The notes under the pieces: generated by a model
Seen by the model: only the letters and a program-made list of their open reading frames with translations
What the model was told of the DNA's origin: nothing
The model's database searches: none
Shown: in pieces, positions 1 through 64,000 of the stretch
How positions within the stretch are numbered: the first letter of the stretch is position 1
How the letters are laid out: the number at the start of each line of letters is the position of its first letter
Assembly: GCA_020350285.1 (NCBI GenBank)
Contig: CP070708.1
Span: 970,369 to 1,034,368, forward strand
DNA from: Anaerolineaceae bacterium
GTDB lineage: Bacteria > Chloroflexota > Anaerolineae > Anaerolineales > E44-bin32
Direction of reading: 5' to 3'
DNA length: 64,000 nt
Made by a program: the position numbers and the translations under genes

Positions 1-471
1 TGGGACATTGAGATTGATGCACTGAAGCTGGGTCAACTGAATGTCGCTTACATCATTTCCGAATATCCCGTCGAGTCCATTGATGTAACTTTGATAGAAA
101 AAGACCAAGGGGTATACCTTTACCAGAATGAACTAGCCCGGCCCCGCGCATGGATCCAAGATTCTCAAGATCTCTCAGATCCGGAATGGCAGGCCGTTGA
201 TTCAATTGTGTGGACTCCGAATCAGATCACAATCATAGTGGAGGGCCCAGGGATTTTGGTGCTTAGTGAGGTCGCATATCCTGGGTGGAAGGTCGCTATC
301 GACGGGACGAATGTTGAGTTGCACGCGTTGGATGGCCTTTTCCGAAGCGTTAATCTAAGTCCAGGGGTGCATGAGGTTGTGTTTTGTTTTCAACCAAGGA
401 CTGTCTATTTGGGAAGCGTTATAACACTGATCACCCTTCTCGCTTTAATTGGGATATGGATACGAAGATGA
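1..471 (+). CDS. YfhO-family membrane glycosyltransferase, C-terminal fragment (5' end upstream of window)
   Basis: Frame 1 is open from nt 1 to the TGA at 469-471. The C-terminal block AYPGWKVAIDGTNVELHALDGLFRSVNLSPGVHEVVFCFQP plus a terminal TM helix parallels the C-terminus of the complete YfhO-like ORF at 2148-4415. Confidence 0.6.
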   Translation, partial: WDIEIDALKLGQLNVAYIISEYPVESIDVTLIEKDQGVYLYQNELARPRAWIQDSQDLSDPEWQAVDSIVWTPNQITIIVEGPGILVLSEVAYPGWKVAIDGTNVELHALDGLFRSVNLSPGVHEVVFCFQPRTVYLGSVITLITLLALIGIWIRR

Positions 472-2063
472 CCAAACGGGAACGTTCGTGGAATCTTCTC
501 TATTCTGTTGTATTGGTCATCTTTACATCCATCCCGTACATTCTCGGATATTTTACTCACGGCGACACTTGGCAATTCACGGGGTTCGTATTTGGTGTTG
601 AGGATGGAAATTCCTACATTGCCAAGATGCTCCTTGGATCACAAGGCGATTGGCTTTTCCGTACCCCTTACACGAGCCTTCCCCAGAGCGGTGTCGTAGC
701 ATTTCTCCCCTATTTAATTTTGGGAAAGCTTGCTGCGGGTGTGGCTATCCACGAGCAGATGGTGGCTTTGTTTCACCTTTTCCGAGTGTTCGCGACTCCC
801 GTTGCCGTATATGCAACGTATCATTTTGTGTCGATTTTTGTGGACTCAATTTGGTGGCGCCGTTGGGTAACGATCCTGGGGACTGCGGGGGGAGGATTAG
901 GATGGTTCTTAATCCTTATTGGGAACTCTCCATGGTTTGGGAGCTTGCCGCTTGATTTTTATTCACCAGAATCATTCGGTTTTCTATCTTATTACGGCCT
1001 TCCACATCTAATTCTTGCGAGGGCGTTCCTGCTTTTTGGTCTAAGCTTCTATCTTCAATCCATAGAATCAAACAAATCCGGTTGGATTGCTGGGATGTTC
1101 TTCTTGGGGCTCCTCATGGTCCAACCGATAACCATCGTGCCAGTGTATGCAATTGTCGCGACTCATATAGCCTTCATGACAGTGCGAGAGTTCCGGGATC
1201 GGAATTGGCAGAGCATCAAGCCTTGGTTGGATGCCGGTATGAAGATCCTTATCCTATCCTTGCCCTTGGTTTTGTACTTAGGATACTCCTTTACACAAGA
1301 TCCATTCTTAAGTGCGTGGACTTCTCAGAATCTCATCCTTTCACCAAACCCGTTGCATTACGTCATCGCATACGGTCTGATCCTTCTACCGACCCTGAAA
1401 GGCTTCTGGCGAGTAGTACAAGGCAGAAATTACAAAGGGTTGTTGTTGCTCGGATGGGTCATTCTTTTTCCGATACTAGCGTACGCGCCCTTCAACCTCC
1501 AACGTCGTCTACCAGAAGGAATTTGGGTCGCGCTCCTAGTTTTGTCGGCGATTGGTTTGGGGGATTGGTTGCAGGATAAGGTAAAGATCGAGCGTTGGGT
1601 CGGAAGGGCTACCCTAACATTTGGGCTTCTCAGCAGCCTGCTTCTTATTGCTGCTGGCATGGATGTTGCGATCAGACCTAAAGAACCAGCTTTTAGAAAA
1701 TACGAAGAAGTGGAGGCTTTTTCTTGGTTGAATGAGGAGGCGAAACCAAATTCCGTTGTGCTATCAGCTTTTGGTACTGGTAACGCACTCCCAGCATGGG
1801 CATCGGTACGTGTTGTTATTGGCCATGGTCCTGAGAGTGTTGATCTAGAGGAATTGGAACCTCAAGTGGATGCTTTCTATAGCGATAAGATGACGGATCT
1901 GGAACGACAGCAGTTCATCGGGAGTCATGATGTGGGGTATGTATGGTATGGTCCGCGAGAGAGAGCCATCGGTTCGTGGGATCCGACCCGATCAGATTTC
2001 CTGACTCTTACCTATAGCTATGCAGATATTTCAATCTACCGCGTTCAGAGACCTCATGAATGA
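468..2063 (+). CDS. polytopic integral membrane protein, putative GT-C-type glycosyltransferase (function uncertain)
   Basis: ATG at 468 overlaps the upstream stop (ATGA). More than 10 predicted hydrophobic helices are followed by a soluble C-terminal domain. It lies between two YfhO-like genes. I recognise no specific family. Confidence 0.55.
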   Translation: MTKRERSWNLLYSVVLVIFTSIPYILGYFTHGDTWQFTGFVFGVEDGNSYIAKMLLGSQGDWLFRTPYTSLPQSGVVAFLPYLILGKLAAGVAIHEQMVALFHLFRVFATPVAVYATYHFVSIFVDSIWWRRWVTILGTAGGGLGWFLILIGNSPWFGSLPLDFYSPESFGFLSYYGLPHLILARAFLLFGLSFYLQSIESNKSGWIAGMFFLGLLMVQPITIVPVYAIVATHIAFMTVREFRDRNWQSIKPWLDAGMKILILSLPLVLYLGYSFTQDPFLSAWTSQNLILSPNPLHYVIAYGLILLPTLKGFWRVVQGRNYKGLLLLGWVILFPILAYAPFNLQRRLPEGIWVALLVLSAIGLGDWLQDKVKIERWVGRATLTFGLLSSLLLIAAGMDVAIRPKEPAFRKYEEVEAFSWLNEEAKPNSVVLSAFGTGNALPAWASVRVVIGHGPESVDLEELEPQVDAFYSDKMTDLERQQFIGSHDVGYVWYGPRERAIGSWDPTRSDFLTLTYSYADISIYRVQRPHE

Positions 2064-2147
2064 GAAAAGCGATCCCTTCATTGAGGTTTTGTTTGTTAGG
2101 AAACTGCTACTCGGTTTGGGTATTGTGCCGACTATACAGATACTGTC

Positions 2148-4415
2148 ATGAGTACGATTAAGGCAAAACATCTACCGATTATTTTGGTTGTCCTCGGACC
2201 ACTTATCCTTTTCGGACCCATGCTTCTGCGTGGTGAGGCCTTATTCTGGGGAACACCATTACTTCAATTTGTGCCTTGGCGAGAATTTGCATTTCAAACT
2301 CTTAGCGAAGGTTACCTGCCGTTATGGAATCCGCAACTTGGGATGGGTGCTCCTTTATTCGCAAATTATCAATCAGCACTACTCTACCCGCCAAATGTTC
2401 TGCTTGTGATCACAGGATCAGCATGGGGGCATGGGCTATTGGTAACACTCCATCTGATGTGGGCGGGTATTGGGATGGTAGTCCTGACGCGTCGGCTTGG
2501 CTTGGGTTTCCTGGGGCAAACTGTATCCGCCTTAGCCTTCGGTTTATCAGGATACCTCGTGGCAAGAGGTGGGTTCCTGAGCATCAATGCCGCTGTTGCA
2601 TGGTTGCCATGGATTCTCTTAACGGTCGATCGGCTTGGAAAATGCGTGGAGATGGATGGGTGGAGCAGGGATACGATAAAAGCCACTTTGTGGTTTAGCG
2701 CAGCCCTCGCACTCCAATGGCTTGCAGGTCACGCCCAAACTGCTTGGTACACCTTCCTTATCGCTTGCACATGGGCGTGTTGGATGACAATCCGTTCCGG
2801 TGGTTGGAATGGGCTAAAGCGCCTTAGCGTTCATCTCATTGGGGCCGCCGTACTCGCTTTTGGGTTATCGGCGGTCCAGTTGCTCCCTACAGTGGAGTAT
2901 CTCCTAAACTCCCACCGAGTTTCATATCTCGATCCTGAGTTTGCACTGACCTACTCGTTCTGGCCTTGGCGTCTGCTTGATCTATTCCTGCCTGGTCTTT
3001 TCGGTAATCCCGCGCAAGGAAATTATTGGGGCTATGGGAATTACTGGGAAGACGCGATTTATGTGGGGATACTGCCTTTTATCTTAGCCCTGATCGCAAT
3101 TTGGCGAGGTCTCCGCGGGAAGGATCAAGCATCTCTTATCCGATTTCTTCTAGGTCTAGCTCTTATAGCTTTTATTTTCGCTCTCGGGAAGAACACCCCT
3201 ATCTTCCCGCTGCTATTTCGTCACGTACCGACCTTTAACCTATTTCAGGCGCCATCCCGATGGAATCTGATCCTGATCTTCGTTTTGGCTATGTTGGCGG
3301 GAATAGGCGCTGAGTATTTACGCCCCCCAACGGGCCGAACGCTTTATTGGACGCGGTTGGGCACCGTGGGGGCAGCAGTTGTGGGTTTCGCAGCTTGGAT
3401 AGGATCGCTACTTATCGAGGGTGTGGAACCGAGCTTCATCCGCGCTTTTACTGTATCGGGATTCTGGTTGTTCGTGGCTGGTGTCATCATCCTGAAAGTG
3501 CCAGAGGGCTTCTCATGGAAATGGGTAGTCATTGTGGGTTTGGTGGTTTTGACTGATCTAGCCTACGCGGGGTTCGGGTTGAATCCCAGCGTTCCTTTAA
3601 GCGTATTTCGGGGAGACAGTGCCCTTAAGGATATCGTCGCAGATGAGCATCGAGTGTATATGCCCTCCGATGTGGAATACCAGCTGAAATTTAAACAGAC
3701 TCACCGTTTCGATACTTTTAACCCGGACATAGATTGGCGAATTGTACGTGATATCGGTTTGCCGAACACGCCAATCTTGAATGACATCGCCTCAGCCAAC
3801 AATTTCGACCCTTTACTGCCCGATCGCTATGTCCAATGGACTGAGATGATCGAAGAAGCGTCACCTGACCACCGTTTGAATCTCCTTACTCTGATGGATG
3901 TGGGATGGCTTGCGGTTTTGGATCCAGGATCGGATTTGGGCGTGAGATATGAAGCCGTGCCTGGTGCTGAGAGAATTAGGATGGTTTCAGAAGCTGTGGT
4001 TGTGAGTTCCGCTGCTGAAGCTCTTTCCATTGTGTCCAAACCTGATTTTGATCCCATGAGAATTGTTGTGCTCGAGGATGATACTTTGTCGTCCCTTCCA
4101 TCCGGCGGAGGAGGTGAGTTTATCCTAATTGAAAACTCAGATCCGTCAGTGGTGAATATTCGTGTAGAAACAACCGAGGGATCATGGCTGCTTCTCTCAG
4201 ATACCTGGTATCCGGGCTGGAGTGTCGAGTTGGATGGTGCAGAAACAAAGCTTTACAAGGCTGATTTTCTCTTTCGAGCGGTTTGGGTTCCCCCAGGTAC
4301 GCATAGCATTGAATTTCGCTATCGCTCTCCGCTCTTCTTTATTGGAGCGGTGTTGAGTGTTTTAGGATGGTTGGCTATGGCAGGGATTGGATGGCGATGG
4401 CGAAAGCTAGAATAA
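2148..4415 (+). CDS. YfhO-family membrane glycosyltransferase (GT-C fold)
   Basis: 755 aa. The N-terminus (LFWGTPLLQFVPWREFAFQTLSEGYLPLWNPQLGMGAPLFANYQSALLYPPN) and C-terminus (WYPGWSVELDGAETKLYKADFLFRAVWVPPGTHSIEFRY plus a terminal TM helix) match my remembered YfhO signature. Many TM helices. Confidence 0.8.
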   Translation: MSTIKAKHLPIILVVLGPLILFGPMLLRGEALFWGTPLLQFVPWREFAFQTLSEGYLPLWNPQLGMGAPLFANYQSALLYPPNVLLVITGSAWGHGLLVTLHLMWAGIGMVVLTRRLGLGFLGQTVSALAFGLSGYLVARGGFLSINAAVAWLPWILLTVDRLGKCVEMDGWSRDTIKATLWFSAALALQWLAGHAQTAWYTFLIACTWACWMTIRSGGWNGLKRLSVHLIGAAVLAFGLSAVQLLPTVEYLLNSHRVSYLDPEFALTYSFWPWRLLDLFLPGLFGNPAQGNYWGYGNYWEDAIYVGILPFILALIAIWRGLRGKDQASLIRFLLGLALIAFIFALGKNTPIFPLLFRHVPTFNLFQAPSRWNLILIFVLAMLAGIGAEYLRPPTGRTLYWTRLGTVGAAVVGFAAWIGSLLIEGVEPSFIRAFTVSGFWLFVAGVIILKVPEGFSWKWVVIVGLVVLTDLAYAGFGLNPSVPLSVFRGDSALKDIVADEHRVYMPSDVEYQLKFKQTHRFDTFNPDIDWRIVRDIGLPNTPILNDIASANNFDPLLPDRYVQWTEMIEEASPDHRLNLLTLMDVGWLAVLDPGSDLGVRYEAVPGAERIRMVSEAVVVSSAAEALSIVSKPDFDPMRIVVLEDDTLSSLPSGGGGEFILIENSDPSVVNIRVETTEGSWLLLSDTWYPGWSVELDGAETKLYKADFLFRAVWVPPGTHSIEFRYRSPLFFIGAVLSVLGWLAMAGIGWRWRKLE

Positions 4416-5497
4416 GGACAAACTGGCCAACCCTCGTTGCGTTGTTCGTCTCATGCGCTTATGTGCTTTGGCGGTTATCAGCTTCCGGCTGGGATCCCGT
4501 ATCCTTGGCCGAATTGGGATCGCGTTACGCAGGCAGCGTTCAGGCGGACACCGAAGGGTATGATGGACAGTTCACGTATTACCTCGCTTTAGACCCTAAT
4601 CCGAGCACAGTTGAGAAGCGGCTAGATGTCCCAGCTTATCGCTATCAGAGGATTCTCTATCCAATCCTTGCGAGGGTAATTTCCGTTGGGGATCTGTCGA
4701 TCATTCCATGGGCACTTCTGGCGATTAATGTGGTGGCTCACGCAATTGGTACATGGGCGGTGACGCAGTTCTTGGTCGATCATGACCTATGGCAGGGGTA
4801 TGCGCTTATCTATGGTCTTTGGGTCGGGTTGGTCGTTGGGGTTGGTCTCGATCTTAGTGGTCCCCTGGCATATGCCCTTGTCGTAACAGGATGGCTTCTC
4901 TATCACCGTAGGCATTATCTTCTTGGCGCCTCTTTGATCGGGCTGGCACTGTTCACTAAGGAAACAAGTCTATTATTCTGGTTTCCACTTTTATTATCAG
5001 AACTATTGCAGAAGCGGAGCTGGCGTACGATATCTGGGCTATATGCAGGAGGTATCCTGTTTGTTGGTTGGCAGTTATGGTTGTGGCGGGAATTTGGTGC
5101 TCCAGGCTTAGGCAGTGGGGGAGCGATGGCCACTCCCTTTGAATGGATACCTTATATGGGGCTATGGAGAATCGGTCCAATCAGTATGGCGACTTTAGGG
5201 CTTTACCTCTTGATGTTTGGTCCAACGATTGTCCTGCCTTCCGCATGGGGGGTGTTTCATAGTCTTCGAGCGCTTCGTCGTGGTGAGATATATGCTGAGA
5301 CCTGGGCGTTATTAATTAACACCCTTTTCATTGTTGTCATGCCTTTTTCAACCTTCAGGGAACCATTGAGTATCTTACGAGTTGCAGCAGGTATGGTCGT
5401 CGCAGTAATCCTCTATGCTGCCAAACGAGGTGATAAACGGGTACTAAATTATGGGATGTTCTGGGCGCCTCTATTGGTGGTGCTTCTCAAAGGGTGA
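4391..5497 (+). CDS. polytopic membrane protein, possible glycopolymer-assembly/GT-C-like protein
   Basis: About 10 TM helices and a conserved-looking block GYDGQFTYYLALDPNP...VPAYRYQRILYPILARV. The start is ambiguous (4367, 4391 or 4397) and overlaps the upstream stop at 4415. Confidence 0.6.
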   Translation: MAMAKARIRTNWPTLVALFVSCAYVLWRLSASGWDPVSLAELGSRYAGSVQADTEGYDGQFTYYLALDPNPSTVEKRLDVPAYRYQRILYPILARVISVGDLSIIPWALLAINVVAHAIGTWAVTQFLVDHDLWQGYALIYGLWVGLVVGVGLDLSGPLAYALVVTGWLLYHRRHYLLGASLIGLALFTKETSLLFWFPLLLSELLQKRSWRTISGLYAGGILFVGWQLWLWREFGAPGLGSGGAMATPFEWIPYMGLWRIGPISMATLGLYLLMFGPTIVLPSAWGVFHSLRALRRGEIYAETWALLINTLFIVVMPFSTFREPLSILRVAAGMVVAVILYAAKRGDKRVLNYGMFWAPLLVVLLKG

Positions 5498-5723
5498 TTC
5501 AAATTACGTTACATACACCTTGAGTTCGTTGATTTTACATACAATCCTCTATTAGTAAATATAACCCCACAACGCACACAGACTTTCTAAGGAGAGCCAT
5601 GTTTCGAGTGTTCTCACTATGAATTAATTTAGAACCATACAGGGTACAATTTGGGACGAAATGAGAGGACAAATGTCCACCGAAGTATTCAAATACGTCT
5701 CAGCATATCCATAGGGTTATTAC

Positions 5724-6671
5724 GTGGAAGATGTCCAGAAACTTGCAGATCGTCTGATTGCTAATATCGAGAAGGTGATCATCGGAAAGACCGAGGCCGT
5801 CCGATTGACCGTCCTTGGTCTACTCTGTCGAGGGCACATCCTTATCGAGGATGTACCAGGCACTGGCAAAACGATGCTCGCTAGAAGCCTCGCGCAATCG
5901 ATCGGTTGCACCTTCCGCCGTATCCAATTCACGCCCGATATGCTTCCTAGTGATATTACCGGTGTATCCATTTTTAATCAGAAATCTCGAGAGTTTGAAT
6001 TCCGCCCAGGTCCGATCATGGCCCAGATCGTACTTACGGATGAGATTAACCGAGCGACGCCAAAAACACAGTCAGCGCTGCTCGAAGCGATGGAAGAGCG
6101 ACAGGTCACAGTTGATGGTGTGACTTATCCTACACCTGAGCTGTTCATGGTTCTCGCGACTCAGAACACCATCGAATACGAAGGGACCTTTCCTTTGCCA
6201 GAGGCACAACTTGATCGTTTTCTCTTGAGAATTCACCTCGGTTACCCCGGCACGTTAAATGAGATTGAGATGATGCAGAGGCAGAAGCTTGGGCACCCCA
6301 TCCACGAATTGGAAAGTGAAATCGGTGTGGAGGATCTACTGGCTGCCCAATCAGCGATTCAGAAAATCACCCTCACAGATGAGATAGAGCGCTATATTGT
6401 CGATCTTGTTGAGGGAACTCGCGGTCATGATGAGGTATATCTCGGTGCCAGTCCGAGAGGAAGCTTAGCATTGTACCGCACTTCTCAAGCTCTGGCGGCT
6501 ATTATGGGTCGTGATTATGTCATCCCAGATGATGTGAAACAAATGGCTGTCCCAACCTTGGCTCATCGATTGGTCCTTGCTTCAGCCGCTAGGATTCAAG
6601 AGATTGATGCCAGAGATATTATTCAAGAATTGACTCGCAAAATTCCTATCCCAGGCGGTGAGGGAATTTGA
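5724..6671 (+). CDS. moxR: MoxR-family AAA+ ATPase
   Basis: GTG start. Motifs seen: [36 protein letters not shown] (Walker A), [30 protein letters not shown] (Walker B/sensor), and a C-terminal ASPRGSLAL lid. Confidence 0.9.
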
Positions 6672-6796
6672 TGTGTTTTATGAAGGGAGTGGTGAGGATC
6701 CTCACTGCTTCTATTTGGTCGATACCATGAAATAACGGATGTGTAGCTCCCTTGTTTGATGTCTTTATCTTGCCCAGCTATCAATCGGAGCGATAG

Positions 6797-8353
6797 ATGC
6801 AACAACGTTATCTGAACGTGACCGTATTCGCCGCAGGGATGACCACCCTTGCGATCGAATTGTCGGCTTCACGTTTGCTTGGAAACATTTTTGGGACGAG
6901 TAACATCGTATGGGCAAATATCATTGGCTTGATTCTGGTCTATCTGGCGGCAGGATATTTCATCGGTGGACGTTGGGCCGATCGTTCACCATATGCGGAT
7001 ACCTTTTACAGATTGATCGCGTGGGGAGCATTCACGGCTGGGTTGATCCCGATTGTGGCTAGGCCTGTACTACTGAACGCGGCGAGGGCCGTGGAACGCT
7101 TAGATTCAGCCGTCATGATTGGCTCATTTATTGTTGTTCTGATCCTCTTTAGCCTCCCCGTTACACTACTTGGTTGCGTTTCGCCTTTTGCCATCAGGCT
7201 AGCGATCAGCGACACGGAGCAAGCTGGCCGTGTGTCGGGACGGATCTATGCGCTTTCAACATTAGGTTCAATACTCGGCACTTTTCTCCCCGTGTTGTTG
7301 CTGATCCCCTGGATTGGTACCGCCCGAACTTTCCTCGTTTTCAGCTTTGGGCTTCTGGCTGTGGCTTTAATTGGATTGGGCATGGAGAGTTGGCGCTCAG
7401 CGGTTAAACAAGTGTGGATGCCGATCCTTCTAATCATCTTAGCAGCGATAGCCTTACCTGGACCTGTGAAAAATACCACCGGACTGATCTACGAGAAGGA
7501 ATCGGCCTATAACTATATTCAGGTTGTCGAAGAGAAGCCTGGAGGCATACGTTATCTTCTATTGAACGAAGGACAGGGGATTCACTCCGTTTACGCACCA
7601 GATTTGGAAGTTACCTACGGAACATGGGACTATTTCCTCGTTGCGCCTTTCTTTAACACACCTCCTGTCCCCCTGGAAAGCGTGGATCGACTTGGGCTGG
7701 TGGGTCTTGCCGCGGGAACGATCGCGAAACAATACACTCAAGTGTTCGGACCAGTCCCGATTGATGGATGGGAGATCGATCCGGATATTGTGGAGACTGG
7801 AAAGTTGTTGTTCTCAATGAACGAGCCGAACTTAAATGTGATCGTCGCCGATGGGCGCTGGGGACTTGCCCGTAGCACGGCTCGGTACAGTGTGATCGGC
7901 GTGGACGCTTATAGGTTACCTTACATACCATGGCACCTGACCACACAGGAATTTTTCCTTGAGGTTTATGACCATCTCGAATCTAATGGCGTGATGGTTA
8001 TAAATGTCGGTCGCACGCCAGATGATCGAAGATTGATCGAGGCGATGGTTGGCACAGTCGGATCGGTGTTCTCTACGGTCCATGTGGTTGATGTACCTAA
8101 TACATTTAACACCATCCTTTACGGTACTGTTCAACCAACAGACGCTGAGAGTTTAGTAGCGAATCATATCTTGCTACAGAATGAAGGTGCTCCGCTGGCA
8201 TTGTTGGATTCGATGAAGCGAGCGATTGATAATCTCCAACCAACACCAAAGTCTGATATCGTCTTCACGGATGATTGGGCTCCGGTTGAGACATTAACCA
8301 ACGCAATGGCGATACAGTTCATTCTCGGCGGGGAGTTGGATATCCTGCGCTAG
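6797..8353 (+). CDS. membrane-fused spermidine synthase-like (polyamine aminopropyltransferase-fold) protein
   Basis: An N-terminal multi-TM region of about 210 aa (LAIELSASRLLGNIFG...) is followed by a SAM-MTase/spermidine-synthase-like domain (YNYIQVVEE...RYLLLNEGQGIHS...LGLVGLAAGT...IGVDAYR). Confidence 0.75.
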   Translation: MQQRYLNVTVFAAGMTTLAIELSASRLLGNIFGTSNIVWANIIGLILVYLAAGYFIGGRWADRSPYADTFYRLIAWGAFTAGLIPIVARPVLLNAARAVERLDSAVMIGSFIVVLILFSLPVTLLGCVSPFAIRLAISDTEQAGRVSGRIYALSTLGSILGTFLPVLLLIPWIGTARTFLVFSFGLLAVALIGLGMESWRSAVKQVWMPILLIILAAIALPGPVKNTTGLIYEKESAYNYIQVVEEKPGGIRYLLLNEGQGIHSVYAPDLEVTYGTWDYFLVAPFFNTPPVPLESVDRLGLVGLAAGTIAKQYTQVFGPVPIDGWEIDPDIVETGKLLFSMNEPNLNVIVADGRWGLARSTARYSVIGVDAYRLPYIPWHLTTQEFFLEVYDHLESNGVMVINVGRTPDDRRLIEAMVGTVGSVFSTVHVVDVPNTFNTILYGTVQPTDAESLVANHILLQNEGAPLALLDSMKRAIDNLQPTPKSDIVFTDDWAPVETLTNAMAIQFILGGELDILR

Positions 8354-8366
8354 ATGGGAGCAGATT

Positions 8367-9053
8367 GTGGATTCCAGTACTCGATGGCAGAGCATCACCT
8401 ATTGGATCTTGCAGATCCTCATTCCTGTGATACTCATTTTGTCGAGCGTGTGGATCATGCTCAATACGGCAAAGTGGTGGGTTCAGATCGAATATCGGCT
8501 CCCGGGATTTCCGGAAGATCGGTATGGTTTTACGCTGGAGGATAGACTCTATTGGTCGGCGATTGATATTGATTTTCTGCTCAATGACGAAGAACTCGAC
8601 TACTTTGATGATTTCCACTTAGAGGATGGATCACCAATGCATAACCAGCGAGAGCTAAGGCACATGGATGATGTTAAACGCCTCATCCACGTTATTTGGT
8701 ATGTGTTGGGTTTTGGATTGATTCTCGTTTTATTACTTGAGTTGTCCCTTGTGCTTTACGCTGATCCAAGCGTCGCGCTGGAAGCCCTTAGGAGAGGCGC
8801 TCGAAACACACTCATCCTGGTGGGGCTGCTCATCTTGGGCGTGATTGTGAGTTTTGGCATCTTGTTTGTTGGGTTTCACCGAATCTTCTTCGAGGGGGAC
8901 ACTTGGATCTTCCTTTTTTCCGATACATTTATCCGGCTTTACCCAGAACGATTCTGGCGCGACACATTTATATTCCTCGCTTTACTCACTGCGCTCGTGA
9001 CGGTTGTTGTTTATCTGCTTTCGAACATTCTCTTGAGAAGATTGCGACATTAA
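8367..9053 (+). CDS. TIGR01906/DUF1461-like integral membrane protein
   Basis: Four TM helices. The block FHRIFFEGDTWIFLFSDTFIRLYPERFWRD resembles the signature of that family as I remember it. GTG start. Confidence 0.6.
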   Translation: MDSSTRWQSITYWILQILIPVILILSSVWIMLNTAKWWVQIEYRLPGFPEDRYGFTLEDRLYWSAIDIDFLLNDEELDYFDDFHLEDGSPMHNQRELRHMDDVKRLIHVIWYVLGFGLILVLLLELSLVLYADPSVALEALRRGARNTLILVGLLILGVIVSFGILFVGFHRIFFEGDTWIFLFSDTFIRLYPERFWRDTFIFLALLTALVTVVVYLLSNILLRRLRH

Positions 9054-9103
9054 ACGCATGCCTTAAAGTTGATCACAGACCATAAGATGCTACACAACAT
9101 AAA

Positions 9104-9129
9104 TAGGAGCGCACAATCGTGCGCTCCTA
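9104..9129. repeat. GC-rich palindromic intergenic repeat (family A variant)
   Basis: TAGGAGCGCAC-AATC-GTGCGCTCCTA is a perfect 11-bp stem. It lies between convergent genes (ends at 9053 and 9168). It differs from the 17609 and 31933 copies by a paired G>A / C>T change. Confidence 0.8.
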
Positions 9130-9167
9130 AGTTATTTGTGAAATAAACACAATATCGTTACCGTTCT

Positions 9168-10379
9168 TCAAGCCCCATATTTCTCAAGTCGTTCGGCATG
9201 TGCCATTAGACGTGGCATTAGATCGACCGTAGGAAAGGTCCCATAACCACCCTGGGCACATGTGCGTTCACCAAACGTCATCTGGGTATCAGGTAGTCCT
9301 GTTGCAGGCGCCCACAATAAAGTCGGGATGGGATGCCAGGAGTGCCTTTTCAAACGCACTGGCGTGGAATGGTCACCGGTCACACAGAGAACATCGGGTT
9401 TCAGGTCTAACAGTGATGGAAGTGCATCGTCCACGGTTTCGATGACGTCGACCTTTCCCTTGTAATTTCCATCCTCACCCATGCTGTCGGTCTTCTTTAT
9501 ATGGATGAAGAAGAAATCAAATTCCTCCCAAATCTCTCCTGCTGTACGGAATTCATCCATGGGAGAGTCGCCCTGGAAGTCCTTTACCTCCATGCCAACG
9601 AGTCGTGAGACGCCCCGATACATTGGGTAGACTGCGATGCAAACCGCTTTGAGTCCATAGATCTCAGGGAACTGCGGTAAGGCAGGATCGGTAGAGAAGC
9701 CGCGAAGTGTCAGCCCATTTGCTCTGATCTCTCCCGCAAGTCGTGCTCGAGCCTCTTTGATCCAGCTTTCCACGAGATCAGCAGCTCTCTGTGATCCCTT
9801 CTCCCTCGCTTGAACTGGTAAGGGTTCAACTCCGGTCGCTTGTGGGTCGGTATCCTCAAGCTCAGGTTCTAGATCCTCACCACGCATGACGATTGCGAAC
9901 CGATACTCACGGACATGTTGTACATCGACCTCCACGCCTGGGATTTGGATCTCCGACAAACGTCCAACAAGAGGTATCGCCTCATCGGAGGGTATTCGTC
10001 CAGCGCGGCGATCAACGATCAGACCATTCGAATCGAGTGTGCAAAAATTACCTCGAGCAGCAATGTCCCCCTTGTTCACCTTCATTCCAATCCCCGTGGC
10101 TTCGAGAACCCCTCGGCCGACATCATAGTGAATCGGGTCATAACCGAACAACGCTAAGTGAGCCGGCCCTGAGCCAGGTGTTATACCCGGTCGAATTGGG
10201 ACCATTTGCCCCAGTGTACCTTCCGAAGCCAATCGATCTAGATTGGGTTTCCGCGCAGCTTCTAATTCCGTTGGCCCTCCCGGTTCAACGGGTAACCCAC
10301 CGAGACCATCCAGCGTTAGGAGGACGATTTTACTGTCATTTTTTAGGTGTAATTGACGCATCAAATCGAAATCTGCCAT
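9168..10379 (-). CDS. apgM: cofactor-independent phosphoglycerate mutase, archaeal-type (ApgM)
   Basis: 403 aa. Motifs seen: KIVLLTLDGLGG...RKPNLDRLASEGTLGQM...TPGSGPAHLALFGYDP and C-terminal VTGDHSTP, the alkaline-phosphatase-superfamily metal site. Confidence 0.85.
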   Translation of the reverse strand: MADFDLMRQLHLKNDSKIVLLTLDGLGGLPVEPGGPTELEAARKPNLDRLASEGTLGQMVPIRPGITPGSGPAHLALFGYDPIHYDVGRGVLEATGIGMKVNKGDIAARGNFCTLDSNGLIVDRRAGRIPSDEAIPLVGRLSEIQIPGVEVDVQHVREYRFAIVMRGEDLEPELEDTDPQATGVEPLPVQAREKGSQRAADLVESWIKEARARLAGEIRANGLTLRGFSTDPALPQFPEIYGLKAVCIAVYPMYRGVSRLVGMEVKDFQGDSPMDEFRTAGEIWEEFDFFFIHIKKTDSMGEDGNYKGKVDVIETVDDALPSLLDLKPDVLCVTGDHSTPVRLKRHSWHPIPTLLWAPATGLPDTQMTFGERTCAQGGYGTFPTVDLMPRLMAHAERLEKYGA

Positions 10380-10399
10380 TTACATACCCTTATTTGGGA

Positions 10400-10435
10400 T
10401 AAGAAAGCCCCCACACCCGAAAAGGCAAGGGGGCT
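10400..10435 (-). terminator. putative intrinsic terminator after the ABC ATPase gene
   Basis: On the minus strand the stem AGCCCCC...GGGGGCT is followed by TTCTTAT. It lies between the ATPase stop (10457) and the apgM start (10379). Confidence 0.4.
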
Positions 10436-10456
10436 CAGTTTCGCGCATGCAATTGG

Positions 10457-11560
10457 CTATTGAATTGTTTTCTGCTCCCCTTCAGGTTCGAAGAGGTGCA
10501 TGTTGTCCATATTGAAAACCAATTGCGCCTTGTCACCAACGCGGAGTTGTGAACGGGGATCGATACGCCCGACGGCGACATATTCACCCAACATCAGGTG
10601 CATGAAGATCTCGTTGCCCATCAACTCGGTTACATCAACCTGAGCCTCGACCGACGCAGCATGGATGCCGGGAGGAGCGAATAGTGGGTCGTGAATATCG
10701 TCAGGGCGAATTCCGAAAACCACCTGTTTACCGGCGTGTGGACCATACCTATCGACCTTGGTATCTGGTATTGGAACCTGGAACGCTCCAGCGTCAATCA
10801 TTAGTCCACCATCTGCCCGATCCAACCGAGCGTTGAAAAAATTCATCGCTGGTGAGCCGATAAACCCAGCCACGAAGACATTCGCTGGATTGTCGTATAG
10901 TTGTTGAGGGGTATCAACCTGATGAAGGATGCCATCCTTGATCACCGCGATACGGGAGGCCATAGTCATGGCCTCTACCTGATCGTGGGTGACATAGATG
11001 AAGGTGGTTTTCAGACGCTGGTGAAGTTTGCTGATCTCAGCCCTGGTTTGGACTCTCAACTTTGCGTCCAGGTTTGACAGGGGCTCATCGAAGAGGAAAA
11101 CCTTCGGTTCACGGACGATCGCTCGACCTACTGCGACACGCTGTCGCTGGCCACCAGATAATTGGCGTGGTTTACGATCGAGCAACGCTTCGATCCCGAG
11201 GATTTCCGCTGCCTCCTCCACTCGAGATTTAATCTCTTGCTTCGGTGTTTTACGCAACTTGAGGCCAAACGCCATGTTGTCGTAAACGGACATGTGTGGA
11301 TAGAGCGCGTAGGATTGGAACACCATCGCGATGTCTCGATCCTTCGGTGCGATGTCGTTCACGACACGATCTTCGATCAAGATTTTGCCTTCAGTGATCT
11401 CCTCCAGTCCTGCTAGTAAGCGTAAGGCCGTAGTCTTCCCACAACCTGACGGCCCTACCAGCACGAGAAATTCTTTGTCTTCAATGAAAACATCCATGTC
11501 GTTAACTGCAACGACGTCTCCGAAGCGTTTAGTTACATGTTCATACGTTACGCTGGCCAT
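10457..11560 (-). CDS. sugar ABC transporter ATP-binding protein (MalK/UgpC/MsmX type), orphan
   Basis: Walker A GPSGCGKTT, signature LSGGQRQR, Walker B VFLFDEPLSNLD, and a C-terminal MalK-like regulatory domain. GGAGG RBS. No permease or SBP gene is adjacent. Confidence 0.9.
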   Translation of the reverse strand: MASVTYEHVTKRFGDVVAVNDMDVFIEDKEFLVLVGPSGCGKTTALRLLAGLEEITEGKILIEDRVVNDIAPKDRDIAMVFQSYALYPHMSVYDNMAFGLKLRKTPKQEIKSRVEEAAEILGIEALLDRKPRQLSGGQRQRVAVGRAIVREPKVFLFDEPLSNLDAKLRVQTRAEISKLHQRLKTTFIYVTHDQVEAMTMASRIAVIKDGILHQVDTPQQLYDNPANVFVAGFIGSPAMNFFNARLDRADGGLMIDAGAFQVPIPDTKVDRYGPHAGKQVVFGIRPDDIHDPLFAPPGIHAASVEAQVDVTELMGNEIFMHLMLGEYVAVGRIDPRSQLRVGDKAQLVFNMDNMHLFEPEGEQKTIQ

Positions 11561-11820
11561 GGGCCGTCCTCCTTCTTTTGGGTATCGTACTTGTAATTAT
11601 ACACTCCCGAGGTTGAAGGTCAAAGAACGAACGCATTTTTTGTGAATGGTAAGCCTAAGTCACGGATCATGTCGGCCCCTTCCAGATGCTCAGGAGAGGA
11701 CCTTCGCCAAGCTCAGGGTGCTTTCTGTATGACATGCTCAACGCTAGAAGTGACAGGATTTGGTTACCGTGTTCCAGATTGACTCACCCCTTGCATGAAA
11801 ACACATCATCGGGTCATTAG

Positions 11821-13224
11821 TTGACGGTCATTCTGCTCTCTGGTATATTCGTCGAGGTGCGATCAAAGGTGGAAGATCGAGACTGGAACCCAAACTCCGC
11901 CCCTCGATGGCGGCGTTTTGTACGTTGGCTAGAGCCCGGAATAGGCGTTAAACGATGGCTGGGATTGATGGTCATCGGAACTGCCTTGATCGGTCTGGGA
12001 CTAGCTATCGTTCTGCTCGACATTTATCGCTCCCACCCCGATTCACCATGGCTAGCGTTGCTCAGTTTGAGCGCGTTACCGCGTTTGTTGAGGGCGCTTA
12101 TACTTGGGGGTGTAGGCATTGGATTACTCTCCTATGCAATCGTATCCTTGAACCGTACCCTGCTTGCACCATACCTCAGACCAGGTAAACCGATTGTAGA
12201 TGTGGTGGCTAAACATCGTCGCCTTGGACGCGGTCCGAGAATCGTCACGATAGGTGGTGGAACAGGCCTGTCCATCTTGTTGAGAGGGTTGAAAAAATAT
12301 TCTGGAAATCTGACAGCCATCGTTACTGTCGCCGATGATGGCGGATCGTCAGGTCGTTTACGTCGGTCGCTTGGACTTCCACCTCCGGGTGATATTCGCG
12401 CCTGTATTGCAGCTCTATCAGATGACGAAGATCTACTAACACAACTATTCCGTTATCGATTTCTGGAGGGTGAGGAACTCAACGGTCACTCCTTTGGTAA
12501 TCTGTTCATCGCAGCTTTAGCGGGGGTTACAGGCAGTTTCGACCAAGGGATCATGGAAGCAGCCAGGATCCTTTCCATTCGCGGGACAGTTCTTCCATCC
12601 ACAATGAAGGATGTCGCATTATTGGCTGATAAAACACCAGAAATGGCCGTGGAGGCCTTCAGAATTGAAGGTGAGAGTCAAATCTCTGAGACGCCAGGCC
12701 GTATTCGTAGAGTTCACCTTGAGCCAAATGATCCCCCTGCATATCCTGGTGCAATCCAAGCCGTTCTCAACGCGGACATGATCGTTATCGGACCAGGCAG
12801 CCTGTATACCAGTGTGATCCCTAACTTACTCGTCCCTGATTTGGTTAAGGCGATCCGAACCAGTCAAGCGTTCAAAGTGTTTGTATGCAATGTCGCTACA
12901 CAACATGGTGAAACGGACGGGTATGATTGCAAGCAGCATGTGGACGCGATCGAGCGGCACATTGGTCGTGGTTTGGTGGATGTTGTGGTAGCGAATAAGC
13001 GTGTTGACTATCCCTTACCTGATGGAGTCACCATTGTGGATCCGTCCGAAACGGCAGAGATGATGGTGCCACTTTACACTGGAGACTTTGTGGATCCAGA
13101 TCGCCCTTGGCGTCACGATTCGGATAAAATCGCTGAGACTTTGATCGCTTTATGGGAGGAGCGAACAGGTCCACTGGACCTATCCCTTGAAGATGATATT
13201 GAATCACTCGAGCGTCACAACTGA
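11821..13224 (+). CDS. yvcK: YvcK/CuvA-family (UPF0052, CofD-like) gluconeogenesis/morphology factor with N-terminal membrane anchor
   Basis: Core motif IVTIGGGTGLSILLRGLKKYSGNLTAIVTVADDGGSSGRLRRSLGLPPPGDIR, preceded by about 100 aa with 2-3 TM helices. The start is uncertain: TTG 11821, or GTG 11857 sitting 7 nt after TGGTATATT (11841-11849). Confidence 0.85.
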   Translation: MTVILLSGIFVEVRSKVEDRDWNPNSAPRWRRFVRWLEPGIGVKRWLGLMVIGTALIGLGLAIVLLDIYRSHPDSPWLALLSLSALPRLLRALILGGVGIGLLSYAIVSLNRTLLAPYLRPGKPIVDVVAKHRRLGRGPRIVTIGGGTGLSILLRGLKKYSGNLTAIVTVADDGGSSGRLRRSLGLPPPGDIRACIAALSDDEDLLTQLFRYRFLEGEELNGHSFGNLFIAALAGVTGSFDQGIMEAARILSIRGTVLPSTMKDVALLADKTPEMAVEAFRIEGESQISETPGRIRRVHLEPNDPPAYPGAIQAVLNADMIVIGPGSLYTSVIPNLLVPDLVKAIRTSQAFKVFVCNVATQHGETDGYDCKQHVDAIERHIGRGLVDVVVANKRVDYPLPDGVTIVDPSETAEMMVPLYTGDFVDPDRPWRHDSDKIAETLIALWEERTGPLDLSLEDDIESLERHN

Positions 13225-13246
13225 CATCATAAGATAGGAGCGTATC

Positions 13247-14260
13247 ATGACAACTCGAATTGGTATCAACGGCTTTGGTCGGATTGGTAGACAAGTCCTC
13301 AAGGTGATGAAAGAGACCTACCCTGAGGATTTCGATGTCGTAGCCTTCAACGACCTTGGTGACCTCAATACCATGGCCCATCTCTTCCGTTATGATTCCA
13401 ACTACGGTCCTTTCCGAGGCGAGGTAGAGGTAAAGAAAGACGGTTTAGTAATTGAGGGTGACTTTATTAAAGCGTTGTCAATGCCAGATCCAGGAACTTT
13501 GCCTTGGGGCGAGATGGGGGTCCAGGTTGTGATTGAGAGCACGGGTGTCTTTCGTGCACGAGAAGATGCTGCAAAACACCTCGATGCAGGCGCGCAGAAA
13601 GTGATCATAACCGCACCGGCTAAGAACCCGGATATTACACTCGTTCTCGGCGTGAATGAAGGGATGTATGATCCGGATCAACATCACATCGTTTCAAATG
13701 CTTCCTGCACCACGAATTGTTTGGCACCAGCGGCGAAAGTCGTTCAGGATAACTTCGGCATCGTTAAAGGATTGATGACGACGATCCATGCTTATACTGC
13801 AGGTCAAAATATCTTGGATTTACCCCATAAAGACCTTCGAAGAGCGAGAGCAGCTGCGTTAAACATCGTCCCTACCTCAACCGGAGCGGCGAGGGCGCTT
13901 GCCCTTGTGATTCCAGAATTGGAGGGTAAGTTTGGCGGTTTCGCCATGCGAGTACCCACGCCTACAGTGTCCGTTGTGGACTTTGTGGCAGTTCTGGAGA
14001 AGCCAGCGACCACGGAGTCGCTTCATGATGCCTACCGTGCTGCAGCCGAGGGACCCATGAAAGGGATTTTAGGTTTCTCGGAGGAACCTTTGGTTAGCGT
14101 AGACTACAAAATGGATCCTCGCTCGAGCGTGGTCGATGCAGAATTCACCTTTGTCATGGACGATGATATGGCTAAGGTGGTCGCCTGGTACGATAACGAA
14201 TGGGGTTACTCAGTACGCACGGCGGATTTGGCAGCGCTCATAGGTAAAACATTGAAATAA
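13247..14260 (+). CDS. gap: glyceraldehyde-3-phosphate dehydrogenase
   Basis: N-terminal [11 protein letters not shown], active site [13 protein letters not shown]-terminal WYDNEWGYS. Confidence 0.95.
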
Positions 14261-14311
14261 TCTGACGCGTGATAAGTTGCGTCCGATCACGTATAGTGAG
14301 GGTTCCTTTCG

Positions 14312-15505
14312 ATGTTCGATAAGAAGACGATCCGTGATGTACTCCTCATGGGACAGCGTGTACTTGTGAGGGTGGATTTCAATGTCCCCCTCGATAATGG
14401 TAATGTTGCCGATGACACACGCCTCCTAGCATCGATCCCGACGATAAAGTATCTCATCGAGAACGGTGCAACCGTTGTCCTCTGTTCTCACCTCGGTCGA
14501 CCGAAAGGTAAAATTGTCCCTTCCCTTTCACTCCGCCCAGTTGCCAAGAGGTTATCCGAGCTGCTGGGGCAGGAAGTGGGGTTTGTGGGGGATTGCATCG
14601 GTCCAGAAGTGCGAAAAGCTGTCGAGAAGCTACAATCTGGCGAGATCATTCTTCTCGAAAACACCCGATTTCATCCTGAGGAGGGTGCAAACGATCCTGA
14701 CTTTGCGGGGGAGTTAGCCTCCCTTGCAGACCTCTTTGTCAACGACGCCTTCGGATCAGCTCATAGGGCTCACGCCTCGACAGAAGGTGTAGCTCACCAT
14801 ATACCAGCAATCGCTGGTTTTTTACTAGAGAAAGAGCTGAAATACCTAGGTGCGGCATTAGAAAAGCCCGAACATCCCTTCGTCGCGATCTTGGGAGGGG
14901 CGAAGATCTCTGACAAAATTGGTGTGGTGCAACGGCTATTGGATCAAGCCGACCAATTGTTAATTGGTGGCGCGATGGCCAATACATTTCTTGCAGCCGC
15001 AGGCAACGACATGGCTTCATCGCTTGTCGAAGAGGATTCGCTCGCATTGGCAAAGACCTTGCTCGATGAGGCGGGATCGCGTTTGATGTTGCCTGTTGAC
15101 TTGGTTGTTGCGGATGCATTCAGCGAGGATGCTGAGAAGCTAATCGTGACACCTGATGAGGTTCCTGCCGATTGGCGGGCGATGGACATCGGCCCAAACA
15201 CAGTGGAAAAATTTGGTGAGGCACTAAAAGGTGCACAATTGGTTGTATGGAACGGCCCAATGGGTGTCTTTGAGTTCGGGCCGTTCTCGGCGGGTACGAA
15301 AGGATTGGCTGAGGCGGTAGCTGAATGTGAGGGAACAACCATCGTGGGAGGGGGAGATTCCGCAGCCGCTATCCGTCAAGCGGGATTGACGGACAAGATC
15401 GACCATGTCTCAACTGGAGGCGGCGCCTCCCTTGAGCTAATCGAAGGTAAGGCATTACCTGGAGTTGAGATCTTGCTTGATCATGATATCAAAGATCTAA
15501 GGTAA
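14312..15505 (+). CDS. pgk: phosphoglycerate kinase
   Basis: Motifs [47 protein letters not shown]. Confidence 0.95.
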
Positions 15506-15542
15506 ATCTGGCTTTCGCATAATTGGATCTACCAGAAACGAT

Positions 15543-15586
15543 AGACTGGGCAAAGCGACCTATTGGCGCTGCTCAGTCTTTTTTTT
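15543..15586 (+). terminator. intrinsic terminator of pgk
   Basis: The stem AGACTGGGCA...TGCTCAGTCT has inner AGCG/CGCT pairing and is followed by T8 (15579-15586). Confidence 0.7.
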
Positions 15587-15783
15587 AGTCTTAAAGATAC
15601 GTCATTGATCCGTAGATCTTGGACAATGATAACAAAGTGGATGTATCACGATTGAGGAGGCTCTTTATAACTGGATCATAAAGCCGCGGATAGAGCAGGA
15701 GCGATCGCGTGCGGGTGAGGGAAGTTGATTGAATGGGTTTGATTCCCTGAACAGAGAATTTACCAATTGTTGACGTCTGTTTA

Positions 15784-15812
15784 TTGTTCCGTTGATCTTG
15801 CTTGTCTATAAT
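15784..15812 (+). promoter_or_regulatory. sigma-70-type promoter for the kinase gene
   Basis: TTGTTC-N17-TATAAT, 27 nt upstream of ATG 15839. A GGGAG RBS lies in between. Confidence 0.4.
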
Positions 15813-15838
15813 GACCGCAAATTGACTTGGGAGACATA

Positions 15839-17533
15839 ATGTCATTTGTTAAGGGTGAGAACGTTGGGGCGTACCAAATCATAGAACAACTCGGTCAGGG
15901 TGGTATGGCCACAGTATTCAAAGCGTATCATCCCGCTCTGGATAGGTATGTAGCCATTAAAGCGCTTCATCCCGCATTCATGGAGGAAGAGGGATTCCTC
16001 GCTCGATTCCAACGAGAAGCCAAAGTTGTCGCCCGTTTGGATCACCCGAATATTGTGCCGATCTACGATTATGCTGAACATGAGGGACGACCCTATTTGG
16101 TGATGAAATATGTCGAGGGAGAGACGCTCAAGGCGCGTCTTTCCCGAGGCTCTCTCTCGAACAGTGAGTTACTTGATATCGTCGAAGCGGTGGGGAAGGC
16201 TCTTTCGTTTGCACATGGCCAAGGCATCCTCCATCGTGACATCAAACCCTCAAATGTCTTGCTTTGCAATGACGGCTCGATTTACTTAGCAGATTTCGGA
16301 CTGGCGAGGATCGCTGAGTTAGGAGCTTCAACGCTATCCGGGGATATGTTGATGGGGACGCCTCACTACATATCCCCTGAGCAAGCGAGAGGTGAGAGCG
16401 ATCTGGATGAGAGAACTGATGTTTACTCCTTCGGCGTCGTTCTCTATGAGTTAATCGTTGGGCGGGTCCCTTTCGATTCAGATACACCCTTTTCAATCAT
16501 CCATGATCACATCTACACACCTTTGCCGTTACCAACCGAGATCAATCCTCAGGTCCCAGAAAATATTCAGAATTTCTTGCTTAAAGCCCTGTTTAAGGAC
16601 AAGGAAGATCGATTCGCTACGGTTGGGGAGATGGTGTCCGTTTTTCGTAAAGCGATTGAAGGAGTGGATATTGGATCACTCATCCATGAAGCAGCGCCTC
16701 GGATAAGGGTTGTGCCCTCTCCCGCATCTAGGGAACAAGTTGTCACGCCAAGTGAAGTGCCAGCTATCGATGCACAACCAGAAGAATTTCGTGAGGCGGC
16801 CCCATCTGTAACTCCTGTTGTCCAACCAGAAGAGAAACGCCGACGTAGCTGGGTGTGGCTTGTGGTAGGTCTTGTATTTGCCTGTTTCTCAATCTTTATC
16901 TTCCTGGGTGCCATCAATCGTGCGAGGGAGGGAGGGCAGCCATCATTCAGGGACACCACCAATGAACAGACCGAATTCGTTGCCTCGCAGGGCGATTCGG
17001 GGTTGACTCCCGAAGAGCATATTGGACGGGCGGAAGAATTATTGTCCGAGGGGCAACCTGAAGCAGCACATAGCGAGTTCTTTATTGCGGGTAACCAATT
17101 CCTTGAGCGGGGCGATTTCATCCCAGCGGTAGAGACCTACCTTCGTGCATATTCAGTTTCGGATAAACCGATTGAGGAACAACGGCAATTATGGGAATCA
17201 CTCACCGAAGCGCTCTTTCTTGGCGCTCATGGGGGTGACATGGTTCCCTTTTTAGAAAGCCTCGTTGAGAAGCATCCCGATTGGTTTATAGCGAAGGTCG
17301 CACTGGCGAGATCTCTATTGGACACTGAACGCTATAATGAATCCCTGCGTTGGATTGATGAGGTGCTTCGCAATAACCCAGATAACATGTACGCTCTCGC
17401 GGTTAAGGCTGAGTACAATTTCATCCACGATAATGTCGATAAGGGGCATGGGATTATCGAGGAGTTGCTTGGCAGAAAAGGTCTTCCACCGTGGTTGGTG
17501 GATCACTTAAACAGGCTGAAACGTCAATTCTGA
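15839..17533 (+). CDS. Ser/Thr protein kinase with TM helix and C-terminal TPR-like domain
   Basis: Hanks motifs GQGGMATVFKA, AIK, HRDIKPSNVLL, DFGLA, GTPHYISPEQ. TM helix WVWLVVGLVFACFSIFIFLGAI. The C-terminus is helical-repeat. Confidence 0.85.
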   Translation: MSFVKGENVGAYQIIEQLGQGGMATVFKAYHPALDRYVAIKALHPAFMEEEGFLARFQREAKVVARLDHPNIVPIYDYAEHEGRPYLVMKYVEGETLKARLSRGSLSNSELLDIVEAVGKALSFAHGQGILHRDIKPSNVLLCNDGSIYLADFGLARIAELGASTLSGDMLMGTPHYISPEQARGESDLDERTDVYSFGVVLYELIVGRVPFDSDTPFSIIHDHIYTPLPLPTEINPQVPENIQNFLLKALFKDKEDRFATVGEMVSVFRKAIEGVDIGSLIHEAAPRIRVVPSPASREQVVTPSEVPAIDAQPEEFREAAPSVTPVVQPEEKRRRSWVWLVVGLVFACFSIFIFLGAINRAREGGQPSFRDTTNEQTEFVASQGDSGLTPEEHIGRAEELLSEGQPEAAHSEFFIAGNQFLERGDFIPAVETYLRAYSVSDKPIEEQRQLWESLTEALFLGAHGGDMVPFLESLVEKHPDWFIAKVALARSLLDTERYNESLRWIDEVLRNNPDNMYALAVKAEYNFIHDNVDKGHGIIEELLGRKGLPPWLVDHLNRLKRQF

Positions 17534-17608
17534 GTTTACTTTAGAAATAGCGGTGAGTTTTGTGTTGGGGGACACGACTCTCTTTCCCTGATATATGAAT
17601 TAATCATC

Positions 17609-17634
17609 TAGGGGCGCACAGCCGTGCGCCCCTA
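17609..17634. repeat. GC-rich palindromic intergenic repeat (family A archetype)
   Basis: TAGGGGCGCAC-AGCC-GTGCGCCCCTA lies between convergent genes (ends at 17533 and 17677). Confidence 0.85.
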
Positions 17635-17676
17635 CCATATTTGGGCAATATAGATGCCCTCTCGAGGGAATGATCT

Positions 17677-18648
17677 TCAAATGTTCCGTCGGACCACGTA
17701 ATCTGCAAGCTCGTACAGGCCGTCTCGCTCTGGGGTGGAGGGCATGCTTTCTAATAGTTTCTTCGCCGTGGAAGTAAATTCCTCTGCTTGTTCAAGCGCC
17801 TGATCAATGGCACCAGAGTTTCTGATATTCTCAATTAACTGCTCTATTGCCTCTTCACTCAGCTTTCGTTGGACAAGCATCTCATGCAAGTGTCCATCTT
17901 CTGGGTTCGATTCGAGATAGTACAGGGTGGGCAAGGTGATTAAACCTTGTCTCAAGTCATTCGCCACGGGTTTACCTACCTGTTCTTGCTCACTTACAAA
18001 GTCCAGAATATCGTCGACGATTTGAAAAGCGATGCCGACGTTATAGCCGAAGGATTTCATTGTAGCGACAACTTCACTATCGCTTTCGCTGAGTAGAGCA
18101 GCCCCTTCGCATGAAACCTCGAAAAGGGATGCAGTCTTCGCGTAGATCCGATCGAAGTATTCCTGACGAGCGTCCTCAACTTCTGTACTGAAGAGTTGGG
18201 ATATCTCGCCATTGACGATCGTCATCAACGTTCTCGAGAAGATTCTCATTAACGCTTTCGATCCAATTCCCGAGGCTAGGTGGGCCGCGCGAGCGAAAAT
18301 ATAGTCGCCTGTAAGAACTGTCGCACCAAGACTTAATTTCGCGTTCAGTGTTGGAAATCCACGTCGTATGAGGGAACCATCGATCAGGTCATCATGGACC
18401 AGGGTTGCGGTATGGAGCATCTCGACAGCAGCAGCTAATGTAATACTCGCATCACAGTCAGCTCCTAACATGCCACATGTGAGAAGGACCAAAATTGGCC
18501 GCAGTCGCTTTCCTCCGGAAGAGAGGAGATGATCGATTGCGTCATCTAGTTGCGGGTGATGGCCCGTTGGACCGCTTCGCATACGAGCTTCGACCTCTTC
18601 AAGGTCGGCCCGTACGAGATCAAAGAATGTCGCTGCTGTCGTTTCCAT
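17677..18648 (-). CDS. polyprenyl diphosphate synthase (trans-IPPS, hepta/octaprenyl type)
   Basis: Aspartate-rich motifs LVHDDLIDGS and QIVDDILDF. I chose Met32 of the long ORF as the start, because the first 31 codons read through the palindromic repeat at 18695-18731. Confidence 0.85.
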   Translation of the reverse strand: METTAATFFDLVRADLEEVEARMRSGPTGHHPQLDDAIDHLLSSGGKRLRPILVLLTCGMLGADCDASITLAAAVEMLHTATLVHDDLIDGSLIRRGFPTLNAKLSLGATVLTGDYIFARAAHLASGIGSKALMRIFSRTLMTIVNGEISQLFSTEVEDARQEYFDRIYAKTASLFEVSCEGAALLSESDSEVVATMKSFGYNVGIAFQIVDDILDFVSEQEQVGKPVANDLRQGLITLPTLYYLESNPEDGHLHEMLVQRKLSEEAIEQLIENIRNSGAIDQALEQAEEFTSTAKKLLESMPSTPERDGLYELADYVVRRNI

Positions 18649-18694
18649 GATTGACTCCACTGAAAAATAGTCAACCGTTAGAAGAGGAGAGGTA

Positions 18695-18731
18695 TAGGTG
18701 GGGGTGCAGGCACAGCCCGCACCCCCACCTA
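18695..18731. repeat. GC-rich palindromic repeat (family A-related, longer stem)
   Basis: TAGGTGGGGGTGC-AGGCACAGCCC-GCACCCCCACCTA lies immediately downstream of the TatD stop (18741). Confidence 0.7.
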
Positions 18732-18740
18732 TATCCCTCA

Positions 18741-19577
18741 TTATTCTTCGAAGGTTGTTTTTTCAGTGTACTCATGATTCCAACTGAATAACTCTGTAGC
18801 ATTTTGCGAGGTGGTTGCGGAAATGGTATTCAAGCTGACTTCAAATAGAGTAGCACATTGTTGAGCGATAAGCTGTAAATAGGATGGCTCGTTCCGCTTA
18901 CCACGCTTTGGATTAGGTGTTAAATATGGTGCGTCCGTCTCCAGGATCACACGCTCTAAAGGTAGTTCTGCGGTGATCCGGCGAAGAACCTCCGCTTTCT
19001 TGTAAGTGATCGGACCAGCAACACCGATGAAAAAACCTGCCTCGATGAACTTGTGAGTGTTTTCCAGATCAGCCGAATTTGCATGCAGGACCCCAGGAGC
19101 GCTTCTCAATGTGGTTGGAAGTCTTGCGGACCATGATTCGATACAACTCATGAGATCATCGATCGAGTTACGATTATGGATTACCACCGGCAATTCCATT
19201 TCGAGAGCCAGATCGAGTTGTTCCTGAAAGACACTTCGTTGTTTCTCGCGTGGGGATAAATTTCGGTAATAATCCAATCCTATCTCGCCGATCGCGACAA
19301 CTTTGTCTGACTGCGCTAATTCCCGTAGTTCTTGCTTCGTGGAGCGATTCCAATCCTTCGCATTATGGGGGTGAAAGCCGACAGCCACGTAGATCTCAGG
19401 ATAACGCTGAGATAATTCAACTGCACGTCGACTCGAGGCCAGATCTAAGCCCGGGACGAGGAATCGATTCACACCCTCTTCTTTTGCGCGCTTCAGGACT
19501 TCTCCCCGATCCTTGTCGAATTGAGGGGATGTCAGGTGGCAGTGAGTGTCTGCAAGAGGGGGACGGTCTGTATTCAT
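18741..19577 (-). CDS. TatD-family metal-dependent hydrolase/DNase
   Basis: N-terminal DTHCHL, then [13 protein letters not shown] and ETDAPYLTP. Overlaps the upstream gene by 4 nt. Confidence 0.9.
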
Positions 19578-21001
19578 TGGATACCAACAATCTTCAAACC
19601 ATCTTCCAGGATGTGGTCAACACGATCTATATCCGTGGTCTCACAATAAACCCTGACAATCGGTTCTGTTCCACTGAAACGGATGAGTAGCCATCCTCCA
19701 TCCTCTAGCGAGAATTTGTATCCATCGAGTGTATTTAGCTTCGTTACCTGTAATCCGCCGATGGATTGTGTTTCGGCAGCAAGGATCTGCTTCTCAATCT
19801 CAGATCGATCAACCGGGGGTAGGGGAGAATCGATCCGTTTGTAATAATGCGCCCCTACCTTTTCAAAAAGCAACTCAACTAATTGTGAAGGTTTGCGATT
19901 CAGGCGTACCATCATGTCGAGCAGGAATAAACCGGCCAGAATGCCATCACGTTCAGGGACATGACCACGGAAAGCATAACCACCAGATTCCTCTCCACCA
20001 ATAAGGGCATTAACCTCAAGCATTTTCGGAGCCACGTATTTGAATCCCACACCGGTCTCGTAGACCGGAACTTCATATTGTTCACCAAGTTTGTGTAGCA
20101 TGGATGTCGTTGAGAGGGTCTTGACGATTGGGCCTCTTTCAGCTCTTGCCTCGAGGAAGTAGTATGCAAGTAGACCGTACACCCTCAGCTGGTCTACAAA
20201 GACCCCATTTTCATCTCCCAGCCCTACTCGATCAGCGTCACCATCTGTCACCAAGAGCACATCTGCGTTATGCTCCAGCGTAGTAGCGAGACCGACATCA
20301 ATATTCGGGGGGATGGGTTCGGGTCGTGTCATTTCGGGAAAGAGGGGATTTTGTCGGTCGTGGATCTCGATGATTCTTGTTTTCCCTCCCTCGAGTAGTC
20401 TGGTAAACCAACCACCGCCATTTCCCCACATTGGGTCGACCAACAAAGTAATTCCTGCTTGACGTAAAGGTTCCAGATCGATGAGGCGATGGATTTGTTC
20501 GATATATGCGGGAGCTGGGTCGAACCGTACAATCATCTCATTAGAGAGAGCTTGCTTGAAAGGCACGCGTGGAACATCTCGGTCATCGGGGGGGATTTCT
20601 GCTTCTATTTGTTTTAATCCCTCCGGATCGACAGCACCTCCAAATCGGTCCCGTACCTTGAAACCATTGTCGCTGGAGGGGTTATGGGAAGCAGTGATAT
20701 TTACCGCTCCGGCGGCGTTGTGATGAACGACAGCGTAGGAAATCGTAGGTGTTGGAGTAGGACCATCAGTGAGGAGAACCTGGAATCCATGCCCAACCAG
20801 AACTTCAGCCGCAACTGCGGCGAAACCCTCGGAAGCGAAGCGTTTATCATAACCTACAACGACTGGTTTTGTGTCTCCCTCGGTCTCTTTTAGGTAACAT
20901 GCGAATCCATGAGTGCAGCGTCTGACCGCTTCATAAGTGTAATTATCCGCGATCCGGCCTCGCCAACCGTCAGTCCCAAAAATGATGGGCTGGTTCGCCA
21001 T
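19574..21001 (-). CDS. phosphoglucomutase/phosphomannomutase-family (alpha-D-phosphohexomutase)
   Basis: FGTDGWRG, active-site loop [15 protein letters not shown], metal loop TDGDADR, GEESGG. GAGGAG RBS 5 nt before ATG 21001. Confidence 0.9.
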
Positions 21002-21199
21002 CACGTCTCCTCGGTGGATGTTTCATGTTGTCTGATAATAAGCGAGCCAGGTGATCGTTAACCTGGCCGGCTCGTTCTGGGGAGGGCCAGTTTGCCCATC
21101 TCGTTCCCATATGATTATGGGTTGCAGTATGCAACAGTCGCATTATAGCCCCAGACGGTGGAAATTATACCGTGAAAGGAAGGATGAGACCAGGAAAGG

Positions 21200-21228
21200 T
21201 TGATAAAAAGGCATCTTCGTGATAGACT
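21200..21228 (+). promoter_or_regulatory. sigma-70-type promoter of the rpsF-ssb-rpsR operon
   Basis: TTGATA-N17-TAGACT, about 95 nt upstream of the rpsF GTG. The leader contains the hairpin CACGCCT-CTGCT-AGGCGTG. Confidence 0.45.
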
Positions 21229-21324
21229 CACGTCCGTTGCCACGCCTCTGCTAGGCGTGTTTCCGCTCCCTAATTGTGCTGCTCAGCATTATATTGGGGG
21301 CAATCCCGAGGAAAGGAGATCCCC

Positions 21325-21615
21325 GTGCGCAACTATGAACTGGCATACATTGCCGATCCTGAACTAGAAGAAGAAGCTCTTGAAGAACTCGAAACTAGGG
21401 TCACAGGATGGATTGAATCCGCCGGAGGCAAACCGGTTGACTTCGACAGATGGGGTAAACGCCGCCTGGCATACCCAATCAATAAGAAGTCAGATGGGTA
21501 TTATGTCTTCATCTCGGTTGAGATGCCGGCAGGAGCAGGAACACTCATCGAACGCGATTTGCGTCTTAGTGAGCAGATTCTTCGATTCATGATCACATCA
21601 CAAGAACCTACTTGA
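21325..21615 (+). CDS. rpsF: 30S ribosomal protein S6
   Basis: GTG start after a GGAAAGGAG RBS. VRNYELAYIADPEL...RLAYPI...GYYVF. Confidence 0.9.
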   Translation: MRNYELAYIADPELEEEALEELETRVTGWIESAGGKPVDFDRWGKRRLAYPINKKSDGYYVFISVEMPAGAGTLIERDLRLSEQILRFMITSQEPT

Positions 21616-21659
21616 GTTTTTGCCAATTAGATGTTGGCGCTAGAAGAAAGGAGTCTTGT

Positions 21660-22052
21660 ATGAGCCGCGGCTTGAATAAGGTGATGATCATCGGCCATCT
21701 TGGTCGCGATCCTGAGATGCGTTATACACCATCAGGTCGACCGGTCACCACCTTCAGTGTAGCAACGTCTCGCTCGTGGCACTCCGCGGATGGGGAACGT
21801 CATGAAGAAACCGAATGGTTCAATGTCGTTGCCTGGGGGAGCTTAGCTGAGATTTGCAACCAATACTTACATAAAGGCCAACAGGTTTATATCGAAGGGC
21901 GCCTTCAAACCCGCCGTTGGGAGGACACTGAAGGCAACAAGCATTTCACCACAGAACTAGTAGCGAAGGAGATGATCATGCTTGGCGAGCGACGCGAAAT
22001 AAGCAGTACATACGTGTCCAAGCCAGGAGAGGAAGAAGAGTTACCCTTTTAA
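21660..22052 (+). CDS. ssb: single-stranded DNA-binding protein
   Basis: MSRGLNKVMIIGHLGRDPEMRYTPSG OB-fold N-terminus and an acidic tip EEEELPF. AAGGAG RBS. Confidence 0.9.
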   Translation: MSRGLNKVMIIGHLGRDPEMRYTPSGRPVTTFSVATSRSWHSADGERHEETEWFNVVAWGSLAEICNQYLHKGQQVYIEGRLQTRRWEDTEGNKHFTTELVAKEMIMLGERREISSTYVSKPGEEEELPF

Positions 22053-22119
22053 AGACCCTCTTTGAGGTAATACAAACTTATGCTGATCAACACCATTATT
22101 CGGTGAAGGAGTTGTTCCG

Positions 22120-22419
22120 TTGACTGAAAATAATAATGAAAAAAACAAAAAAGATGACGATCGCTCTAGGCGTAGACCTGGTCGTAGACGCTATACCAGG
22201 CGGCCACGCGTCTGCCAATTTTGTTCGGAGAAGACGACTGCGATCGATTACAAACAGCAGGACTTACTGAAACGCTATGTCACTGAGCAAGGGAAGATTC
22301 GAGCTCGACGGGAGACTGGTACCTGTGCAAAACATCAGCGCATGGTAGCGCGCGCTATTAAACGGGCTCGGCATATGGCTCTTCTTCCTTTTGCGGTGGA
22401 GCGGATTCGAAAATCCTAA
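22120..22419 (+). CDS. rpsR: 30S ribosomal protein S18 (with basic N-terminal extension)
   Basis: [63 protein letters not shown] start 8 nt after GAAGGAG. Confidence 0.9.
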
Positions 22420-22497
22420 ACAAATTACATCAGCTTTCTAAGTCGATCCAGTTGGAACAACGTTTATGATCCCTTAATAATAGGATAGGCGAACAAA

Positions 22498-23613
22498 ATG
22501 GCACAGCGCAGGGGTAGAGGAAGGATTACCAGAAAACACAGAGCTCGTGCAGAGCGAGAAAGGATTATCAGAAGGTGGCTGCTTGTGGGATCCATTGGTA
22601 CGATCCTAATCGTCCTGGGGCTCATTGTTTATGGAATTGTGGAGGTTGAGGTCATCAAGCCTCGGCAGCCTGTAGCCGTGGTTGATGATCAGGAAATTTC
22701 CCGACGAGATCTTCATACACGCCTTCGCCTATCGCTTTCGCCTGGGATCGATCCGATCTCCGTAGGGTATCAAATCTTGAATGAGATGATCGATGATTTG
22801 ATCATCAAGCAGGAGGCAAATGGCTTGGGTATTTCCGTTTCGGAGGCGGATGTCGAGCAGGAGATGGAGCATAGATTTGGTTTCTACCCAGAAGGGACAC
22901 CGACACCCGTTCCGACGCGAACGCCAGATCCAACCGACCTTGCTGAACCTACCGCGACACCTACTACTGGACCTAGTCCGACAATAGGACCTTCGTCTAC
23001 GCCTCGTCCTTCAGCGACTCCATTTACGCGCGAGGCCTATGAAGAGAGGCGTGCTGAATTCTTTGATAGTCTTGCAGAGTTATATGATGCGACTGAGGAA
23101 GACTATGCCTCTTACATCGAGGCACAGATCTATCAGGAACGGATGCTCGAGACCTTTGAGGATGATGTAGAACGTGTCCAAGAGCAAGTCTGGTTGCAGC
23201 ACATTCGGGTGACAGATCGTGAGACTCTCGATGAGATCATCGACAGATTGGATGCCGGTGAGAATTGGGATGATTTAGCTGCGGAATTATCTGAAGATAC
23301 TGTTTCAAAGGATTCGGGTGGTGATTTAGGTTGGTTAACTTTGGATAATGTTACGGATCAGTTCGGGGAGGGGGCTGTAACTATCTTTCAAGCCCCAATT
23401 AACGAGTTTCTTGACCCTATTCAAACATCCATGGGGTGGCATCTGATCCAGGTGCTTGATCGTGGTGACCGATCTTTAGATGAACAAGCCTTTCAACAAG
23501 CCGTTCGGCAAGTATTTAATGACTGGCTGACCTCACAGCGTGATATCCATGATGTCCAAATCATGGATGATTGGCTAGAAGATTTACCTCAACCCCCTGC
23601 TGCTGGCTTATGA
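22498..23613 (+). CDS. membrane-anchored parvulin-type peptidyl-prolyl isomerase (PpiC/PrsA/SurA-like)
   Basis: N-terminal TM helix, a Pro/Thr-rich linker, and a parvulin core HIRV...DSGGDLGWLT...GWHLIQV. Confidence 0.8.
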   Translation: MAQRRGRGRITRKHRARAERERIIRRWLLVGSIGTILIVLGLIVYGIVEVEVIKPRQPVAVVDDQEISRRDLHTRLRLSLSPGIDPISVGYQILNEMIDDLIIKQEANGLGISVSEADVEQEMEHRFGFYPEGTPTPVPTRTPDPTDLAEPTATPTTGPSPTIGPSSTPRPSATPFTREAYEERRAEFFDSLAELYDATEEDYASYIEAQIYQERMLETFEDDVERVQEQVWLQHIRVTDRETLDEIIDRLDAGENWDDLAAELSEDTVSKDSGGDLGWLTLDNVTDQFGEGAVTIFQAPINEFLDPIQTSMGWHLIQVLDRGDRSLDEQAFQQAVRQVFNDWLTSQRDIHDVQIMDDWLEDLPQPPAAGL

Positions 23614-23674
23614 TGGTCTGAGGGTAAAACAGAGATCCATTTCTCCTTATCTACTTATTTGCTCATTCATCTAA

Positions 23675-23708
23675 GTAGGGGCAATTCGTGAATTGCCCCT
23701 ACTTTTAT
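23675..23708 (+). terminator. palindromic repeat (family B) acting as probable intrinsic terminator of the PPIase gene
   Basis: GTAGGGGCAATTC-GT-GAATTGCCCCTAC is followed by TTTTAT. The same arms recur at 37751-37823. Confidence 0.6.
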
Positions 23709-23786
23709 TGTGATCTGAGGTCTGTCAATTTAATCCTCAATTGCTCAAGGGTAGCAGTGTATTCCTCGGATCAACCTCCTGATGAT

Positions 23787-23814
23787 ATAGGGGCGGTTCA
23801 CGAAGCGCCCCTAT
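23787..23814. repeat. GC-rich palindromic repeat (family A-like, divergent centre)
   Basis: ATAGGGGCG-GTTCACGAAG-CGCCCCTAT. Confidence 0.65.
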
Positions 23815-23879
23815 TTGGTCTTGTTTCTAGCGGGAATTGAATTCGATCATCAGACGAGTACAATTACGCAAATGTCCTC

Positions 23880-23908
23880 TTGAAGACCAAGCTTGCAGGG
23901 GATATACT
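23880..23908 (+). promoter_or_regulatory. sigma-70-type promoter for relA/spoT
   Basis: TTGAAG-N17-TATACT, 17 nt upstream of ATG 23926. Confidence 0.4.
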
Positions 23909-23925
23909 GAGCGCAGGTTTTGGCT

Positions 23926-26088
23926 ATGAAATTAGAAGGGCTGATCGAAATACTGCCGGAAGACACCAGCCATGCGGACCTGGAGTCGCTGAAACGCGCA
24001 TTTAAAGTAGCTCAGCGAGCTCATAAAGGTCAAAAACGCGCTTCCGGCGAGCCATACATCCAGCACTGCCTAGCTGTGGCAAAAATCCTTGCGGAGCTTG
24101 AGGCACCTATACCAGCGATTATTGCTGGTTTGCTTCATGATACGGTGGAGGACTCAAATCTAACCGTGTTGGACCTGGAAAGGGATTTCGGAGGGGAAGT
24201 TTCTTCTCTGGTGGATGGTGTTACGAAGTTGACCCAATTACCACGCGTCAGCCGAAGACAAAAAGGGGAGAAGGATGCGCGGACGATTAAGGGGGAATTG
24301 GCGAAAGAGACACTTCGAAAGACCTTCCTTGCGATGGGTGATGATGTGCGTGTCGTCGTGATCAAACTTGCTGACCGTTTGCACAACATGCGAACCCTCG
24401 TCCATTTACCTCCCGAGAAACGCCAACGTATCGCTGAAGAAACGCTTGAAATCTTCGCTCCCTTGGCCAACCGATTAGGGATTTGGCAGATGAAGTGGGA
24501 GTTGGAGGATCTCGCTTTCCGGTTTGTTTATCCAGATGACTATAAAGAAATTGCTACCCATGTCGCGAAAAGACGAGTTGATCGTGAAAAGGCGTTGGAA
24601 GAAATCAGTCTCAGATTGAAGTTGGCACTAGCAAAGGCTGGTATCGATGCAGAGGTCACAGGTCGACCCAAACACCTGTACTCGATTTACCGAAAGATGA
24701 AACGCAAAGATGTACCTTTTGATATGGTATATGACGTGCGCGGGGTGAGGATTATTGTAGAGCGAGAAGGGCAATGTTACCTCGCGTTGGGTGTGATTCA
24801 TAATGACTGGAAACCCATCCCCGGCACTTTCGATGACTATATTGCCACACCAAAGGACAACTTCTATCAGTCTCTCCACACTGCCGTGGTCTATGATGAT
24901 GGAGGGACGTTGGAGGTACAGATCCGCACACCAGAAATGCATCGGAACGCGGATTATGGTATCGCTGCTCATTGGCACTACAAAGAAGGTCGCATATCCG
25001 ATGATGCGTTTGAGCAACGCATCATGTGGTTAAGACGATTGATGGAGTGGCGGCAAGATGTCGATGACGCAGCAGATTTCGTAGATGCGATGAAGTCTGA
25101 TGTCTTTGATGATCGCGTATACGTTTTCACCCCAAAGGGTGACATTATTGATCTTCCCGCCGGTTCGACCCCGATCGACTTCGCTTACCATATCCACACG
25201 GATATTGGACATCGCTGTCGTGGTGCAAAAGTCAATGGAAAATTAATCTCCCTAAGCCAAAAGCTGCTAACTGGTGACTCGGTAGAGATCCTGACCACAA
25301 AACGTGGTGGACCAAGCAGGGATTGGCTTAACCCCAGCTTGGAATTGGTTAAAAGTCAGAGGGCGCGCAGCAAAATACGTCAGTGGTTTAGGCGACGCAA
25401 TCGCGAGCTGAATGTATCCCATGGGCGTCTGTTGCTAGAACGTGAACTTCGACGCCTTGGTATCGAGGGATATTCATACGAGAAAATCAGTAATGAACTT
25501 GGCTATACCCAAACCGATGATCTGTTGGCGGCCATCGGTTGCGGGGATGTGCACCTCAGCAAGATCGTCACCCAAATCCTTGAGAAGGATGAGGTAGGGC
25601 TTGATTTAATCGAAGAGGTTGAGGCGATTCCGGTCGCCGAATTAAAAGCGGATGAGATCAGCATCTTAGGTGTCTCAGGGTTGCTTGTTCATCTTGGTCG
25701 ATGTTGTAATCCAGCTCCAGGTGATCCTATCGTTGGCTATATCACAAGGGGGCGAGGTGCGACGATCCATCGTCAGGATTGTCCAAATGTGTTGAGGATC
25801 AAAGATAGAGAGCGATTAGTGCAGGTATCATGGGGACGGCCACAACAAACCTATCCGGTTTCCGTTCGCATCCAGGCTTATGATCGGGATGGTCTTATGC
25901 GCGATGTATCCACATTGGTATCCAACGAAGGTATCAACATGTCATCCATCCAGCTTTCCACGAAAAATAGCTTGGCGATCTTCGATCTAGTCATGCTCAT
26001 CACTGATGTGGCGCAATTAAGCCGGGTACTCAATCGTTTGGAAGCACTCCCCAATGTTTTAGAAGCACGTCGCCTTCGCCCCGGATAG
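23926..26088 (+). CDS. relA: bifunctional (p)ppGpp synthetase/hydrolase RelA/SpoT (Rel)
   Basis: HD hydrolase motifs (HDTVED, HNMRT), synthetase block (YRKM..., RGVRIIV, FDDYIATPKDNFYQSLHT), TGS (VYVFTPKGDIIDLPAGSTPIDFAY) and a C-terminal ACT-like domain. An alternative TTG start is at 23920. Confidence 0.95.
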   Translation: MKLEGLIEILPEDTSHADLESLKRAFKVAQRAHKGQKRASGEPYIQHCLAVAKILAELEAPIPAIIAGLLHDTVEDSNLTVLDLERDFGGEVSSLVDGVTKLTQLPRVSRRQKGEKDARTIKGELAKETLRKTFLAMGDDVRVVVIKLADRLHNMRTLVHLPPEKRQRIAEETLEIFAPLANRLGIWQMKWELEDLAFRFVYPDDYKEIATHVAKRRVDREKALEEISLRLKLALAKAGIDAEVTGRPKHLYSIYRKMKRKDVPFDMVYDVRGVRIIVEREGQCYLALGVIHNDWKPIPGTFDDYIATPKDNFYQSLHTAVVYDDGGTLEVQIRTPEMHRNADYGIAAHWHYKEGRISDDAFEQRIMWLRRLMEWRQDVDDAADFVDAMKSDVFDDRVYVFTPKGDIIDLPAGSTPIDFAYHIHTDIGHRCRGAKVNGKLISLSQKLLTGDSVEILTTKRGGPSRDWLNPSLELVKSQRARSKIRQWFRRRNRELNVSHGRLLLERELRRLGIEGYSYEKISNELGYTQTDDLLAAIGCGDVHLSKIVTQILEKDEVGLDLIEEVEAIPVAELKADEISILGVSGLLVHLGRCCNPAPGDPIVGYITRGRGATIHRQDCPNVLRIKDRERLVQVSWGRPQQTYPVSVRIQAYDRDGLMRDVSTLVSNEGINMSSIQLSTKNSLAIFDLVMLITDVAQLSRVLNRLEALPNVLEARRLRPG

Positions 26089-26306
26089 CCCACCTTGCTC
26101 ATCAACCACGTTCTTTATGGATCTTTACACAGTTGAATTGGGGTTGCAGTGGGATAAAAATTATTGTATTTTGATTTTGGTTTTATTATCCGTGTTGTGT
26201 AGGAGACTCCTTGTTTAATCGCGGTGAAAAAAGAAATCTTCATCGTGTGAAATCGATGAGCGTCGCAGAAGCAGGACCATAAGAGGTAAATCGGAGGGCA
26301 GTGACC

Positions 26307-26504
26307 ATGCCAAAGATACAATGTAGATTTGTAGATTGTGTATTCCTTGAAGAGGGCTTCTGTGGTGCAGAAATCGTGGAGATTGATCCCGATGAGAGTT
26401 GTTTAACCTATACCAGCATCGATGATATTGGGATGGTTGATGATGATGACTGGGAGGATGAGGAACTGGAAGAAATGTGGGAGGAAGATGACGAAGATTT
26501 ATAG
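26307..26504 (+). CDS. small Cys-containing protein with hyper-acidic tail (possible DUF1540-like)
   Basis: GGAGGG RBS about 9 nt before the ATG. Pattern C-x4-C-x7-C-x-A-x-I-V-x-I...C, followed by DDDDWEDEELEEMWEEDDEDL. Confidence 0.5.
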   Translation: MPKIQCRFVDCVFLEEGFCGAEIVEIDPDESCLTYTSIDDIGMVDDDDWEDEELEEMWEEDDEDL

Positions 26505-26748
26505 TTGCCCCGAGGATGTCCTGGAACGACAAAGCAATGATTCACTTATTCGGTCCGATAATGGGAAATAAAGATCAGCTGCTTGAATAAGGATAGCATC
26601 GAACACCAAAAACGGATTGTTGAAAAGAGATTATAAAGATCGAATGCAGAGGATGGCACAAGCAGCGCAATATGCGCTTCTTTTGATTCTAGGGTGTTTG
26701 AAGTTTCTCAAGGATCGATATTGGTGAAGATTTATGTATATGAATATC

Positions 26749-27471
26749 TTAGGATGTTCGTACGCGGTGTTTTAGGGTGCGATCGAGAATCTCATCGAGT
26801 TCTTTCCGATCGGTCTCTTGGGAAGAATCGGTGGATGTTTCGGGCACAGTCTCCGTTTCATCTGTGCCATTTAACGCCTGGCGTAAGGCTACTTCCATCG
26901 CAGTTGGTGTCTCCTCTTCGACCTCCTCATCAGGTTCGATCTCAAGCAACAGTTCCTTCATACTCAAGCGAATTTGACGCTTCTTTCGATCGAAGTCAAT
27001 AACACTAACATCAACCTCATCTCCAACACTGACAATATCTCTAGGATCAGATACGTAATCAGTGCTTATCTCACTAACGTGAACCAACCCTGGTCGTTCT
27101 GCGCCCACATCGATAAAAGCGCCGTAACTTTCAACACGGACAACATTCCCTTTGAGTCTCATACCTGTTTTTATATTCTTCCACTTGAGTTGAATAGGAC
27201 GTATCATGGTTAATTCAATCCGACCGGCTTCATGATCCACCCGATGAACCCAAACCTCTACTTCTTGCCCTTCTTGCAAAACATCTTCTACTCGATTGAT
27301 GTGTTCCCGGCTTAACATCGAGATGTGGATCAAGCCTTCCTTCTCGGCACCAATATCAACAAACGCGCCGAAAAGTCCGAGTTTTGTGACTCGTCCCTTC
27401 AGTTCCATTGCAGGTTTTATTTCTGCTAACGTAAGTACCTTGTCAGAGTGTTCCTCAGCCGACACCTTCAC
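26749..27471 (-). CDS. S1 RNA-binding domain protein (two S1 repeats, acidic C-terminus)
   Basis: Two copies of the S1 signature (G.V..l..fGAFVDIG...GLiHiS...). GTG start after GAAAGGTG. Confidence 0.85.
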   Translation of the reverse strand: MKVSAEEHSDKVLTLAEIKPAMELKGRVTKLGLFGAFVDIGAEKEGLIHISMLSREHINRVEDVLQEGQEVEVWVHRVDHEAGRIELTMIRPIQLKWKNIKTGMRLKGNVVRVESYGAFIDVGAERPGLVHVSEISTDYVSDPRDIVSVGDEVDVSVIDFDRKKRQIRLSMKELLLEIEPDEEVEEETPTAMEVALRQALNGTDETETVPETSTDSSQETDRKELDEILDRTLKHRVRTS

Positions 27472-27517
27472 ACCTTTCTGAAAGATAAACCAATTTATTG
27501 GGGGATTGAACCTGGAG

Positions 27518-27526
27518 ATTATACCA
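27518..27526 (-). promoter_or_regulatory. extended -10 promoter element (TGGTATAAT) for the S1-domain gene
   Basis: The minus strand reads TGGTATAAT, about 45 nt upstream of the start at 27471. Confidence 0.4.
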
Positions 27527-27597
27527 TGTTCTTTTGGACGAAGATGAAGGCACTAGTCAACATATCGATTTCATCTATCGATTTTGATTGAGAATAA

Positions 27598-29289
27598 TTA
27601 ATCTGACCCTTGAGATGAATAACTGCGACGGGTGAGGAGATACCAATCGACGATACCCTTAAACCGGTCACTGGGATCGTACAAGGGACCTACAGTGACA
27701 CCCTGAACTTGTGCATCGATCGCGTAGCTGTATACGTTGTAATAGAGCAGGAGAGCGGGGAGGAGATCTTGAAAACGGTGCTGGAAGTTGCGGTATAACT
27801 CCGCACGTCGTCCCAAGTCTGGGTTGACTCGGGCTTGCTCAAGCCAAATGCTAATGTTACGATCTGTAAATCCCCCAAAGTTTTGCCCCGTTTCTGTCTG
27901 AGAATCATGCCAAAATGGGTAAGGGTCAGGATCCGGCGAGCGTGAGAGGTCGATTTCGGTTAATACGGCCTCAAATTCGCGCGGCTCCAGATGATTCTCT
28001 AGTAGGCGATCGCTTTCAACTTCTTGTAATTCAACTTGTAAACCGATCGATTCCCAACTGGATTTCAGCATTTCTGCCACGATCCTATGTGTTGGATTAT
28101 CGGAGTAGATGAGCTCCAGTGATAAGAGCTGATCGTCTTTTGTCCGCCGGTATTCGGCGGTCCCAGGAGAAGCTCCTATCGGAAGCTCCCACCCAAGTTC
28201 GTCAAGTAGACCTGCAGCACGATTCGGATCAAAGGGCAGACTTTCCAAGCTGTCTGAGTGAGCCCACGTAGCAGGCATGATCGGTCCAATTGGTATCAGC
28301 CCCTGGCCTTGTAGTGCATGATTGATAATCCATTGACGATTTACCGATAACAACAATGCTTGTCGGAACTTCTTATCGGCGAGGTAGGTTTTTTCATCAT
28401 GCTTGGTATTTAAGAAGATCAAGCTTATTCGAGGTAGCCTGCTCGTGTGCATATTCAGCTGGGGAGAATCGAGGACGTCTTTGATGATCTCTGGATCAAC
28501 CTCCCCGATCCCTTGGATTTCCCCTGCGATGTAGGCGTCCAAAGCATCCATGGAATTCTCGTAGAACCTGAATTCCACCCTTTCGAGGTAGGGGGCTTGA
28601 GCATAATAACCTTGAAAAGAAAGAAGGCTTACACTAACTATCTCTCCATCTTCAACCAAGAATCGATCAAAGGAGAAAGGACCTGACCCGATCGGATGAA
28701 GGTTAAAGGGGTGATCGATTAACTCCCCAGCGGAGACGCCTCGTAAGAGATGATCAGGGAGAAGACCAACAGAGAGGTAATCTAGAAATGGTGCAAATGG
28801 TTCAGGAAGTTGGAATTGGACTCTTCGCTCATCCAAGCGGATGATATTAACTTGTTGCCACATGGATTGGAGATCAGTTGGCCCCGGATAGTCTTCATCT
28901 TGCATCTTTGAGAAGGTGTAGATCACATCGTCGGAGGTAACCGGTTCGTTATCGTGCCAGCGTGCATCATCTCGGAGCGTAAATGTATAAAGCGTTGCAT
29001 CAGCGGAGACAGCCCATTCGGAAGCTAAATCGGGTATAGGTTCACCGCGCGAATTGAATCTGATAAGACTGCTGTAGATGAGGCGATCGATGTCACGATC
29101 TACCTGGTTGAACATATCGAGGATTGGATTTAGTCGTGCCAGTTTTCCTACCAAGGCTTCGATATGAACCCCACCTGGCACAGGTTGAGGGGCAACGACG
29201 TCTGTATCCGGCGTCTGACCAATGAGCAAGCCAATAACGAGGATCAGACCACCCACCGCGATTAACAATTGCCAGCGCAAGTTACGCAT
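27598..29289 (-). CDS. ABC transporter substrate-binding protein, family 5 (peptide/nickel, OppA/DppA-like), orphan
   Basis: 563 aa with an N-terminal anchor helix. Family-5 blocks seen by eye (LIRFNSRGEPIPDLASEW..., TFTLRDDARWHD...). No permease genes are adjacent. Confidence 0.8.
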   Translation of the reverse strand: MRNLRWQLLIAVGGLILVIGLLIGQTPDTDVVAPQPVPGGVHIEALVGKLARLNPILDMFNQVDRDIDRLIYSSLIRFNSRGEPIPDLASEWAVSADATLYTFTLRDDARWHDNEPVTSDDVIYTFSKMQDEDYPGPTDLQSMWQQVNIIRLDERRVQFQLPEPFAPFLDYLSVGLLPDHLLRGVSAGELIDHPFNLHPIGSGPFSFDRFLVEDGEIVSVSLLSFQGYYAQAPYLERVEFRFYENSMDALDAYIAGEIQGIGEVDPEIIKDVLDSPQLNMHTSRLPRISLIFLNTKHDEKTYLADKKFRQALLLSVNRQWIINHALQGQGLIPIGPIMPATWAHSDSLESLPFDPNRAAGLLDELGWELPIGASPGTAEYRRTKDDQLLSLELIYSDNPTHRIVAEMLKSSWESIGLQVELQEVESDRLLENHLEPREFEAVLTEIDLSRSPDPDPYPFWHDSQTETGQNFGGFTDRNISIWLEQARVNPDLGRRAELYRNFQHRFQDLLPALLLYYNVYSYAIDAQVQGVTVGPLYDPSDRFKGIVDWYLLTRRSYSSQGSD

Positions 29290-29321
29290 CGAAGTTTAGT
29301 TAGGAGATTGACGTTCTGGAG

Positions 29322-29552
29322 TTAGCCGACGATAACGACATTGAGCAGAGCGAGAAGGAAGAAGATAACGCTTAAGACAATGGTGATGTTGAAAAACAAG
29401 CGTTCGATCCCACGGCGGACGTGAAAGCCGGAGCCACCCATGTCGCCCCCACCGCCAAGACCTCCAAGGCCCGCACCTCTACTTTGAAGCAGGATAATTG
29501 CGATTAATGCGATCGATGTAATAACCAATGCAAGGTTGAGATAAGTTGACAC
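29322..29552 (-). CDS. secG: preprotein translocase subunit SecG
   Basis: 76 aa with two TM helices flanking a Gly-rich loop (LLQSRGAGLGGLGGGG). GTG start after GAGGAGG. Confidence 0.85.
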   Translation of the reverse strand: MSTYLNLALVITSIALIAIILLQSRGAGLGGLGGGGDMGGSGFHVRRGIERLFFNITIVLSVIFFLLALLNVVIVG

Positions 29553-29620
29553 GTAGGATTCCTCCTCACGATAAGTGAGCGGCCGGATTATAGCAGATGG
29601 AAATTAGCGCGACAAGGTTT

Positions 29621-30713
29621 CTAATCCGCTTGCCCAATAGATTCTCGCAGATACGCCTCGATGAATGCATCGATATCTCCATCGAGGACATTATTCGTGT
29701 TACCTGTTTCGTAGTTTGTCCGATGATCTTTCACCATTTGGTATGGATGGAGCACGTAAGAACGAATCTGGCTTCCCCATTCAGCTGCGATGTGATCGCC
29801 TTTGATCTGCTCGAGTTCCTCTACCTGTTGCTGTTGTTTGAGATCAAGTAAGCGTGCTCGTAAAACACGCATTGCGTTAGCCTTGTTTTGGGTTTGTGAG
29901 CGTTCATTTTGGCATGTGACGACGAGTCCTGTGGGAAGATGAGTTATCCTTACTGCGGTTTCATTCTTCTGCACATGTTGCCCTCCGGCACCGGCGGAAC
30001 GATAGGTATCGATGCGTAAGTCGTTTGGATTGATGTCAACTTCGTCTTCGGTTTCAACCTGAGGGAGGACCTCCACGAGGGCGAAGGATGTGTGCCGACG
30101 GTGTGCAGCATCGAAGGGTGAAAGACGAACTAAGCGGTGAACACCCTTCTCGGCTCGCAAGTAGCCATAAGCGTACTCACCGTCCACGGAGATCGTTGTG
30201 CTTTTTATCCCTGCTTCCTCACCCTCGCTTGTGTCGAGAACAGAGGCTTCGAATCCTCGCTGTTCTGACCAGCGGAGGTACATTCTCTGAAGCATCGCGG
30301 CCCAATCTTGCGAATCGGTACCACCAGCGCCTGCGTGGATGGCGAGAATGGCGTCATCACGATCATACGGACCTGATAGTAATGCTTTGGTCTCCCGTTG
30401 GCTGATATCACTTTCAACAGCACTCAGCTCATGTTCGATGTCTGCACGCAAGTCCTCGTCATTCAAGGAAGCAAGTTCGATGGCATCCTCAACTCGACGA
30501 ACTAAAGCACGCCAGCCTTCAACCTCATTCCGCACGCGCGCCAGTTGACGCATGGTTTTCTGAGCTTTTTCTTGATCGTCCCATAGAGTGGGATCTTCGG
30601 AGATACGTTCTAAGTCGGTTAGGAGGGTTTCAAGCTTTGGGAAGTCAAAGACGCACCAAGAGATCTTGGAGTCGTGCTTGTGCGTTTTGTAATGCTTCTT
30701 TCAAATCATCCAT
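29621..30713 (-). CDS. prfB: peptide chain release factor 2, with programmed +1 frameshift (join 30713..30648 and 30646..29621 on the minus strand)
   Basis: ORF0 is ATG(30713) MDDLKEALQNAQARLQDLLVRL, ending CTT TGA C (CTT 30650-30648, TGA 30647-30645). The +1 frame continues DFPKLETLLTDLERISEDPTLWDDQEKAQKTMRQLA... into the 310-aa ORF, which carries SPF and GGQ. Confidence 0.9.
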
Positions 30714-30897
30714 ATTGGCTCATCCTGTATAGAATTTTACCTTAGGAAAGGAAGTTATAGTAACCACTTATTAGGTCAACTGCGTGAGATGGACTGGTAG
30801 ATCTGTAGGTAAGAACACATCCAAAACCTAATAAATACCCTGTTCTACACTTGGTAGGTGCTTGCTCGTCTGGAAAACGAATAAATTGGTGTGAAAA

Positions 30898-31893
30898 TCA
30901 GGGAGGAGGAGCGGTCTCGCTTTGTGTTAGTAGTCCATTCACAAACGCTTCTGCATCAAATACAGACAGATCTTCAAGTGTCTCACCAAAACCAATGTAT
31001 TGGATGGGAATACCCAAGACGCTATTGATCGCAAATCCAACCCCACCTCTGGCAGAGCTATCGAGTTTCGCCACGATTACTCCAGTTACGTCTACGGCAT
31101 CTGTGAATGCCTGCGCTTGGGCTAATCCATTTTGGCCAGTTGTGGCGTCAAGCACAAGCAGCACTTGATGTGGCGCTCCTGAGATAACCTTTCCCGCCAC
31201 GCGGCATATCTTTTCCAACTCAGCCATCAGATTATGCTCGGTGTGCATCCGGCCAGACGTGTCCACTATAAGGACATCTGCATCGCGTGCTATCGTCGCC
31301 TGTGCTGCGTTATAAACCACCGCTCCAGGGTCACTTCCAGGCTGACCTGAGATCACTTCTACATCAAGCCGATCGCCCCAAATCTGTAACTGCTCAGTAG
31401 CGGCTGCCCGGTAAGTGTCTGCAGCAGCGAGGATAACTTTCTTTCCGGAACTCAACCACCGATAAGCAATACGAGCAGCGGTTGTGGTTTTTCCCGAGCC
31501 ATTCACCCCGACTAAAATAATCACCAACGGTCGTACATCTGGCTCAGGATCTGTAACCGTTTCTAGGTGTTCAAACAGCAGAGCTCGTAAGCGCTCGATA
31601 ACTTGATCCCCATGGGTCAATCCTTCCGCACGAGATATCTCTTTTAAATTCGTGATTAACCCTTGTACGATCTTGATGCCCAAATCGGCTTGGATGAGGG
31701 TCTCCTCAAGTCCCTCCCAAAAAGTGCTCGTAAGCTCGGTTGCTCCTACTAGCGATGCCAGACGGCCGAAGGCCGTCCGGCGAGTACGCGCCAAAGCTTG
31801 GCGCCATCGATTTTTCTCCACAATCGGATTATACCATCGGCCTTTTTCCCTAGAATCAGGGCAAGCGGGATGGGGGTGCAACACCTTCTCCAT
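30898..31893 (-). CDS. ftsY: signal recognition particle receptor FtsY
   Basis: NG domain with GVNGSGKTTT, DTSGR, and LDATTGQNG...AKLDSSARGG. The start is uncertain. ATG 31893 is listed. GTG 31821 sits 6 nt after TGGTATAAT. The 31989 start is rejected because it reads through the repeat. Confidence 0.88.
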   Translation of the reverse strand: MEKVLHPHPACPDSREKGRWYNPIVEKNRWRQALARTRRTAFGRLASLVGATELTSTFWEGLEETLIQADLGIKIVQGLITNLKEISRAEGLTHGDQVIERLRALLFEHLETVTDPEPDVRPLVIILVGVNGSGKTTTAARIAYRWLSSGKKVILAAADTYRAAATEQLQIWGDRLDVEVISGQPGSDPGAVVYNAAQATIARDADVLIVDTSGRMHTEHNLMAELEKICRVAGKVISGAPHQVLLVLDATTGQNGLAQAQAFTDAVDVTGVIVAKLDSSARGGVGFAINSVLGIPIQYIGFGETLEDLSVFDAEAFVNGLLTQSETAPPP

Positions 31894-31932
31894 TCTAGCC
31901 AGAGCGTAACCATCTAATAGGCTCAGGATAAG

Positions 31933-31958
31933 TAGGGGCGCACGACCGTGCGCCCCTA
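31933..31958. repeat. GC-rich palindromic intergenic repeat (family A)
   Basis: TAGGGGCGCAC-GACC-GTGCGCCCCTA lies downstream of the trmO stop (32008). Confidence 0.85.
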
Positions 31959-32007
31959 TAGTCCGATAAAAATGTCGGATTAATTTCAAGAGTTAAATAA
32001 GTGTGAA

Positions 32008-32508
32008 TCAGTCATCATGCTCATCTGGAGGCGAACCCGAAAAACGATCATCTGACCTGGTTGCTGCAACATCATCAAGCTTATCACTTAGCCATCCGAT
32101 ACTCACATCAGGTGGGCAGTCGAATCTCGGCACAAATGGTTTGATGTCCAACAAAGGTGTGCCATCGATAATGTCGACATTCGAGACATATAGCGTAAGC
32201 CCGTCGATCTTTTCCAATCTGAGAACAGATAATCCGATGGGATTTGGACGGCGAGGTGCTCGTGTGGCGAACAGTCCGTGAGACTCATCATCGAGAAAGG
32301 GTTTCACGGTAAGGTTGTAGCCTGTGGATAGATGGAAGTAGTAAAGCAGGATAATGTGTGAGAAGCCCTCAAGATCTCTAAGCCCTTCACCAAATTCTGG
32401 TTCTAAGACAACCTTACCACTGACACCCAGCGCGTTTACCGGTTGGATAGGCATGTCTTCTAGATCGGAAAATGGTGTATAGATTGTGCCAATTGCTTCG
32501 AGTCTCAT
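32008..32508 (-). CDS. trmO: tRNA (t6A37) methyltransferase TrmO / TsaA (YaeB) family
   Basis: IGTIYTPF...PIQP..., FSHIILLYYFH, RAPRRPNPIGLSVLRLEKIDG..L.V...D..DGTPLLDIKPFVP. Confidence 0.85.
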   Translation of the reverse strand: MRLEAIGTIYTPFSDLEDMPIQPVNALGVSGKVVLEPEFGEGLRDLEGFSHIILLYYFHLSTGYNLTVKPFLDDESHGLFATRAPRRPNPIGLSVLRLEKIDGLTLYVSNVDIIDGTPLLDIKPFVPRFDCPPDVSIGWLSDKLDDVAATRSDDRFSGSPPDEHDD

Positions 32509-32550
32509 GTCTTATTCTTTCTGTTGAAATTTGATATTTATAAGTGATAG

Positions 32551-32593
32551 CAAACGCCCAGCGAATTGGACACTAGATCACGCTGGGCGTTTG
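32551..32593 (-). terminator. 13-bp perfect hairpin just downstream of tRNA-Gln (terminator/processing signal)
   Basis: CAAACGCCCAGCG-N17-CGCTGGGCGTTTG abuts the tRNA 3' end. There is no clear U-tract on the minus strand. Confidence 0.4.
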
Positions 32594-32594
32594 T

Positions 32595-32668
32595 TGGCTG
32601 GGGGTCGAGGATTCGAACCTCGGCTTACGGATCCAGAGTCCGCTGTCCTACCACTAGACGAACCCCCA
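32595..32668 (-). tRNA. tRNA-Gln (anticodon CUG), CCA encoded
   Basis: Hand-folded 74-nt cloverleaf: TGGGGGT TC GTCT-AGTGGTA-GGAC A GCGGA-CTCTGGA-TCCGT AAGC CGAGG-TTCGAAT-CCTCG ACCCCCA G CCA. The anticodon loop CU-CUG-GA gives CUG. Confidence 0.9.
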
Positions 32669-32796
32669 ATCACTGGCGGCATTTTATCATAAAAAGAGTA
32701 TGTCTCGGGTCAAACAATGGGTTATGATGGATTTTCTGTTAATGCATATCCATATCGCGCTCATAATATTGTTCGAAAAGACCGTTAATGTAATTG

Positions 32797-34281
32797 TTAG
32801 GTTGCCCCTGTGTAACTTTCAAGTTTTTCGAGGGCGTGAGCGATTCTATTCAGAACTTCCTCCTTACCAATCACAACCATACTTTCAATCAGAGGGGTGC
32901 TGATACGCTGACCGGTGACGGCTATGCGTAATATTCCAAATAATTGCCCTGCCTTGAGACCCAAATCCTCGGCCAATGCTCTCAATGCTTCCTCAAGTGA
33001 TTCAACGTCCAGCGTCGTGAAGCTTTCGACGACCTCAGATGACCGTCGTATTGCTTCGATCGACTCGTCAATCGTCATTTTCTTGCCCACCAGTTCTGAG
33101 GGCTCAGGTTCGGGCGCTTCCCTAAAGAAAAAGCCTGCGATCTCAACCGCCTCCTCAAGAGTGCGGATGCGCTCTTGAACCAATGGAGTGATTTCCTGAA
33201 GTATCTCCTCATTAACGATAAGACCTTCCCGCTCAAAGTGGGGGCGTAATTGGTCAACCAATTCACTTGTCGTGAGTGATCGAATGTGGTTACCGTTGAA
33301 GTGATCAAGTTTCTTATAATCAACGGCCGCAGGGCTGGGGTGGAGTTTTTGTAATGAGAATTTCTCGATCAAATCCTCTAAGGTAAAAAACTCGGTATGA
33401 TCGTCGTAAGACCAACCCATCAACGCAATCCAGTTCAACAAGCCTTCTGGCAGATATCCCATTTGTTTTAGATCGAGCACATAGATCTCCCTAACGCCTG
33501 CATCACGCTTACTCATCTTGCCTTTTCCACTTGGATTGAGGAAGATTGATAGGTGAACCCAGATGGGCTGTTTCCAATTCAGAGCTTCGTAAATCAGGAC
33601 ATGAAGCGGGAAAGTTGGAAGCCATTCTGAACCTCTGAAGACATGCGTGATCTCCATCAAATAGTCGTCAACCATCGCGGCCAGGTGATAAACTGGGAGG
33701 CCATCTGACTTGAGCAGGATGTAGTCGTCAAGGCTTGAATTCTCTACCGTGATAGGGCCTCGTAAAAGATCCACAGCGGCTGTCGAACCCTCGCGAGGTG
33801 TCTTGAAGCGGATGACATAAGATTCTCCGTCCGCGATCCTGCCCCGTGCTTCCTCAATGTCAAGTTTTCGACAGAGTCCATCATACCGAGGGGGTTGTTT
33901 CAACTTCTGTTGTCGTTGTCGCACCTGTGAGAGTCTCTCAGGAGTACAGAAGCAATAGTATCCGTGACCGTGCGCTACTAGTTCCTCTGCGTGCTGCCGG
34001 TAAATATCAGTCCTCTCTGATTGTCGGTAAGGGCTATAGGGTCCTCCGATATCAGGGCCTTCATCCCAATCGAGTCCCAGCCAATGAAGGGACTCTATGA
34101 TTTCATCCTCCGCGCTTGGTACGAAGCGTTTGCGATCTGTGTCCTCAATACGCAGGATAAACTGGCCGCCTGTTTGACGGGCTAAGAGGAAGTCGTAGAG
34201 AGCTGTCCTGGCACCACCGATGTGAAATCGTCCCGTGGGGGAGGGGGCAAAGCGAACGCGCGCAGGTTGTGGGTCGAGCAT
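32797..34281 (-). CDS. gltX: glutamyl-tRNA synthetase
   Basis: RVRFAPSPTGRFHIGGARTALYDFLLAR (HIGH), IRIEDTD, and the KMSKR loop (GKGKMSKRD). Confidence 0.95.
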   Translation of the reverse strand: MLDPQPARVRFAPSPTGRFHIGGARTALYDFLLARQTGGQFILRIEDTDRKRFVPSAEDEIIESLHWLGLDWDEGPDIGGPYSPYRQSERTDIYRQHAEELVAHGHGYYCFCTPERLSQVRQRQQKLKQPPRYDGLCRKLDIEEARGRIADGESYVIRFKTPREGSTAAVDLLRGPITVENSSLDDYILLKSDGLPVYHLAAMVDDYLMEITHVFRGSEWLPTFPLHVLIYEALNWKQPIWVHLSIFLNPSGKGKMSKRDAGVREIYVLDLKQMGYLPEGLLNWIALMGWSYDDHTEFFTLEDLIEKFSLQKLHPSPAAVDYKKLDHFNGNHIRSLTTSELVDQLRPHFEREGLIVNEEILQEITPLVQERIRTLEEAVEIAGFFFREAPEPEPSELVGKKMTIDESIEAIRRSSEVVESFTTLDVESLEEALRALAEDLGLKAGQLFGILRIAVTGQRISTPLIESMVVIGKEEVLNRIAHALEKLESYTGAT

Positions 34282-34307
34282 GTTTGTACCTCGAATTTTT
34301 GGAGGGG

Positions 34308-35468
34308 TTATAGTTCGATCTGTTTATGGCGCAATATAACGCTCTCTACCAATCCGATCCCTAAGAGATTCGCGAGAAGCGAGGATCCCCCATAACTCAA
34401 GAAGGGCAGTGGAAGGCCGGAGACGGGGAAAAGATTTAGGTTCATCCCAATATTAAAGGCACCTTGGAAGAGAAGCAGGATGGCAACACCATAACATATC
34501 AGAGCGCCATACGTGTCGCGTGCCATACGGGCTCCCCTTAAACATCGGACAAGTACAAACATCAGCAGGAGCATGAAGAGCAGCGCTCCCAAGAATCCGA
34601 ATTCTTCGGATAGGACGGAGAAGATGAAATCAGTGTGACGGACTTTGAGAAATCGTAACTGCACCTGCGTTCCGTGCCCGTATCCCTTCCCGAACCAACC
34701 TCCCGATCCTATGGAGATGCGCGCCTGATTGATATTGTAGGTCTCACCATATTGAACCCCAGATTCGGGGAACAGGTAGGTGACCAACCGTTTAATTTGA
34801 TAATGACGAATAAAGAGAAAATTCTCTTCTTGAGGGTAGCCGACCTGGAAATAATGCACTAAGAATGGCGTCACGATCAGGACCACGATCAGGGCAATAC
34901 CGATTAGAACCGCAAGTCGACGCAACGGGACCCCAACTGCCCAAATCAGCGCCAGCCAGATCACGCCGAGGACGATCGCGGTACTTAAATCCGGTTGGAT
35001 GAAAACCAGGAAGGCTGGTAACCCGATGAGCAGCAGGCTTCGGATAACGATTTTGTATTGAGTAATCTCGTCTTTATGACGATCAAGATAATCTGCCAAG
35101 ACCAAGATCATCAAGATCTTTGCCAATTCGGATGGCTGGACGGTGGCAACCCCTACGTTGAACCAGCGAGCAGATCCGAAACCGGCAAATCCTGCGATTG
35201 GGATGAGTGCCAGGAAAGCGACGATAAAGATGTAAATCGGTCTTGAGAGTGAAGACCAAAACCGATAGTCAATCGCTGATGCTATGAGGACGACCGCTAA
35301 TCCGATCCCCGCATAGATCGTCTGTCGAGGCACTGCCTGCACAGTCTCAGCCAGGTATTCATTGCCTGCTATTGCTGAACGGATCATGGCAATGCCGGCG
35401 ATGGTAAGGACGGCCACCGCAGCAAGAAGCCAGATGTCAAAGTGACGCCAGATGCGCGTCGTTTGCAT
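34308..35468 (-). CDS. rodA: SEDS-family peptidoglycan polymerase RodA (FtsW/RodA/SpoVE)
   Basis: About 10 TM helices, QPSELAKI, GGSS at the C-terminal loop. Lies in an mre/min/mrdA context. Confidence 0.85.
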   Translation of the reverse strand: MQTTRIWRHFDIWLLAAVAVLTIAGIAMIRSAIAGNEYLAETVQAVPRQTIYAGIGLAVVLIASAIDYRFWSSLSRPIYIFIVAFLALIPIAGFAGFGSARWFNVGVATVQPSELAKILMILVLADYLDRHKDEITQYKIVIRSLLLIGLPAFLVFIQPDLSTAIVLGVIWLALIWAVGVPLRRLAVLIGIALIVVLIVTPFLVHYFQVGYPQEENFLFIRHYQIKRLVTYLFPESGVQYGETYNINQARISIGSGGWFGKGYGHGTQVQLRFLKVRHTDFIFSVLSEEFGFLGALLFMLLLMFVLVRCLRGARMARDTYGALICYGVAILLLFQGAFNIGMNLNLFPVSGLPLPFLSYGGSSLLANLLGIGLVESVILRHKQIEL

Positions 35469-35471
35469 CAG

Positions 35472-35741
35472 TTAGGTTGTCCTCCGCCTTGATCTTCGGG
35501 AAGCAAGTGGAATATCGGCTACTAAGCGCTGTTGATTCCTTTCTTTGGTCAGAGAGAGTTGCACAGAACCTCGATCGATCTCTACGTGACGAGATAGGGT
35601 ATCGATCATGTCTACCTTTAACGCTTCAAGTCGGCCGGGGGAAAGACCCGAGCGATCGTGAACCAAAACCGTTTGGAGGCGTTGTTTTGCGGTGTACGCG
35701 GTACCGCGGCGGCCTATGCGTAACCGTTCGAAGAAACTCAT
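35472..35741 (-). CDS. minE: cell division topological specificity factor MinE
   Basis: MSFFERL...TAKQRLQTVLVHDR. 4-nt overlap with minD. Confidence 0.85.
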   Translation of the reverse strand: MSFFERLRIGRRGTAYTAKQRLQTVLVHDRSGLSPGRLEALKVDMIDTLSRHVEIDRGSVQLSLTKERNQQRLVADIPLASRRSRRRTT

Positions 35742-36544
35742 CTTACGCCTCCTGCTCTCACGAGGCGGGAGATGCGTCCAAAGAAACCATCTCGTCCTTG
35801 AAGGGTTTCGAACGGCACCTCCTCGCCGTTTAATCGTCGGGCGATATTCCGATATGCTTTACCAGCTATGCTCTTTGAATCGAGGGAGGCTGCCATGCCT
35901 CGATTCGTCGAAATGAGGATCGTCTCATCTTCAGGGATGACGCCGATAAGATCGATCGCTAACACGTCAAGTATATCCTCGGTCGCTAGCATATCCCCCC
36001 GGCGAACCATCTCTGGCTTCACACGATTGAGGATAAGCTTCCCGGGGCCTTTCTCTTCGGCCTCAATAAGGCCGATGATCCGATCTGCGTCGCGCACTGC
36101 AGAAACTTCAGGGTTGGTAATGACAAGGACCACATCCGCAGGTGCAAGTGCGTTGCGGAAACCGCGCTCGATGCCAGCTGGAGAGTCGATCAAGATCCAG
36201 TCACACTCCTGCCGCAATTCGTCGGATATGCGAACCATGTCCTGGGGAGAGACGGCTGTCTTATCTCGCGTTTGGGCTGCTGGGATCAGGAACAGATCAT
36301 TAAGGTGTTTATCTCGGATCATGGCTTGACGGAGTTTACAGTGTCCCTCTACTACGTCAACCAGGTCGTATACGATCCGATTTTCTAACCCCATGACCAC
36401 GTCTAGATTCCGCAGACCAATATCCGCGTCGATACACACCACCCGGTAACCAAGATCTGCTAAGGATGCACCGAGATTAGCAGTGGCGGTGGTTTTGCCG
36501 ACCCCTCCCTTTCCAGAGGTTATCGTGATTATTTTGGCGCTCAT
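35738..36544 (-). CDS. minD: septum site-determining ATPase MinD
   Basis: Deviant Walker A SGKGGVGKTT, then IDADIGLRNLD and a C-terminal amphipathic helix. Confidence 0.95.
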   Translation of the reverse strand: MSAKIITITSGKGGVGKTTATANLGASLADLGYRVVCIDADIGLRNLDVVMGLENRIVYDLVDVVEGHCKLRQAMIRDKHLNDLFLIPAAQTRDKTAVSPQDMVRISDELRQECDWILIDSPAGIERGFRNALAPADVVLVITNPEVSAVRDADRIIGLIEAEEKGPGKLILNRVKPEMVRRGDMLATEDILDVLAIDLIGVIPEDETILISTNRGMAASLDSKSIAGKAYRNIARRLNGEEVPFETLQGRDGFFGRISRLVRAGGVR

Positions 36545-36569
36545 AAATGAACTCCGTTATCTTTCCTAC

Positions 36570-37253
36570 TCAACGGCGCCGTTTGTTTTGCCATTCCTCG
36601 GCCACCAATTGGCCCTCCCTGATTTGAGCCACTTCTGGCTTGGGTCGACCTCGTCGGGAGGGCGACACAGCGATTTGACCAGCGATCCGTAATTGTGTCG
36701 GCGATAAATCAAGAGCGTACACCTTTGAACTTTCATCACCCGCAGCGCCAGCGTGTACCATACCTCGCAATCGACCCCACACCATAACATTTCCCCCAGC
36801 GATGACCTCCGCTCCAGGATTGATATCACCGAGGATGACCACGTGTCCAGGGTGACGTATGCTATTTCCTGAACGAAGGGTTTTTTCTATTAAAACAGCT
36901 TCATCTCCATAGAGTACGGTTTCGAAAGGGACATCCTCATCGGCTCCTGAAGTTGATTTAGTGAGATACTGAGCCAAACCCAAGTCCGCAGCCGCAGTTT
37001 TTGTGACCTCTGAAGTGGAGAGTACTGCCCAGAGGTTCACTTCGCGCTCTGATAATGCGTCCCTCAGGCTTCCAAGTTCAGCCGCTCCAAGCGTTCGCTG
37101 CTCGAGCTGTAAGGCGAGACGTGCACCCCGGAAGAAATCGGTTTGTTCATCTATCAATTCTAAAAACGCAGGACGAGCCTCATCCCAATTACCTTCAGGA
37201 ATGGAAACCAACAACCCATCTTGGATACCTTTTATACTCAGCGAAGCCTTCAT
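36570..37253 (-). CDS. minC: septum site-determining protein MinC
   Basis: C-terminal beta-helix signature GHVVILGDINPGAEVIAGGNVMVWGRLRGMVHAGAAGD...QLRIAG. The start at Met49 of the long ORF is supported by TGCTATAAT (37272-37280) and an AGGTG RBS inside the longer reading frame. Confidence 0.8.
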   Translation of the reverse strand: MKASLSIKGIQDGLLVSIPEGNWDEARPAFLELIDEQTDFFRGARLALQLEQRTLGAAELGSLRDALSEREVNLWAVLSTSEVTKTAAADLGLAQYLTKSTSGADEDVPFETVLYGDEAVLIEKTLRSGNSIRHPGHVVILGDINPGAEVIAGGNVMVWGRLRGMVHAGAAGDESSKVYALDLSPTQLRIAGQIAVSPSRRGRPKPEVAQIREGQLVAEEWQNKRRR

Positions 37254-37271
37254 TCGAACACCTGATCTGGG

Positions 37272-37280
37272 ATTATAGCA
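37272..37280 (-). promoter_or_regulatory. extended -10 promoter element (TGCTATAAT) for minCDE-rodA
   Basis: The minus strand reads TGCTATAAT, 18 nt upstream of ATG 37253. Confidence 0.45.
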
Positions 37281-37559
37281 CGCTACCGGTTCTCGGGCGA
37301 CCCATGACATCCAGTGTATGTATGCATCGAAAAAAACAGCTGGGACGGGTATATACGGGGTGTAAACACCGTCTATCCCCCCACATTTACTGGTCATCCT
37401 CTCTGGGTAGACCTATATTTGGACGCTTGTAGACCGTCAAACGGTAACTAGTCCGGTGCATAGCTGGTTTCCATGATCGAGTTGGGATTTGGGACGGGTT
37501 AACAGTGAGGTTTCATAGAGTAAGGAGATATTTTCGTATAAAATCCACCTTCACCCTGG

Positions 37560-37582
37560 CCCTCTCCCTAAAAGGAAGAGGG
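37560..37582. repeat. CCCTCTCC-type hairpin repeat (family C)
   Basis: CCCTCTCCC-TAAAA-GGAAGAGGG (one mismatch). Confidence 0.6.
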
Positions 37583-37658
37583 AGAAAGAACCAGTCGGGC
37601 TTCGGCCTGAGCTCAGCCGAATAACGTGGGAGCCCAACCTACTTTTGGAGGACACAAT

Positions 37659-37681
37659 CCCTCTCCCCAAAGGGGAGAGGG
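37659..37681. repeat. CCCTCTCC-type hairpin repeat (family C)
   Basis: CCCTCTCCCC-AAA-GGGGAGAGGG is a perfect 10-bp stem, 99 bp from its sister copy. Confidence 0.7.
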
Positions 37682-37750
37682 CGAGAGGAGCTTGAGAGCA
37701 CCTTATCCTGGGCTATTTACATGGAGCGCGGCGAAGTCTTATAACGGTGA

Positions 37751-37823
37751 GTAGGGGCAATTCATGCCGTCTCGCACCGGCGTGCCGCCGGTTCTCGCGG
37801 CACGAACGGTGAATTGCCCCTGC
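37751..37823. repeat. family B palindromic repeat carrying a 45-nt structured insertion in its loop
   Basis: The arms GTAGGGGCAATTCA / TGAATTGCCCCTGC match the 23675 copy. The insert at 37765-37809 contains its own GTGCCGC...GCGGCAC hairpin. Confidence 0.7.
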
Positions 37824-37980
37824 ATCGTCGTATAGGATTGACACTCAAGACACACCAAGCTCAGCATGACGTTCTCATGCATGAAGCAGAAAACGCCCTG
37901 AGTCTGCTTTGATCTGAGCTTGTGGAAGGATCGAAGGGCGCTTTCGCTTTCACCACAAAATATGGAGCTTAGAACTGAAT

Positions 37981-40074
37981 CTAATCCGTCCTGGCCACAT
38001 CGATGGCTTTTAATGAGAAGTAAGCCTCCAACACCTGGCGTACGATCGGTCCTGAGGTTACAGCCCCTTCACCGCCGTTATAAACAAAGGCCGCTACGAC
38101 GATTTCAGGATTTTCAAATGGCGCATAAGCGATGTACCACGAGTGTGTTGGCCACTCGCCCGGTATGCACAATCCTTTCTCACGAGCCACCTCATCACAA
38201 AACTCACCCGTTCCGGTTTTTCCAGCTGAGGATATGGTCTCAAGATCACCGTAGGTATGGGCAGTTCCTTCGGTTGTGACGAGATGCATACCCTGTTGTA
38301 CTTGGTCGATCACCCAAGGCTCAACCAGAACATCCGGTGTGCCAAAGTCTTGCCGAGCGGATTGGATGGTCTCCAGGGTTTCTTCTGGAAGGGTTGGGCA
38401 ATTAGCGCCGATCGATTCTAGGGGTGTGAGAATACCATCAGCGATGTCCCACAGGACGCATGGTTCATAACGTTGGATCACATTACCCTCACCATCCAAG
38501 ATCTCCTGAACTAGGTGAGGCCACATGACCTTCCCCCCATTCGCGAGAGTGGCGATTGAGGTCATAACCTGAAGTGGAGTAGCGAGCACAAATCCCTGGC
38601 CGGTGACGGCATTATAGGTATCACCATCGGACCAGTTTTCACCCAAGTTGATGCGTTTCCAATATGGGCTGGGGATTAACCCATCCTCCTCACCGGGCAA
38701 ATCGATACCCAACGGAGCACCATAACCTAAGGAGGGGGCGTAGAGGTTGATCCCCTCGACACCCAATCCTTCATCGATCTCGCCAGGATACCCGCCTCCA
38801 ATTTTGTAGAAGTAAACATTACATGAGTATGCGATACCATGCACAAAATCGACCCAACCGTGCCCTTCTTCCTCCCAGCATACAAAATCCTTGGCTTTTC
38901 CTTGATCCTTAGGGAAGTAGCGATTTTCGATGGTGATCTTACCTGGGTCGTGGATTTTCCGATCAGGTGTAATTACACCCTCGTTCAATGCTCCCACTGC
39001 GGTGACCATCTTGAAGGTTGAGCCTGGAGGCCACTCGCCGGCGATTGCGTGGTTGATTAAAGGTTTCCCTCGTTCATCAGCCTCGAGCTGAAGATAATAG
39101 TCCTCAGGGATAAAGCGGGCCAGTCTATTGTTCTCGTAAGTTGGCCAACTGATCATCGCTAAGATCTCGCCCGTCTGGGGGTTCATGGCGATAACCACAC
39201 CGATGGGTGTTCGTTCCTCACCAGCATATCGGTTGATGAACTCCATTCGATTGATCAGGGCAGTTTCTGCCGCCGATTGGAGACGAGTGTCGATTGTCAG
39301 GCGGAGGCTGTACCCAGGTATTGGTTGTGTGACGATGCCAACTTCACGTAGTTGTTGCCCAGCGACATCTCGCTCTACTTCTTTTTGGCCGTTTTGGCCT
39401 GCCAAGATCTCCTGATACCAGTATTCGATCCCGTCATATCCGATCTTGTCCCTATCTGCTACAAAGCCCAATCCCTCGTAATAATCCTTCAGCGAAGCCG
39501 GGATAGGCCCCAGGTAACCGATCAAGGCCGATGTCAGCTCGCCTGTGGTGTAATCCCGTATCGGTACTGCCTCAACAGTTACGCCTGGTAGGTCTACCTG
39601 TTCCTCTCGAAGAATGCGAGCGATTCTCTCGTCAACATCACAGGCGATATGCCAGGCGTCATATGGGCTGATGTTTGTGCCTTCCGTGACCAATTGGAGG
39701 ATGCCTCGACCCGGCACGCAGGGGGCAGCAGGTGGGCCATCCTGATCAATGGGAATTCCGGTAAGCTCAGATAAACGGCGGTAAATGGCTTCGGTTTCAG
39801 CCTCGCTATCCGGTAGTAGGGCAGGGGTGATCATCACATTAAATGAGGGGACGTTCCTCACCAATTGGAAACCATTACGGTCATAGATGATTCCACGTGG
39901 AGCAGGGATGCTAACAGTGATGAAGCGATTTTGGTCAGCGAGGTCTTGATAATAAGCACCCTCGATAATCTGCAGCATGAAGAGACGGCCTACAAAGAAG
40001 ACGAGGAGGAATGCCATTACAGCGTAGGTCAACCTTAATCGGAAATGGGGAATGTTCGTATTCCCACGGAGCAT
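37981..40074 (-). CDS. mrdA: penicillin-binding protein 2 (elongasome transpeptidase)
   Basis: N-terminal anchor and PBP dimerisation domain. Transpeptidase motifs STFK (PPGSTFKMV), SCN (AYSCNVYF) and KTGT (GKTGTGEF). Confidence 0.9.
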   Translation of the reverse strand: MLRGNTNIPHFRLRLTYAVMAFLLVFFVGRLFMLQIIEGAYYQDLADQNRFITVSIPAPRGIIYDRNGFQLVRNVPSFNVMITPALLPDSEAETEAIYRRLSELTGIPIDQDGPPAAPCVPGRGILQLVTEGTNISPYDAWHIACDVDERIARILREEQVDLPGVTVEAVPIRDYTTGELTSALIGYLGPIPASLKDYYEGLGFVADRDKIGYDGIEYWYQEILAGQNGQKEVERDVAGQQLREVGIVTQPIPGYSLRLTIDTRLQSAAETALINRMEFINRYAGEERTPIGVVIAMNPQTGEILAMISWPTYENNRLARFIPEDYYLQLEADERGKPLINHAIAGEWPPGSTFKMVTAVGALNEGVITPDRKIHDPGKITIENRYFPKDQGKAKDFVCWEEEGHGWVDFVHGIAYSCNVYFYKIGGGYPGEIDEGLGVEGINLYAPSLGYGAPLGIDLPGEEDGLIPSPYWKRINLGENWSDGDTYNAVTGQGFVLATPLQVMTSIATLANGGKVMWPHLVQEILDGEGNVIQRYEPCVLWDIADGILTPLESIGANCPTLPEETLETIQSARQDFGTPDVLVEPWVIDQVQQGMHLVTTEGTAHTYGDLETISSAGKTGTGEFCDEVAREKGLCIPGEWPTHSWYIAYAPFENPEIVVAAFVYNGGEGAVTSGPIVRQVLEAYFSLKAIDVARTD

Positions 40075-40574
40075 TAGATTTCTACCTCAGGTGGGTACAA
40101 ACGAGCCCGCAACCCTTCTGCGAATTGCGATGCTGGTAAAACCAGAACTAAATTGAGGAATGTACTTGGCAGAACGACGCGTGTCAGCACATAAGTAAAA
40201 TCAAATGAACGTCCCATAATGAGAATTGTACCAATTTCTAGTCCATGGAAGAGAAGGGAGGCGATTAAGGAAACACTCAAAGGTAGCAAGAGGTGTGCTT
40301 CCCAAAAACGGCCTTCAAAAGAGGCAGCAAAGTAGATCACGAAAACCAAAATTATCGCATGGCTTCCGAAGGGAAGACCTGAGAACAAATCCAGGAAGAG
40401 GCCACCGATCAATCCCAGGAGCATGGCTTCGTTATGGCGACCGGCCAAACTCCAACTAAGGACAGCAAGAAGGACCAAATCTGGCCTTCCATCCAGTAAC
40501 GCTAAATGACTAAAAACTGAGGATTGAAATATGGCAAGAATCAATAATAATGGCACTCCGATAAGATACACCAT
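40074..40574 (-). CDS. mreD: rod shape-determining protein MreD
   Basis: 166-aa protein with 5 TM helices between mreC and mrdA. TAATG overlap with mrdA. Confidence 0.75.
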   Translation of the reverse strand: MVYLIGVPLLLILAIFQSSVFSHLALLDGRPDLVLLAVLSWSLAGRHNEAMLLGLIGGLFLDLFSGLPFGSHAIILVFVIYFAASFEGRFWEAHLLLPLSVSLIASLLFHGLEIGTILIMGRSFDFTYVLTRVVLPSTFLNLVLVLPASQFAEGLRARLYPPEVEI

Positions 40575-40584
40575 CTTTAAATTC

Positions 40585-41418
40585 TCAAGGCAAAGGTTGT
40601 TCTATAGGCAATGGACGGAAATTGGTGATGACGAGCACGATATCAATATCTTCGAAATCGACACTGGATTGGATGACCGCCTGTTGGAAGAGTTCATAGT
40701 CACGGCGATGAATACTGATAACCTGACCTAGGGGAATTTCTGATGGATACTTTCCTCCGAGACCGGAGGTGATTACAAGTTCGCCCTGCGTAATCGTTGC
40801 ACTCTGATCGATAAGTTCAACCCACAACTCACCGTTCAATTGCGCAGCCAGTACCCCATCCGCACGGGAGAGCTGTAATTGCACATTGACCGATGCCTCA
40901 GGGTCTGTAATCAATTGAACACGAGCTACAGTTGGGAACACTTCGATGATTCGGCCGACTAAGCCGCGTCGGGTGACCACAGGCATTCCACGGCTGATTC
41001 CATCGTCGGATCCGACATCGATGATCAATGAACGCAGAAAGGGGCTCACATCTCGTCCGATGACACGTGCAGCCTTATAGCTGCTCTCCGGTCTTGCGCG
41101 CGCGTAGTCTAGAAGTGCAGCTAGGATTTCCGCCTCAGCAGCTTGTTCTCTTAGAGCGATGATCTCTTGCTGTAACCGGGAAACCTCCCCCTCAAGCATA
41201 GCGATCTCTTCCCTCAAAGAAGCGACATCTCTAGGCGAAGTTAAGAAATCGCGTATCGCAGCAACTCTCAAAGCGATCCAAGATTGGATCGAAGAGATGG
41301 GGCGAAGGATGAGGCTTTGAACGGGCGTGAGATAGCCCCCCAAGCTAAGAGTAAGCAATCCTGCGGCGATCAGGATAAGCGTGACAGCTACAAAAGTCCG
41401 AGATGTTGATCGTCTCAT
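40585..41418 (-). CDS. mreC: rod shape-determining protein MreC
   Basis: N-terminal anchor, coiled coil (LREEIAMLEGEVSRLQQEIIALREQ), and beta-barrel domains (GMPVVTRRGLVGRIIEV..., ITSGLGGKYP..IPLG). Confidence 0.85.
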   Translation of the reverse strand: MRRSTSRTFVAVTLILIAAGLLTLSLGGYLTPVQSLILRPISSIQSWIALRVAAIRDFLTSPRDVASLREEIAMLEGEVSRLQQEIIALREQAAEAEILAALLDYARARPESSYKAARVIGRDVSPFLRSLIIDVGSDDGISRGMPVVTRRGLVGRIIEVFPTVARVQLITDPEASVNVQLQLSRADGVLAAQLNGELWVELIDQSATITQGELVITSGLGGKYPSEIPLGQVISIHRRDYELFQQAVIQSSVDFEDIDIVLVITNFRPLPIEQPLP

Positions 41419-41460
41419 AGGCGGAAACGCAGGTGGGATCCCAAAAGTGTGCGTGGGAAG

Positions 41461-42519
41461 CTAAACTGGGCGTCGTTCAAGACTAACCAGGAATTGTTGA
41501 AGGTTATCAAGATCCTCAAGAATCATCCCCGCTCCTCGGGCTACGCAGGTCATGGGATCTTCAGCAAGCCAAACCCGCATTCGGAGTTCGTTGGAAAGCC
41601 GCTCAGCTAAACCTTGCAGCTGTGAAGCGCCTCCCGCGAGACAGATACCCTCTTCCATTAAATCGGCGATTAATTCAGGAGGGGTTTCATCGATGGCATC
41701 TTTCATCGTTTCAATAATGATACTAACGGCATTAGTCAGAGCTTCTCGCATTTCGATGGAGGATATTTCTATGGCTTCAGGCAAACCTCGAACAAGGTTG
41801 CGACCTCGTACGGTCATTGTTTTTTCTTCTTTAAGGGGGTTGGCGGAGCCGATATTGATTTTCACCTGCTCAGCCATACGCTCACCGATAAGTAAATTAT
41901 GTTTATTACGAATGTAGTTAATGATATCAACGTCCATTTCATCGCCGGCGACACGTAATGAACGGGAAACCACGATGCCGCCCATGGAACATACGGCCAT
42001 TTCCGTCGTTCCACCGCCGATGTCGACGATCATTGAGCCACGAACCTCTCCGATAGGTAACATGGCTCCTAAGGCAGCAGCCGTTGGTTCTTCGATGAGA
42101 AAAGCCTCTCGAGCACCAGCTGCCATGGTGGCGTCGTAGACTGCCCGTTTTTCCACTTCTGTAGCACCGCTTGGGATGCCTACAACTACTCTTGGACGGG
42201 GAACTGGCACAATGCTTTGTTCATGCGCCTTGGCGATGAAGTATTCAAGCATCTTTTCGGTGATGTCGAATTCGGAGATCACACCATCACGTAAAGGTCT
42301 GATCGCGACAACATTGGCCGGCGTGCGGCCTACCATTTGTTTGGCTTCAGCACCTATTGCTAGGGGACGTTTCGTTCTTTTCTCGATCGCGACCCATGAG
42401 GGTTCGTTAATGACGATCCCTTTGCCACGCACGTTGACCAGGGTGTTGGCTGTCCCTAGGTCGATGCCGATGTCGAGCGAGAAAAGACCCAGTAGCCAGT
42501 TCAGAGGGTTGATTGCCAA
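41461..42519 (-). CDS. mreB: rod shape-determining actin homolog MreB
   Basis: DIGIDLGTANTLV, VVVGIPSGATEVEKRA, DIGGGTTE, LAGGASQL. TTG start 10 nt after GGAGG. Confidence 0.95.
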   Translation of the reverse strand: MAINPLNWLLGLFSLDIGIDLGTANTLVNVRGKGIVINEPSWVAIEKRTKRPLAIGAEAKQMVGRTPANVVAIRPLRDGVISEFDITEKMLEYFIAKAHEQSIVPVPRPRVVVGIPSGATEVEKRAVYDATMAAGAREAFLIEEPTAAALGAMLPIGEVRGSMIVDIGGGTTEMAVCSMGGIVVSRSLRVAGDEMDVDIINYIRNKHNLLIGERMAEQVKINIGSANPLKEEKTMTVRGRNLVRGLPEAIEISSIEMREALTNAVSIIIETMKDAIDETPPELIADLMEEGICLAGGASQLQGLAERLSNELRMRVWLAEDPMTCVARGAGMILEDLDNLQQFLVSLERRPV

Positions 42520-42551
42520 AGTGTGGAATCCTCCGTAGGGGCCAAGCGCGG

Positions 42552-42560
42552 ATTATACCA
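42552..42560 (-). promoter_or_regulatory. extended -10 promoter element (TGGTATAAT) for mreBCD-mrdA
   Basis: The minus strand reads TGGTATAAT, 32 nt upstream of TTG 42519. Confidence 0.45.
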
Positions 42561-42840
42561 TAGGCGTATCTATCCCCTTATATGCCAAGATAGAGGTTAT
42601 GTCAACAGTGAACTTGGAAACTGTGGTTTTTGAGATTGTCGTCTGCACTGCTTAATGGGGGACTAATGGTTTGGTCAATCAAAAAGAGGCAGTTGTTTGG
42701 GTTGTAGGCTGCCTAAGCCCCGCTGTTGTTCTGCTTTCCTTTCCCTAAACCGTACATAGAAGTGAATGATCTCCTTTGAAGGGTAAGGGGGGCTTGCCAA
42801 GGAAGAGTTCAACCTTACCCATCTGAGGCTCTAATGGCGG

Positions 42841-42849
42841 TGCTATAAT
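42841..42849 (+). promoter_or_regulatory. extended -10 promoter element (TGCTATAAT) for tilS, leaderless geometry
   Basis: TGCTATAAT ends 9 nt before ATG 42859 and there is no SD in between. Confidence 0.45.
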
Positions 42850-42858
42850 CGGTGCGAG

Positions 42859-44316
42859 ATGGAGATCTATCAGCAAGTAGCGGATTTCATCCGTCGTGAA
42901 CAGTTGCTTCAACCCGGTCAACGGATCATAGTCGGAGTATCGGGTGGTCCTGATAGCTTGTGCTTACTCGACTGCCTCCACCGATTAGGATATCAAGTCC
43001 TTGTCGGGCACCTCGATCATCAATTGAGACCCGAAAGCCCCGAGGAAGCACGATTTGTCGAACAAGTAGCCCAATCCTATGGTCTGGAGGCAGTCGTTGA
43101 GCGCACGGATGTGAAGGTTCTCCAGGACTCTAGCAGTTCCTTGGAAGAAAAGGCTCGACTCGCGCGGTATCGTTTCCTTGTTCGTTCGGCCAATGAGAGG
43201 GGGATCCACCATATCGCGACCGGTCACACCTCAGACGATCAAGTTGAAACGATCCTGATGCACTTCTTGCGCGGTGCAGGGCCATCAGGCTTACGAGGCA
43301 TGCTTCCCCTGACAAGGCTAGACGATTGGATCGGCATTCCTGAAGCTGAGGATATGGTACTCATCCGCCCATTGTTAGAAATCACACGCGACCAAACCCA
43401 AGCCCATTGTGCGGTAATTGGCCTTGAACCTATTGAAGATGAAAGCAACCTCGATATGTCCTTCACAAGGAATCGTCTTCGCCATGAATTACTACCACTT
43501 CTGGAAACATACAATCCGGGAATTCGGCGAGTAATGAGTCGAACTGGAAAGGTCATGGCAGGTGAAGCCGCACTGCTAGCCCATCTAGTCGCTAATCACT
43601 GGGAGTCAATCATTCTTCCCCGCGGTGAGGGTGTCTTGGCTTTCAATGTGCCACTTTTCTTGGAACAACCGATTGCTCTGCAACGTGCACTGCTACGGGA
43701 GGCCATTGCCAAACTTCGTCCATCCCTACGTGACATTGGTTTTGAGATTATCGAACAAGCGATTCATTTCATCTCCATCCCACAACGAGGAAAATGCCTA
43801 TCAGTTGTAGGTGAGTTGGAGATGCTCCACTTTGCAGATGAAGTGTTGCTTCGAGATCCTGAGGCTTCAATTGAATTCCTACATTATCCACAACTCATCT
43901 CCGATAAGGAGGAAGAGATTATAGTTCCAGGACAGATTCAACTGGCACATGGTTGGACTCTTGAAATGGAATCTGATCAAGTTGATGCAACGAAGCGTGC
44001 CGAATGGATGGCTGAGACCTCTGGAAGGGTAGCGGCATTGGATGAAAGGTTCATCGGTGCGCCCTTTTCACTTCGTTCGTCAAAACCTGGTGATCGTATC
44101 CGTTTATTGGGAATGGAAGGGAGGACCAAAGTTTCTGATCTGCTTGTCAACCATCACATCCCTCAACCTGCACGATCTCGTTGGCCTCTTGTGGTCAGCG
44201 GGGACCAGGTGTTATGGGTTGTGGGTTTGCGCATGTCCCATGATGCGCGGATTAGAGATGAAACACAAAAGGTGATCGTTTTTCGTTTACAAGAACCGTC
44301 AGATAACGATATATGA
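42859..44316 (+). CDS. tilS: tRNA(Ile)-lysidine synthetase
   Basis: PP-loop VGVSGGPDSLCLL, then HLDHQLR, TGHTSDDQVETILM, and a C-terminal ...GDRIRLLGM.G.KVSDLLV..HIP...R..WPLV. Confidence 0.9.
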   Translation: MEIYQQVADFIRREQLLQPGQRIIVGVSGGPDSLCLLDCLHRLGYQVLVGHLDHQLRPESPEEARFVEQVAQSYGLEAVVERTDVKVLQDSSSSLEEKARLARYRFLVRSANERGIHHIATGHTSDDQVETILMHFLRGAGPSGLRGMLPLTRLDDWIGIPEAEDMVLIRPLLEITRDQTQAHCAVIGLEPIEDESNLDMSFTRNRLRHELLPLLETYNPGIRRVMSRTGKVMAGEAALLAHLVANHWESIILPRGEGVLAFNVPLFLEQPIALQRALLREAIAKLRPSLRDIGFEIIEQAIHFISIPQRGKCLSVVGELEMLHFADEVLLRDPEASIEFLHYPQLISDKEEEIIVPGQIQLAHGWTLEMESDQVDATKRAEWMAETSGRVAALDERFIGAPFSLRSSKPGDRIRLLGMEGRTKVSDLLVNHHIPQPARSRWPLVVSGDQVLWVVGLRMSHDARIRDETQKVIVFRLQEPSDNDI

Positions 44317-44565
44317 TCCCCAGAGATAATCTTTGGCTGGAACATCGAGGCTTGGTGCTTCTCTCTGTCTGGCGAATGAAGTATCTGGAGGCTATCGATG
44401 AGATGGGCTCGATCCCTCTGCAACTGCCAAAATTGACCCCTACAGAAGGGCATGGCAATTGGATGATTTCCTGCTAGAACTGCTTGTTTTCCATAGTAAG
44501 ATGTGACATGGATATCAAGAGGAATGTTGAGTTATTAAACCCATTTCAAGGTTAGGTTCCGCATA

Positions 44566-45717
44566 ATGCGTATCGCTATGTTTAGCAATACTTATTATCC
44601 ATCGACGAGTGGCGTGGTTACATCAGTGGCTCTCTTCCGTCAGGGATTAATGAGCGCAAATCATGAAGTGCATCTGATCGTTCCACACTACGAAGATTTT
44701 ATCGATTCTGAGCCTTATATCTTTCGTTATCCAGCTCTCGATCTAACGGACCGTATCGATATCTCATTGGTCCTCCCCTTTCAGCCGCTTATTGAACCAA
44801 CGGTTCGCGGGATTATGCCTGATATCATCCATAGTCAGCATCCTGTTTGGATGGGGGATCTGGCTGTGACATTTGCGCATGAACTGGGAGTCCCTCTCGT
44901 CTTTACGTACCATACACGTTACGATGAGTATGCCCAGAGTTATGTTCCAATAGCGGCGGGATTAGCAAGCAAGGTGGCCGAGGAGGTTGTAAAACGATAT
45001 ATGAGGCAGTGTACGCATATCGTTGCGCCAACGCCTGTGATCCGCGACTTAATCCTACGTGAATACCAAGTGGAAAAGCCTGTTTCTGTCGTTCCTTCGC
45101 CTGTGGACCTGACGCGTTATGAGGATAAAGACCCAAAAAGGATTCGGCAGGAGTTTGGTCTTGATAAGTATGAAGTGTTGCTCTACATAGGAAGATTGGC
45201 AAAGGAAAAAGGTTTGGATTTGTTATTAAATGCCTTTGTTATGATTGTCGCTGAGCGTCCTCAAGCGAGATTGATGCTTGTCGGGGATGGACCTTATCGA
45301 CGAGTTTTAGAAGGTCAAGTTCAAAGGTATGGTCTTTCAAGAAAAGTTATCTTCACAGGCGTTGTTCCCCATGAAGAGATACCAGATTACGCTGCTGCCG
45401 CAGATCTCTTTGTCTTTACATCTCTTACGGATACTCAAGGCCTGGTCTTGGTGGAGGCCATGGCCGCCGGTGTACCTGCCGTTGCTGTTGAGGCTCCAGG
45501 GCCTGTTGATATCTTGGCGAGAGGAGGCGGTTTATTAGTGCCCGCGGAAGAAGATGCTTTTGCTCAAGCCATACTCACTCTTCTGGAGGACGATGTTCGA
45601 CGTAAAGAGTTGGGCGAGGAAGCTTTCAGCTTGGCACAACCGTATGCTGTCTCGGCGACGACAAATAGGATGCTCGCCGTATATGAGGAGGCCCTTTCAA
45701 CCGTAAGAGGTAAATAG
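44566..45717 (+). CDS. glycosyltransferase family 4 (GT-B, RfaB/PimA-like)
   Basis: N-terminal MRIAMFSNTYYPSTSGV. C-terminal GRLAKEKG...TDTQGLVLVEAMAAGVPAVAV (E-x7-E region). Confidence 0.85.
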   Translation: MRIAMFSNTYYPSTSGVVTSVALFRQGLMSANHEVHLIVPHYEDFIDSEPYIFRYPALDLTDRIDISLVLPFQPLIEPTVRGIMPDIIHSQHPVWMGDLAVTFAHELGVPLVFTYHTRYDEYAQSYVPIAAGLASKVAEEVVKRYMRQCTHIVAPTPVIRDLILREYQVEKPVSVVPSPVDLTRYEDKDPKRIRQEFGLDKYEVLLYIGRLAKEKGLDLLLNAFVMIVAERPQARLMLVGDGPYRRVLEGQVQRYGLSRKVIFTGVVPHEEIPDYAAAADLFVFTSLTDTQGLVLVEAMAAGVPAVAVEAPGPVDILARGGGLLVPAEEDAFAQAILTLLEDDVRRKELGEEAFSLAQPYAVSATTNRMLAVYEEALSTVRGK

Positions 45718-45816
45718 GAACGTTAGATTGCTAGTTTCCACTAGATGAGATAGCTATATTCAGGTGAAGGTTATTCAGGAATTCAGACGAGAAGAAGGCG
45801 CTTGAGGAGGCTGGGT

Positions 45817-47151
45817 ATGTCTAAGGATATTCTAAAACGAGCCGCAGAAGACAACGTGAAGTTCATGTGTCTTCAATTTACAGATGTCACTGGGGCGGTT
45901 AAAAGCGTAGATATCCCAATTCAACGGCTGGAGACCGCGATGGAGGAAGGCGTTTGGTTTGACGGTTCATCAGTTGAGGGTTTTGCGCGTATTCAGGAAA
46001 GTGATATGCGTTTGATTCCTGATGCCGACACCTATGCAGTACTTCCATGGTCGCAGCCAGAACGGCGGAGAGCGAGGGTATTTTGTGACATTTACCAGCC
46101 TGATGGAACACAATTTGGTGGCGATCCAAGAGGCGTATTGAAAAGGACATTGGAGCGGCTGAAGGATCGAGCATGGAGCTACAACGTTGGTCCGGAACCT
46201 GAGTTTTTCCTACTTCGGAAACACGCGCCTGATTCGATCCACCCTGTTCCACACGATGTCGGAGGTTATTTTGATTTCTCAGCAAGTGATGAAGCCCAAC
46301 GAGTCCGGACAGAACTGATGTTGGCCCTCGAAAGTATGGGTTTGGAGATTGAGGCGGGTCATCACGAGGTCTCTCGTGGACAGCACGAGATCGATTTTCA
46401 TTTTACAGATGCAATGCGAGCGGCCGACAATGTTGTGACGCTAAAATACACCATAAGAGCACTGGCAGCTCAGCAAGGCCTTATTGCCACCTTCATGCCT
46501 AAACCCATCTTTGGTGTCAACGGATCTGGGATGCACGTGCACCAATCGATATTCGATTCTGAGGGTCACAATATCTTCTTCGATCCTGACGATGATTACT
46601 ACCTCTCGACGACCGCATACGGCTTTATCGCCGGCCAGATGGCACATGCTCGAGCATTGGCAGCGATCGTTGCCCCTACCGTCAATTCTTATAAGCGGAT
46701 CGTCCCTGGTTATGAAGCGCCTGTCTATGTTTGTTGGGCGCAGATTAACCGATCAGCCATGATCCGTATCCCAAGTTACACTCCAGGGAGAGAGGGTTCT
46801 ACTCGGGCTGAGCTTCGCTTCCCTGATCCGTCCTGCAATCCTTACTTGGCGTTCGCTGTTATGCTTTCCGCAGGTCTGGATGGTATCGAAGGAGAATTCT
46901 CCTGTCCTCCGCCAGTCAATGAATTGAACATCTACGAGATGACTGAAACGGAGCTCAGCGAACAGGGAATTTCACAGTTGCCGGGTTCGCTCGGAGAAGC
47001 GCTTGATGAGTTGGATCGCGATCCGGTCATCAAGGAGACGCTTGGTCCAGATGCTTATGAAGCTTTTGTGCGTGCTAAACGCTCAGAATGGGATGAGTAT
47101 CGCACGCGGGTGATGGATTGGGAGGTCGAATATTATTTGGAGACAGCGTAG
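45817..47151 (+). CDS. glnA: glutamine synthetase, type I
   Basis: FTDVTGAVKSVDIP, FDGSSVEGF, KPIFGVNGSGMHVHQS, NSYKRIVPGYEAP. GAGGAGG RBS 6 nt before the ATG. Confidence 0.95.
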   Translation: MSKDILKRAAEDNVKFMCLQFTDVTGAVKSVDIPIQRLETAMEEGVWFDGSSVEGFARIQESDMRLIPDADTYAVLPWSQPERRRARVFCDIYQPDGTQFGGDPRGVLKRTLERLKDRAWSYNVGPEPEFFLLRKHAPDSIHPVPHDVGGYFDFSASDEAQRVRTELMLALESMGLEIEAGHHEVSRGQHEIDFHFTDAMRAADNVVTLKYTIRALAAQQGLIATFMPKPIFGVNGSGMHVHQSIFDSEGHNIFFDPDDDYYLSTTAYGFIAGQMAHARALAAIVAPTVNSYKRIVPGYEAPVYVCWAQINRSAMIRIPSYTPGREGSTRAELRFPDPSCNPYLAFAVMLSAGLDGIEGEFSCPPPVNELNIYEMTETELSEQGISQLPGSLGEALDELDRDPVIKETLGPDAYEAFVRAKRSEWDEYRTRVMDWEVEYYLETA

Positions 47152-47251
47152 TTCTTGATGCAGAACCTTCGTATATGGAAAGAGCCTTCATCTTCTTGTA
47201 TATTGAAGACTGGGGCATAATCCACGAAAAGTAACGAAAGACAGATAAGAA

Positions 47252-47289
47252 AATCTCCCAGGGAGTGAGAAACCTGGGAGATTGTTTTT
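47252..47289. terminator. bidirectional intrinsic terminator between convergent glnA and yhhQ
   Basis: AATCTCCCAGG-N10-CCTGGGAGATT is followed by GTTTTTG on the plus strand and TTTCTTAT on the minus strand. Confidence 0.65.
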
Positions 47290-47427
47290 GTTGGTGCCAT
47301 TCAATCACACAGATTTTATGAGTGTTGGTTCAATTAAGATCTTTTCATTGATCATTCATTTATCCGTGGAGGTAGAAAAATGGCGAGCGACAAATTAATT
47401 GAGAAATCCTCTAGGCTTGTGGATCAG

Positions 47428-48120
47428 TTAAAAGTGAATTGGACTGAAATCGGTCTCTTTGTCGAAATGGTCGACCCCTTCAGACCGTTTTAGTGCATTG
47501 ACGATAACGTATGTCAACGGCGTGGCAAGCGCTTCGTAGGCACTCTTAAAAAGCCACTGGTGAAGAATAGCGGCGCGTACAACAGCTCCGGGTATGGTTC
47601 CTAGAAAGGCGATCGAGATGAAAATGATTGAATCAGCCCCTTGACCTACCAGTGTGGATGCGATAGTCCGGGTCCACAGCCAGCGTCCTTCCGTCACCAC
47701 CTTTAATTTCGCCAGCACAAACGCGTTGAGAAACTCACCAACCAGATACGCAGTGAATGAGGCCACAAGGAGACGCAGCGAATAGCCGAGGATGGCTTGA
47801 TAAGCTTGTGAGGCTTCGTCTGGTCCGGTGTACACACTGGCGTTCCAAAAGGAATCAGCGGGGAGGATACCTCCCAGCCATATCGCGATCACGGCTAAAA
47901 GATTACAGCCGAACCCGATCCAGATCGCTTGTCGTGCTCGTGAGTAACCATAGACCTCAGTGAGTACATCACCAAAAATATAAGCGATCGGGAATAAAAT
48001 GACGGCCGCTGGGAGTGTGAAACCGAGAATCGATATGAGTTTGACAGCGATGATGTTTGAGACGATCAGGGTCGTAACGAAGACCGCCAGAATGATGGGG
48101 TACCAACGGAGACCACGCAT
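47428..48120 (-). CDS. yhhQ: queuosine-precursor transporter (YhhQ/DUF165, VUT family)
   Basis: Six TM helices. FPIAYIFGDVLTEVYGYSRARQAIWIGF matches the remembered family signature. The start abuts the queF stop (TAGATG). Confidence 0.8.
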   Translation of the reverse strand: MRGLRWYPIILAVFVTTLIVSNIIAVKLISILGFTLPAAVILFPIAYIFGDVLTEVYGYSRARQAIWIGFGCNLLAVIAIWLGGILPADSFWNASVYTGPDEASQAYQAILGYSLRLLVASFTAYLVGEFLNAFVLAKLKVVTEGRWLWTRTIASTLVGQGADSIIFISIAFLGTIPGAVVRAAILHQWLFKSAYEALATPLTYVIVNALKRSEGVDHFDKETDFSPIHF

Positions 48121-48531
48121 CTAGCCGCTAACCTCCTGATGACCGTGTTCTGCTTCGACGGTTATATAAATGCCACCTCGGATGTTGAAAGATCCGGTCA
48201 CGCGGCACCAGTGGGGATCTAATGCGTTCACAAGATCATCGAGGATTGTATTGGTCACGTGCTCATGAAAGACGCCCTCATTACGGTAGGACCATAGATA
48301 GAGTTTGAAGGATTTCGATTCGAGGATTTTATCCTTTGGGATGTATTCGACAGTGATATTTGCGAAATCAGGTTGACCAGTGGCTGGGCATAGGCAAGTA
48401 AATTCGTCACTTTCAAGGCGTACGATATACCGCCGATCAGGATGGTGATTAGGGAAGGTTTCCAGCTTTTTACTCGGCTTGGCGTCTTTCCCAAGGAGAC
48501 TGAGGCCATTGAGATCAGATTCTTCTGTCAT
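48121..48531 (-). CDS. queF: NADPH-dependent 7-cyano-7-deazaguanine (preQ0) reductase, type I
   Basis: [22 protein letters not shown]...[21 protein letters not shown] contains the catalytic Cys and the QueF motif E(S/L)K(S/A)hK(L/Y). Confidence 0.9.
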
Positions 48532-49481
48532 CGGGTTTCTCCTTCTCGAGTTGTAACACGGCGCTTACGTACACCATCCCATGTACGACAATAAGCACAT
48601 TGATCAGGAGCGGTGGTCGGTTGACCGCAGGTCCTGCATTGGGCTAATTTCGACTTTGCGAGGGTTGATTCTTGGACGAATAGTCCTGATTCCTTAGCGC
48701 GGAGAAAGGAAAGATAGAAGGACAGCTTCAATCCTGGTCGAACTTCCTCCATTTGGTTCAGTAGTTCTTTGTGATAAATCGATGTAGCACCTTCGGCATA
48801 AGGACATTCTTCGTAGATATAGTTTATACCTCGGAGAAGTGTGTATGCTGCGGTCTCGCGCTCGTAGAAGCGGCAGAAGGGTTTGGCTTTACGAACCAGC
48901 CCAGCGGCTGTCTCTTCAAGTACCGGTCCTTGTCGTGCTAGATAGCCAACAGCCCAATTTAATGTATTGCCAAATAGAACTGCGACCTCATCATCCAAAT
49001 TGTGGCCCGTGGTGACCACATCATAGCCGCCCTCGCGTGCGACGCGATTCATCATGTGTCGTTTCGTCAGACCGCATACAGAGCATGGTTTTCCCTTACC
49101 TCTTTCCGTGAGTTTGCTTGCTTCAGGGATAGTCGCACCTTCCTCGTCGGCGACATCGACCACGGTCAGGTTTAGATCATTCTCGGTCGCGAATTTCTCT
49201 GCCATCTCCTGAGATCTCATTGAATATTCGTTGATGCCCAAGCCAATATACAGACCTGTGGTTTGATATCCGAGTCGCTGAAGCACGTCCCACAAAGCGA
49301 GCGAATCCTTCCCCCCAGAAACAGCTAACAGGATCCGTGAATCCTCTCCGAACATCCGATATTTCTCAATGAATCGTTGGGTTTGTTCTGGGATCCAATC
49401 GAGAAAATGTGTTCCACAGAGCGCGAGCTTATGCTGCCTCATATTAATTGCGGCTTTCTCGCCGCATTTCCGACATCTCAT
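48528..49481 (-). CDS. ttuA: tRNA 2-thiolation PP-loop ATPase, TtuA family (s2T54-type sulfurtransferase)
   Basis: N-terminal Zn finger CRKCGEK...LCGTH, PP-loop [31 protein letters not shown], and C-terminal CRTCGQPT...CAYC. It is collinear with Thermus TtuA as I recall it. Confidence 0.85.
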
Positions 49482-49509
49482 CTTGCCACCATCGTGCTAC
49501 TGAACCGGG

Positions 49510-49710
49510 TTATAAAGATCCACCTGAGATGACCGCGATCAAGCGGATGTGATCACCGTCTTTTAATATTTCATCATCGGTGATCAATTCACCGTCTCTC
49601 GTCGGGATCACAGATTCAGGCTGTATCCCTACCAGTTTTAGCGCCTGGCGAATGGTTGTCCCAGGGTTTACAGTGAATTCCTTGTCGCGTAAAGTCAATC
49701 GAACGGCCAT
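49510..49710 (-). CDS. ttuB: ubiquitin-like sulfur carrier (TtuB/ThiS/MoaD family) with C-terminal GG followed by Ser-Leu
   Basis: 66 aa with a beta-grasp-like sequence ending ...HIRLIAVISGGSL*. It lies directly upstream of ttuA. GAGGGG RBS. Confidence 0.75.
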   Translation of the reverse strand: MAVRLTLRDKEFTVNPGTTIRQALKLVGIQPESVIPTRDGELITDDEILKDGDHIRLIAVISGGSL

Positions 49711-49741
49711 ACACCCCTCGTATTAGGCTCGATTGTACCCA

Positions 49742-49771
49742 AACGGGTCAAGGCAAGTCAATGGAGGAGGT
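49742..49771 (-). promoter_or_regulatory. sigma-70-type promoter of the ttuB-ttuA-queF-yhhQ operon
   Basis: The minus strand reads TTGACT-N18-TACAAT, about 30 nt upstream of ATG 49710. Confidence 0.45.
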
Positions 49772-49947
49772 AGACATCTGATGGTATCGATGAGTAAGGA
49801 GGTGAATCATTGTCTGACAGGCTTTAATCATAGAGAACATAGGGCAGATCGAACGTACACATTACAACTAAGGGGAATCGCCTGTAGATTGATAGTGCTG
49901 AGCATCGAGACTATGATCTAGAACGTTTGATAACTTGCTTGAGCAAT

Positions 49948-50859
49948 TCAGGTAGCAGCGGGTAGGCTCTGTTCTTGGGAGATATCGGCTTTCTCCTCTT
50001 GTTGCCTCATGGAGTTGAAAGCTGCAATAGCCACTTCAATCATTTGTGGATCAGGCTCGCGAGTCGTGAGGCGCTGTAACCATAAATTTGGGAACACGAT
50101 GGGGCGTGCCCAGGAGAAACGCATCAACTTCGCTGTCAAGCGGATATACTCGTATGCCAGTGAAGCCAATATGGGGACCAATAAGATACGGCTTCCAAGA
50201 CGGTATAGAAGCGGTTGTGGTCCTAGGGCTGTGAAGATCAAGATCGAGAAAGCAATTACGGTTAGCAAGAAAGCCGTCCCACACCTAGGGTGTTCTAGAG
50301 GGAATTGTTTAACGGTGTCCACCGCCAATTCCTCACCTGCCTCGAAGGCGTTGATCGTCTTATGTTCAGCACCATGATAACCAAATACACGTTGGATATC
50401 AGGCATGAAGCCAATTGCCCAGATATAACCTACATAGAGGACTAATCGGATCAATCCTTCTAGTAGATTTGAAGCAATAGCACCCCATTGAACGAAATGT
50501 TCTATCAAATATGCAATTCCAGCAGGTAACAGGAAGAAAAGGCAGATACCAAGTATCAGCGAGAAGATGAGGGTGAGGATCATCTGACCTCCCTCAAGCT
50601 GCTCTTCCTCTTCAACCTGCATATTGGCAGAATATGTCAGGGCACGTACGCCCAACACAAGTGCATCCCACAACTTGAGTAAGCCTCGAAGGAAGGGAAT
50701 TTTCGCTATTCCGTTTCGGTACATACCGCTTAGGGGTTGGGTTTCAATAACGATGGATTGATCAGGGGACCTAACAGCGACAGCACAAACCTGTGTGCCT
50801 CGCATCATCACCCCTTCAATGACGGCTTGACCACCGTATATCGATAATCTCTCTTTCAC
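49948..50859 (-). CDS. DUF1385-family membrane protein
   Basis: YGGQAVIEGVMMRG at the N-terminus, GYHGAEHKTINAFE, and four or more TM helices. Confidence 0.8.
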   Translation of the reverse strand: MKERLSIYGGQAVIEGVMMRGTQVCAVAVRSPDQSIVIETQPLSGMYRNGIAKIPFLRGLLKLWDALVLGVRALTYSANMQVEEEEQLEGGQMILTLIFSLILGICLFFLLPAGIAYLIEHFVQWGAIASNLLEGLIRLVLYVGYIWAIGFMPDIQRVFGYHGAEHKTINAFEAGEELAVDTVKQFPLEHPRCGTAFLLTVIAFSILIFTALGPQPLLYRLGSRILLVPILASLAYEYIRLTAKLMRFSWARPIVFPNLWLQRLTTREPDPQMIEVAIAAFNSMRQQEEKADISQEQSLPAAT

Positions 50860-50884
50860 CGTTGAACTCCCAAGAAGTTATTAC

Positions 50885-52252
50885 CTATAAACTAATTTCA
50901 AACATGAAACGAATATAGGTTTCAATACCACGCCTAAAATTAGGCAAATGCATTTTTTCATTAGGCGCGTGTAAATTATCATCAGGTAATCCAAAACCCA
51001 ACATCAGGCTGTCAACGCCAAGTAATTCCTGCACCATTCCAACAACGGGTACCGTTCCACCCTGACGTTGAAAGACCGGTTTCACGCCCCAGACGGCTTC
51101 AAGTGCACGACTGGCGGCATGGACCGCGCTCGAATCATGCTCTACGATCGCGGGAGGAGAACTGGCCATCGCCTCGAGCTCCCACGTAACAGTGGGTGGG
51201 GCGTGGGTCTTTAAATACTCTTCCAGACTTTTCTTGATTCTTTCTGGGTGTTGGTCGGGGACCAATCGCATGGAGATTTTCGCCATCGCCTGTGCAGGGA
51301 GAACGGTCTTCGAACCTTCCCCTGTGAAACCGCTGAGCATGCCATTCACATCCAGCGTTGGTCGCACTGTCGCTCTTTCCGTTGGCGAGTAGCCTTGTTC
51401 ACCGAAGAGTACGGATGCGCCGCTTTGTTCCTTCCACCATTCGTCTGGCATGGATATCATTTCAGCGCGCTCGGTATCGGAAAAAGAACGCACGTGGTCA
51501 TAAAACCCGGGGAGCGTGATACGACCATGATCGTCACGCATCCCAGCGATCAATTTACTCAAGACGTTAGCCGGATTATCCACCGCACCACCGAATGTGC
51601 CTGAGTGAAGATCCCCAGCTGCACCTTGAATGCGGATTTCGAAATATGCCAATCCACGAAGGGAAATGGTTATTGCGGGCACGTCAGGCGCGAGAATACT
51701 TGAGTCGCCGTTCAAACACAGGTCACATGACAGAAGATCTTTATTTTCTGAGATAAATGAACCCAGATTCGGAGATCCAATCTCCTCCTCTCCCTCAATG
51801 AGATACTTTAGATTTACTGGAAGACTAGAGGTGGCAAGCATGGATTCCACCGCTTTGAGGTGAGCGACGACCTGCCCCTTCATATCCGATGCCCCTCTGG
51901 CGAAAAGATCCTCACCACGAACCTGAGGTACGAATGGCTCACTGATCCATAATTCGAGAGGGTCAGGTGGCTGCACATCATAATGACCATAGAAAAGGAT
52001 CGTTGGCGTATCTTTTCCAGCCTTCATCCACTCTCCATAGACCACGGGATGACCTGTAGTGGGCATCACGGCAACGGATTCGAAACCAGAACTCTGAAGT
52101 CGATTTGCGATCCAATCTGCTGCCTGATGCATGTCATCTTTGTGATCAGGAAGTGTGGATATGGACGGGATACGCAGGAAGGATAAGAATTCTTCCAGAA
52201 AATCCGTTTGGTGGTCCTTTGCATAAACGAGGGCTGCTTCAAGATCAGACAT
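50885..52252 (-). CDS. M20-family dipeptidase/acylase (ArgE/DapE/CPG2-like)
   Basis: FYGHYDVQP, RGASDMKG, EGEEEIGS, and a C-terminal HAPNE. The start at ATG 52252 follows a GGAG RBS. The longer forms (52264, 52294) lack an RBS. Confidence 0.85.
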   Translation of the reverse strand: MSDLEAALVYAKDHQTDFLEEFLSFLRIPSISTLPDHKDDMHQAADWIANRLQSSGFESVAVMPTTGHPVVYGEWMKAGKDTPTILFYGHYDVQPPDPLELWISEPFVPQVRGEDLFARGASDMKGQVVAHLKAVESMLATSSLPVNLKYLIEGEEEIGSPNLGSFISENKDLLSCDLCLNGDSSILAPDVPAITISLRGLAYFEIRIQGAAGDLHSGTFGGAVDNPANVLSKLIAGMRDDHGRITLPGFYDHVRSFSDTERAEMISMPDEWWKEQSGASVLFGEQGYSPTERATVRPTLDVNGMLSGFTGEGSKTVLPAQAMAKISMRLVPDQHPERIKKSLEEYLKTHAPPTVTWELEAMASSPPAIVEHDSSAVHAASRALEAVWGVKPVFQRQGGTVPVVGMVQELLGVDSLMLGFGLPDDNLHAPNEKMHLPNFRRGIETYIRFMFEISL

Positions 52253-52704
52253 CTTCAACTCCATATGAGGGGCGGTCGCACATTGATTTGTCAAATATTG
52301 TTATTCTTGTATTTGTAGGGAATAGACGATCATCGCGCAGGTATGTTTCTTGGATATCATCTACCATCGAACTCGCATGGTGCAAGACCTCACTCTATCG
52401 GTACAGAACTTGTGTATTCTACCACCATTGGACAGGCTATCATTTCTTTTCGCTCCGCCTTAGACTGGGACATGAATCCACAATAGGTCGGGGACTTCCC
52501 CAACCCTACTATGGATTCTCATCGTTATGTTTTTATGATCTCCTCCCGAAAGTGTGGATGATAGATTTGATGTTGCGATCAGAAGCAATAAGCCCGAAAT
52601 GCGATCTACCTGTTCTTCAGGGTGTATTCATCCAGGTCATGCATACCATTGAGGTTGTTATTCATCGTCTTTCCTGAAGTGAAACCGTTATGGAACGACG
52701 ACTC

Positions 52705-52755
52705 GTAGCGACGCCCTGGTAGGGCGTCGTTGAGGTGCTGGACGCGCCCCCCTAC
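52705..52755. repeat. degenerate/rearranged copy of the family A palindromic repeat
   Basis: GTAGCGACGCCCT-GGT-AGGGCGTCG...GCGCCCCCCTAC. The inner hairpin has a perfect 9-bp stem (52709-52729). Confidence 0.4.
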
Positions 52756-53059
52756 GATTAATCTGAGGATGCGATGGCTTGTGCATGCATTGCCATGGTT
52801 ATGCTCTCCGATACGACCTGGGCAATCCTTTTGGACATGATCCGGGGAGGAAAAGGTTGAGAAGCTTAATCCAATGTCAGAACGCTTATCTGAAGAAGAT
52901 CAACTTATGTCAACTTTCCGCAGAATTTGGAGCAGAGCCTTTTTTAATTTGTTAGGCAATTTCGTACAGCGTTGAACAGGGGGAGGACATAAGGGCTACT
53001 GCTTTTTGATGTAGATTTTTCTATACTAAATATTTAGGTCCCGTCCAATTAAGGTTACG

Positions 53060-53425
53060 ATGGACCGTCATTTTGACGTTCCTGTAGATCCTCCGGTTTC
53101 GCCGGATTCTGTTCGCATTCGGTCATTTGATGTGGAACCATATCCGGACGGTCGTAGGTTAAAGTGCACTCTAGAGATTACGGATTCGAATAACTCTCCC
53201 GACGCTGAAATCGTTATTGAAGATCTCGAAGGTCAAACGGTCGCTAGTAGCAACATCATCGGTTTAGCAAACAGCACGGCGATATTTACTGTGCATTTAC
53301 GTGAACCTACTCAGGTCAAGAGTTACACAGCTAAAGTTTCGTTGACAGATCATGATGTGGGATTGGTGGATCAAAAATTAATACATTTTTCGATCCCACA
53401 TGCAACGACGGACGCGAAAGCGTGA
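53060..53425 (+). CDS. hypothetical small beta-rich protein (no family recognised)
   Basis: 121-aa ORF with alternating beta-strand-like segments. Its stop lies 7 nt before (or overlaps) the STAND gene start. No RBS is obvious. Confidence 0.5.
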   Translation: MDRHFDVPVDPPVSPDSVRIRSFDVEPYPDGRRLKCTLEITDSNNSPDAEIVIEDLEGQTVASSNIIGLANSTAIFTVHLREPTQVKSYTAKVSLTDHDVGLVDQKLIHFSIPHATTDAKA

Positions 53426-53432
53426 AGGCTTT

Positions 53433-56400
53433 ATGACAAGTCTTGACTCGGTGCTAAGGCACGCGGTAACGCCTCCTGCGTTTGACCAGACGAAGCTCAA
53501 CCGTGAGCGCCTTGTTGATATCATTCATGCAAATATCCCACGTAAATTGATAGTTATTGCTACACCAGCCGGGTACGGCAAAACGACCTTGTTGGCTAAT
53601 TTCAGCGCGCAGACAGAGCTCCCTGTTTGTTGGGTACGCATCACCGAGGCCGATCGTGATGTGATGCGTTTCGCCAATGTTTTAGCTGTCTCCCTTCAGA
53701 GAAGATTCCGTCGTTTAGGGGGGAAATTCGTTCTTGAGCGGTTATCTGATTCGTCTCCTCAAGCGTTAGCCCGTGCTTTTGCAGATGTTATCGATGCTAA
53801 TGTAAGCGAAACATTCGTTATTGCGCTTGACGATGTTCACTATATCAATCGATCGAAGGCTACCACGGCATTCATAGATGCATTTCTTGAGGTTCTACCA
53901 GAACAAGTGACCATTCTCGCTTCAGGTCGCGAGGTACTTGAAGTTTCATTGGCCAGGCTCATGGCTGAGGGTGGGTTGGCAGGTCTCGGACCGCAGGATA
54001 TGGCCCTTACAAGGGATGAACTTGCTGAGCTTGCCGAGATTCAAGTAGGAGTTGAGCTTTCCAGTCAAGAAACCAACCGGCTTTTAGAGGAAACCCGAGG
54101 TTGGATTACAGGAGTGGTGCTTTCAGGAAAGCTAACTGGTAGTGGGCTGAGCGCTCTCGTTCAAGATCCGCGCCCGATGGTTTATGAATATCTTGCTTCT
54201 GTGGTGTTGAATCGTCAGCCCGATGATCTACGTCGTTTCATGCTCGACTCCTGTGTGTTCCCGGTAATGACGGCTGAGGGATGCAATTACGTCTTAAAGC
54301 AGGAACAAACCATCCGCTTCTTGAGACGTTTGGTCCGTGGCGGCATGTTTGTTACAGCGACCGATGAGACTCCTAGAATATATGAGTATCATCCTCAGTT
54401 CCGTCAATTTCTACTCGAATTACTTAAAAGCGCTGATCGAGGCAGATATAAGCGCCTCCTTGTGAGAGCTGCCAATTATCTCGCTGATCACGGATCTCCC
54501 GAGTATGCTGTCGATTTGTATTCTGAAGCGGGCGCCTTCGCGCGCGCAGCCGCTCTGGCTGATAGACGTGCAGAGGAGATGCATCTTAGCGGAAGATGGA
54601 TAACGTTAGAATCCTGGGCTCAGCGACTCGAGGAAAGCAAAGCCTTAGCGCCTAAAGTTTTTCTCTACCTAGCGGCGAGTTACACTGAGCAGGGGGACCT
54701 CGAGGCGGCAGAGTCAACATTGCAGCGCAGTCGTGAAATGCTTAAGCCGAGCGCGGCAAAATCGATTCAAGCTTATGTTGAGATCTTGCGAGGCCACATT
54801 GCTTATCGCCGTGGTCAATATGATGAGGTCCTCAAGGCAGCTGATGATGCGGAACGGTTGCTAGGTTCCCGAGGGAGTCGACAACGAAAATCCAACTGCT
54901 ATCGTCTGCGGGCGTTAGCGACCCTCCGAAAAGGTGACCTTCAATCAGCTGAGACTTTTGCGGAAGAGGCTTTAAATCTCCTCAACCAGACAGATCTGAA
55001 GAGTGCTCAAGCGTATGCCTTGGTTGATTTATCGAATATCCAACTCGATCTTGGCAAAGCAGCTGAGGCGCATGCATCTTCTCTCAAGGCGCACGGAATA
55101 CTCCTCGAGGTAGGCGGACCCATCAAGTTAGCCGTATCTTTCAATAACTTGGCATACGATGCCCATCTCCAGGGCAGGTACGAGGAATCTTTGGAACTTT
55201 ATAACGAGGGGCTGAAGTATGCCAGACAAGCTGCTAGTCCAGCACGTGAAACCAACATCCTTTTTGGCCAGGCCGATCTTTTCGCTGATCTTGATCTAGC
55301 GCTGCAAGCAGCGGAGCTTTACGGGCAGGCTTTAAACATAGCAGCAAGGTTGGATAACCTTAGCCTAACCCGTTATGGTTGTATTCAAACGAGTATGTTG
55401 CACCGAAGGAGAGGGGGTATTGTACTTGCCCATGAATGGTTGGGGCGCGCAATGGAGCTAGAGAAGAAGTCAGTCGCTCCGCCTGCTGTTACGATCCAGC
55501 GTTGTGCATTGGAGGCAATGGCTAAACCGGAGCAAGCCCAGAACACCCTCTCTAGATTATTGCGGAAAGAAAAACGGCTCGATGCGTCTGAAAAAACCTT
55601 AGCCCTCTTCTTCACAGCTCGAGCAGCGATGGAGGCTGGTGACCTTGATGATACACAGGCTGCATTGGAGCAAACCCTCGACTGGAGTGGGGGAAACGGC
55701 ACAGAACAATTCGTGGCCGGGGAATTAGCTTTCGACACGGATTTCCGAGAATTTGCCAGACTCAGGCTCGGTAATCACCCTGTACTTTCGGTAATCTTAC
55801 GTCGGATCGAGACCATGCGTGGGATTGCTCAGCTTTATCAGGAGGCACCAGAGGATGCAGATGCCGCAGTCCAAGTTGCTTTATTTGCGCTTGGTGAGGC
55901 CAGTATCCATTGTCAAGACAGTCGACTATCGGATCTTAAACCTCTGGCTAAAGAGGTGCTCTTCCACCTAGCTGATCATCAACGGGTGGAGCGCGATATT
56001 TTATTGGAGACATTTTGGCCGCACCATCCACCAGGCCGTCAAGTCGCCAACCTGCACACCACGGTCTATAACCTACGGCGTGAACTTGGACGGGATGTCA
56101 TTCTCCACGAAGGTCCGGTTTACTGCCTCAATCCCGAACTACCGGTTGAGTATGATGTCATCCGATTTGAACGTGCGGCTTCGATCGCAGAGGGATTACC
56201 GCCCGGCGATCCACGCAAGATGTTCGCTCTCACTGAGGCCATTAACTCCTATGGTGGTCCATTTCTGGCCGAATTTGCGTCCGATTGGATCATGGAGCGC
56301 CGCCGTGACCTCGAGATGCGTTATCTAGACCTCTTAGCGCAGCATGCACAAGAAGCTCTGGTGCGCGATCAGCCTTTGCGTGCAGTAAATACACTTCGTC

Positions 56401-56585
56401 AAGCCCTGCAAATTGATCCTTATCGTGATGATACGAATTTATATTTTCTCGAAGCCCTGGGTCGTCTTGGAAGGCGGAGTGAAGTCGTTTCACATTACCA
56501 ACGGTATATTCGCTTGCTTGCTGATGAGCTTGGCCTTGATCCACCTGAACCCGTGAGGGAGCTTTACGCACGCTTGATCGACTGA
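53433..56585 (+). CDS. STAND-class regulator: MalT-like NTPase + TPR array + C-terminal winged-helix/BTAD (SARP) module
   Basis: Walker A ATPAGYGKTTLLANF and Walker B FVIALDDVHYI are MalT-like. A long helical-repeat middle follows. The C-terminus carries KEVLFHLADHQRVERDILLETFWP...NLHTTVYNLRRELG (OmpR/SARP wHTH) and a BTAD (...YGGPFLAEFASDWI...ALQIDPYRDDTNLYFLEALGRLGRRSEVVSHYQRYIRLLADELGLDP). An alternative ATG is at 53400. Confidence 0.85.
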   Translation: MTSLDSVLRHAVTPPAFDQTKLNRERLVDIIHANIPRKLIVIATPAGYGKTTLLANFSAQTELPVCWVRITEADRDVMRFANVLAVSLQRRFRRLGGKFVLERLSDSSPQALARAFADVIDANVSETFVIALDDVHYINRSKATTAFIDAFLEVLPEQVTILASGREVLEVSLARLMAEGGLAGLGPQDMALTRDELAELAEIQVGVELSSQETNRLLEETRGWITGVVLSGKLTGSGLSALVQDPRPMVYEYLASVVLNRQPDDLRRFMLDSCVFPVMTAEGCNYVLKQEQTIRFLRRLVRGGMFVTATDETPRIYEYHPQFRQFLLELLKSADRGRYKRLLVRAANYLADHGSPEYAVDLYSEAGAFARAAALADRRAEEMHLSGRWITLESWAQRLEESKALAPKVFLYLAASYTEQGDLEAAESTLQRSREMLKPSAAKSIQAYVEILRGHIAYRRGQYDEVLKAADDAERLLGSRGSRQRKSNCYRLRALATLRKGDLQSAETFAEEALNLLNQTDLKSAQAYALVDLSNIQLDLGKAAEAHASSLKAHGILLEVGGPIKLAVSFNNLAYDAHLQGRYEESLELYNEGLKYARQAASPARETNILFGQADLFADLDLALQAAELYGQALNIAARLDNLSLTRYGCIQTSMLHRRRGGIVLAHEWLGRAMELEKKSVAPPAVTIQRCALEAMAKPEQAQNTLSRLLRKEKRLDASEKTLALFFTARAAMEAGDLDDTQAALEQTLDWSGGNGTEQFVAGELAFDTDFREFARLRLGNHPVLSVILRRIETMRGIAQLYQEAPEDADAAVQVALFALGEASIHCQDSRLSDLKPLAKEVLFHLADHQRVERDILLETFWPHHPPGRQVANLHTTVYNLRRELGRDVILHEGPVYCLNPELPVEYDVIRFERAASIAEGLPPGDPRKMFALTEAINSYGGPFLAEFASDWIMERRRDLEMRYLDLLAQHAQEALVRDQPLRAVNTLRQALQIDPYRDDTNLYFLEALGRLGRRSEVVSHYQRYIRLLADELGLDPPEPVRELYARLID

Positions 56586-56777
56586 AATCCTTAGTAAATA
56601 TCTCCATTGTGGTCGTAGAGAATGGAGAAATCGAACATAAATTGCTGTTCAATCTATGAAGACATCAGTTTCAGGGTATGTAATCGAAAGTTCGAAGTTA
56701 ACCGAATTTCATTGAGAATCCGTTGAGATTCTTTCAGTATCCTAAATACGAGAGGGAAGTAAGTAAAGGAGGTTGCC

Positions 56778-56822
56778 ATGGTCAGCACCCGCTGCCCTAG
56801 GGATGGTGCACTAATAGACTAA
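56778..56822 (+). CDS. candidate 14-codon mini-ORF (MVSTRCPRDGALID)
   Basis: A near-perfect SD (AAAGGAGG) lies 5 nt upstream of the ATG. The candidate promoter TTGAGA-N17-CAGTAT is at 56712-56740, and an intrinsic terminator lies 45 nt downstream. It is too short to test by composition. Confidence 0.25.
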   Translation: MVSTRCPRDGALID

Positions 56823-56867
56823 CAATAGTGTGCATCATCTTGGCAACTTAAATTTTGAAACACGCCT

Positions 56868-56899
56868 GGCAGCGAGGCGCATTGCCTGCTGCCTTTTTT
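56868..56899 (+). terminator. intrinsic terminator between the mini-ORF and the 96-aa gene
   Basis: GGCAGCG(A)GGC-GCATT-GCCTGCTGCC is followed by T6. Confidence 0.65.
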
Positions 56900-56940
56900 G
56901 TTTGAAAAATGGTGGAAATCTGTTGTAAGGAGAAACAAAC

Positions 56941-57231
56941 ATGAGTATGGAAACCCTCAATAAACTCGTAGCAAGATCGATTATCGACCCAGGTGTGGTC
57001 CAGGCATTTACTGCTGGACGGATTGGAGATGTGATCTCCGAACTTGATTTCTCTGCGGAATTGTGTGACAGTCTTTCGGACATCGAAGCAGAGTCGTGGG
57101 CGGAATATGCCGTCCTTGCATATCGTTATGTGAAGGCTGCCGAAGAGCGTGAGGTTCGCATCCAATTGCCTTCCCCGCTCGAAGGTTTGTTGCCTGATGA
57201 GAAGCGAGCTGAGGACGAACAAGCGGCATGA
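56941..57231 (+). CDS. hypothetical small helical acidic protein
   Basis: GGAG RBS 8 nt upstream. 96 aa. ATGA overlap with the downstream gene. N-terminus METLNKLVARSIIDPGVVQAF... No confident family. Confidence 0.6.
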   Translation: MSMETLNKLVARSIIDPGVVQAFTAGRIGDVISELDFSAELCDSLSDIEAESWAEYAVLAYRYVKAAEEREVRIQLPSPLEGLLPDEKRAEDEQAA

Positions 57232-57740
57232 TCCCTATCACAAGAGAAGAGCGCCAGTGGTTCTTACGTAGCTTGGCGCAGGGCCTGATCGACTATCTCG
57301 GGGTCCAGGAGCCACCGGTGCCAGTCGAAGACCTTCTCAAGAACCCGCCGCCGTTGTATGACTCTGACTTCGGCGTAGTAGATATGTACTCCAATCTCTG
57401 GGACGCTACTTTCGCACGACCGCCAACTCAGAGAGGCAGCATCTTTGTTCGCATCGATCTGGATCCGGAAGAACGACGGTTTGCTCTCGCAAGGGAAACC
57501 TTGAGCGCGCTCATCACGAGTAAACATGGTCGTGCAATAGGCTTGTTCGATCTCCTGCTGCCACACTTGAGGGAATCAGCGGAGTACTTCGCAAGTCACC
57601 TCCTTGCCCCAGCCACGATGCTGAAAGCCTACCACGAGCAAGGAGGGCGTGCACGGGGCATGTCAAAAACCTTCGGCATACCTCCTTTTGTCGCCTTGCA
57701 GCGCTGGGAAGATTTCCACTCTATTGACCATACTCCTTGA
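57228..57740 (+). CDS. ImmA/IrrE (COG2856, M78)-like domain protein with degenerate zinc motif
   Basis: EERRFALARETLSAL aligns with the family block RRF(T/S)LAHELGHxL, so HExxH becomes RETLS (nt 57492-57506). The downstream E..FA..LL.P block is kept (SAEYFASHLLAP), as is the FG(I/V)...A..R tail (FGIPPFVALQRW). Confidence 0.6.
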   Translation: MIPITREERQWFLRSLAQGLIDYLGVQEPPVPVEDLLKNPPPLYDSDFGVVDMYSNLWDATFARPPTQRGSIFVRIDLDPEERRFALARETLSALITSKHGRAIGLFDLLLPHLRESAEYFASHLLAPATMLKAYHEQGGRARGMSKTFGIPPFVALQRWEDFHSIDHTP

Positions 57741-57761
57741 ACCATAGATGCAAATGATAAT

Positions 57762-57789
57762 AAGCCGGCTCTTGGGCCGGCTTATTTCC
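57762..57789 (+). terminator. intrinsic terminator after the ImmA-like gene
   Basis: AAGCCGGC-TCTTGG-GCCGGCTT is followed by ATTTCC. Confidence 0.6.
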
Positions 57790-57897
57790 GTTAACTTGTA
57801 CTCAATCCTCCACACGATTCAGACCTGGCACCTTCCTTGCACCACATGACGGAAATATCGACAGCATGTATAATCTCAGCTTTGAGGCTAACTGCAC

Positions 57898-59784
57898 GTG
57901 AAGGGAAATGGGGTAAGATCCCAAACTCGCCGAAATCTCCCCAAACGGTATTGGCGCGTCTGGGTATTTCGTTTTTTCTTAGTGATAATCTTGATGAGTA
58001 TCGTTGCCTTAGGGTGGGCTGGGATACGAATGAGGACGCAACTTGATCCGACACCGCTTGATCCCACGCTACTAGCATTAGCAACTGCTCTTCAATTTAC
58101 CCCTACTGCAACCACCAGTCCTACTGCAGCGCCCCCATCAGCTACCTTCACAATCGCCCCCACTCGAAGTTCCTCACTTGGAACGCTGGTCTACGCCGCT
58201 CGAAATGACGGATACAGCCACATCTGGGCGTATACCCCAGGGGATTCTGCTCCCGTTCAGATCACAAATGGTGCATGGGATGACAGGGACCCAGCTGTCA
58301 GTCCAGATGGCAGATACATTGCGTTCTCTTCAAATCGGAAAGGAGCGTGGGACCTCTACCTTTTGGAGCTGAGAACAGGGGGATTGCGACGGTTAACGGA
58401 TACTTTAGGATTTGAAGGAAATCCTACTTGGTCTCACGATGGCCTTTGGTTGGCTTGTGAAGTTTACTTCGAAGGTGATTTTAATATCTGGATCATCCCC
58501 ATAAATGGTGGCCTTTCACCCATTCAGCTAACAAGCCACCCTGCGATAGATCTCTCCCCGTCTTGGGATCATTCAGGAGATGGCCGGCGTATCGCATTTG
58601 TCTCGTACCGGGATGGAAGTCCTGATATCTTTATTGCCGATTTGGATAACCCGGATAACCGTTTCTTTAACCTTACAAGAACCCCCGTAATCGCCGAGAA
58701 AAATCCAGCCTTCAGCCCAGACGGCTCCCGGGTCGCATACTCAATGTACTCGCATGGTCTTGATTTGATCCTCATCCAAGATTTAAATGACCTGTCTCAA
58801 TTGCCCGAGACCGTCAGCGAAGCGCGAACTGTCGCATGGTCGCCTGATGGGAGGTTCATTGCGACAGTATTATCCAACTCAATTTCGACCCACCTTCAGG
58901 TGAACGCTTTAGGTGACGATGGGACAAATTCGGTTGGATACCCTCCAATAAGCGGTATCCAGAGTCTTGATTGGACGGAGCATGGTCTTCCAGGTGAAGT
59001 GTATGCGCGAGGATCGAACAACAGTGTCTCCACGCCTCTTTTCGTCATCAATGCCATTCCTGAGGATTCAGGACGTTTGTCACTGGTCGAACTTACCGAT
59101 ATCGTTGCGCCCATCCCTGCCCTCTCGGATGCAGTCGATGAAGCGTTTAATGCGCTTCGCATAAGAACAATAGCAGAACTGGGATGGGATTTCCTTGGTA
59201 GCTTAGAAAATGCATTTGTTGGGATCAATGATCCGCTTCCTCCTGGCTATGCATATAATGATTGGCTTTATACAGGCAGAGCCTTCGCCTTTCAACAGAC
59301 CACAGTCCAGGCGGGTTGGGTGGAGCTTGTTCGTGAGGATTATGGCGGCAAGACGTATTGGCGTGTTTTTGTGCGTACCGTGGTTCAGGATGGTTCACAA
59401 GGAGAACCACTGCGCGCGTTACCGTGGGATTTCAGCACAAGGCATACCGGCGATCCGTTAGCGTATGACCAGGGGGGATCCCTGCGTGAAAGTATCCCGG
59501 AAGGGTATTATGTTGATTTCACGCAACTCGCAGGGGATTATGGTTTCGACCGCTTGCCTGCTTTAACCGATTGGCGAACCTTCTATCCGAGCGCAAGGTT
59601 TAATGAATTTGTACGGACCGATGGCCTGGATTGGACCTCAGCGATGCTTGAACTCTATCCAGCGTCAGCTATCGTGACCCCCACACCTTTCCAGACACCG
59701 ACCCCAACTCCGACACGCACACCACGACCGACAGCTACGCCGTGGTGGTGGCGATGGCGAACGCCTACGCCCAGCTCGCCATGA
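57898..59784 (+). CDS. membrane-anchored TolB-like beta-propeller (PD40 repeats) protein with unassigned C-terminal domain and Pro/Thr/Trp-rich tail
   Basis: TM helix VWVFRFFLVIILMSIVALGW. At least 5 PD40-type repeats (DPAVSPDGRYIAFSS, NPTWSHDG, SPSWDHSGDGRRIAFVS, NPAFSPDGSRVAYS, VAWSPDGRFIA). Tail TPTPTPTRTPRPTATPWWWRWRTPTPSSP. A TATAAT box is at 57869-57874. Confidence 0.8.
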   Translation: MKGNGVRSQTRRNLPKRYWRVWVFRFFLVIILMSIVALGWAGIRMRTQLDPTPLDPTLLALATALQFTPTATTSPTAAPPSATFTIAPTRSSSLGTLVYAARNDGYSHIWAYTPGDSAPVQITNGAWDDRDPAVSPDGRYIAFSSNRKGAWDLYLLELRTGGLRRLTDTLGFEGNPTWSHDGLWLACEVYFEGDFNIWIIPINGGLSPIQLTSHPAIDLSPSWDHSGDGRRIAFVSYRDGSPDIFIADLDNPDNRFFNLTRTPVIAEKNPAFSPDGSRVAYSMYSHGLDLILIQDLNDLSQLPETVSEARTVAWSPDGRFIATVLSNSISTHLQVNALGDDGTNSVGYPPISGIQSLDWTEHGLPGEVYARGSNNSVSTPLFVINAIPEDSGRLSLVELTDIVAPIPALSDAVDEAFNALRIRTIAELGWDFLGSLENAFVGINDPLPPGYAYNDWLYTGRAFAFQQTTVQAGWVELVREDYGGKTYWRVFVRTVVQDGSQGEPLRALPWDFSTRHTGDPLAYDQGGSLRESIPEGYYVDFTQLAGDYGFDRLPALTDWRTFYPSARFNEFVRTDGLDWTSAMLELYPASAIVTPTPFQTPTPTPTRTPRPTATPWWWRWRTPTPSSP

Positions 59785-60872
59785 AAAGCGTCAATATCTA
59801 CACATCAGCCAGGATATTCATCAGTGGTCTTCTCCTTGCTGCCTGTGGACTAACGGGGGATGAGGCGCCACAGAATGGGATGCTCCCCATCGAAAGTCCG
59901 ACACCGGAGCTGACGAATGTTAGCAGTGAAGAAATCACCCTGATGGAAAGTGGGGCTTCCCCAAACATGGTCGTAACGCCTGTTTCAGTGGAACTCCCTT
60001 CACCCATCCCTATTCCCACCTCAGATTGGAGGCCACCTCCTTATCCCGCGCCATGGGCGATCCGTCCTCAGGATCATTTCTATTTTGATCGACCCATTCC
60101 CTCAGGAGAGGTGAACTGGCCAAACCCGAGATACCGATATGGAAGCACTTTATTTGGAGAGGAGAATATCCATACTGGAGTTGACTTGGGCGCTGACCGC
60201 GGCACTTTGGTTCTAGCAGCTGGACCAGGCGAAGTGGTATGGACTGGTTATGGCCTTTACCGAGGCATTTACGATGAAACCGACCCCTATGGTCTTGCTG
60301 TAGCCATAGAGCATGATTATGGCTACCAGGGTATTCAACTGCATACCGTCTATGCTCATATGCAATCCATTCGAGTATGGGATGGACAGCGTGTTCAGTC
60401 AGGAGAGATTCTCGGAACTGTGGGCGATACAGGTCATGCCTCTGGACCTCATTTGCATTTTGAGATCAGGTTAGGGGATAACCGATATTGGAGCACCCGC
60501 AATCCCGAGCTTTGGATCGCGCCGCCCATTGGCTGGGGTGTACTAGCAGGGCGAGTGGAGGATACCTTTGGTAATTTGCTCAAGGAGTACCTTGTGCAAA
60601 TCTACTCGATTAAGTCCGGTGAACGCTGGGATGTATGGACCTATGCAGAAGGTACCATCCATTCGGATGATTTTTATCGGGAAAATTTTGTGATCAGTGA
60701 TTTACCTTCAGGTCCATACGACATCCGGGTCGATTTCGCTGGTAGGTCCTTCTCAGCTCAACTTTACCTTTATCCAGGCCAAACGAATTTCATCGTCTTC
60801 CGTGGGCGAAATGGGTTTAATGTGGAACCCACGCCTACACCAGTAGATCTCACCAATCCTCCAGATTTATAA
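59781..60872 (+). CDS. M23-family (LytM-type) peptidoglycan metalloendopeptidase lipoprotein
   Basis: ATGA overlap with the upstream stop. Lipobox LLLAAC. HTGVDLGA (HxxxD) and GHASGPHLHFE (HxH). The C-terminus is a beta-sandwich resembling a carboxypeptidase-regulatory-like domain. Confidence 0.9.
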   Translation: MKSVNIYTSARIFISGLLLAACGLTGDEAPQNGMLPIESPTPELTNVSSEEITLMESGASPNMVVTPVSVELPSPIPIPTSDWRPPPYPAPWAIRPQDHFYFDRPIPSGEVNWPNPRYRYGSTLFGEENIHTGVDLGADRGTLVLAAGPGEVVWTGYGLYRGIYDETDPYGLAVAIEHDYGYQGIQLHTVYAHMQSIRVWDGQRVQSGEILGTVGDTGHASGPHLHFEIRLGDNRYWSTRNPELWIAPPIGWGVLAGRVEDTFGNLLKEYLVQIYSIKSGERWDVWTYAEGTIHSDDFYRENFVISDLPSGPYDIRVDFAGRSFSAQLYLYPGQTNFIVFRGRNGFNVEPTPTPVDLTNPPDL

Positions 60873-60966
60873 CTCGTTGGACGGGAAGAAATCACCCTCG
60901 TGTCGTAAAGTATATTTGGCGTTGGTTCTCCTGCATTCTCCTCAAATACTAAGCCTCTCCTCGCGA

Positions 60967-60995
60967 TTGACCTTTTTCCAGAATAATCATTAAAT
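60967..60995 (+). promoter_or_regulatory. sigma-70-type promoter of the ProRS-like gene, leaderless geometry
   Basis: TTGACC-N17-TTAAAT ends 6 nt before ATG 61002. No SD. Confidence 0.45.
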
Positions 60996-61001
60996 ATCAT
61001 C

Positions 61002-62558
61002 ATGAAACGAAGCCAACTCCTCGGTCGTACTCTTCGTGAAGCTCCACTGGTGCCTGACCCATGGACAGAGCTTGCGCTCCGCGCAGCTTTCATTCGTTTG
61101 GTGGATCATCAGGTAATAACCCTTCCATTAGGGGAAAGAGCCGTCGCTCGTTTGATGGATATGTTGGGATCCATCCTGTCACCTGCTCAAAAGGTACGAA
61201 TGGGACCGGGTTTGGTTGATGAAGGATGGACAGAATTCCTTCAGGGTGAGATCCAATCATACCGCCAATTACCGATAATGTTATTCACGCAACGAATGGT
61301 GAAATCGATCGAGCCTGCACAAGGTTTAGCTCGACCACCTTGGCGAAATGCTCTGCAGTGGTTGAGGATGTGTATCTCTGGAGAGGACCTTCAAAACTAT
61401 CAAGACCAGTGGATGAAGAACGTAGAAGCCTTGTGGCATGAGCTTGGATTAGCCCCTAGTTCGACGGAGTGGAGGCCAAGTGAGTTTGGATGGTCCTATG
61501 TGCACGAAAAAGGACCGGACGAGATGCTTTCCTGCTTATCTTGCAGCTATATCGGAAGTTCAGTGGCAGCGCAATTCAGGCGGCAACCAAACGTGGATGA
61601 GGATCTCTTAGAGATGACTCCCGTTTCCACACCTGGAGCCGATACAATCCAGGCTCTGGCTGAAATGCTCTCGATACCAGAGGAAAAAACCCTCAAAGCA
61701 GTCTTTCTGTCGGGAGATGATGAGCAATTGGTATTAATCGTCATCCGCGGGGATCTGGATGTCAGCATGCCCAAGATTTCTGCTTTGACGGGTAGTCATG
61801 CTCTTCGTCCAGCCAGTGAGGAAGGCATCCGTTCCGGACGTGCGGAACCCGGCTTTGCTAGCCCAATTGGATTAGATGTGATGCCATCCTTGGATGAGAG
61901 AGGGATTTTGGTTATCGGTGATCTTTCCATCGAGCATGGGGTAAATTTCGTTGCGGGGGCGAACAAGCCAGGTTTTCACATAAGCGGTGTTAATTACCCG
62001 CGTGATTTTAGCGTCACATTGATTGCGGATGTCGCGCTTGCTAAGGAGGGTGATAGTTGCCTTGCGTGTGGTGAAGCGCTTGCAGCGACTCGAGGGATAT
62101 ACCTGGGGGGCTGGAAAAAACTACCTGCTTCTATCCAGTATACAAGTGAAGAGGGGCTTGATCGATCCCATGCTGGACTAGGCACGCTTTCCATAGAGCC
62201 CATACTTTCAGCGCTACTTGCTGAGCACAAGGACGAACAGGGCATGATATGGCCAGTCAGGATCGCACCCTTTGATGTTTATCTTGTCGATCTGAATTGT
62301 CCCCAGGAAGCTGAACAAGTTGTCCAAGATTTGGAGTCCGTTGATTTGAGTGTGCTCCACGATGATCGCAAGGCCTCTCCCGGGGTGAAATTTACCGACG
62401 CTGATTTGATCGGTCTTCCGGTAAGGTTGACAGTTAGCAGGCGAAGCCTGGATCAGGGGGGGGTGGAATGTACGTTAAGAGGGAAAAACACGCTACAGAT
62501 CATCCCTTTTGAAGGTATAGGGGAGGCAATTCTAGCTGTAATTACCTCAGTTATGTAA
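61002..62558 (+). CDS. prolyl-tRNA synthetase paralog (bacterial type, with INS editing and anticodon-binding domains) lacking canonical class-II motifs 1-3
   Basis: It is collinear with ProRS: MKRSQLLGRTLREAP...LRAAFIR, SYRQLP, INS blocks IVIRGDLDVS / PGFASPIGL / FVAGANKPGFHISGVNYPRDF, and anticodon-domain blocks GMIWPVRIAPFDVYLV / DDRKASPGVKFTDADLIGLP. However, motif 2 is VKSIEPAQGLARPPW and motif 3 is AGLGTLSIEP. Confidence 0.8.
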   Translation: MKRSQLLGRTLREAPLVPDPWTELALRAAFIRLVDHQVITLPLGERAVARLMDMLGSILSPAQKVRMGPGLVDEGWTEFLQGEIQSYRQLPIMLFTQRMVKSIEPAQGLARPPWRNALQWLRMCISGEDLQNYQDQWMKNVEALWHELGLAPSSTEWRPSEFGWSYVHEKGPDEMLSCLSCSYIGSSVAAQFRRQPNVDEDLLEMTPVSTPGADTIQALAEMLSIPEEKTLKAVFLSGDDEQLVLIVIRGDLDVSMPKISALTGSHALRPASEEGIRSGRAEPGFASPIGLDVMPSLDERGILVIGDLSIEHGVNFVAGANKPGFHISGVNYPRDFSVTLIADVALAKEGDSCLACGEALAATRGIYLGGWKKLPASIQYTSEEGLDRSHAGLGTLSIEPILSALLAEHKDEQGMIWPVRIAPFDVYLVDLNCPQEAEQVVQDLESVDLSVLHDDRKASPGVKFTDADLIGLPVRLTVSRRSLDQGGVECTLRGKNTLQIIPFEGIGEAILAVITSVM

Positions 62559-62624
62559 AGTAATCTTGACATCCAACTTTCGCCTGTGCTATCCTTCCAT
62601 CCACGGCTAGTTAGTGGAGGAGGG

Positions 62625-63449
62625 ATGGTTCGCGAACGGGTTGGTGATAACGTCTATGTATTTACTAGTGAGTTGTATGCACAGGTAAATGCAGGAGCTA
62701 TCGTAGGTCCGGATTGGTCTGTTTTAATCGACACCTTGGCATATCCTGAGGAATCTCAAGATATCCGTGATTTCCTTGAAGATCGATTAAATAGCCCTGT
62801 TCGATATGTGATTAACACCCATCATCACGCGGATCACACGCTGGGAACCTGTTTTTTTCCGGACGCGATTGTCATAAGTCATTCCCTCTGTCGTCAGTTG
62901 CTGGAAACCAAAGGTCGTGAAGCCTTAAGCGAGGCTCAACGTCTGAATCGTGAATTGTGGGATGTTCATATCGTCTCACCCGACATCATCTACAGCGATG
63001 GTGGGATCAGTCTGCGGGTGGGGAAGCGAACATTGAAGCTGGTTTTTCTTCCTGGGCACAGTGAAGATGGCATCGGTGTCCTTTTGGTTGAGGATCGGGT
63101 CTTGTTCTCGGGCGACATCATGATGCCTTTACCCTATGTGGTTGATGGGGATTTCGACGTGATGATTGAAAATCTCAAGCGGATCCCGCAAATGAACCTC
63201 GAGAATCTTGTACAAGGACACGGAGAGGTCATTTTGAGGGGCGAGGTAGGGTCCGCAGTGAAGGACAATCTGGATTATCTTGCTACAATCCGTCGCCATG
63301 TAAAAAAAGCCACTCGTCGACGGGATCCAGAGGCTTATCTCGAAAAAATCGATGTGGAGTCATGTGACAAAAGCCGTATTCTTCTGAATGGCTTAGCTGA
63401 AGAATTACATAAGCGCAATATGTATGCGCTCTTGGATCGTATGCGGTAA
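62625..63449 (+). CDS. MBL-fold metallo-hydrolase
   Basis: INTHHHADHTLG (HxHxDH), then LPGHSEDG and QGHGE. ATG follows a GGAGGAGGG RBS. Confidence 0.85.
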   Translation: MVRERVGDNVYVFTSELYAQVNAGAIVGPDWSVLIDTLAYPEESQDIRDFLEDRLNSPVRYVINTHHHADHTLGTCFFPDAIVISHSLCRQLLETKGREALSEAQRLNRELWDVHIVSPDIIYSDGGISLRVGKRTLKLVFLPGHSEDGIGVLLVEDRVLFSGDIMMPLPYVVDGDFDVMIENLKRIPQMNLENLVQGHGEVILRGEVGSAVKDNLDYLATIRRHVKKATRRRDPEAYLEKIDVESCDKSRILLNGLAEELHKRNMYALLDRMR

Positions 63450-63560
63450 TTAAGCCATTTTGTCGGCAATCGTGGAACTTGATCTGCGTAAGCTCATCGC
63501 TATGTGCTTGATTAACTTAAATGCCTTTACAGAAGTTCTCTAGGTTGAAGGGTTAGGCCA

Positions 63561-63589
63561 TTGACCCTCTTTGACGCTTGTGGCATAAT
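63561..63589 (+). promoter_or_regulatory. sigma-70-type promoter of the T-box leader
   Basis: TTGACC-N17-CATAAT, about 20 nt upstream of the Stem I base. Confidence 0.45.
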
Positions 63590-63610
63590 CGTGCAAATCC
63601 AATAAGTTCA

Positions 63611-63889
63611 TCGGCGATAATGGAGACGAGTACTCCCGAGGATGCCTGTCAGCGAATCTGGGTGGGTGTGAGCCAGGTCAGGTAATCGGGCGGAAAATCA
63701 CTCTGGAGCTGCGAACCGAAAGTGTGACCCACGAGTAAGGGAGCCGGATTCGCCCACCGTTATCATGGGCGCGGGTATAAGCCAGTCATTATGGTCGTAC
63801 CCGACTGAGAGCTTGCCGTTTGGCAGGTAACAGGGTGGTACCGCGGGAGCGCCTTCGACTCTCGTCCCTGAATGGGACGAGGGTTTTTT
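63611..63889 (+). promoter_or_regulatory. T-box riboswitch leader (tRNA-sensing), probable Ile (AUC) specifier; regulated gene lies beyond the window
   Basis: GA/K-turn-like GCGATAATGGAGACGAGTA at the Stem I base. The canonical T-box sequence AACAGGGTGGTACCGCGGGA is at 63829-63848. The terminator CTCGTCCC-TGAAT-GGGACGAG plus GGTTTTTT is at 63861-63889. Candidate specifier loop: CGGAAA-AUC-A. Confidence 0.8.
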
Positions 63890-64000
63890 ATTAACGGGAA
63901 ACAATGTAAACAAAGTACGGGCAATGAATTCATTGTCCTGATTGTGTAAAGCGTTTGATCCGAACCATGAAGTGTGATCGGGAGTGAAGGGTGTGACAGA

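Follow-up and report, generated by a model that had tools for sequence, protein, structure and literature searches.

What does an M78-fold protein do once it has lost the zinc ligands of a protease and has a neighbour other than the usual repressor? Known switches of this family, ImmA/ImmR of ICEBs1 and IrrE(PprI)/DdrO, pair an M78 metalloprotease with an XRE repressor. A different pair lies in Anaerolineaceae bacterium (GCA_020350285.1, contig CP070708.1), of which we analysed a window of 64,000 nt (970,369-1,034,368, forward strand); all coordinates below are those of the window, and all features lie on its + strand. A sequence-only reading had described the pair as a two-component module of a dead protease and a non-canonical partner. 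Our analysis indicates that these two genes form the distal half of a regulatory cassette conserved among Chloroflexota (Anaerolineae and relatives). The cassette has at least four coding parts, namely a STAND-SARP regulator, a peptide gene, an NHLP-clan protein and a pseudo-M78 protein, in addition to a candidate SARP-box promoter.

The 170-aa protein is a probable pseudo-enzyme of the M78 fold family

The second gene of the pair (57228..57740, ATG start) encodes an M78 (ImmA/IrrE-fold) protein of 170 aa. Membership of the PF06114/COG2856 family, which the sequence-only reading had proposed, was confirmed: the PF06114 Peptidase_M78 model matched at an E value of 1.2e-6, its 28.7 bits exceeding a gathering score of 22, and aligned residues 66-160 with profile positions 24-122 of 123. 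AHELGH of canonical M78 proteins aligned onto ARETLS, a column that was also checked against GHEIGH proteins, and RETLS, the equivalent of HExxH, is encoded at 57492-57506. Both histidines are indeed lost, and the loss goes further than had been claimed, since the third zinc ligand is replaced too. This ligand, the E of the canonical E..A[ND].FA..LLMP, aligned with R115 (57570-57572; R, K or W across the family), an alignment uncertain by one residue, the neighbouring position 116 being E or D. The earlier reading had recognised the E..FA..LL.P block in the protein; the third-ligand column is that of R115 and not of E119 in SAEYFA.

The motif RE[TMLIV]L[SC] was present in nearly all of 120 homologs (one had LEMLS), and HExxH was found in none of the 120 close homologs. 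When 1.84 billion representatives were searched exhaustively by HMM, only 75 relatives were returned, in which HExxH was absent save in the three weakest matches. The dN/dS of the protein was 0.05-0.06. Because no HExxH occurs in 120 homologs and dN/dS is about 0.05, the protein appears to be a fixed pseudo-enzyme and not a product of decay; a decaying pseudogene was ruled out by dN/dS and the fixed motif, and an isolated degenerate copy in a family that normally has HExxH, which the earlier reading had left as a possibility, is not the case. These data support the view that the 170-aa protein is a selected pseudo-enzyme of the M78 fold family that has lost all three ligands, and it is probably without catalytic activity.

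The IrrE-like zincin fold was assessed on a fusion homolog from a sister clade, P0242, and not on the window protein itself. The AF2 model of P0242 (pLDDT 87.7) matched PprI (8sln) and PrpR (6cz6) in Foldseek, with probability 1.0 and E ~1e-3 for PprI/IrrE and PrpR. The IrrE-like domain of PrpR is also without HExxH, and binds a ligand as a sensor (PMC6765138).

The partner is related to NHLP-clan proteins by profile comparison

The first gene of the pair (56941..57231, ATG start) encodes an acidic protein of 96 aa (pI 4.2), predicted to be all-helical over residues 1-72 and followed by a conserved, predicted disordered tail, LPSPLEGLLP...A. Its AF2 model had a pLDDT of 82, and its dN/dS was 0.11-0.15. 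We aligned 81 homologs (alignment A2), and neither a Gly-Gly cleavage motif nor Cys was present in the conserved tail, LPSPxEGL...QVA, of this alignment. The sequence-only reading was correct in describing the protein as acidic and all-helical with no obvious HTH: Pfam and NCBIfam gave no HTH, and no match at all. The NHLP models did not match the window protein even at E<=10, and PDB sequence searches with alignments A1 and A2 and with a free NHLP-like ORF gave nothing relevant.

The protein is not, however, the unclassified orphan that it had seemed. Comparison of A2 with a set of NHLP-like domains (A8) by hhalign gave a Prob of 96.6% and an E value of 5e-10 over 72 collinear columns starting at residue 1. 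All 23 members of A8 match NF038399, 'Os1348 family NHLP clan protein', and the sister-clade domains match this model with E values down to 4e-11, mostly under its 40-bit cut-off. Helix boundaries are the same in the AF2 model of the window protein and in the N-domain of the fusion model. By these comparisons the partner is a divergent Os1348/NHLP-clan (LigA-like) domain of five predicted helices (residues 1-72), the link being transitive, through the sister-clade domains.

The two proteins are conserved as a pair

Conservation of the pair extends to 77 species-level genomes, and the small gene lies directly upstream of the M78-like gene at every locus. The 4-nt ATGA overlap had been read correctly in the window (56941-57231 for the 96-aa and 57228-57740 for the 170-aa protein), and is retained in 75 of 76 loci. 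No XRE gene was found across the conserved neighbourhood, in agreement with the non-XRE partner that had been proposed. These observations support the conclusion that the partner is obligate, translationally coupled and not of the XRE type.

About 26 natural fusions of an NHLP-like domain with a pseudo-M78 domain occur in a sister clade, and the AF2 model of one of them had a pTM of 0.85 in spite of a 23-residue disordered linker. The fusions support a partnership of the two proteins, which probably form a physical complex.

A STAND-SARP regulator and a candidate promoter precede the pair

The position of the pair downstream of a STAND/SARP gene, noted in the sequence-only reading, was borne out by Pfam, which identifies the upstream gene as one for an AAA/TPR/BTAD protein (BTAD 5e-20, AAA_22/AAA_16, TPR_MalT and TPR_12, with a weak Trans_reg_C match). 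This regulator (53400..56585) consists of an N-terminal P-loop NTPase, a MalT-like winged helix, a TPR sensor and a C-terminal SARP region (OmpR-type wHTH and BTAD), and its C-terminal 227 aa matched the AfsR SARP domain 8hvr with an E value of 7e-12 and EmbR with 7e-7. The STAND-BTAD gene was upstream of the pair in all loci whose contig reaches that far, and a STAND ATPase-TPR-SARP gene precedes the pair in about 75 Anaerolineales genomes and two to three distant clades.

The spacer between the regulator and the pair contains a candidate SARP box, two heptamer direct repeats in an 11-bp register (ATTGAGA atcc GTTGAGA, 56711..56728), and a -10-like hexamer, TATCCT, 9 nt past the second repeat (56738..56743; family consensus G-TAnnnT). 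The sequence GTTnAGAATCnGTTGAGA was found with <=6 mismatches in 52 of 52 distinct spacers, random control windows mostly having 7-9 mismatches, and the -10-like element was at the same offset in 51 of the 52; the full consensus is GTTnAGAATCnGTTGAGA-N8-GTAnnnT, represented in the window at 56711-56743. The repeats also occur in distant clades, with a period of 12 instead of 11 in three distant loci. A search of the 64-kb window gave no other SARP box, 56711-56728 being the sole such site. The layout agrees with the rule for SARP promoters, in which direct repeats are spaced 11 (or 22) bp and the 3' repeat is about 8 bp from the -10 box (PMC10936776). These features suggest that 56711-56743 is a conserved candidate promoter of the SARP type, and that the STAND protein may activate it.

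The leader contains a micro-ORF and a conserved hairpin

A Shine-Dalgarno sequence, AAGGAGG (56766-56772), is followed by a micro-ORF at 56778-56822 (whole element 56766..56822) encoding a 14-aa peptide, MVSTRCPRDGALID. The micro-ORF is conserved: an ORF of 9-19 codons lies behind GGAGG(TTGCC) in about 50 of 55 spacers, and the peptides have common R-C-P-x-D-G-G/Gly-rich tails. Their codons vary synonymously, R being CGC or CGT, and P and G each using all four. The micro-ORF is present in two tandem copies at locus L062, and the peptide has internal repeats at L003. In the fusion clade the product of the first gene has an N-terminus that looks like a signal and, at the C-terminus, the motif LCPVDGGGSS, which is like that of the micro-ORF.

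A hairpin follows at 56858..56903, with a lower stem of AAACA/UGUUU, an upper stem of GGCAGCGAGGCG..GCCUGCUGCC at 56868-56893, and a U-run at 56894-56899. Its computed fold was -21.4 kcal/mol (z -3.3). Past the operon is a terminator-like hairpin, AUAAGCCGGCUC uugg GCCGGCUUAU followed by UUUCC (57759..57786), with a fold of -22.3 kcal/mol (z -3.9), which a simple terminator scan missed because of its short T-run. Fold computation thus recovered both of the hairpins reported previously. They do not, however, appear to bound a separate transcription unit of the pair, as had been claimed, since the first of them (56868-56899) comes after both the conserved candidate promoter (56711-56743) and the micro-ORF (56778-56822), and so would belong to the 5' leader of the operon itself. 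In ten related loci the hairpin ends only 25-35 nt ahead of the ATG of the small gene, so that there is no room for a promoter between them.

A covariance model of the leader hairpin gave one match per locus, at the same position, in 740 kb, with E values down to 6e-19. The model did not match in distant clades, and the hairpin is conserved in the family of the window only; its U-tract is poor in one clade. Covariation in the covariance-model alignment was not significant because the outer stem is invariant in sequence, and a MAFFT/RNAalifold alignment showed the invariant outer stem only. The hairpin is therefore described here as conserved in sequence and position, with a predicted structure. 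We considered whether it was a dispersed repeat causing contig breaks and rejected this, since the motif has one occurrence in the window and one at each locus. A search of Rfam with 56300-58100 gave nothing in the leader and two chance-level matches (E 0.3) elsewhere.

The hairpin with its U-run is 45 nt past the micro-ORF, which has its own Shine-Dalgarno sequence, and this is the layout of a leader-peptide attenuator. The minimum-free-energy fold of 56760-56905 (-55.9 kcal/mol, z -3.9) retained the terminator hairpin. The segment UUGGCAACUU (56840..56849) and AGGUUGCCA near the Shine-Dalgarno sequence (56770-56778) are predicted to form a stem that would enclose the micro-ORF, and GGCAAC is kept in close relatives. 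In addition, the 5' arm of the hairpin, GGGCAGCG, has complements in two other segments, CGCUGCCC within the micro-ORF and GUUGCC just past the Shine-Dalgarno sequence. An alternative, antiterminator pairing is suggested by these two segments, and attenuation at the leader hairpin may take place.

How the cassette may work

The explanation that we lean towards, with reserve, is that of an operon under SARP activation whose products are a peptide and a non-catalytic, heterodimeric binding module, with a role in signalling or feedback. The STAND NTPase, with its TPR sensor and SARP domain, would switch on the promoter just past its own gene through the two direct repeats, which are separated by one helical turn and lie 8-9 bp ahead of the -10 box. 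The first product of the transcript would be a tiny Gly-rich peptide (MVSTRCPRDGALID in the window), after which, in the family of the window, the conserved U-run hairpin would probably set or gate read-through by ribosome-dependent attenuation. The NHLP-clan helical protein and the zinc-less M78-fold protein would then be made in a translationally coupled manner and join in a stoichiometric, non-proteolytic complex, in which a peptide or protein may bind in what was the substrate groove of the peptidase. Most likely the complex would feed back on this STAND regulator by modulating it, or would hold the peptide of the same operon or present it. The cassette encodes no output function, and both the ligand and the feedback role are proposals, feedback being a guess among several.

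If this explanation is right, bacteria would offer in this pair a clear example of strong selection converting a protease into a binding module, with the protein that it binds encoded beside it, and the cassette would be a testable model for what STAND-TPR-SARP sensors respond to. Promoter, regulator, peptide gene and effector pair all lie within 4.4 kb, and therefore the whole circuit could be rebuilt in a heterologous host, which would open to study the signalling of a phylum that has few members in culture. We found no published description of the module, in line with its having been called undescribed, nor of any arrangement that brings together these three much-studied components: M78/ImmA-IrrE proteins, NHLP-type 'leader' domains and SARP/STAND regulators.

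Comparison with known systems

In common with ImmA/ImmR and IrrE/DdrO, the cassette has the PF06114 fold and a regulatory context, and its small protein is encoded beside a partner with which it is co-transcribed. It differs in that none of the three zinc ligands is kept, an acidic NHLP-clan protein takes the place of an HTH repressor, the regulator is a putative STAND-SARP activator instead of a cleavable repressor, and the locus belongs to the chromosomal core and not to a mobile element. In structure, the modelled homolog came closest to PrpR/RamB of Mycobacterium, which has XRE HTH, IrrE-like and GAF-like domains (6cyy, 6cz6). PrpR, however, combines several domains in one DNA-binding polypeptide, which carries a [4Fe-4S] cluster and a CoA pocket to which the GAF-like domain contributes, whereas the 170-aa protein is a stand-alone domain with no DNA-binding domain, whose NHLP-like partner is separate or fused at the N-terminus.

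The regulator resembles AfsR (SARP-NOD-TPR) in its SARP, STAND ATPase and TPR modules, and in target direct repeats that are one helical turn apart and end about 8 bp from the -10 box, a feature that is predicted here. In contrast to AfsR, its domain order is reversed, with SARP at the C-terminus, it belongs to Chloroflexota and not to Actinomycetota, and its apparent target is the peptide/NHLP/pseudo-M78 operon instead of a biosynthetic gene or afsS.

The microcin C operon (mccA and its terminator) and classical leader-peptide attenuators have a very short translated ORF with its own Shine-Dalgarno sequence, followed by a U-run hairpin and then by longer genes. The cassette has the same order of micro-ORF with Shine-Dalgarno sequence, U-run hairpin and longer genes, but no maturation enzyme follows in the cassette, and the hairpin is absent in sister clades.

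Other readings of the locus

In a more specific version, which is possible but which we hold only tentatively, the Gly-rich peptide would itself be the ligand of the STAND-TPR-SARP protein, and the heterodimer, derived from a protease-substrate pair, would be a non-catalytic peptide-binding chaperone or antagonist. Such a peptide-centred switch, of a kind not recognised before, would make a feedback or quorum-like circuit, self-contained and widespread in uncultured Anaerolineae, with a peptide that would be cytoplasmic in the family of the window and carry a signal-like N-terminus in the sister clade. RRNPP-like systems are comparable in that the gene of a TPR transcription factor adjoins a small peptide gene that is probably under its control, and in the signal-like N-terminus of the fusion-clade peptide. 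They differ in that the receptor here would be a STAND ATPase that carries a SARP domain, the peptide of the window's family has no export signal, and no Opp-type importer or processing protease is linked.

Somewhat less probable, and on the whole unlikely, is a minimal RiPP-like pathway, in which the Gly-rich peptide, the NHLP protein or both would be precursors, the M78-like protein a leader-binding scaffold or processing factor, and SARP a pathway-specific activator as in actinomycete clusters. The NHLP clan is best known as the leader domain of RiPP precursors (PMC12353581), and in the founding Os1348 cluster, of Pseudomonas sp. Os17 (NF038399; PF14407 Frankia_peptide; the ECOD 'LigA-like domain' group), the gene of a small helical NHLP-clan protein adjoins that of an HExxH-superfamily protein, as it does here (PMC7726476). 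Free NHLP-like paralogs of the fusion clade have short Cys-containing tails (..FAGALCQPGFCAA) and tandem copies, and the doubled micro-ORF of L062, the repeated units of L003 and the fusion-clade first gene, with its signal-like N-terminus and LCPVDGGGSS, would also suit a precursor. The Os1348 cluster, however, also encodes an efflux system and enzymes of the GNAT and SagB-like kinds, its metalloprotein keeps HExxH, and the tie of the 96-aa protein to this cluster, below every NHLP model, is by profile-profile comparison only. In all contexts examined around the pair there was no conserved adjoining YcaO, radical-SAM, lanthipeptide, SagB, GNAT or ATP-grasp enzyme and no C39/ABC exporter; the tail of the 96-aa protein is conserved without Cys or Gly-Gly cleavage motif, the M78-like protein has no metal ligands, and the locus sits amid housekeeping genes with apparently vertical inheritance. 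NHLP-clan proteins need not be natural-product precursors, and the small Os1348 protein is structured (a crystal dimer) and not a floppy leader (PMC7726476).

It is improbable that the 170-aa protein is still a hydrolase, acting through a non-canonical site (Glu90, acidic 116 and other invariants such as D59) or through a metal held by other ligands. E90 and the WDATFAR block are invariant, position 116 is E or D in all homologs, and purifying selection of such strength is compatible with catalysis. Yet two of the three replaced ligands have become Arg/Lys, which would repel a metal ion, and the nearest structural relative, PrpR, is a non-protease. Farther clade members lack the Glu too (ARA, ASG, ARW and ARL) while retaining A-R and FAR.LLxP, and Glu is therefore not a conserved functional core.

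More doubtful still is the view that the STAND-SARP linkage is mere synteny, with an independent pair and with spacer elements that belong to the 3' end of the STAND gene. Within the family of the window the whole neighbourhood, from M20 peptidase to ProRS, is syntenic, and the locus occurs once per genome at the same place, amid tRNA-synthetase and peptidase genes, in about 75 species; co-occurrence inside this family alone is thus weak evidence. The trio, however, recurs in three diverged clades, in each of which all its other neighbours differ. At L092 and L085 the stop codon of the STAND gene is immediately followed by a terminator belonging to that gene, with the repeats, the -10 box and the peptide gene beyond it, and the repeats follow the geometry of SARP promoters.

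It is hardly credible that the pair is a module of the COG2856-Xre type, whether toxin-antitoxin-like, as the sequence-only reading had suggested, or directed against phages: the genes are small, overlapping and co-transcribed, and COG2856/XRE pairs have been predicted elsewhere as toxin-antitoxin-like, but the pair has no XRE partner and no toxin-type domain, neither protein matched in PADLOC, 50,697 phage and 72,556 plasmid records held 0 homologs, searches which ruled out a defence or mobile-element origin, and the single-copy, syntenic locus has a fixed place among housekeeping genes in about 75 species. For the pseudo-M78 clade, the label "ImmA/IrrE family metallo-endopeptidase" is probably wrong.

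Loss of the zinc ligands in the M78-like protein

Two overlapping plus-strand ORFs, each with an ATG start, were found where the sequence-only reading had placed them, one of 96 aa (56941..57231) and one of 170 aa (57228..57740), with an ATGA in common. The 170-aa protein matched PF06114 (Peptidase_M78, 'IrrE N-terminal-like') over nearly the whole profile (E 1.2e-6, 28.7 bits; curated threshold 22). The ImmA/IrrE scaffold recognized earlier therefore stands, and the protein belongs to the M78 fold family. NCBIfam models matched neither protein. To fix the motif column, we aligned the 170-aa protein both to its distant relatives and to three canonical M78 sequences in which the motif is intact (LAHELGHAILH, YAHELGHVML and IGHEIGHLIL). 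A-R-E-T-L-S aligned exactly with the canonical A-H-E-x-x-H, so that the change from HExxH to RETLS, encoded at 57492-57506, is as first described. The canonical third-ligand Glu (E..A[N/D].FA..LLMP) aligned with R115, and the acidic E116 lies next to it, so that a one-residue shift is possible; the E of SAEYFA, to which the sequence-only reading had pointed, falls in another column. As aligned, all three zinc ligands appear to be replaced, two of them by basic residues. Because HExxH, the third ligand and an XRE substrate are all absent, the 170-aa protein fails the functional definition of ImmA/IrrE, and names like 'ImmA/IrrE family metallo-endopeptidase' are misleading for it.

In a large protein database the 170-aa protein has more than 300 homologs and the 96-aa protein has 81, nearly all from Anaerolineales/Anaerolineae metagenome-assembled genomes. 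Of the best 120 for the longer protein, nearly all have RE[TMLIV]L[SC] in the motif column and one has LEMLS; HExxH occurs nowhere in any of these 120 sequences. R89 and E90 were invariant in a 24-sequence alignment (mean column identity 72%). In comparison with the two closest genomes, the 170-aa gene has a dN/dS of 0.05-0.06 and the 96-aa gene one of 0.11-0.15. Since the motif loss is common to the homologs and the gene is under such constraint, this is not an isolated decaying copy, the outcome that the sequence-only reading had named as refuting its interpretation.

When 1.84 billion representative proteins were searched exhaustively with a profile, only 75 relatives were recovered at E<=1e-3, and HExxH is missing in all of them bar the three weakest matches, which are canonical M78 proteins. 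More distant relatives have also lost the Glu (with ARA, ASG, ARW or ARL at the motif) yet retain FAR.LLxP, an A-R where the first His would stand and a PPVPVE close to the N-terminus, and the retained Glu is therefore not part of the conserved core. Judged from these motifs, the relatives are a diversified clade of zinc-less M78 domains. Among P0208, P0249, P0265 and P0274, the domain precedes a DDE_5 transposase domain, which may reflect a read-through call, or follows either a multi-pass membrane N-terminus or an RsmD-like methyltransferase. Four other homologs (P0243, P0246, P0247 and P0254) carry a conserved C-terminal extension, FSLEEPW..RFL...YQDVRYML..W, after the zinc-less domain.

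Relationship of the 96-aa partner to the NHLP clan

The partner had been described as acidic and helical without an HTH, and this was borne out: its pI is 4.2, AlphaFold2 predicted that residues 1-72 form a bundle of five helices (pLDDT above 89) and that the tail is disordered, and neither an HTH nor any other family was matched in Pfam or NCBIfam. Two distant relatives of the 170-aa protein, P0242 and P0254, have an extra N-terminal domain resembling the 96-aa protein, and a search with P0242 yielded ~26 full-length fusions of this kind. The fusion N-domains, the free small ORFs adjoining the fusions and a 73-aa partner in another distant clade all matched NCBIfam NF038399 ('Os1348 family NHLP clan protein') and PF14407 (Frankia_peptide), in each case below the curated cut-offs. 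In an alignment of NHLP-like domains from the sister clades, 23 of 23 members matched NF038399 (best E 4e-11), and hhalign of the 96-aa family against this alignment gave a collinear match of 72 columns, beginning at residue 1, with E 5e-10 and a probability of 96.6%. The predicted helices of the 96-aa protein (2-15, 17-24, 28-33, 39-46, 53-72) and of the fusion N-domain (2-15, 17-24, 28-32, 39-47, 53-66) have coinciding boundaries. On these profile comparisons the partner is an NHLP-clan domain at the superfamily level, lacking the features of an NHLP precursor.

ECOD curators place LigA, nitrile hydratase alpha, Nif11, Frankia_peptide and the TglI N-domain in one 'LigA-like' group, which occurs in RiPP precursors and recognition proteins (PMC12353581). 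Os1348 is a structured dimeric 85-aa protein whose gene adjoins one for an HExxH-type protein (PMC7726476). The AF2 model of the natural fusion P0242 (pLDDT 87.7) has a pTM of 0.85 despite a disordered 23-residue linker, suggesting that the two domains may pack together. With Foldseek, the fusion C-terminal domain matched the IrrE-like domain of M. tuberculosis PrpR as well as PprI/IrrE at probability 1.0. In PrpR, too, the HExxH residues are missing from this domain, which binds CoA (PMC6765138); an M78 sensor without catalysis thus has a precedent.

The fusion clade also encodes small NHLP-like proteins on their own, frequently as tandem pairs (L084:302-508 and 644-850; L088:6401-6607 and 6669-6875; L090:6742-6960; L092 upstream of 6721). 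They end in short Cys-containing tails (..FAGALCQPGFCAA, ..FAGVLCQDYSKQA) and, compared with the 96-aa protein of the window, look more like classical precursor peptides. The ORF call L092:6560-6721 is probably truncated, as its N-terminal helix is restored when a GTG further upstream is taken as the start.

Synteny with a STAND-SARP regulator gene

Across 77 loci fetched from species-representative genomes, the small gene always ends where the M78-like gene starts, with a 4-nt overlap in 75 of 76. The adjacency to a STAND/SARP gene noted earlier proved general: a homolog of the window's 1061-aa STAND protein (53400..56585) lies upstream on the same strand in every locus reaching far enough (~54), separated from the small gene by a spacer of median 368 nt. 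The order STAND (WHD_MalT, TPR, BTAD), small ORFs, M78-like gene recurs in three diverged groups in which the other neighbours are entirely different, namely L001/L046, the P0223 clade (L085-L087), and the fusion clade with its unfused relatives (L088-L092). The C-terminal 227 residues of the STAND protein match the SARP domain of AfsR (E 7e-12) and EmbR, which makes it a 'large SARP' with reversed domain order.

Downstream of the pair, most loci, not all, have a PD40/TolB-like gene and an M23 peptidase gene. In the window these encode a PD40/Tricorn-like beta-propeller protein with a hydrophobic N-terminus (57898-59784) and a Peptidase_M23 protein (59742-60872, overlapping by 43 nt), and a promoter-like site precedes them at 57846-57874.

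In L001/L046 (CAWDZQ010000003.1), the STAND gene adjoining the pair was called as two ORFs (688 and 355 aa), and another STAND paralog (997 aa), which gave no BTAD match, lies just upstream. Anaerolineales-type loci were also filed under a Methanosarcinales archaeon (L021, JAIWHF010000014.1) and a Desulfuromonadales bin (L080, MAXT01000419.1); both contigs are probably mis-binned. Antisense ORFs of 100-124 aa opposite the STAND 3' end and the pair (56290-56652, 56848-57222 and 57264-57566, all minus strand) are mechanical ORFs across from conserved coding sequence, and no evidence marks them as genes.

Putative promoter, micro-ORF and hairpin in the spacer

Where the sequence-only reading had noted a terminator alone, alignment of close relatives and inspection of all spacers revealed four elements, described below in their order along the plus strand. 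The first consists of two heptamer direct repeats in an 11-bp register (ATTGAGAatccGTTGAGA, 56711-56728), followed after 8-9 nt by a -10-like G-TAnnnT (TATCCT, 56738-56743). All 52 distinct spacers contain the repeats with <=6 mismatches of 18 (control windows, 7-9), and the -10 is at the identical offset in 51 of 52. This layout agrees with the SARP promoter rule of direct repeats 11 or 22 bp apart with 8 bp between the 3' repeat and the -10 (PMC10936776). No second SARP-type site was found elsewhere within the 64-kb window, and distant clades have analogous repeats with a period of 11 or 12. By sequence, regulator and promoter appear to fit the SARP paradigm, except in domain order and phylum.

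The second element is a micro-ORF encoding MVSTRCPRDGALID (56778-56822), preceded by the Shine-Dalgarno (SD) sequence AAGGAGG (56766-56772). A micro-ORF of 9-19 codons is present in ~50 of 55 spacers, and the peptides (MARCPMVGGGGT, MHRCPKTGGGSS, MKTRCPRDMGLSGG and MARDPVGGR, for example) commonly have R-C-P-x-D-G-G or related Gly-rich tails. Synonymous codon variation at conserved residues argues for translation of the micro-ORF and for selection on the peptide or its translation. The L062 spacer has two tandem copies (MKSPRDQGVGSM) and the L003/L004 spacer a threefold internal repeat of the peptide unit (MESRCPRVGGLGNG RTPRVGGLGNG RTPRVGGLGNG), which argues that the peptide itself, and not only the act of translating it, matters. 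The first operon gene of other clades likewise encodes a Gly-rich peptide, such as one of 29 aa at L085:5521-5610. Its fusion-clade counterpart, located after the repeats (L088:6227-6388; L084:119-289; L092:6300-6482; L090, from an internal start within 6311-6667), has 53-60 aa; its N-terminus is basic and hydrophobic, resembling a signal or TM segment, and its C-terminus is rich in Gly (LCPVDGGGSSST or SLCGIDGGGSGA). The likeness of these low-complexity tails to the micro-ORF of the window's family is suggestive, not proven.

After the micro-ORF stop lies a segment, UUGGCAACUU (56840-56849), predicted to pair with the SD-proximal AGGUUGCCA, and then a leader hairpin (56858-56903) composed of an upper stem (GGCAGCGAGGCG/GCCUGCUGCC), a lower stem and a U-run. 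A covariance model found the hairpin once per locus, always in this place and nowhere else in 740 kb, which rules out a dispersed repeat; it had no match in the sister clades. Covariation was not significant, because the outer stem (GGCAG/CUGCC) is invariant, and the U-tract is weak in one clade. In ten loci the hairpin ends only 25-35 nt before the ATG of the small gene, so the promoter must be upstream and the hairpin transcribed as a leader. Hence, of the proposal that the pair is its own transcription unit bounded by terminators, the 5' boundary falls, and the 3' one, a predicted hairpin at 57759-57786, is a plausible terminator. From the sequence layout, the unit most likely starts near 56750. 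Several metagenome contigs (loci L032, L035, L045 and L074) begin exactly inside the leader hairpin, and many others end within ~100-500 nt upstream of the small gene, which looks like an assembly break hot-spot.

Proposed mechanism and alternatives

We propose that the STAND-TPR-SARP protein would sense a signal and activate the promoter at 56711-56743. The leader would encode the micro-peptide, and the hairpin would gate or apportion read-through, possibly by ribosome-dependent attenuation, as the 5' arm of the hairpin is complementary to CGCUGCCC within the micro-ORF and to the GUUGCC that follows the SD. Coupled translation would supply the NHLP-like and zinc-less M78 proteins in a fixed ratio, and the two may act as a non-proteolytic complex. 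The substrate of a zincin lies above the HExxH helix, where it adds one more strand to the side of the sheet. A peptide-binding groove could thus have been retained here, formed by the R/E-substituted helix and the invariant WDATFAR strand. Its candidate ligands are the micro-peptide, a segment of the STAND protein and the partner's LPSPxEGL tail, which is conserved although predicted to be disordered. No gene of the cassette codes for an enzyme, a transporter or a second DNA-binding protein, so the most economical function would be either peptide handling or feedback on the regulator.

The strongest rival is a minimal RiPP-like pathway, with which the NHLP relationship of the partner, the Cys-tailed tandem paralogs of the fusion clade and the SARP control are consistent; however, a maturase or exporter was found in none of the contexts examined. 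Residual non-canonical catalysis by the 170-aa protein is another rival to the proposed non-proteolytic complex. The toxin-antitoxin-like module suggested by the sequence-only reading, or a defence function, finds no support, as PADLOC, phage and plasmid searches were negative and the locus is core and syntenic. Non-catalytic M78 domains are already known from PrpR/RamB, and we found no account in the searchable literature of a stand-alone zinc-less M78 protein that is paired with an NHLP-clan protein and encoded, together with a peptide gene, under a STAND-SARP regulator. An accidental synteny of the pair with the STAND gene is contradicted by the recurrence of the STAND-pair order across clades, and the pair, the peptide gene and the STAND-SARP gene are well supported as a conserved module.

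What the first reader, a model, noticed from the sequence alone, without database searches (positions are those of the whole stretch)
61002..62558. Full-length bacterial-type ProRS paralog with eroded catalytic motifs but intact-looking editing and anticodon-binding parts (candidate aaRS pseudoenzyme)
The 518-aa ORF is clearly collinear with bacterial ProRS. Shared blocks include the N-terminal MKRSQLLGRTLREAP..LRAAFIR, SYRQLP, the INS/YbaK-like insertion with TLKAVFL, IVIRGDLDVS, PGFASPIGL and FVAGANKPGFHISGVNYPRDF, and the C-terminal GMIWPVRIAPFDVYLV...DDRKASPGVKFTDADLIGLP.

Compared with the E. coli ProRS sequence as I remember it (not computed), four differences stand out:
- About 35-40 residues around motif 1 (the ...GPTHEE... 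region) are absent between aa ~60 and ~80.
- The motif-2 block FRDE-RPRFG-R-REF is replaced by VKSIEPAQGLARPPWRNALQW (aa 100-120), with no ATP-binding Arg.
- GHIFQLG is replaced by GGWKKL.
- Motif 3 GCYGIGVTR is replaced by AGLGTLSIEP (aa 391-400), although the flanking ILSALLAEHKDEQGMIWP is conserved.

Loss concentrated on catalytic residues, with the fold, tRNA-binding and editing parts retained, is the classic pseudoenzyme pattern. My hypothesis is that it no longer activates proline. It may instead act as a tRNA(Pro)-directed trans-editing factor (Ala-tRNAPro deacylase) or regulator, complementing a separate INS-less ProRS elsewhere in the genome. The gene has its own strong promoter and no T-box.
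Basis: partly seen in the sequence, partly recalled or inferred. Interest (0 to 1): 0.65.

Follow-up and report, generated by a model that had tools for sequence, protein, structure and literature searches.

The report
Dead prolyl-tRNA synthetase kept for proofreading
This gene is a conserved copy of prolyl-tRNA synthetase that has lost the parts needed to charge tRNA but keeps intact proofreading and tRNA-anticodon-binding parts. It most likely works as a stand-alone corrector of mischarged proline tRNA, a form the reviews I read do not describe for this enzyme.

Summary
ORF 61002..62558 (+, 518 aa) is collinear with bacterial INS-containing ProRS. It lacks the motif-1/THEE segment and both motif-2 and motif-3 arginines. 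It has no tRNA-synt_2b Pfam hit and scores far below the ProRS equivalog cut-offs.

It is not a decaying pseudogene.
- About 60 protein clusters of ~519 aa (81% down to ~39% identity) from Anaerolineae metagenome bins share the same losses.
- They sit in the same gene neighbourhood.
- dN/dS is 0.18-0.26 in every domain.
- AlphaFold gives a confident ProRS-like fold (pLDDT 92.5; TM 0.77 to 2J3L).

All known editing-site residues (E. coli T257, I263, L266, K279, D350, H369 and the PG..P loop) are invariant in 45/45 members. INS and the anticodon-binding domain are now more conserved than the catalytic remnant, the reverse of canonical enzymes.

Syntenic loci in related contigs lack the gene entirely, so the working ProRS is probably encoded elsewhere. 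I could not identify it.

Best reading: a full-length trans-editing factor specific for tRNAPro, analogous to crenarchaeal ThrRS-ed. Other Anaerolineae ProRS genes show independent degeneration in place.

The parts
61002..62558 (+). ProRS-like gene (518 aa), the 519-aa class of degenerate ProRS. Identical to GenBank UCF61995.1, annotated as 'hypothetical protein JSV37_04720', Anaerolineaceae bacterium, on a 3,405,363-bp contig.
61002..61496 (+). N-terminal remnant of the class II catalytic domain (aa 1-165). It keeps the N-terminal GRTLREAP and SYRQLP blocks but lacks motif 1/THEE (~38-aa deletion after aa ~70).
   Evidence: Folded with high confidence. dN/dS 0.14-0.31.
61299..61361 (+). Motif-2 replacement VKSIEPAQGLARPPWRNALQW (aa 100-120). 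Ec R140 is deleted, E142 becomes S and R144 becomes E. The family has its own consensus here, GLARPxW...LQW.
61533..61544 (+). First Cys pair (C178, C181) of a four-cysteine motif flanking the INS insertion. Invariant in paralogs and in canonical type A enzymes. Presumed zinc knuckle (inference).
61629..62036 (+). INS (YbaK-like) editing domain, aa 210-345. Contains T210, I216, L219, K232 (nt 61695-61697), P283/G284/P288, D307 and H326 (nt 61977-61979). These correspond to E. coli T257, I263, L266, K279, the PG..P loop, D350 and H369.
   Evidence: Pfam PF04073, 71.8 bits. All sites invariant in 45/45 family members.
62058..62069 (+). Second Cys pair (C353, C356) of the four-cysteine motif.
62037..62246 (+). 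C-terminal remnant of the catalytic domain (aa 346-415). Contains GGWKKL in place of GHxFxLG, and the motif-3 replacement AGLGTLSIEP (aa 391-400, nt 62172-62201) with Pro in place of the motif-3 Arg.
62247..62555 (+). Class IIa anticodon-binding domain (aa 416-518) with the conserved DDRxxSPGVKFTDADLIGxPxRxTVSxRSLxxGGVE block.
   Evidence: Pfam PF03129
60967..60995 (+). Promoter-like TTGACC-17 nt-TTAAAT, ending 6 nt before the ATG, which would give a leaderless or near-leaderless transcript. Shared only with L008. Weak evidence.
   Evidence: Read from the sequence, alignment. Not called by the scan.
57898..60872 (+). Conserved upstream neighbours: PD40/Tricorn-like beta-propeller protein (57898..59784) and M23 peptidase (59742..60872).
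62586..63449 (+). Conserved downstream neighbour: MBL-fold (Lactamase_B) hydrolase. In syntenic loci it is followed by an RNase H-like gene, a 236-aa AlaX-like editing protein, IleRS, LspA, RluD and TyrRS.

Best explanation
The gene encodes an aminoacylation-dead descendant of the INS-containing bacterial ProRS, from the 'type A' lineage common in Anaerolineae. It has been kept as a free-standing, full-length editing factor.

Proposed mechanism:
1. The anticodon-binding domain docks tRNAPro through its anticodon.
2. The eroded catalytic core no longer binds ATP or proline. It serves as a rigid spacer between the anticodon-binding domain and the INS domain.
3. The intact INS active site hydrolyses mischarged tRNAPro, most likely Ala-tRNAPro.

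Shown here: loss of the synthetic-site residues; strict conservation of the editing-site residues; purifying selection on all domains; a confident ProRS-like fold; conservation across a family in fixed synteny; and absence of the gene from some syntenic loci.

Inferred: deacylase activity, its amino-acid specificity, tRNAPro specificity, and the existence and type of the working ProRS in the same genome.
For: Loss of aminoacylation machinery:
- No PF00587 hit, and sub-threshold ProRS equivalog scores.
- THEE deleted in 45/45 members. Ec R140 deleted in 44/45. Ec R450 replaced by P, A, S or L.

Editing site intact:
- Ec T257, I263, L266, K279, D350 and H369 are invariant in 45/45. In the PG..P loop, G and the second P are invariant and the first P is kept in 44/45.

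Selection:
- dN/dS is 0.18-0.26 overall and below 0.4 in each domain against the two closest orthologues. Neighbouring genes give 0.07-0.15.
- The conservation order is reversed. In the family, catalytic remnant 0.39, INS 0.53, ABD 0.52. In canonical type A, catalytic 0.78, INS 0.69, ABD 0.64.

Fold:
- AF2 pLDDT 92.5, pTM 0.90.
- Full-length match to E. faecalis ProRS 2J3L, TM 0.77.

Family and synteny:
- About 60 clusters of ~519 aa without PF00587.
- Identical gene order at 44% identity and in GTDB species representatives.

Dispensability:
- Syntenic loci L096, L097 and L101 (M23 then MBL ~160-190 bp apart) and L098 (PD40 then MBL, no M23 match detected) have no ProRS-like gene. ProRS activity in this clade must therefore come from another locus.

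Mechanistic precedent:
- E. coli INS has no intrinsic tRNA recognition and depends on anticodon binding by the ABD ~70 Å away (PMC3973320). This explains why the ABD and the spacer core are both retained.
Against: - No activity data exist.
- The working ProRS of this genome was not found. No hit or 58 lies on the 3,405,363-bp contig. The search was indirect: the tools could not scan that contig, and each search lists only its best 120 hits.
- The canonical ProRS prevalent in Anaerolineaceae bins has its own INS, so a separate editor would be redundant unless it acts as an extra sieve or has a shifted specificity.
- The gene evolves roughly 1.2-3 times faster than its neighbours, depending on the neighbour and genome pair, and has been lost from some relatives. 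Its contribution to fitness is therefore modest.
- The catalytic remnant carries its own conserved motifs (GLARPxW, LQW, GGW, LEPIL), which a pure spacer role does not fully explain.
Confidence: 0.55

Rival explanations
1. A non-catalytic tRNAPro-binding or ProRS-binding protein. It could be a regulator, a tRNA sequestering or hand-over factor, or a heterodimer partner of the working ProRS. It would use the ABD and the ProRS-like surface, with the INS site conserved for binding rather than hydrolysis.
For: - The ABD and overall ProRS fold are retained.
- The catalytic remnant has family-specific conserved motifs.
- Precedents among synthetase paralogs, such as LeuRS-I and ThrRS-L, are summarised in PMC9437257.
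Against: - Every residue known to matter for INS catalysis and pocket shape is invariant in 45/45 members. This is more than binding alone would require.
- Motif 1, which forms the class II dimer interface (established knowledge), is deleted, making heterodimerisation less likely.
- No regulatory partner gene is consistently adjacent beyond general synteny.
Confidence: 0.15
2. A deacylase whose specificity has shifted away from Ala-tRNAPro. It could act on another small or non-protein amino acid on tRNAPro, as seen among INS-superfamily members such as YbaK, ProXp-x and ProXp-ST. This would remove redundancy with the INS of the resident ProRS.
For: - The resident ProRS in this family probably has its own INS.
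- There are class-specific changes around the site. Ec L266 is Leu in all 45 paralogs but Val in all 17 canonical type A enzymes. The conserved GDxxxNExK becomes GDLxxSxxK.
- INS-superfamily members show varied specificities (PMC11295145).
Against: The pocket-defining residues I263, L266 and H369 match E. coli INS, which is Ala-specific (the role of these residues is from the literature, recalled). No direct evidence of a different substrate.
Confidence: 0.2
3. A functionless relic: an old proS copy decaying after being replaced by another ProRS, still open by chance.
For: - Faster evolution than its neighbours.
- Absent from some syntenic relatives.
- Other Anaerolineae ProRS genes are seen at several stages of erosion at native proS loci.
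Against: - Intact ~519-aa ORFs across about 60 clusters down to ~39% identity.
- dN/dS well below 1 in all domains.
- Invariant editing residues.
- A confidently folded model.
Confidence: 0.06
4. Still a working ProRS with an unorthodox active site, and the only proS of the genome.
For: No second ProRS gene could be identified for this genome with the tools available.
Against: - Both ATP-binding arginines, the THEE block and the GHxFxLG block are missing.
- Close relatives with the same gene order lack the gene altogether.
- NCBI annotates it as a hypothetical protein.
Confidence: 0.02

Closest known systems
Bacterial INS-containing ProRS (E. faecalis 2J3L, E. coli ProRS; TIGR00409 / NF006625)
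   Same: Same domain order and fold (TM 0.77). Homologous INS with an identical editing site. Homologous anticodon-binding domain. Clear descent from the Anaerolineae 'type A' ProRS at 37-38% identity.
   Different: No motif 1/THEE and no motif-2 or motif-3 arginines. No PF00587 hit, and below the equivalog cut-offs. The catalytic part is now the least conserved part.
Crenarchaeal ThrRS-ed (the editing-only ThrRS paralog that works beside ThrRS-cat)
   Same: A synthetase paralog that keeps an editing domain plus an anticodon-binding domain and acts in trans on the cognate tRNA. The domain make-up is as shown in PMC11295145. The degenerate catalytic core of ThrRS-ed is from my recollection of the primary literature.
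   Different: A different synthetase family and a different editing fold. ThrRS-ed complements an editing-less ThrRS-cat, whereas here the partner enzyme is unknown and may have its own INS.
ProXp-ala / YbaK / other single-domain INS-superfamily trans-editing proteins
   Same: Homologous hydrolytic domain, with a probable role in clearing mischarged tRNAPro.
   Different: Those are single-domain proteins (PMC11295145). ProXp-ala reads the acceptor stem and YbaK has no tRNA specificity (PMC3973320). This protein keeps the ABD and core, so it would be expected to read the anticodon as cis-INS does.
AlaX (AlaXp) free-standing AlaRS editing proteins
   Same: A trans-editor that coexists with a synthetase having its own editing domain, which is a precedent for redundancy. 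A 236-aa AlaX-like gene lies about 1.5-2 kb downstream (~1.4-1.9 kb measured) in all but one of the syntenic loci that extend far enough.
   Different: Unrelated fold, and no retained catalytic-core remnant.
ProRSx (Streptomyces ProRS paralog)
   Same: The only ProRS paralog listed in the 2022 review of synthetase duplications (PMC9437257).
   Different: ProRSx is catalytically active and charges a tRNAPro with an Ala anticodon. The protein here cannot activate proline.
HisZ (HisRS-like regulatory subunit of ATP-PRTase)
   Same: A class IIa synthetase paralog without aminoacylation activity.
   Different: HisZ keeps the amino-acid pocket and lacks the ABD, and sits with biosynthetic genes (established knowledge). 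Here the amino-acid pocket is destroyed, the ABD is retained, and no proline-biosynthesis genes are nearby.

Membership tests
Bacterial ProRS (proline--tRNA ligase, TIGR00409 / NF006625) | Score at or above the curated equivalog cut-off | tested here: not met
   NF006625 scores 215.4 against 558. TIGR00409 scores 151.9 against 306.7. The alignment covers only aa 166-507.
Bacterial ProRS (proline--tRNA ligase, TIGR00409 / NF006625) | Class II core domain detectable (Pfam tRNA-synt_2b, PF00587) | tested here: not met
   No hit at E<=1. Precomputed Pfam domains lack PF00587 for P0001-P0059.
Bacterial ProRS (proline--tRNA ligase, TIGR00409 / NF006625) | Motif 1 and THEE block (Ec T109-E112) | tested here: not met
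   Deleted in 45/45 family members.
Bacterial ProRS (proline--tRNA ligase, TIGR00409 / NF006625) | Motif 2 fRDExRPR with the ATP-binding Arg (Ec R140) and E142/R144 | tested here: not met
   R140 deleted in 44/45. E142 becomes S, F or L. R144 becomes E, D or N.
Bacterial ProRS (proline--tRNA ligase, TIGR00409 / NF006625) | Motif 3 GxGxGxxR Arg (Ec R450) | tested here: not met
   P400 in the window protein. P, A, S or L across the family.
Bacterial ProRS (proline--tRNA ligase, TIGR00409 / NF006625) | Overall three-part fold (core, INS, ABD) | tested here: met
   AF2 pLDDT 92.5. Foldseek 2J3L E=1.4e-50, TMq 0.77.
INS / YbaK editing-domain superfamily (PF04073) | Domain above the Pfam gathering score | tested here: met
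   71.8 bits against 25.5, aa 210-331.
INS / YbaK editing-domain superfamily (PF04073) | Catalytic Lys (Ec K279) and pocket residues T257, I263, L266, D350, H369 and the PG..P loop | tested here: met
   K232, T210, I216, L219, D307, H326 and P283/G284/P288. The six named residues, G284 and P288 are invariant in 45/45, and P283 is kept in 44/45. The E. coli sequence was recalled from memory. Its length and the residue identities at the published positions checked out.
INS / YbaK editing-domain superfamily (PF04073) | Hydrolysis of mischarged tRNAPro | not testable with these tools
   Needs a deacylation assay.
Single-domain trans-editing proteins (ProXp-ala, YbaK) | Single-domain architecture of about 150-170 aa | tested here: not met
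   518 aa with core remnant, INS and ABD. [quoted passage not shown]
Editing-only synthetase paralog (ThrRS-ed type arrangement) | Editing domain and ABD retained, synthetic site lost | tested here: met
Editing-only synthetase paralog (ThrRS-ed type arrangement) | Coexists with a separate working synthetase that lacks the editing domain | tested here: inconclusive
   No partner was found on the 3,405,363-bp contig. Absence of the gene from syntenic relatives implies a ProRS elsewhere. The prevalent Anaerolineaceae ProRS has INS.
Pseudogene | Disrupted frame, or neutral evolution (dN/dS about 1) | tested here: not met
   Intact ORF. dN/dS 0.18-0.26. About 60 full-length orthologue clusters.
HisZ-like regulatory paralog | Amino-acid pocket retained and linkage to the cognate biosynthetic genes | tested here: not met
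   Pocket-forming blocks are deleted or replaced. Neighbours are PD40, M23, MBL, AlaX-like and IleRS, with no pro genes.

The most novel reading that the evidence does not exclude
Anaerolineae have repeatedly and independently turned a redundant full-length ProRS into an anticodon-guided trans-editing enzyme, a 'ProRS-ed'. The series runs from point-mutated forms (P0180, L018) to deeply eroded forms (540-aa and 519-aa classes).

In the 519-aa class the remodelled core, with its conserved GLARPxW / LQW / GGW / LEPIL motifs, may have gained a new ligand-binding or catalytic role. The protein would then do something beyond Ala-tRNAPro hydrolysis, for example a new substrate specificity or sensing of tRNAPro charging.
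Probability: 0.12. Interest if true: 0.85.

Novelty: new variant of a known kind. Interest (0 to 1): 0.62.

Why it matters
All described trans-acting relatives of the ProRS editing domain are small single-domain proteins. They either read the acceptor stem or have no tRNA specificity.

A full-length ProRS that has lost synthesis but kept editing and anticodon binding would be the ProRS counterpart of archaeal ThrRS-ed. It would be a natural separation-of-function mutant. It could show how the INS domain is steered by anticodon binding 70 Å away, which the E. coli work left as an open question (PMC3973320).

The graded series of eroded ProRS genes at native proS loci in Anaerolineae also gives a rare stepwise view of how an essential enzyme becomes a pseudoenzyme after being made redundant.

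In practice, these proteins are annotated either as 'prolyl-tRNA synthetase' (JGI) or 'hypothetical protein' (NCBI). Neither label describes what the evidence here suggests they are.

Tried and rejected
Attempts to find the working ProRS of the same genome:
- tblastn of canonical ProRS against the window found only this gene.
- Protein searches with a type A ProRS and a type B ProRS were screened for a hit on the 3,405,363-bp contig. None appeared among the 120 listed each time.
- P0001 is not in the contig index, so genome walking was impossible.
Its pattern GVKF[TAV]DADL is common to many bacterial ProRS, so no co-occurrence conclusion can be drawn.
- No locus fetched holds a second ProRS gene.
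- No paralog and canonical cluster share a contig length (by eye).

Other dead ends and rejected ideas:
- The afdb50 fold library was unavailable.
- My first regex classification of motifs was too strict for diverse ProRS. It was replaced by alignment-column inspection.
- I considered whether the 519-aa gene occupies an ancestral proS locus. No canonical ProRS was found between M23 and MBL in any locus, only presence or absence of the paralog.
- A HisZ-like regulator was rejected because the pocket is lost and there are no pro genes nearby.
- A T-box or other leader RNA was rejected.
- Literature searches for a described ProRS pseudoenzyme found none. One search failed on syntax.
Full report
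**1. What is at the coordinates**

ORF 61002..62558 (+) encodes 518 aa starting MKRSQLLGRTLREAP. Pfam detects only an aminoacyl-tRNA editing domain (aa 210-331, 71.8 bits) and a class IIa anticodon-binding domain (aa 432-510). The class II core model PF00587 gives no hit even at E<=1.

NCBI's ProRS equivalog models score far below their cut-offs: 215 against 558, and 152 against 306.7. They align only from residue 166 on. The best solved relative is E. faecalis ProRS 2J3L (E=8e-45). Its alignment through the motif-2 and motif-3 regions shows almost no identities.

**2.

I aligned the protein with canonical Anaerolineae ProRS found in the homology search and with E. coli ProRS. The E. coli sequence was recalled from memory. 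It has the right length, and the right residues sit at the published positions R140, T257, I263, L266, K279, D350, H369, C443 and R450.

All four differences are real:
- About 38 residues containing motif 1 and THEE are missing.
- Motif 2 is replaced. Ec R140 falls in a gap, E142 becomes S and R144 becomes E.
- GHxFxLG is replaced by GGWKKL with a 6-residue deletion.
- The motif-3 arginine is a proline, P400.

No T-box or other Rfam element lies upstream. The consensus scan finds no sigma-70-type promoter in the 129-bp upstream spacer. By eye there is a TTGACC-17-TTAAAT element ending 6 nt before the ATG. It is shared only with the closest relative. More distant orthologues have a GGAGG-type ribosome-binding site and abut the upstream gene.

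**3. A conserved family, not a decaying gene**

The protein is identical to GenBank UCF61995.1. That record is annotated 'hypothetical protein JSV37_04720' from an Anaerolineaceae bacterium bin, on a 3,405,363-bp contig.

About 60 clusters of 504-522 aa proteins, 81% down to ~39% identical, share the Pfam pattern INS + ABD without PF00587. In a 45-member alignment the same deletions and replacements recur. The family also has its own conserved strings in the former core: SYRQLP, GLARPxW, LQW, LGGW and GLGTLxLEPILAAL.

Gene order around the gene is conserved at 44% identity, in NCBI bins, JGI contigs and GTDB representatives: PD40 propeller, M23 peptidase, ProRS-like, MBL-fold hydrolase, RNase H-like, 236-aa AlaX-like protein, IleRS, LspA, RluD, aminotransferase, TyrRS.

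Pairwise Nei-Gojobori dN/dS against the two closest orthologues is 0.26 and 0.18 overall, and between 0.14 and 0.38 for every domain, including both core remnants. The three neighbouring genes give 0.07-0.15 for the same genome pairs. The gene is therefore constrained, but less tightly than its neighbours.

**4. Where the constraint lies**

Mean pairwise identity by domain:

| Group | Core, N part | INS | Core, C part | ABD |
|---|---|---|---|---|
| 519-aa family | 0.39 | 0.53 | 0.39 | 0.52 |
| Canonical type A ProRS (17) | 0.78 | 0.69 | 0.78 | 0.64 |

The order is reversed between the two groups.

The residues that define the E. coli INS editing site are all invariant in 45/45 members: T257, I263, L266, K279, D350 and H369; in the PG..P loop, G and the second P are invariant and the first P is kept in 44/45. 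A four-cysteine motif flanking the INS insertion (C178, C181, C353, C356) is also invariant, in paralogs and in canonical type A enzymes alike.

AlphaFold2 on the family alignment gives pLDDT 92.5 and pTM 0.90, with no disordered segment. Foldseek aligns the whole chain to E. faecalis ProRS at TM 0.77. The core remnant is thus a folded scaffold, not a linker.

**5. Is there another ProRS?**

I could not find the genome's working ProRS.
- The window has no second homologue.
- The genome is not in the contig index.
- Neither a type A query nor a type B query listed a protein from the 3.4-Mb contig among its best 120.
- The GTDB scan was cut at 600 rows, which allows no co-occurrence inference.

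Indirect evidence is nevertheless informative. A metagenome scan anchored on the downstream MBL gene found contigs with the same gene order in which M23 (or, in L098, PD40) is followed directly by MBL with no ProRS-like gene (L096, L097, L098, L101; spacers of ~160-190 bp after M23, ~260 bp after the PD40 match in L098). Contigs at similar divergence keep the gene (L094, L095, L099). The gene is therefore dispensable in this clade. That is incompatible with its being the sole ProRS.

The canonical ProRS that dominates bins labelled Anaerolineaceae is a second subtype, which I call 'type B' ([23 protein letters not shown]). It has its own INS domain. The 519-aa class descends from the other subtype, 'type A' (320 against 225-257 bits).

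**6. A wider phenomenon**

Other Anaerolineae ProRS-like genes are eroded to different degrees.
- P0180 and L018 keep full length but have substitutions at catalytic residues (THEE becomes AHGA in P0180 only; the first motif-2 Arg becomes His in both; the motif-3 Arg becomes Gln in P0180, while L018 keeps that Arg but has its motif-3 glycines and GHCFKLG block degraded).
- P0068 and L046 are eroded without deletions.
- A ~540-aa class (P0059, P0081, P0113, L019 and others) has lost motif 1 and all motif signatures.
- All keep the editing Lys and His, and the ABD.

Three of these sit where related genomes have a canonical proS:

| Degenerate form | Its context | Canonical counterpart |
|---|---|---|
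| P0059 | Maf, gene, thioredoxin, TrpRS | P0164, with neighbours 65-88% identical |
| P0081 | gene, (thioredoxin), GAF/PAS kinase, CpXC | P0092 |
| P0180 | next to an inositol-phosphatase gene | P0091 |

These are cases of degeneration in place. The cultured Levilinea saccharolytica KIBI-1 carries a strongly degenerate, type-B-like copy (L030). It lies at a different locus from the canonical type B gene of a Levilinea bin.

A neighbour-joining tree places the 519-aa class as one long-branched clade and the 540-aa forms as a grade near type A. Long-branch effects make the exact number of origins uncertain.

**7. Mechanism proposed**

Published work on E. coli ProRS shows that INS has no intrinsic tRNAPro recognition. 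It depends on anticodon (G35/G36) binding by the ABD, about 70 Å away. By contrast, ProXp-ala reads the acceptor stem and YbaK reads nothing (PMC3973320).

A ProRS-derived editor that is to stay specific for tRNAPro therefore needs three things: the ABD, the INS, and something rigid between them. That is exactly the set of things conserved here, while ATP- and proline-binding residues are lost.

I therefore propose an anticodon-guided trans-editing deacylase, most likely for Ala-tRNAPro. Redundancy with an INS-bearing resident ProRS has precedent in AlaX, which coexists with editing-proficient AlaRS (established knowledge). An AlaX-like gene lies just downstream in this very neighbourhood.

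Confidence:
- About 0.9 that the protein cannot aminoacylate.
- About 0.9 that it is a selected, functional gene.
- About 0.55 for the specific deacylase mechanism.

**8. Comparison with what is known**

A 2022 review of synthetase duplications lists only the catalytically active ProRSx as a ProRS paralog (PMC9437257). A 2024 review of editing factors states that all INS-superfamily members other than cis-INS are single-domain proteins. It depicts ThrRS-ed as an editing domain plus ABD (PMC11295145).

My literature searches found no description of a full-length, synthesis-dead ProRS. The library is incomplete, so this is absence of evidence only.

I class the finding as a new variant of a known kind: trans-editing factors and synthetase-like pseudoenzymes. 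The closest functional analogue is crenarchaeal ThrRS-ed.

**9. Limits**

- There is no biochemical evidence.
- The partner enzyme is unidentified.
- The dN/dS values are pairwise approximations.
- Model coordinates could not be inspected.

Noticed in passing
L096 3411-5521; L097 110-1996; L098 1836-4443; L101 1-1232 (compare L094, L095, L099): Presence/absence polymorphism. Contigs with the same gene order (PD40, M23, MBL, RNase H-like, AlaX-like, IleRS) either carry the ProRS-like gene between M23 and MBL or lack it: in L096, L097 and L101 only ~160-190 bp separate M23 from MBL, and in L098 no M23 match was detected and MBL follows the PD40 match after ~260 bp.
   Followed up: partly
L006 10001-11629 (P0059) vs L088-L093 (P0164); L175 41-1669 (P0081) vs L005 211-1956 (P0092); L174 1005-2750 (P0180) vs L007 10001-11719 (P0091): Other degenerate ProRS-like genes (540-aa class, and near-full-length forms with point substitutions at catalytic residues) occupy loci where related genomes have a canonical proS. 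This suggests repeated inactivation in place within Anaerolineae.
   Followed up: partly
L030 about 9992-11608 (Levilinea saccharolytica KIBI-1, NZ_LGCM01000027.1): A cultured Anaerolineae species carries a strongly degenerate ProRS-like gene that is slightly closer to type B. It lies directly downstream of a gene whose product looks like a proline iminopeptidase (ORF 8851..9984; called by eye from the N-terminal sequence, not scanned). This organism could be used for experiments.
   Followed up: partly
L012-L087, L078 10001-11743: Anaerolineae bins carry two distinct canonical INS-containing ProRS subtypes. Type A has [24 protein letters not shown] and GHCFKLG. Type B has [24 protein letters not shown] and GNIFKLG. 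Whether single genomes hold both was not resolved.
   Followed up: partly
L001 13430-17523 and 21230-21560; same order in L003, L008-L011, L082: A cluster of translation-quality genes lies downstream of the ProRS-like gene in syntenic loci: a 236-aa AlaX-like protein (tRNA-synt_2c + tRNA_SAD), IleRS, LspA, RluD and TyrRS. In the window itself this region lies beyond base 64000.
   Followed up: no
window 61533-61544 and 62058-62069: Four invariant cysteines (CxxC ... CxxC) bracket the INS insertion, in the paralogs and in canonical type A ProRS alike. The corresponding E. coli regions have no cysteines. Probably a zinc knuckle stapling the base of the INS domain.
   Followed up: no
window 59742-59784: The listed ORFs for the PD40-propeller protein (57898..59784) and the M23 peptidase (59742..60872) overlap by 43 nt, and both are listed from GTG starts. 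The true M23 start may lie further downstream.
   Followed up: no
window 60967-61004; L008 about 9965-10003: The TTGACC-17-TTAAAT element ends 6 nt before the ATG and there is no Shine-Dalgarno sequence, which would imply a leaderless or near-leaderless mRNA in this lineage. More distant orthologues have GGAGG before the start codon.
   Followed up: partly
window 32595-32668 (-): A single tRNA-Gln (CTG) gene is the only Rfam or ARAGORN RNA hit in the 64-kb window. There is no tRNAPro nearby.
   Followed up: no
annotations: Public annotation is inconsistent. JGI names these proteins 'prolyl-tRNA synthetase' (one as YbaK/EbsC deacylase), while NCBI names them 'hypothetical protein'.
   Followed up: no
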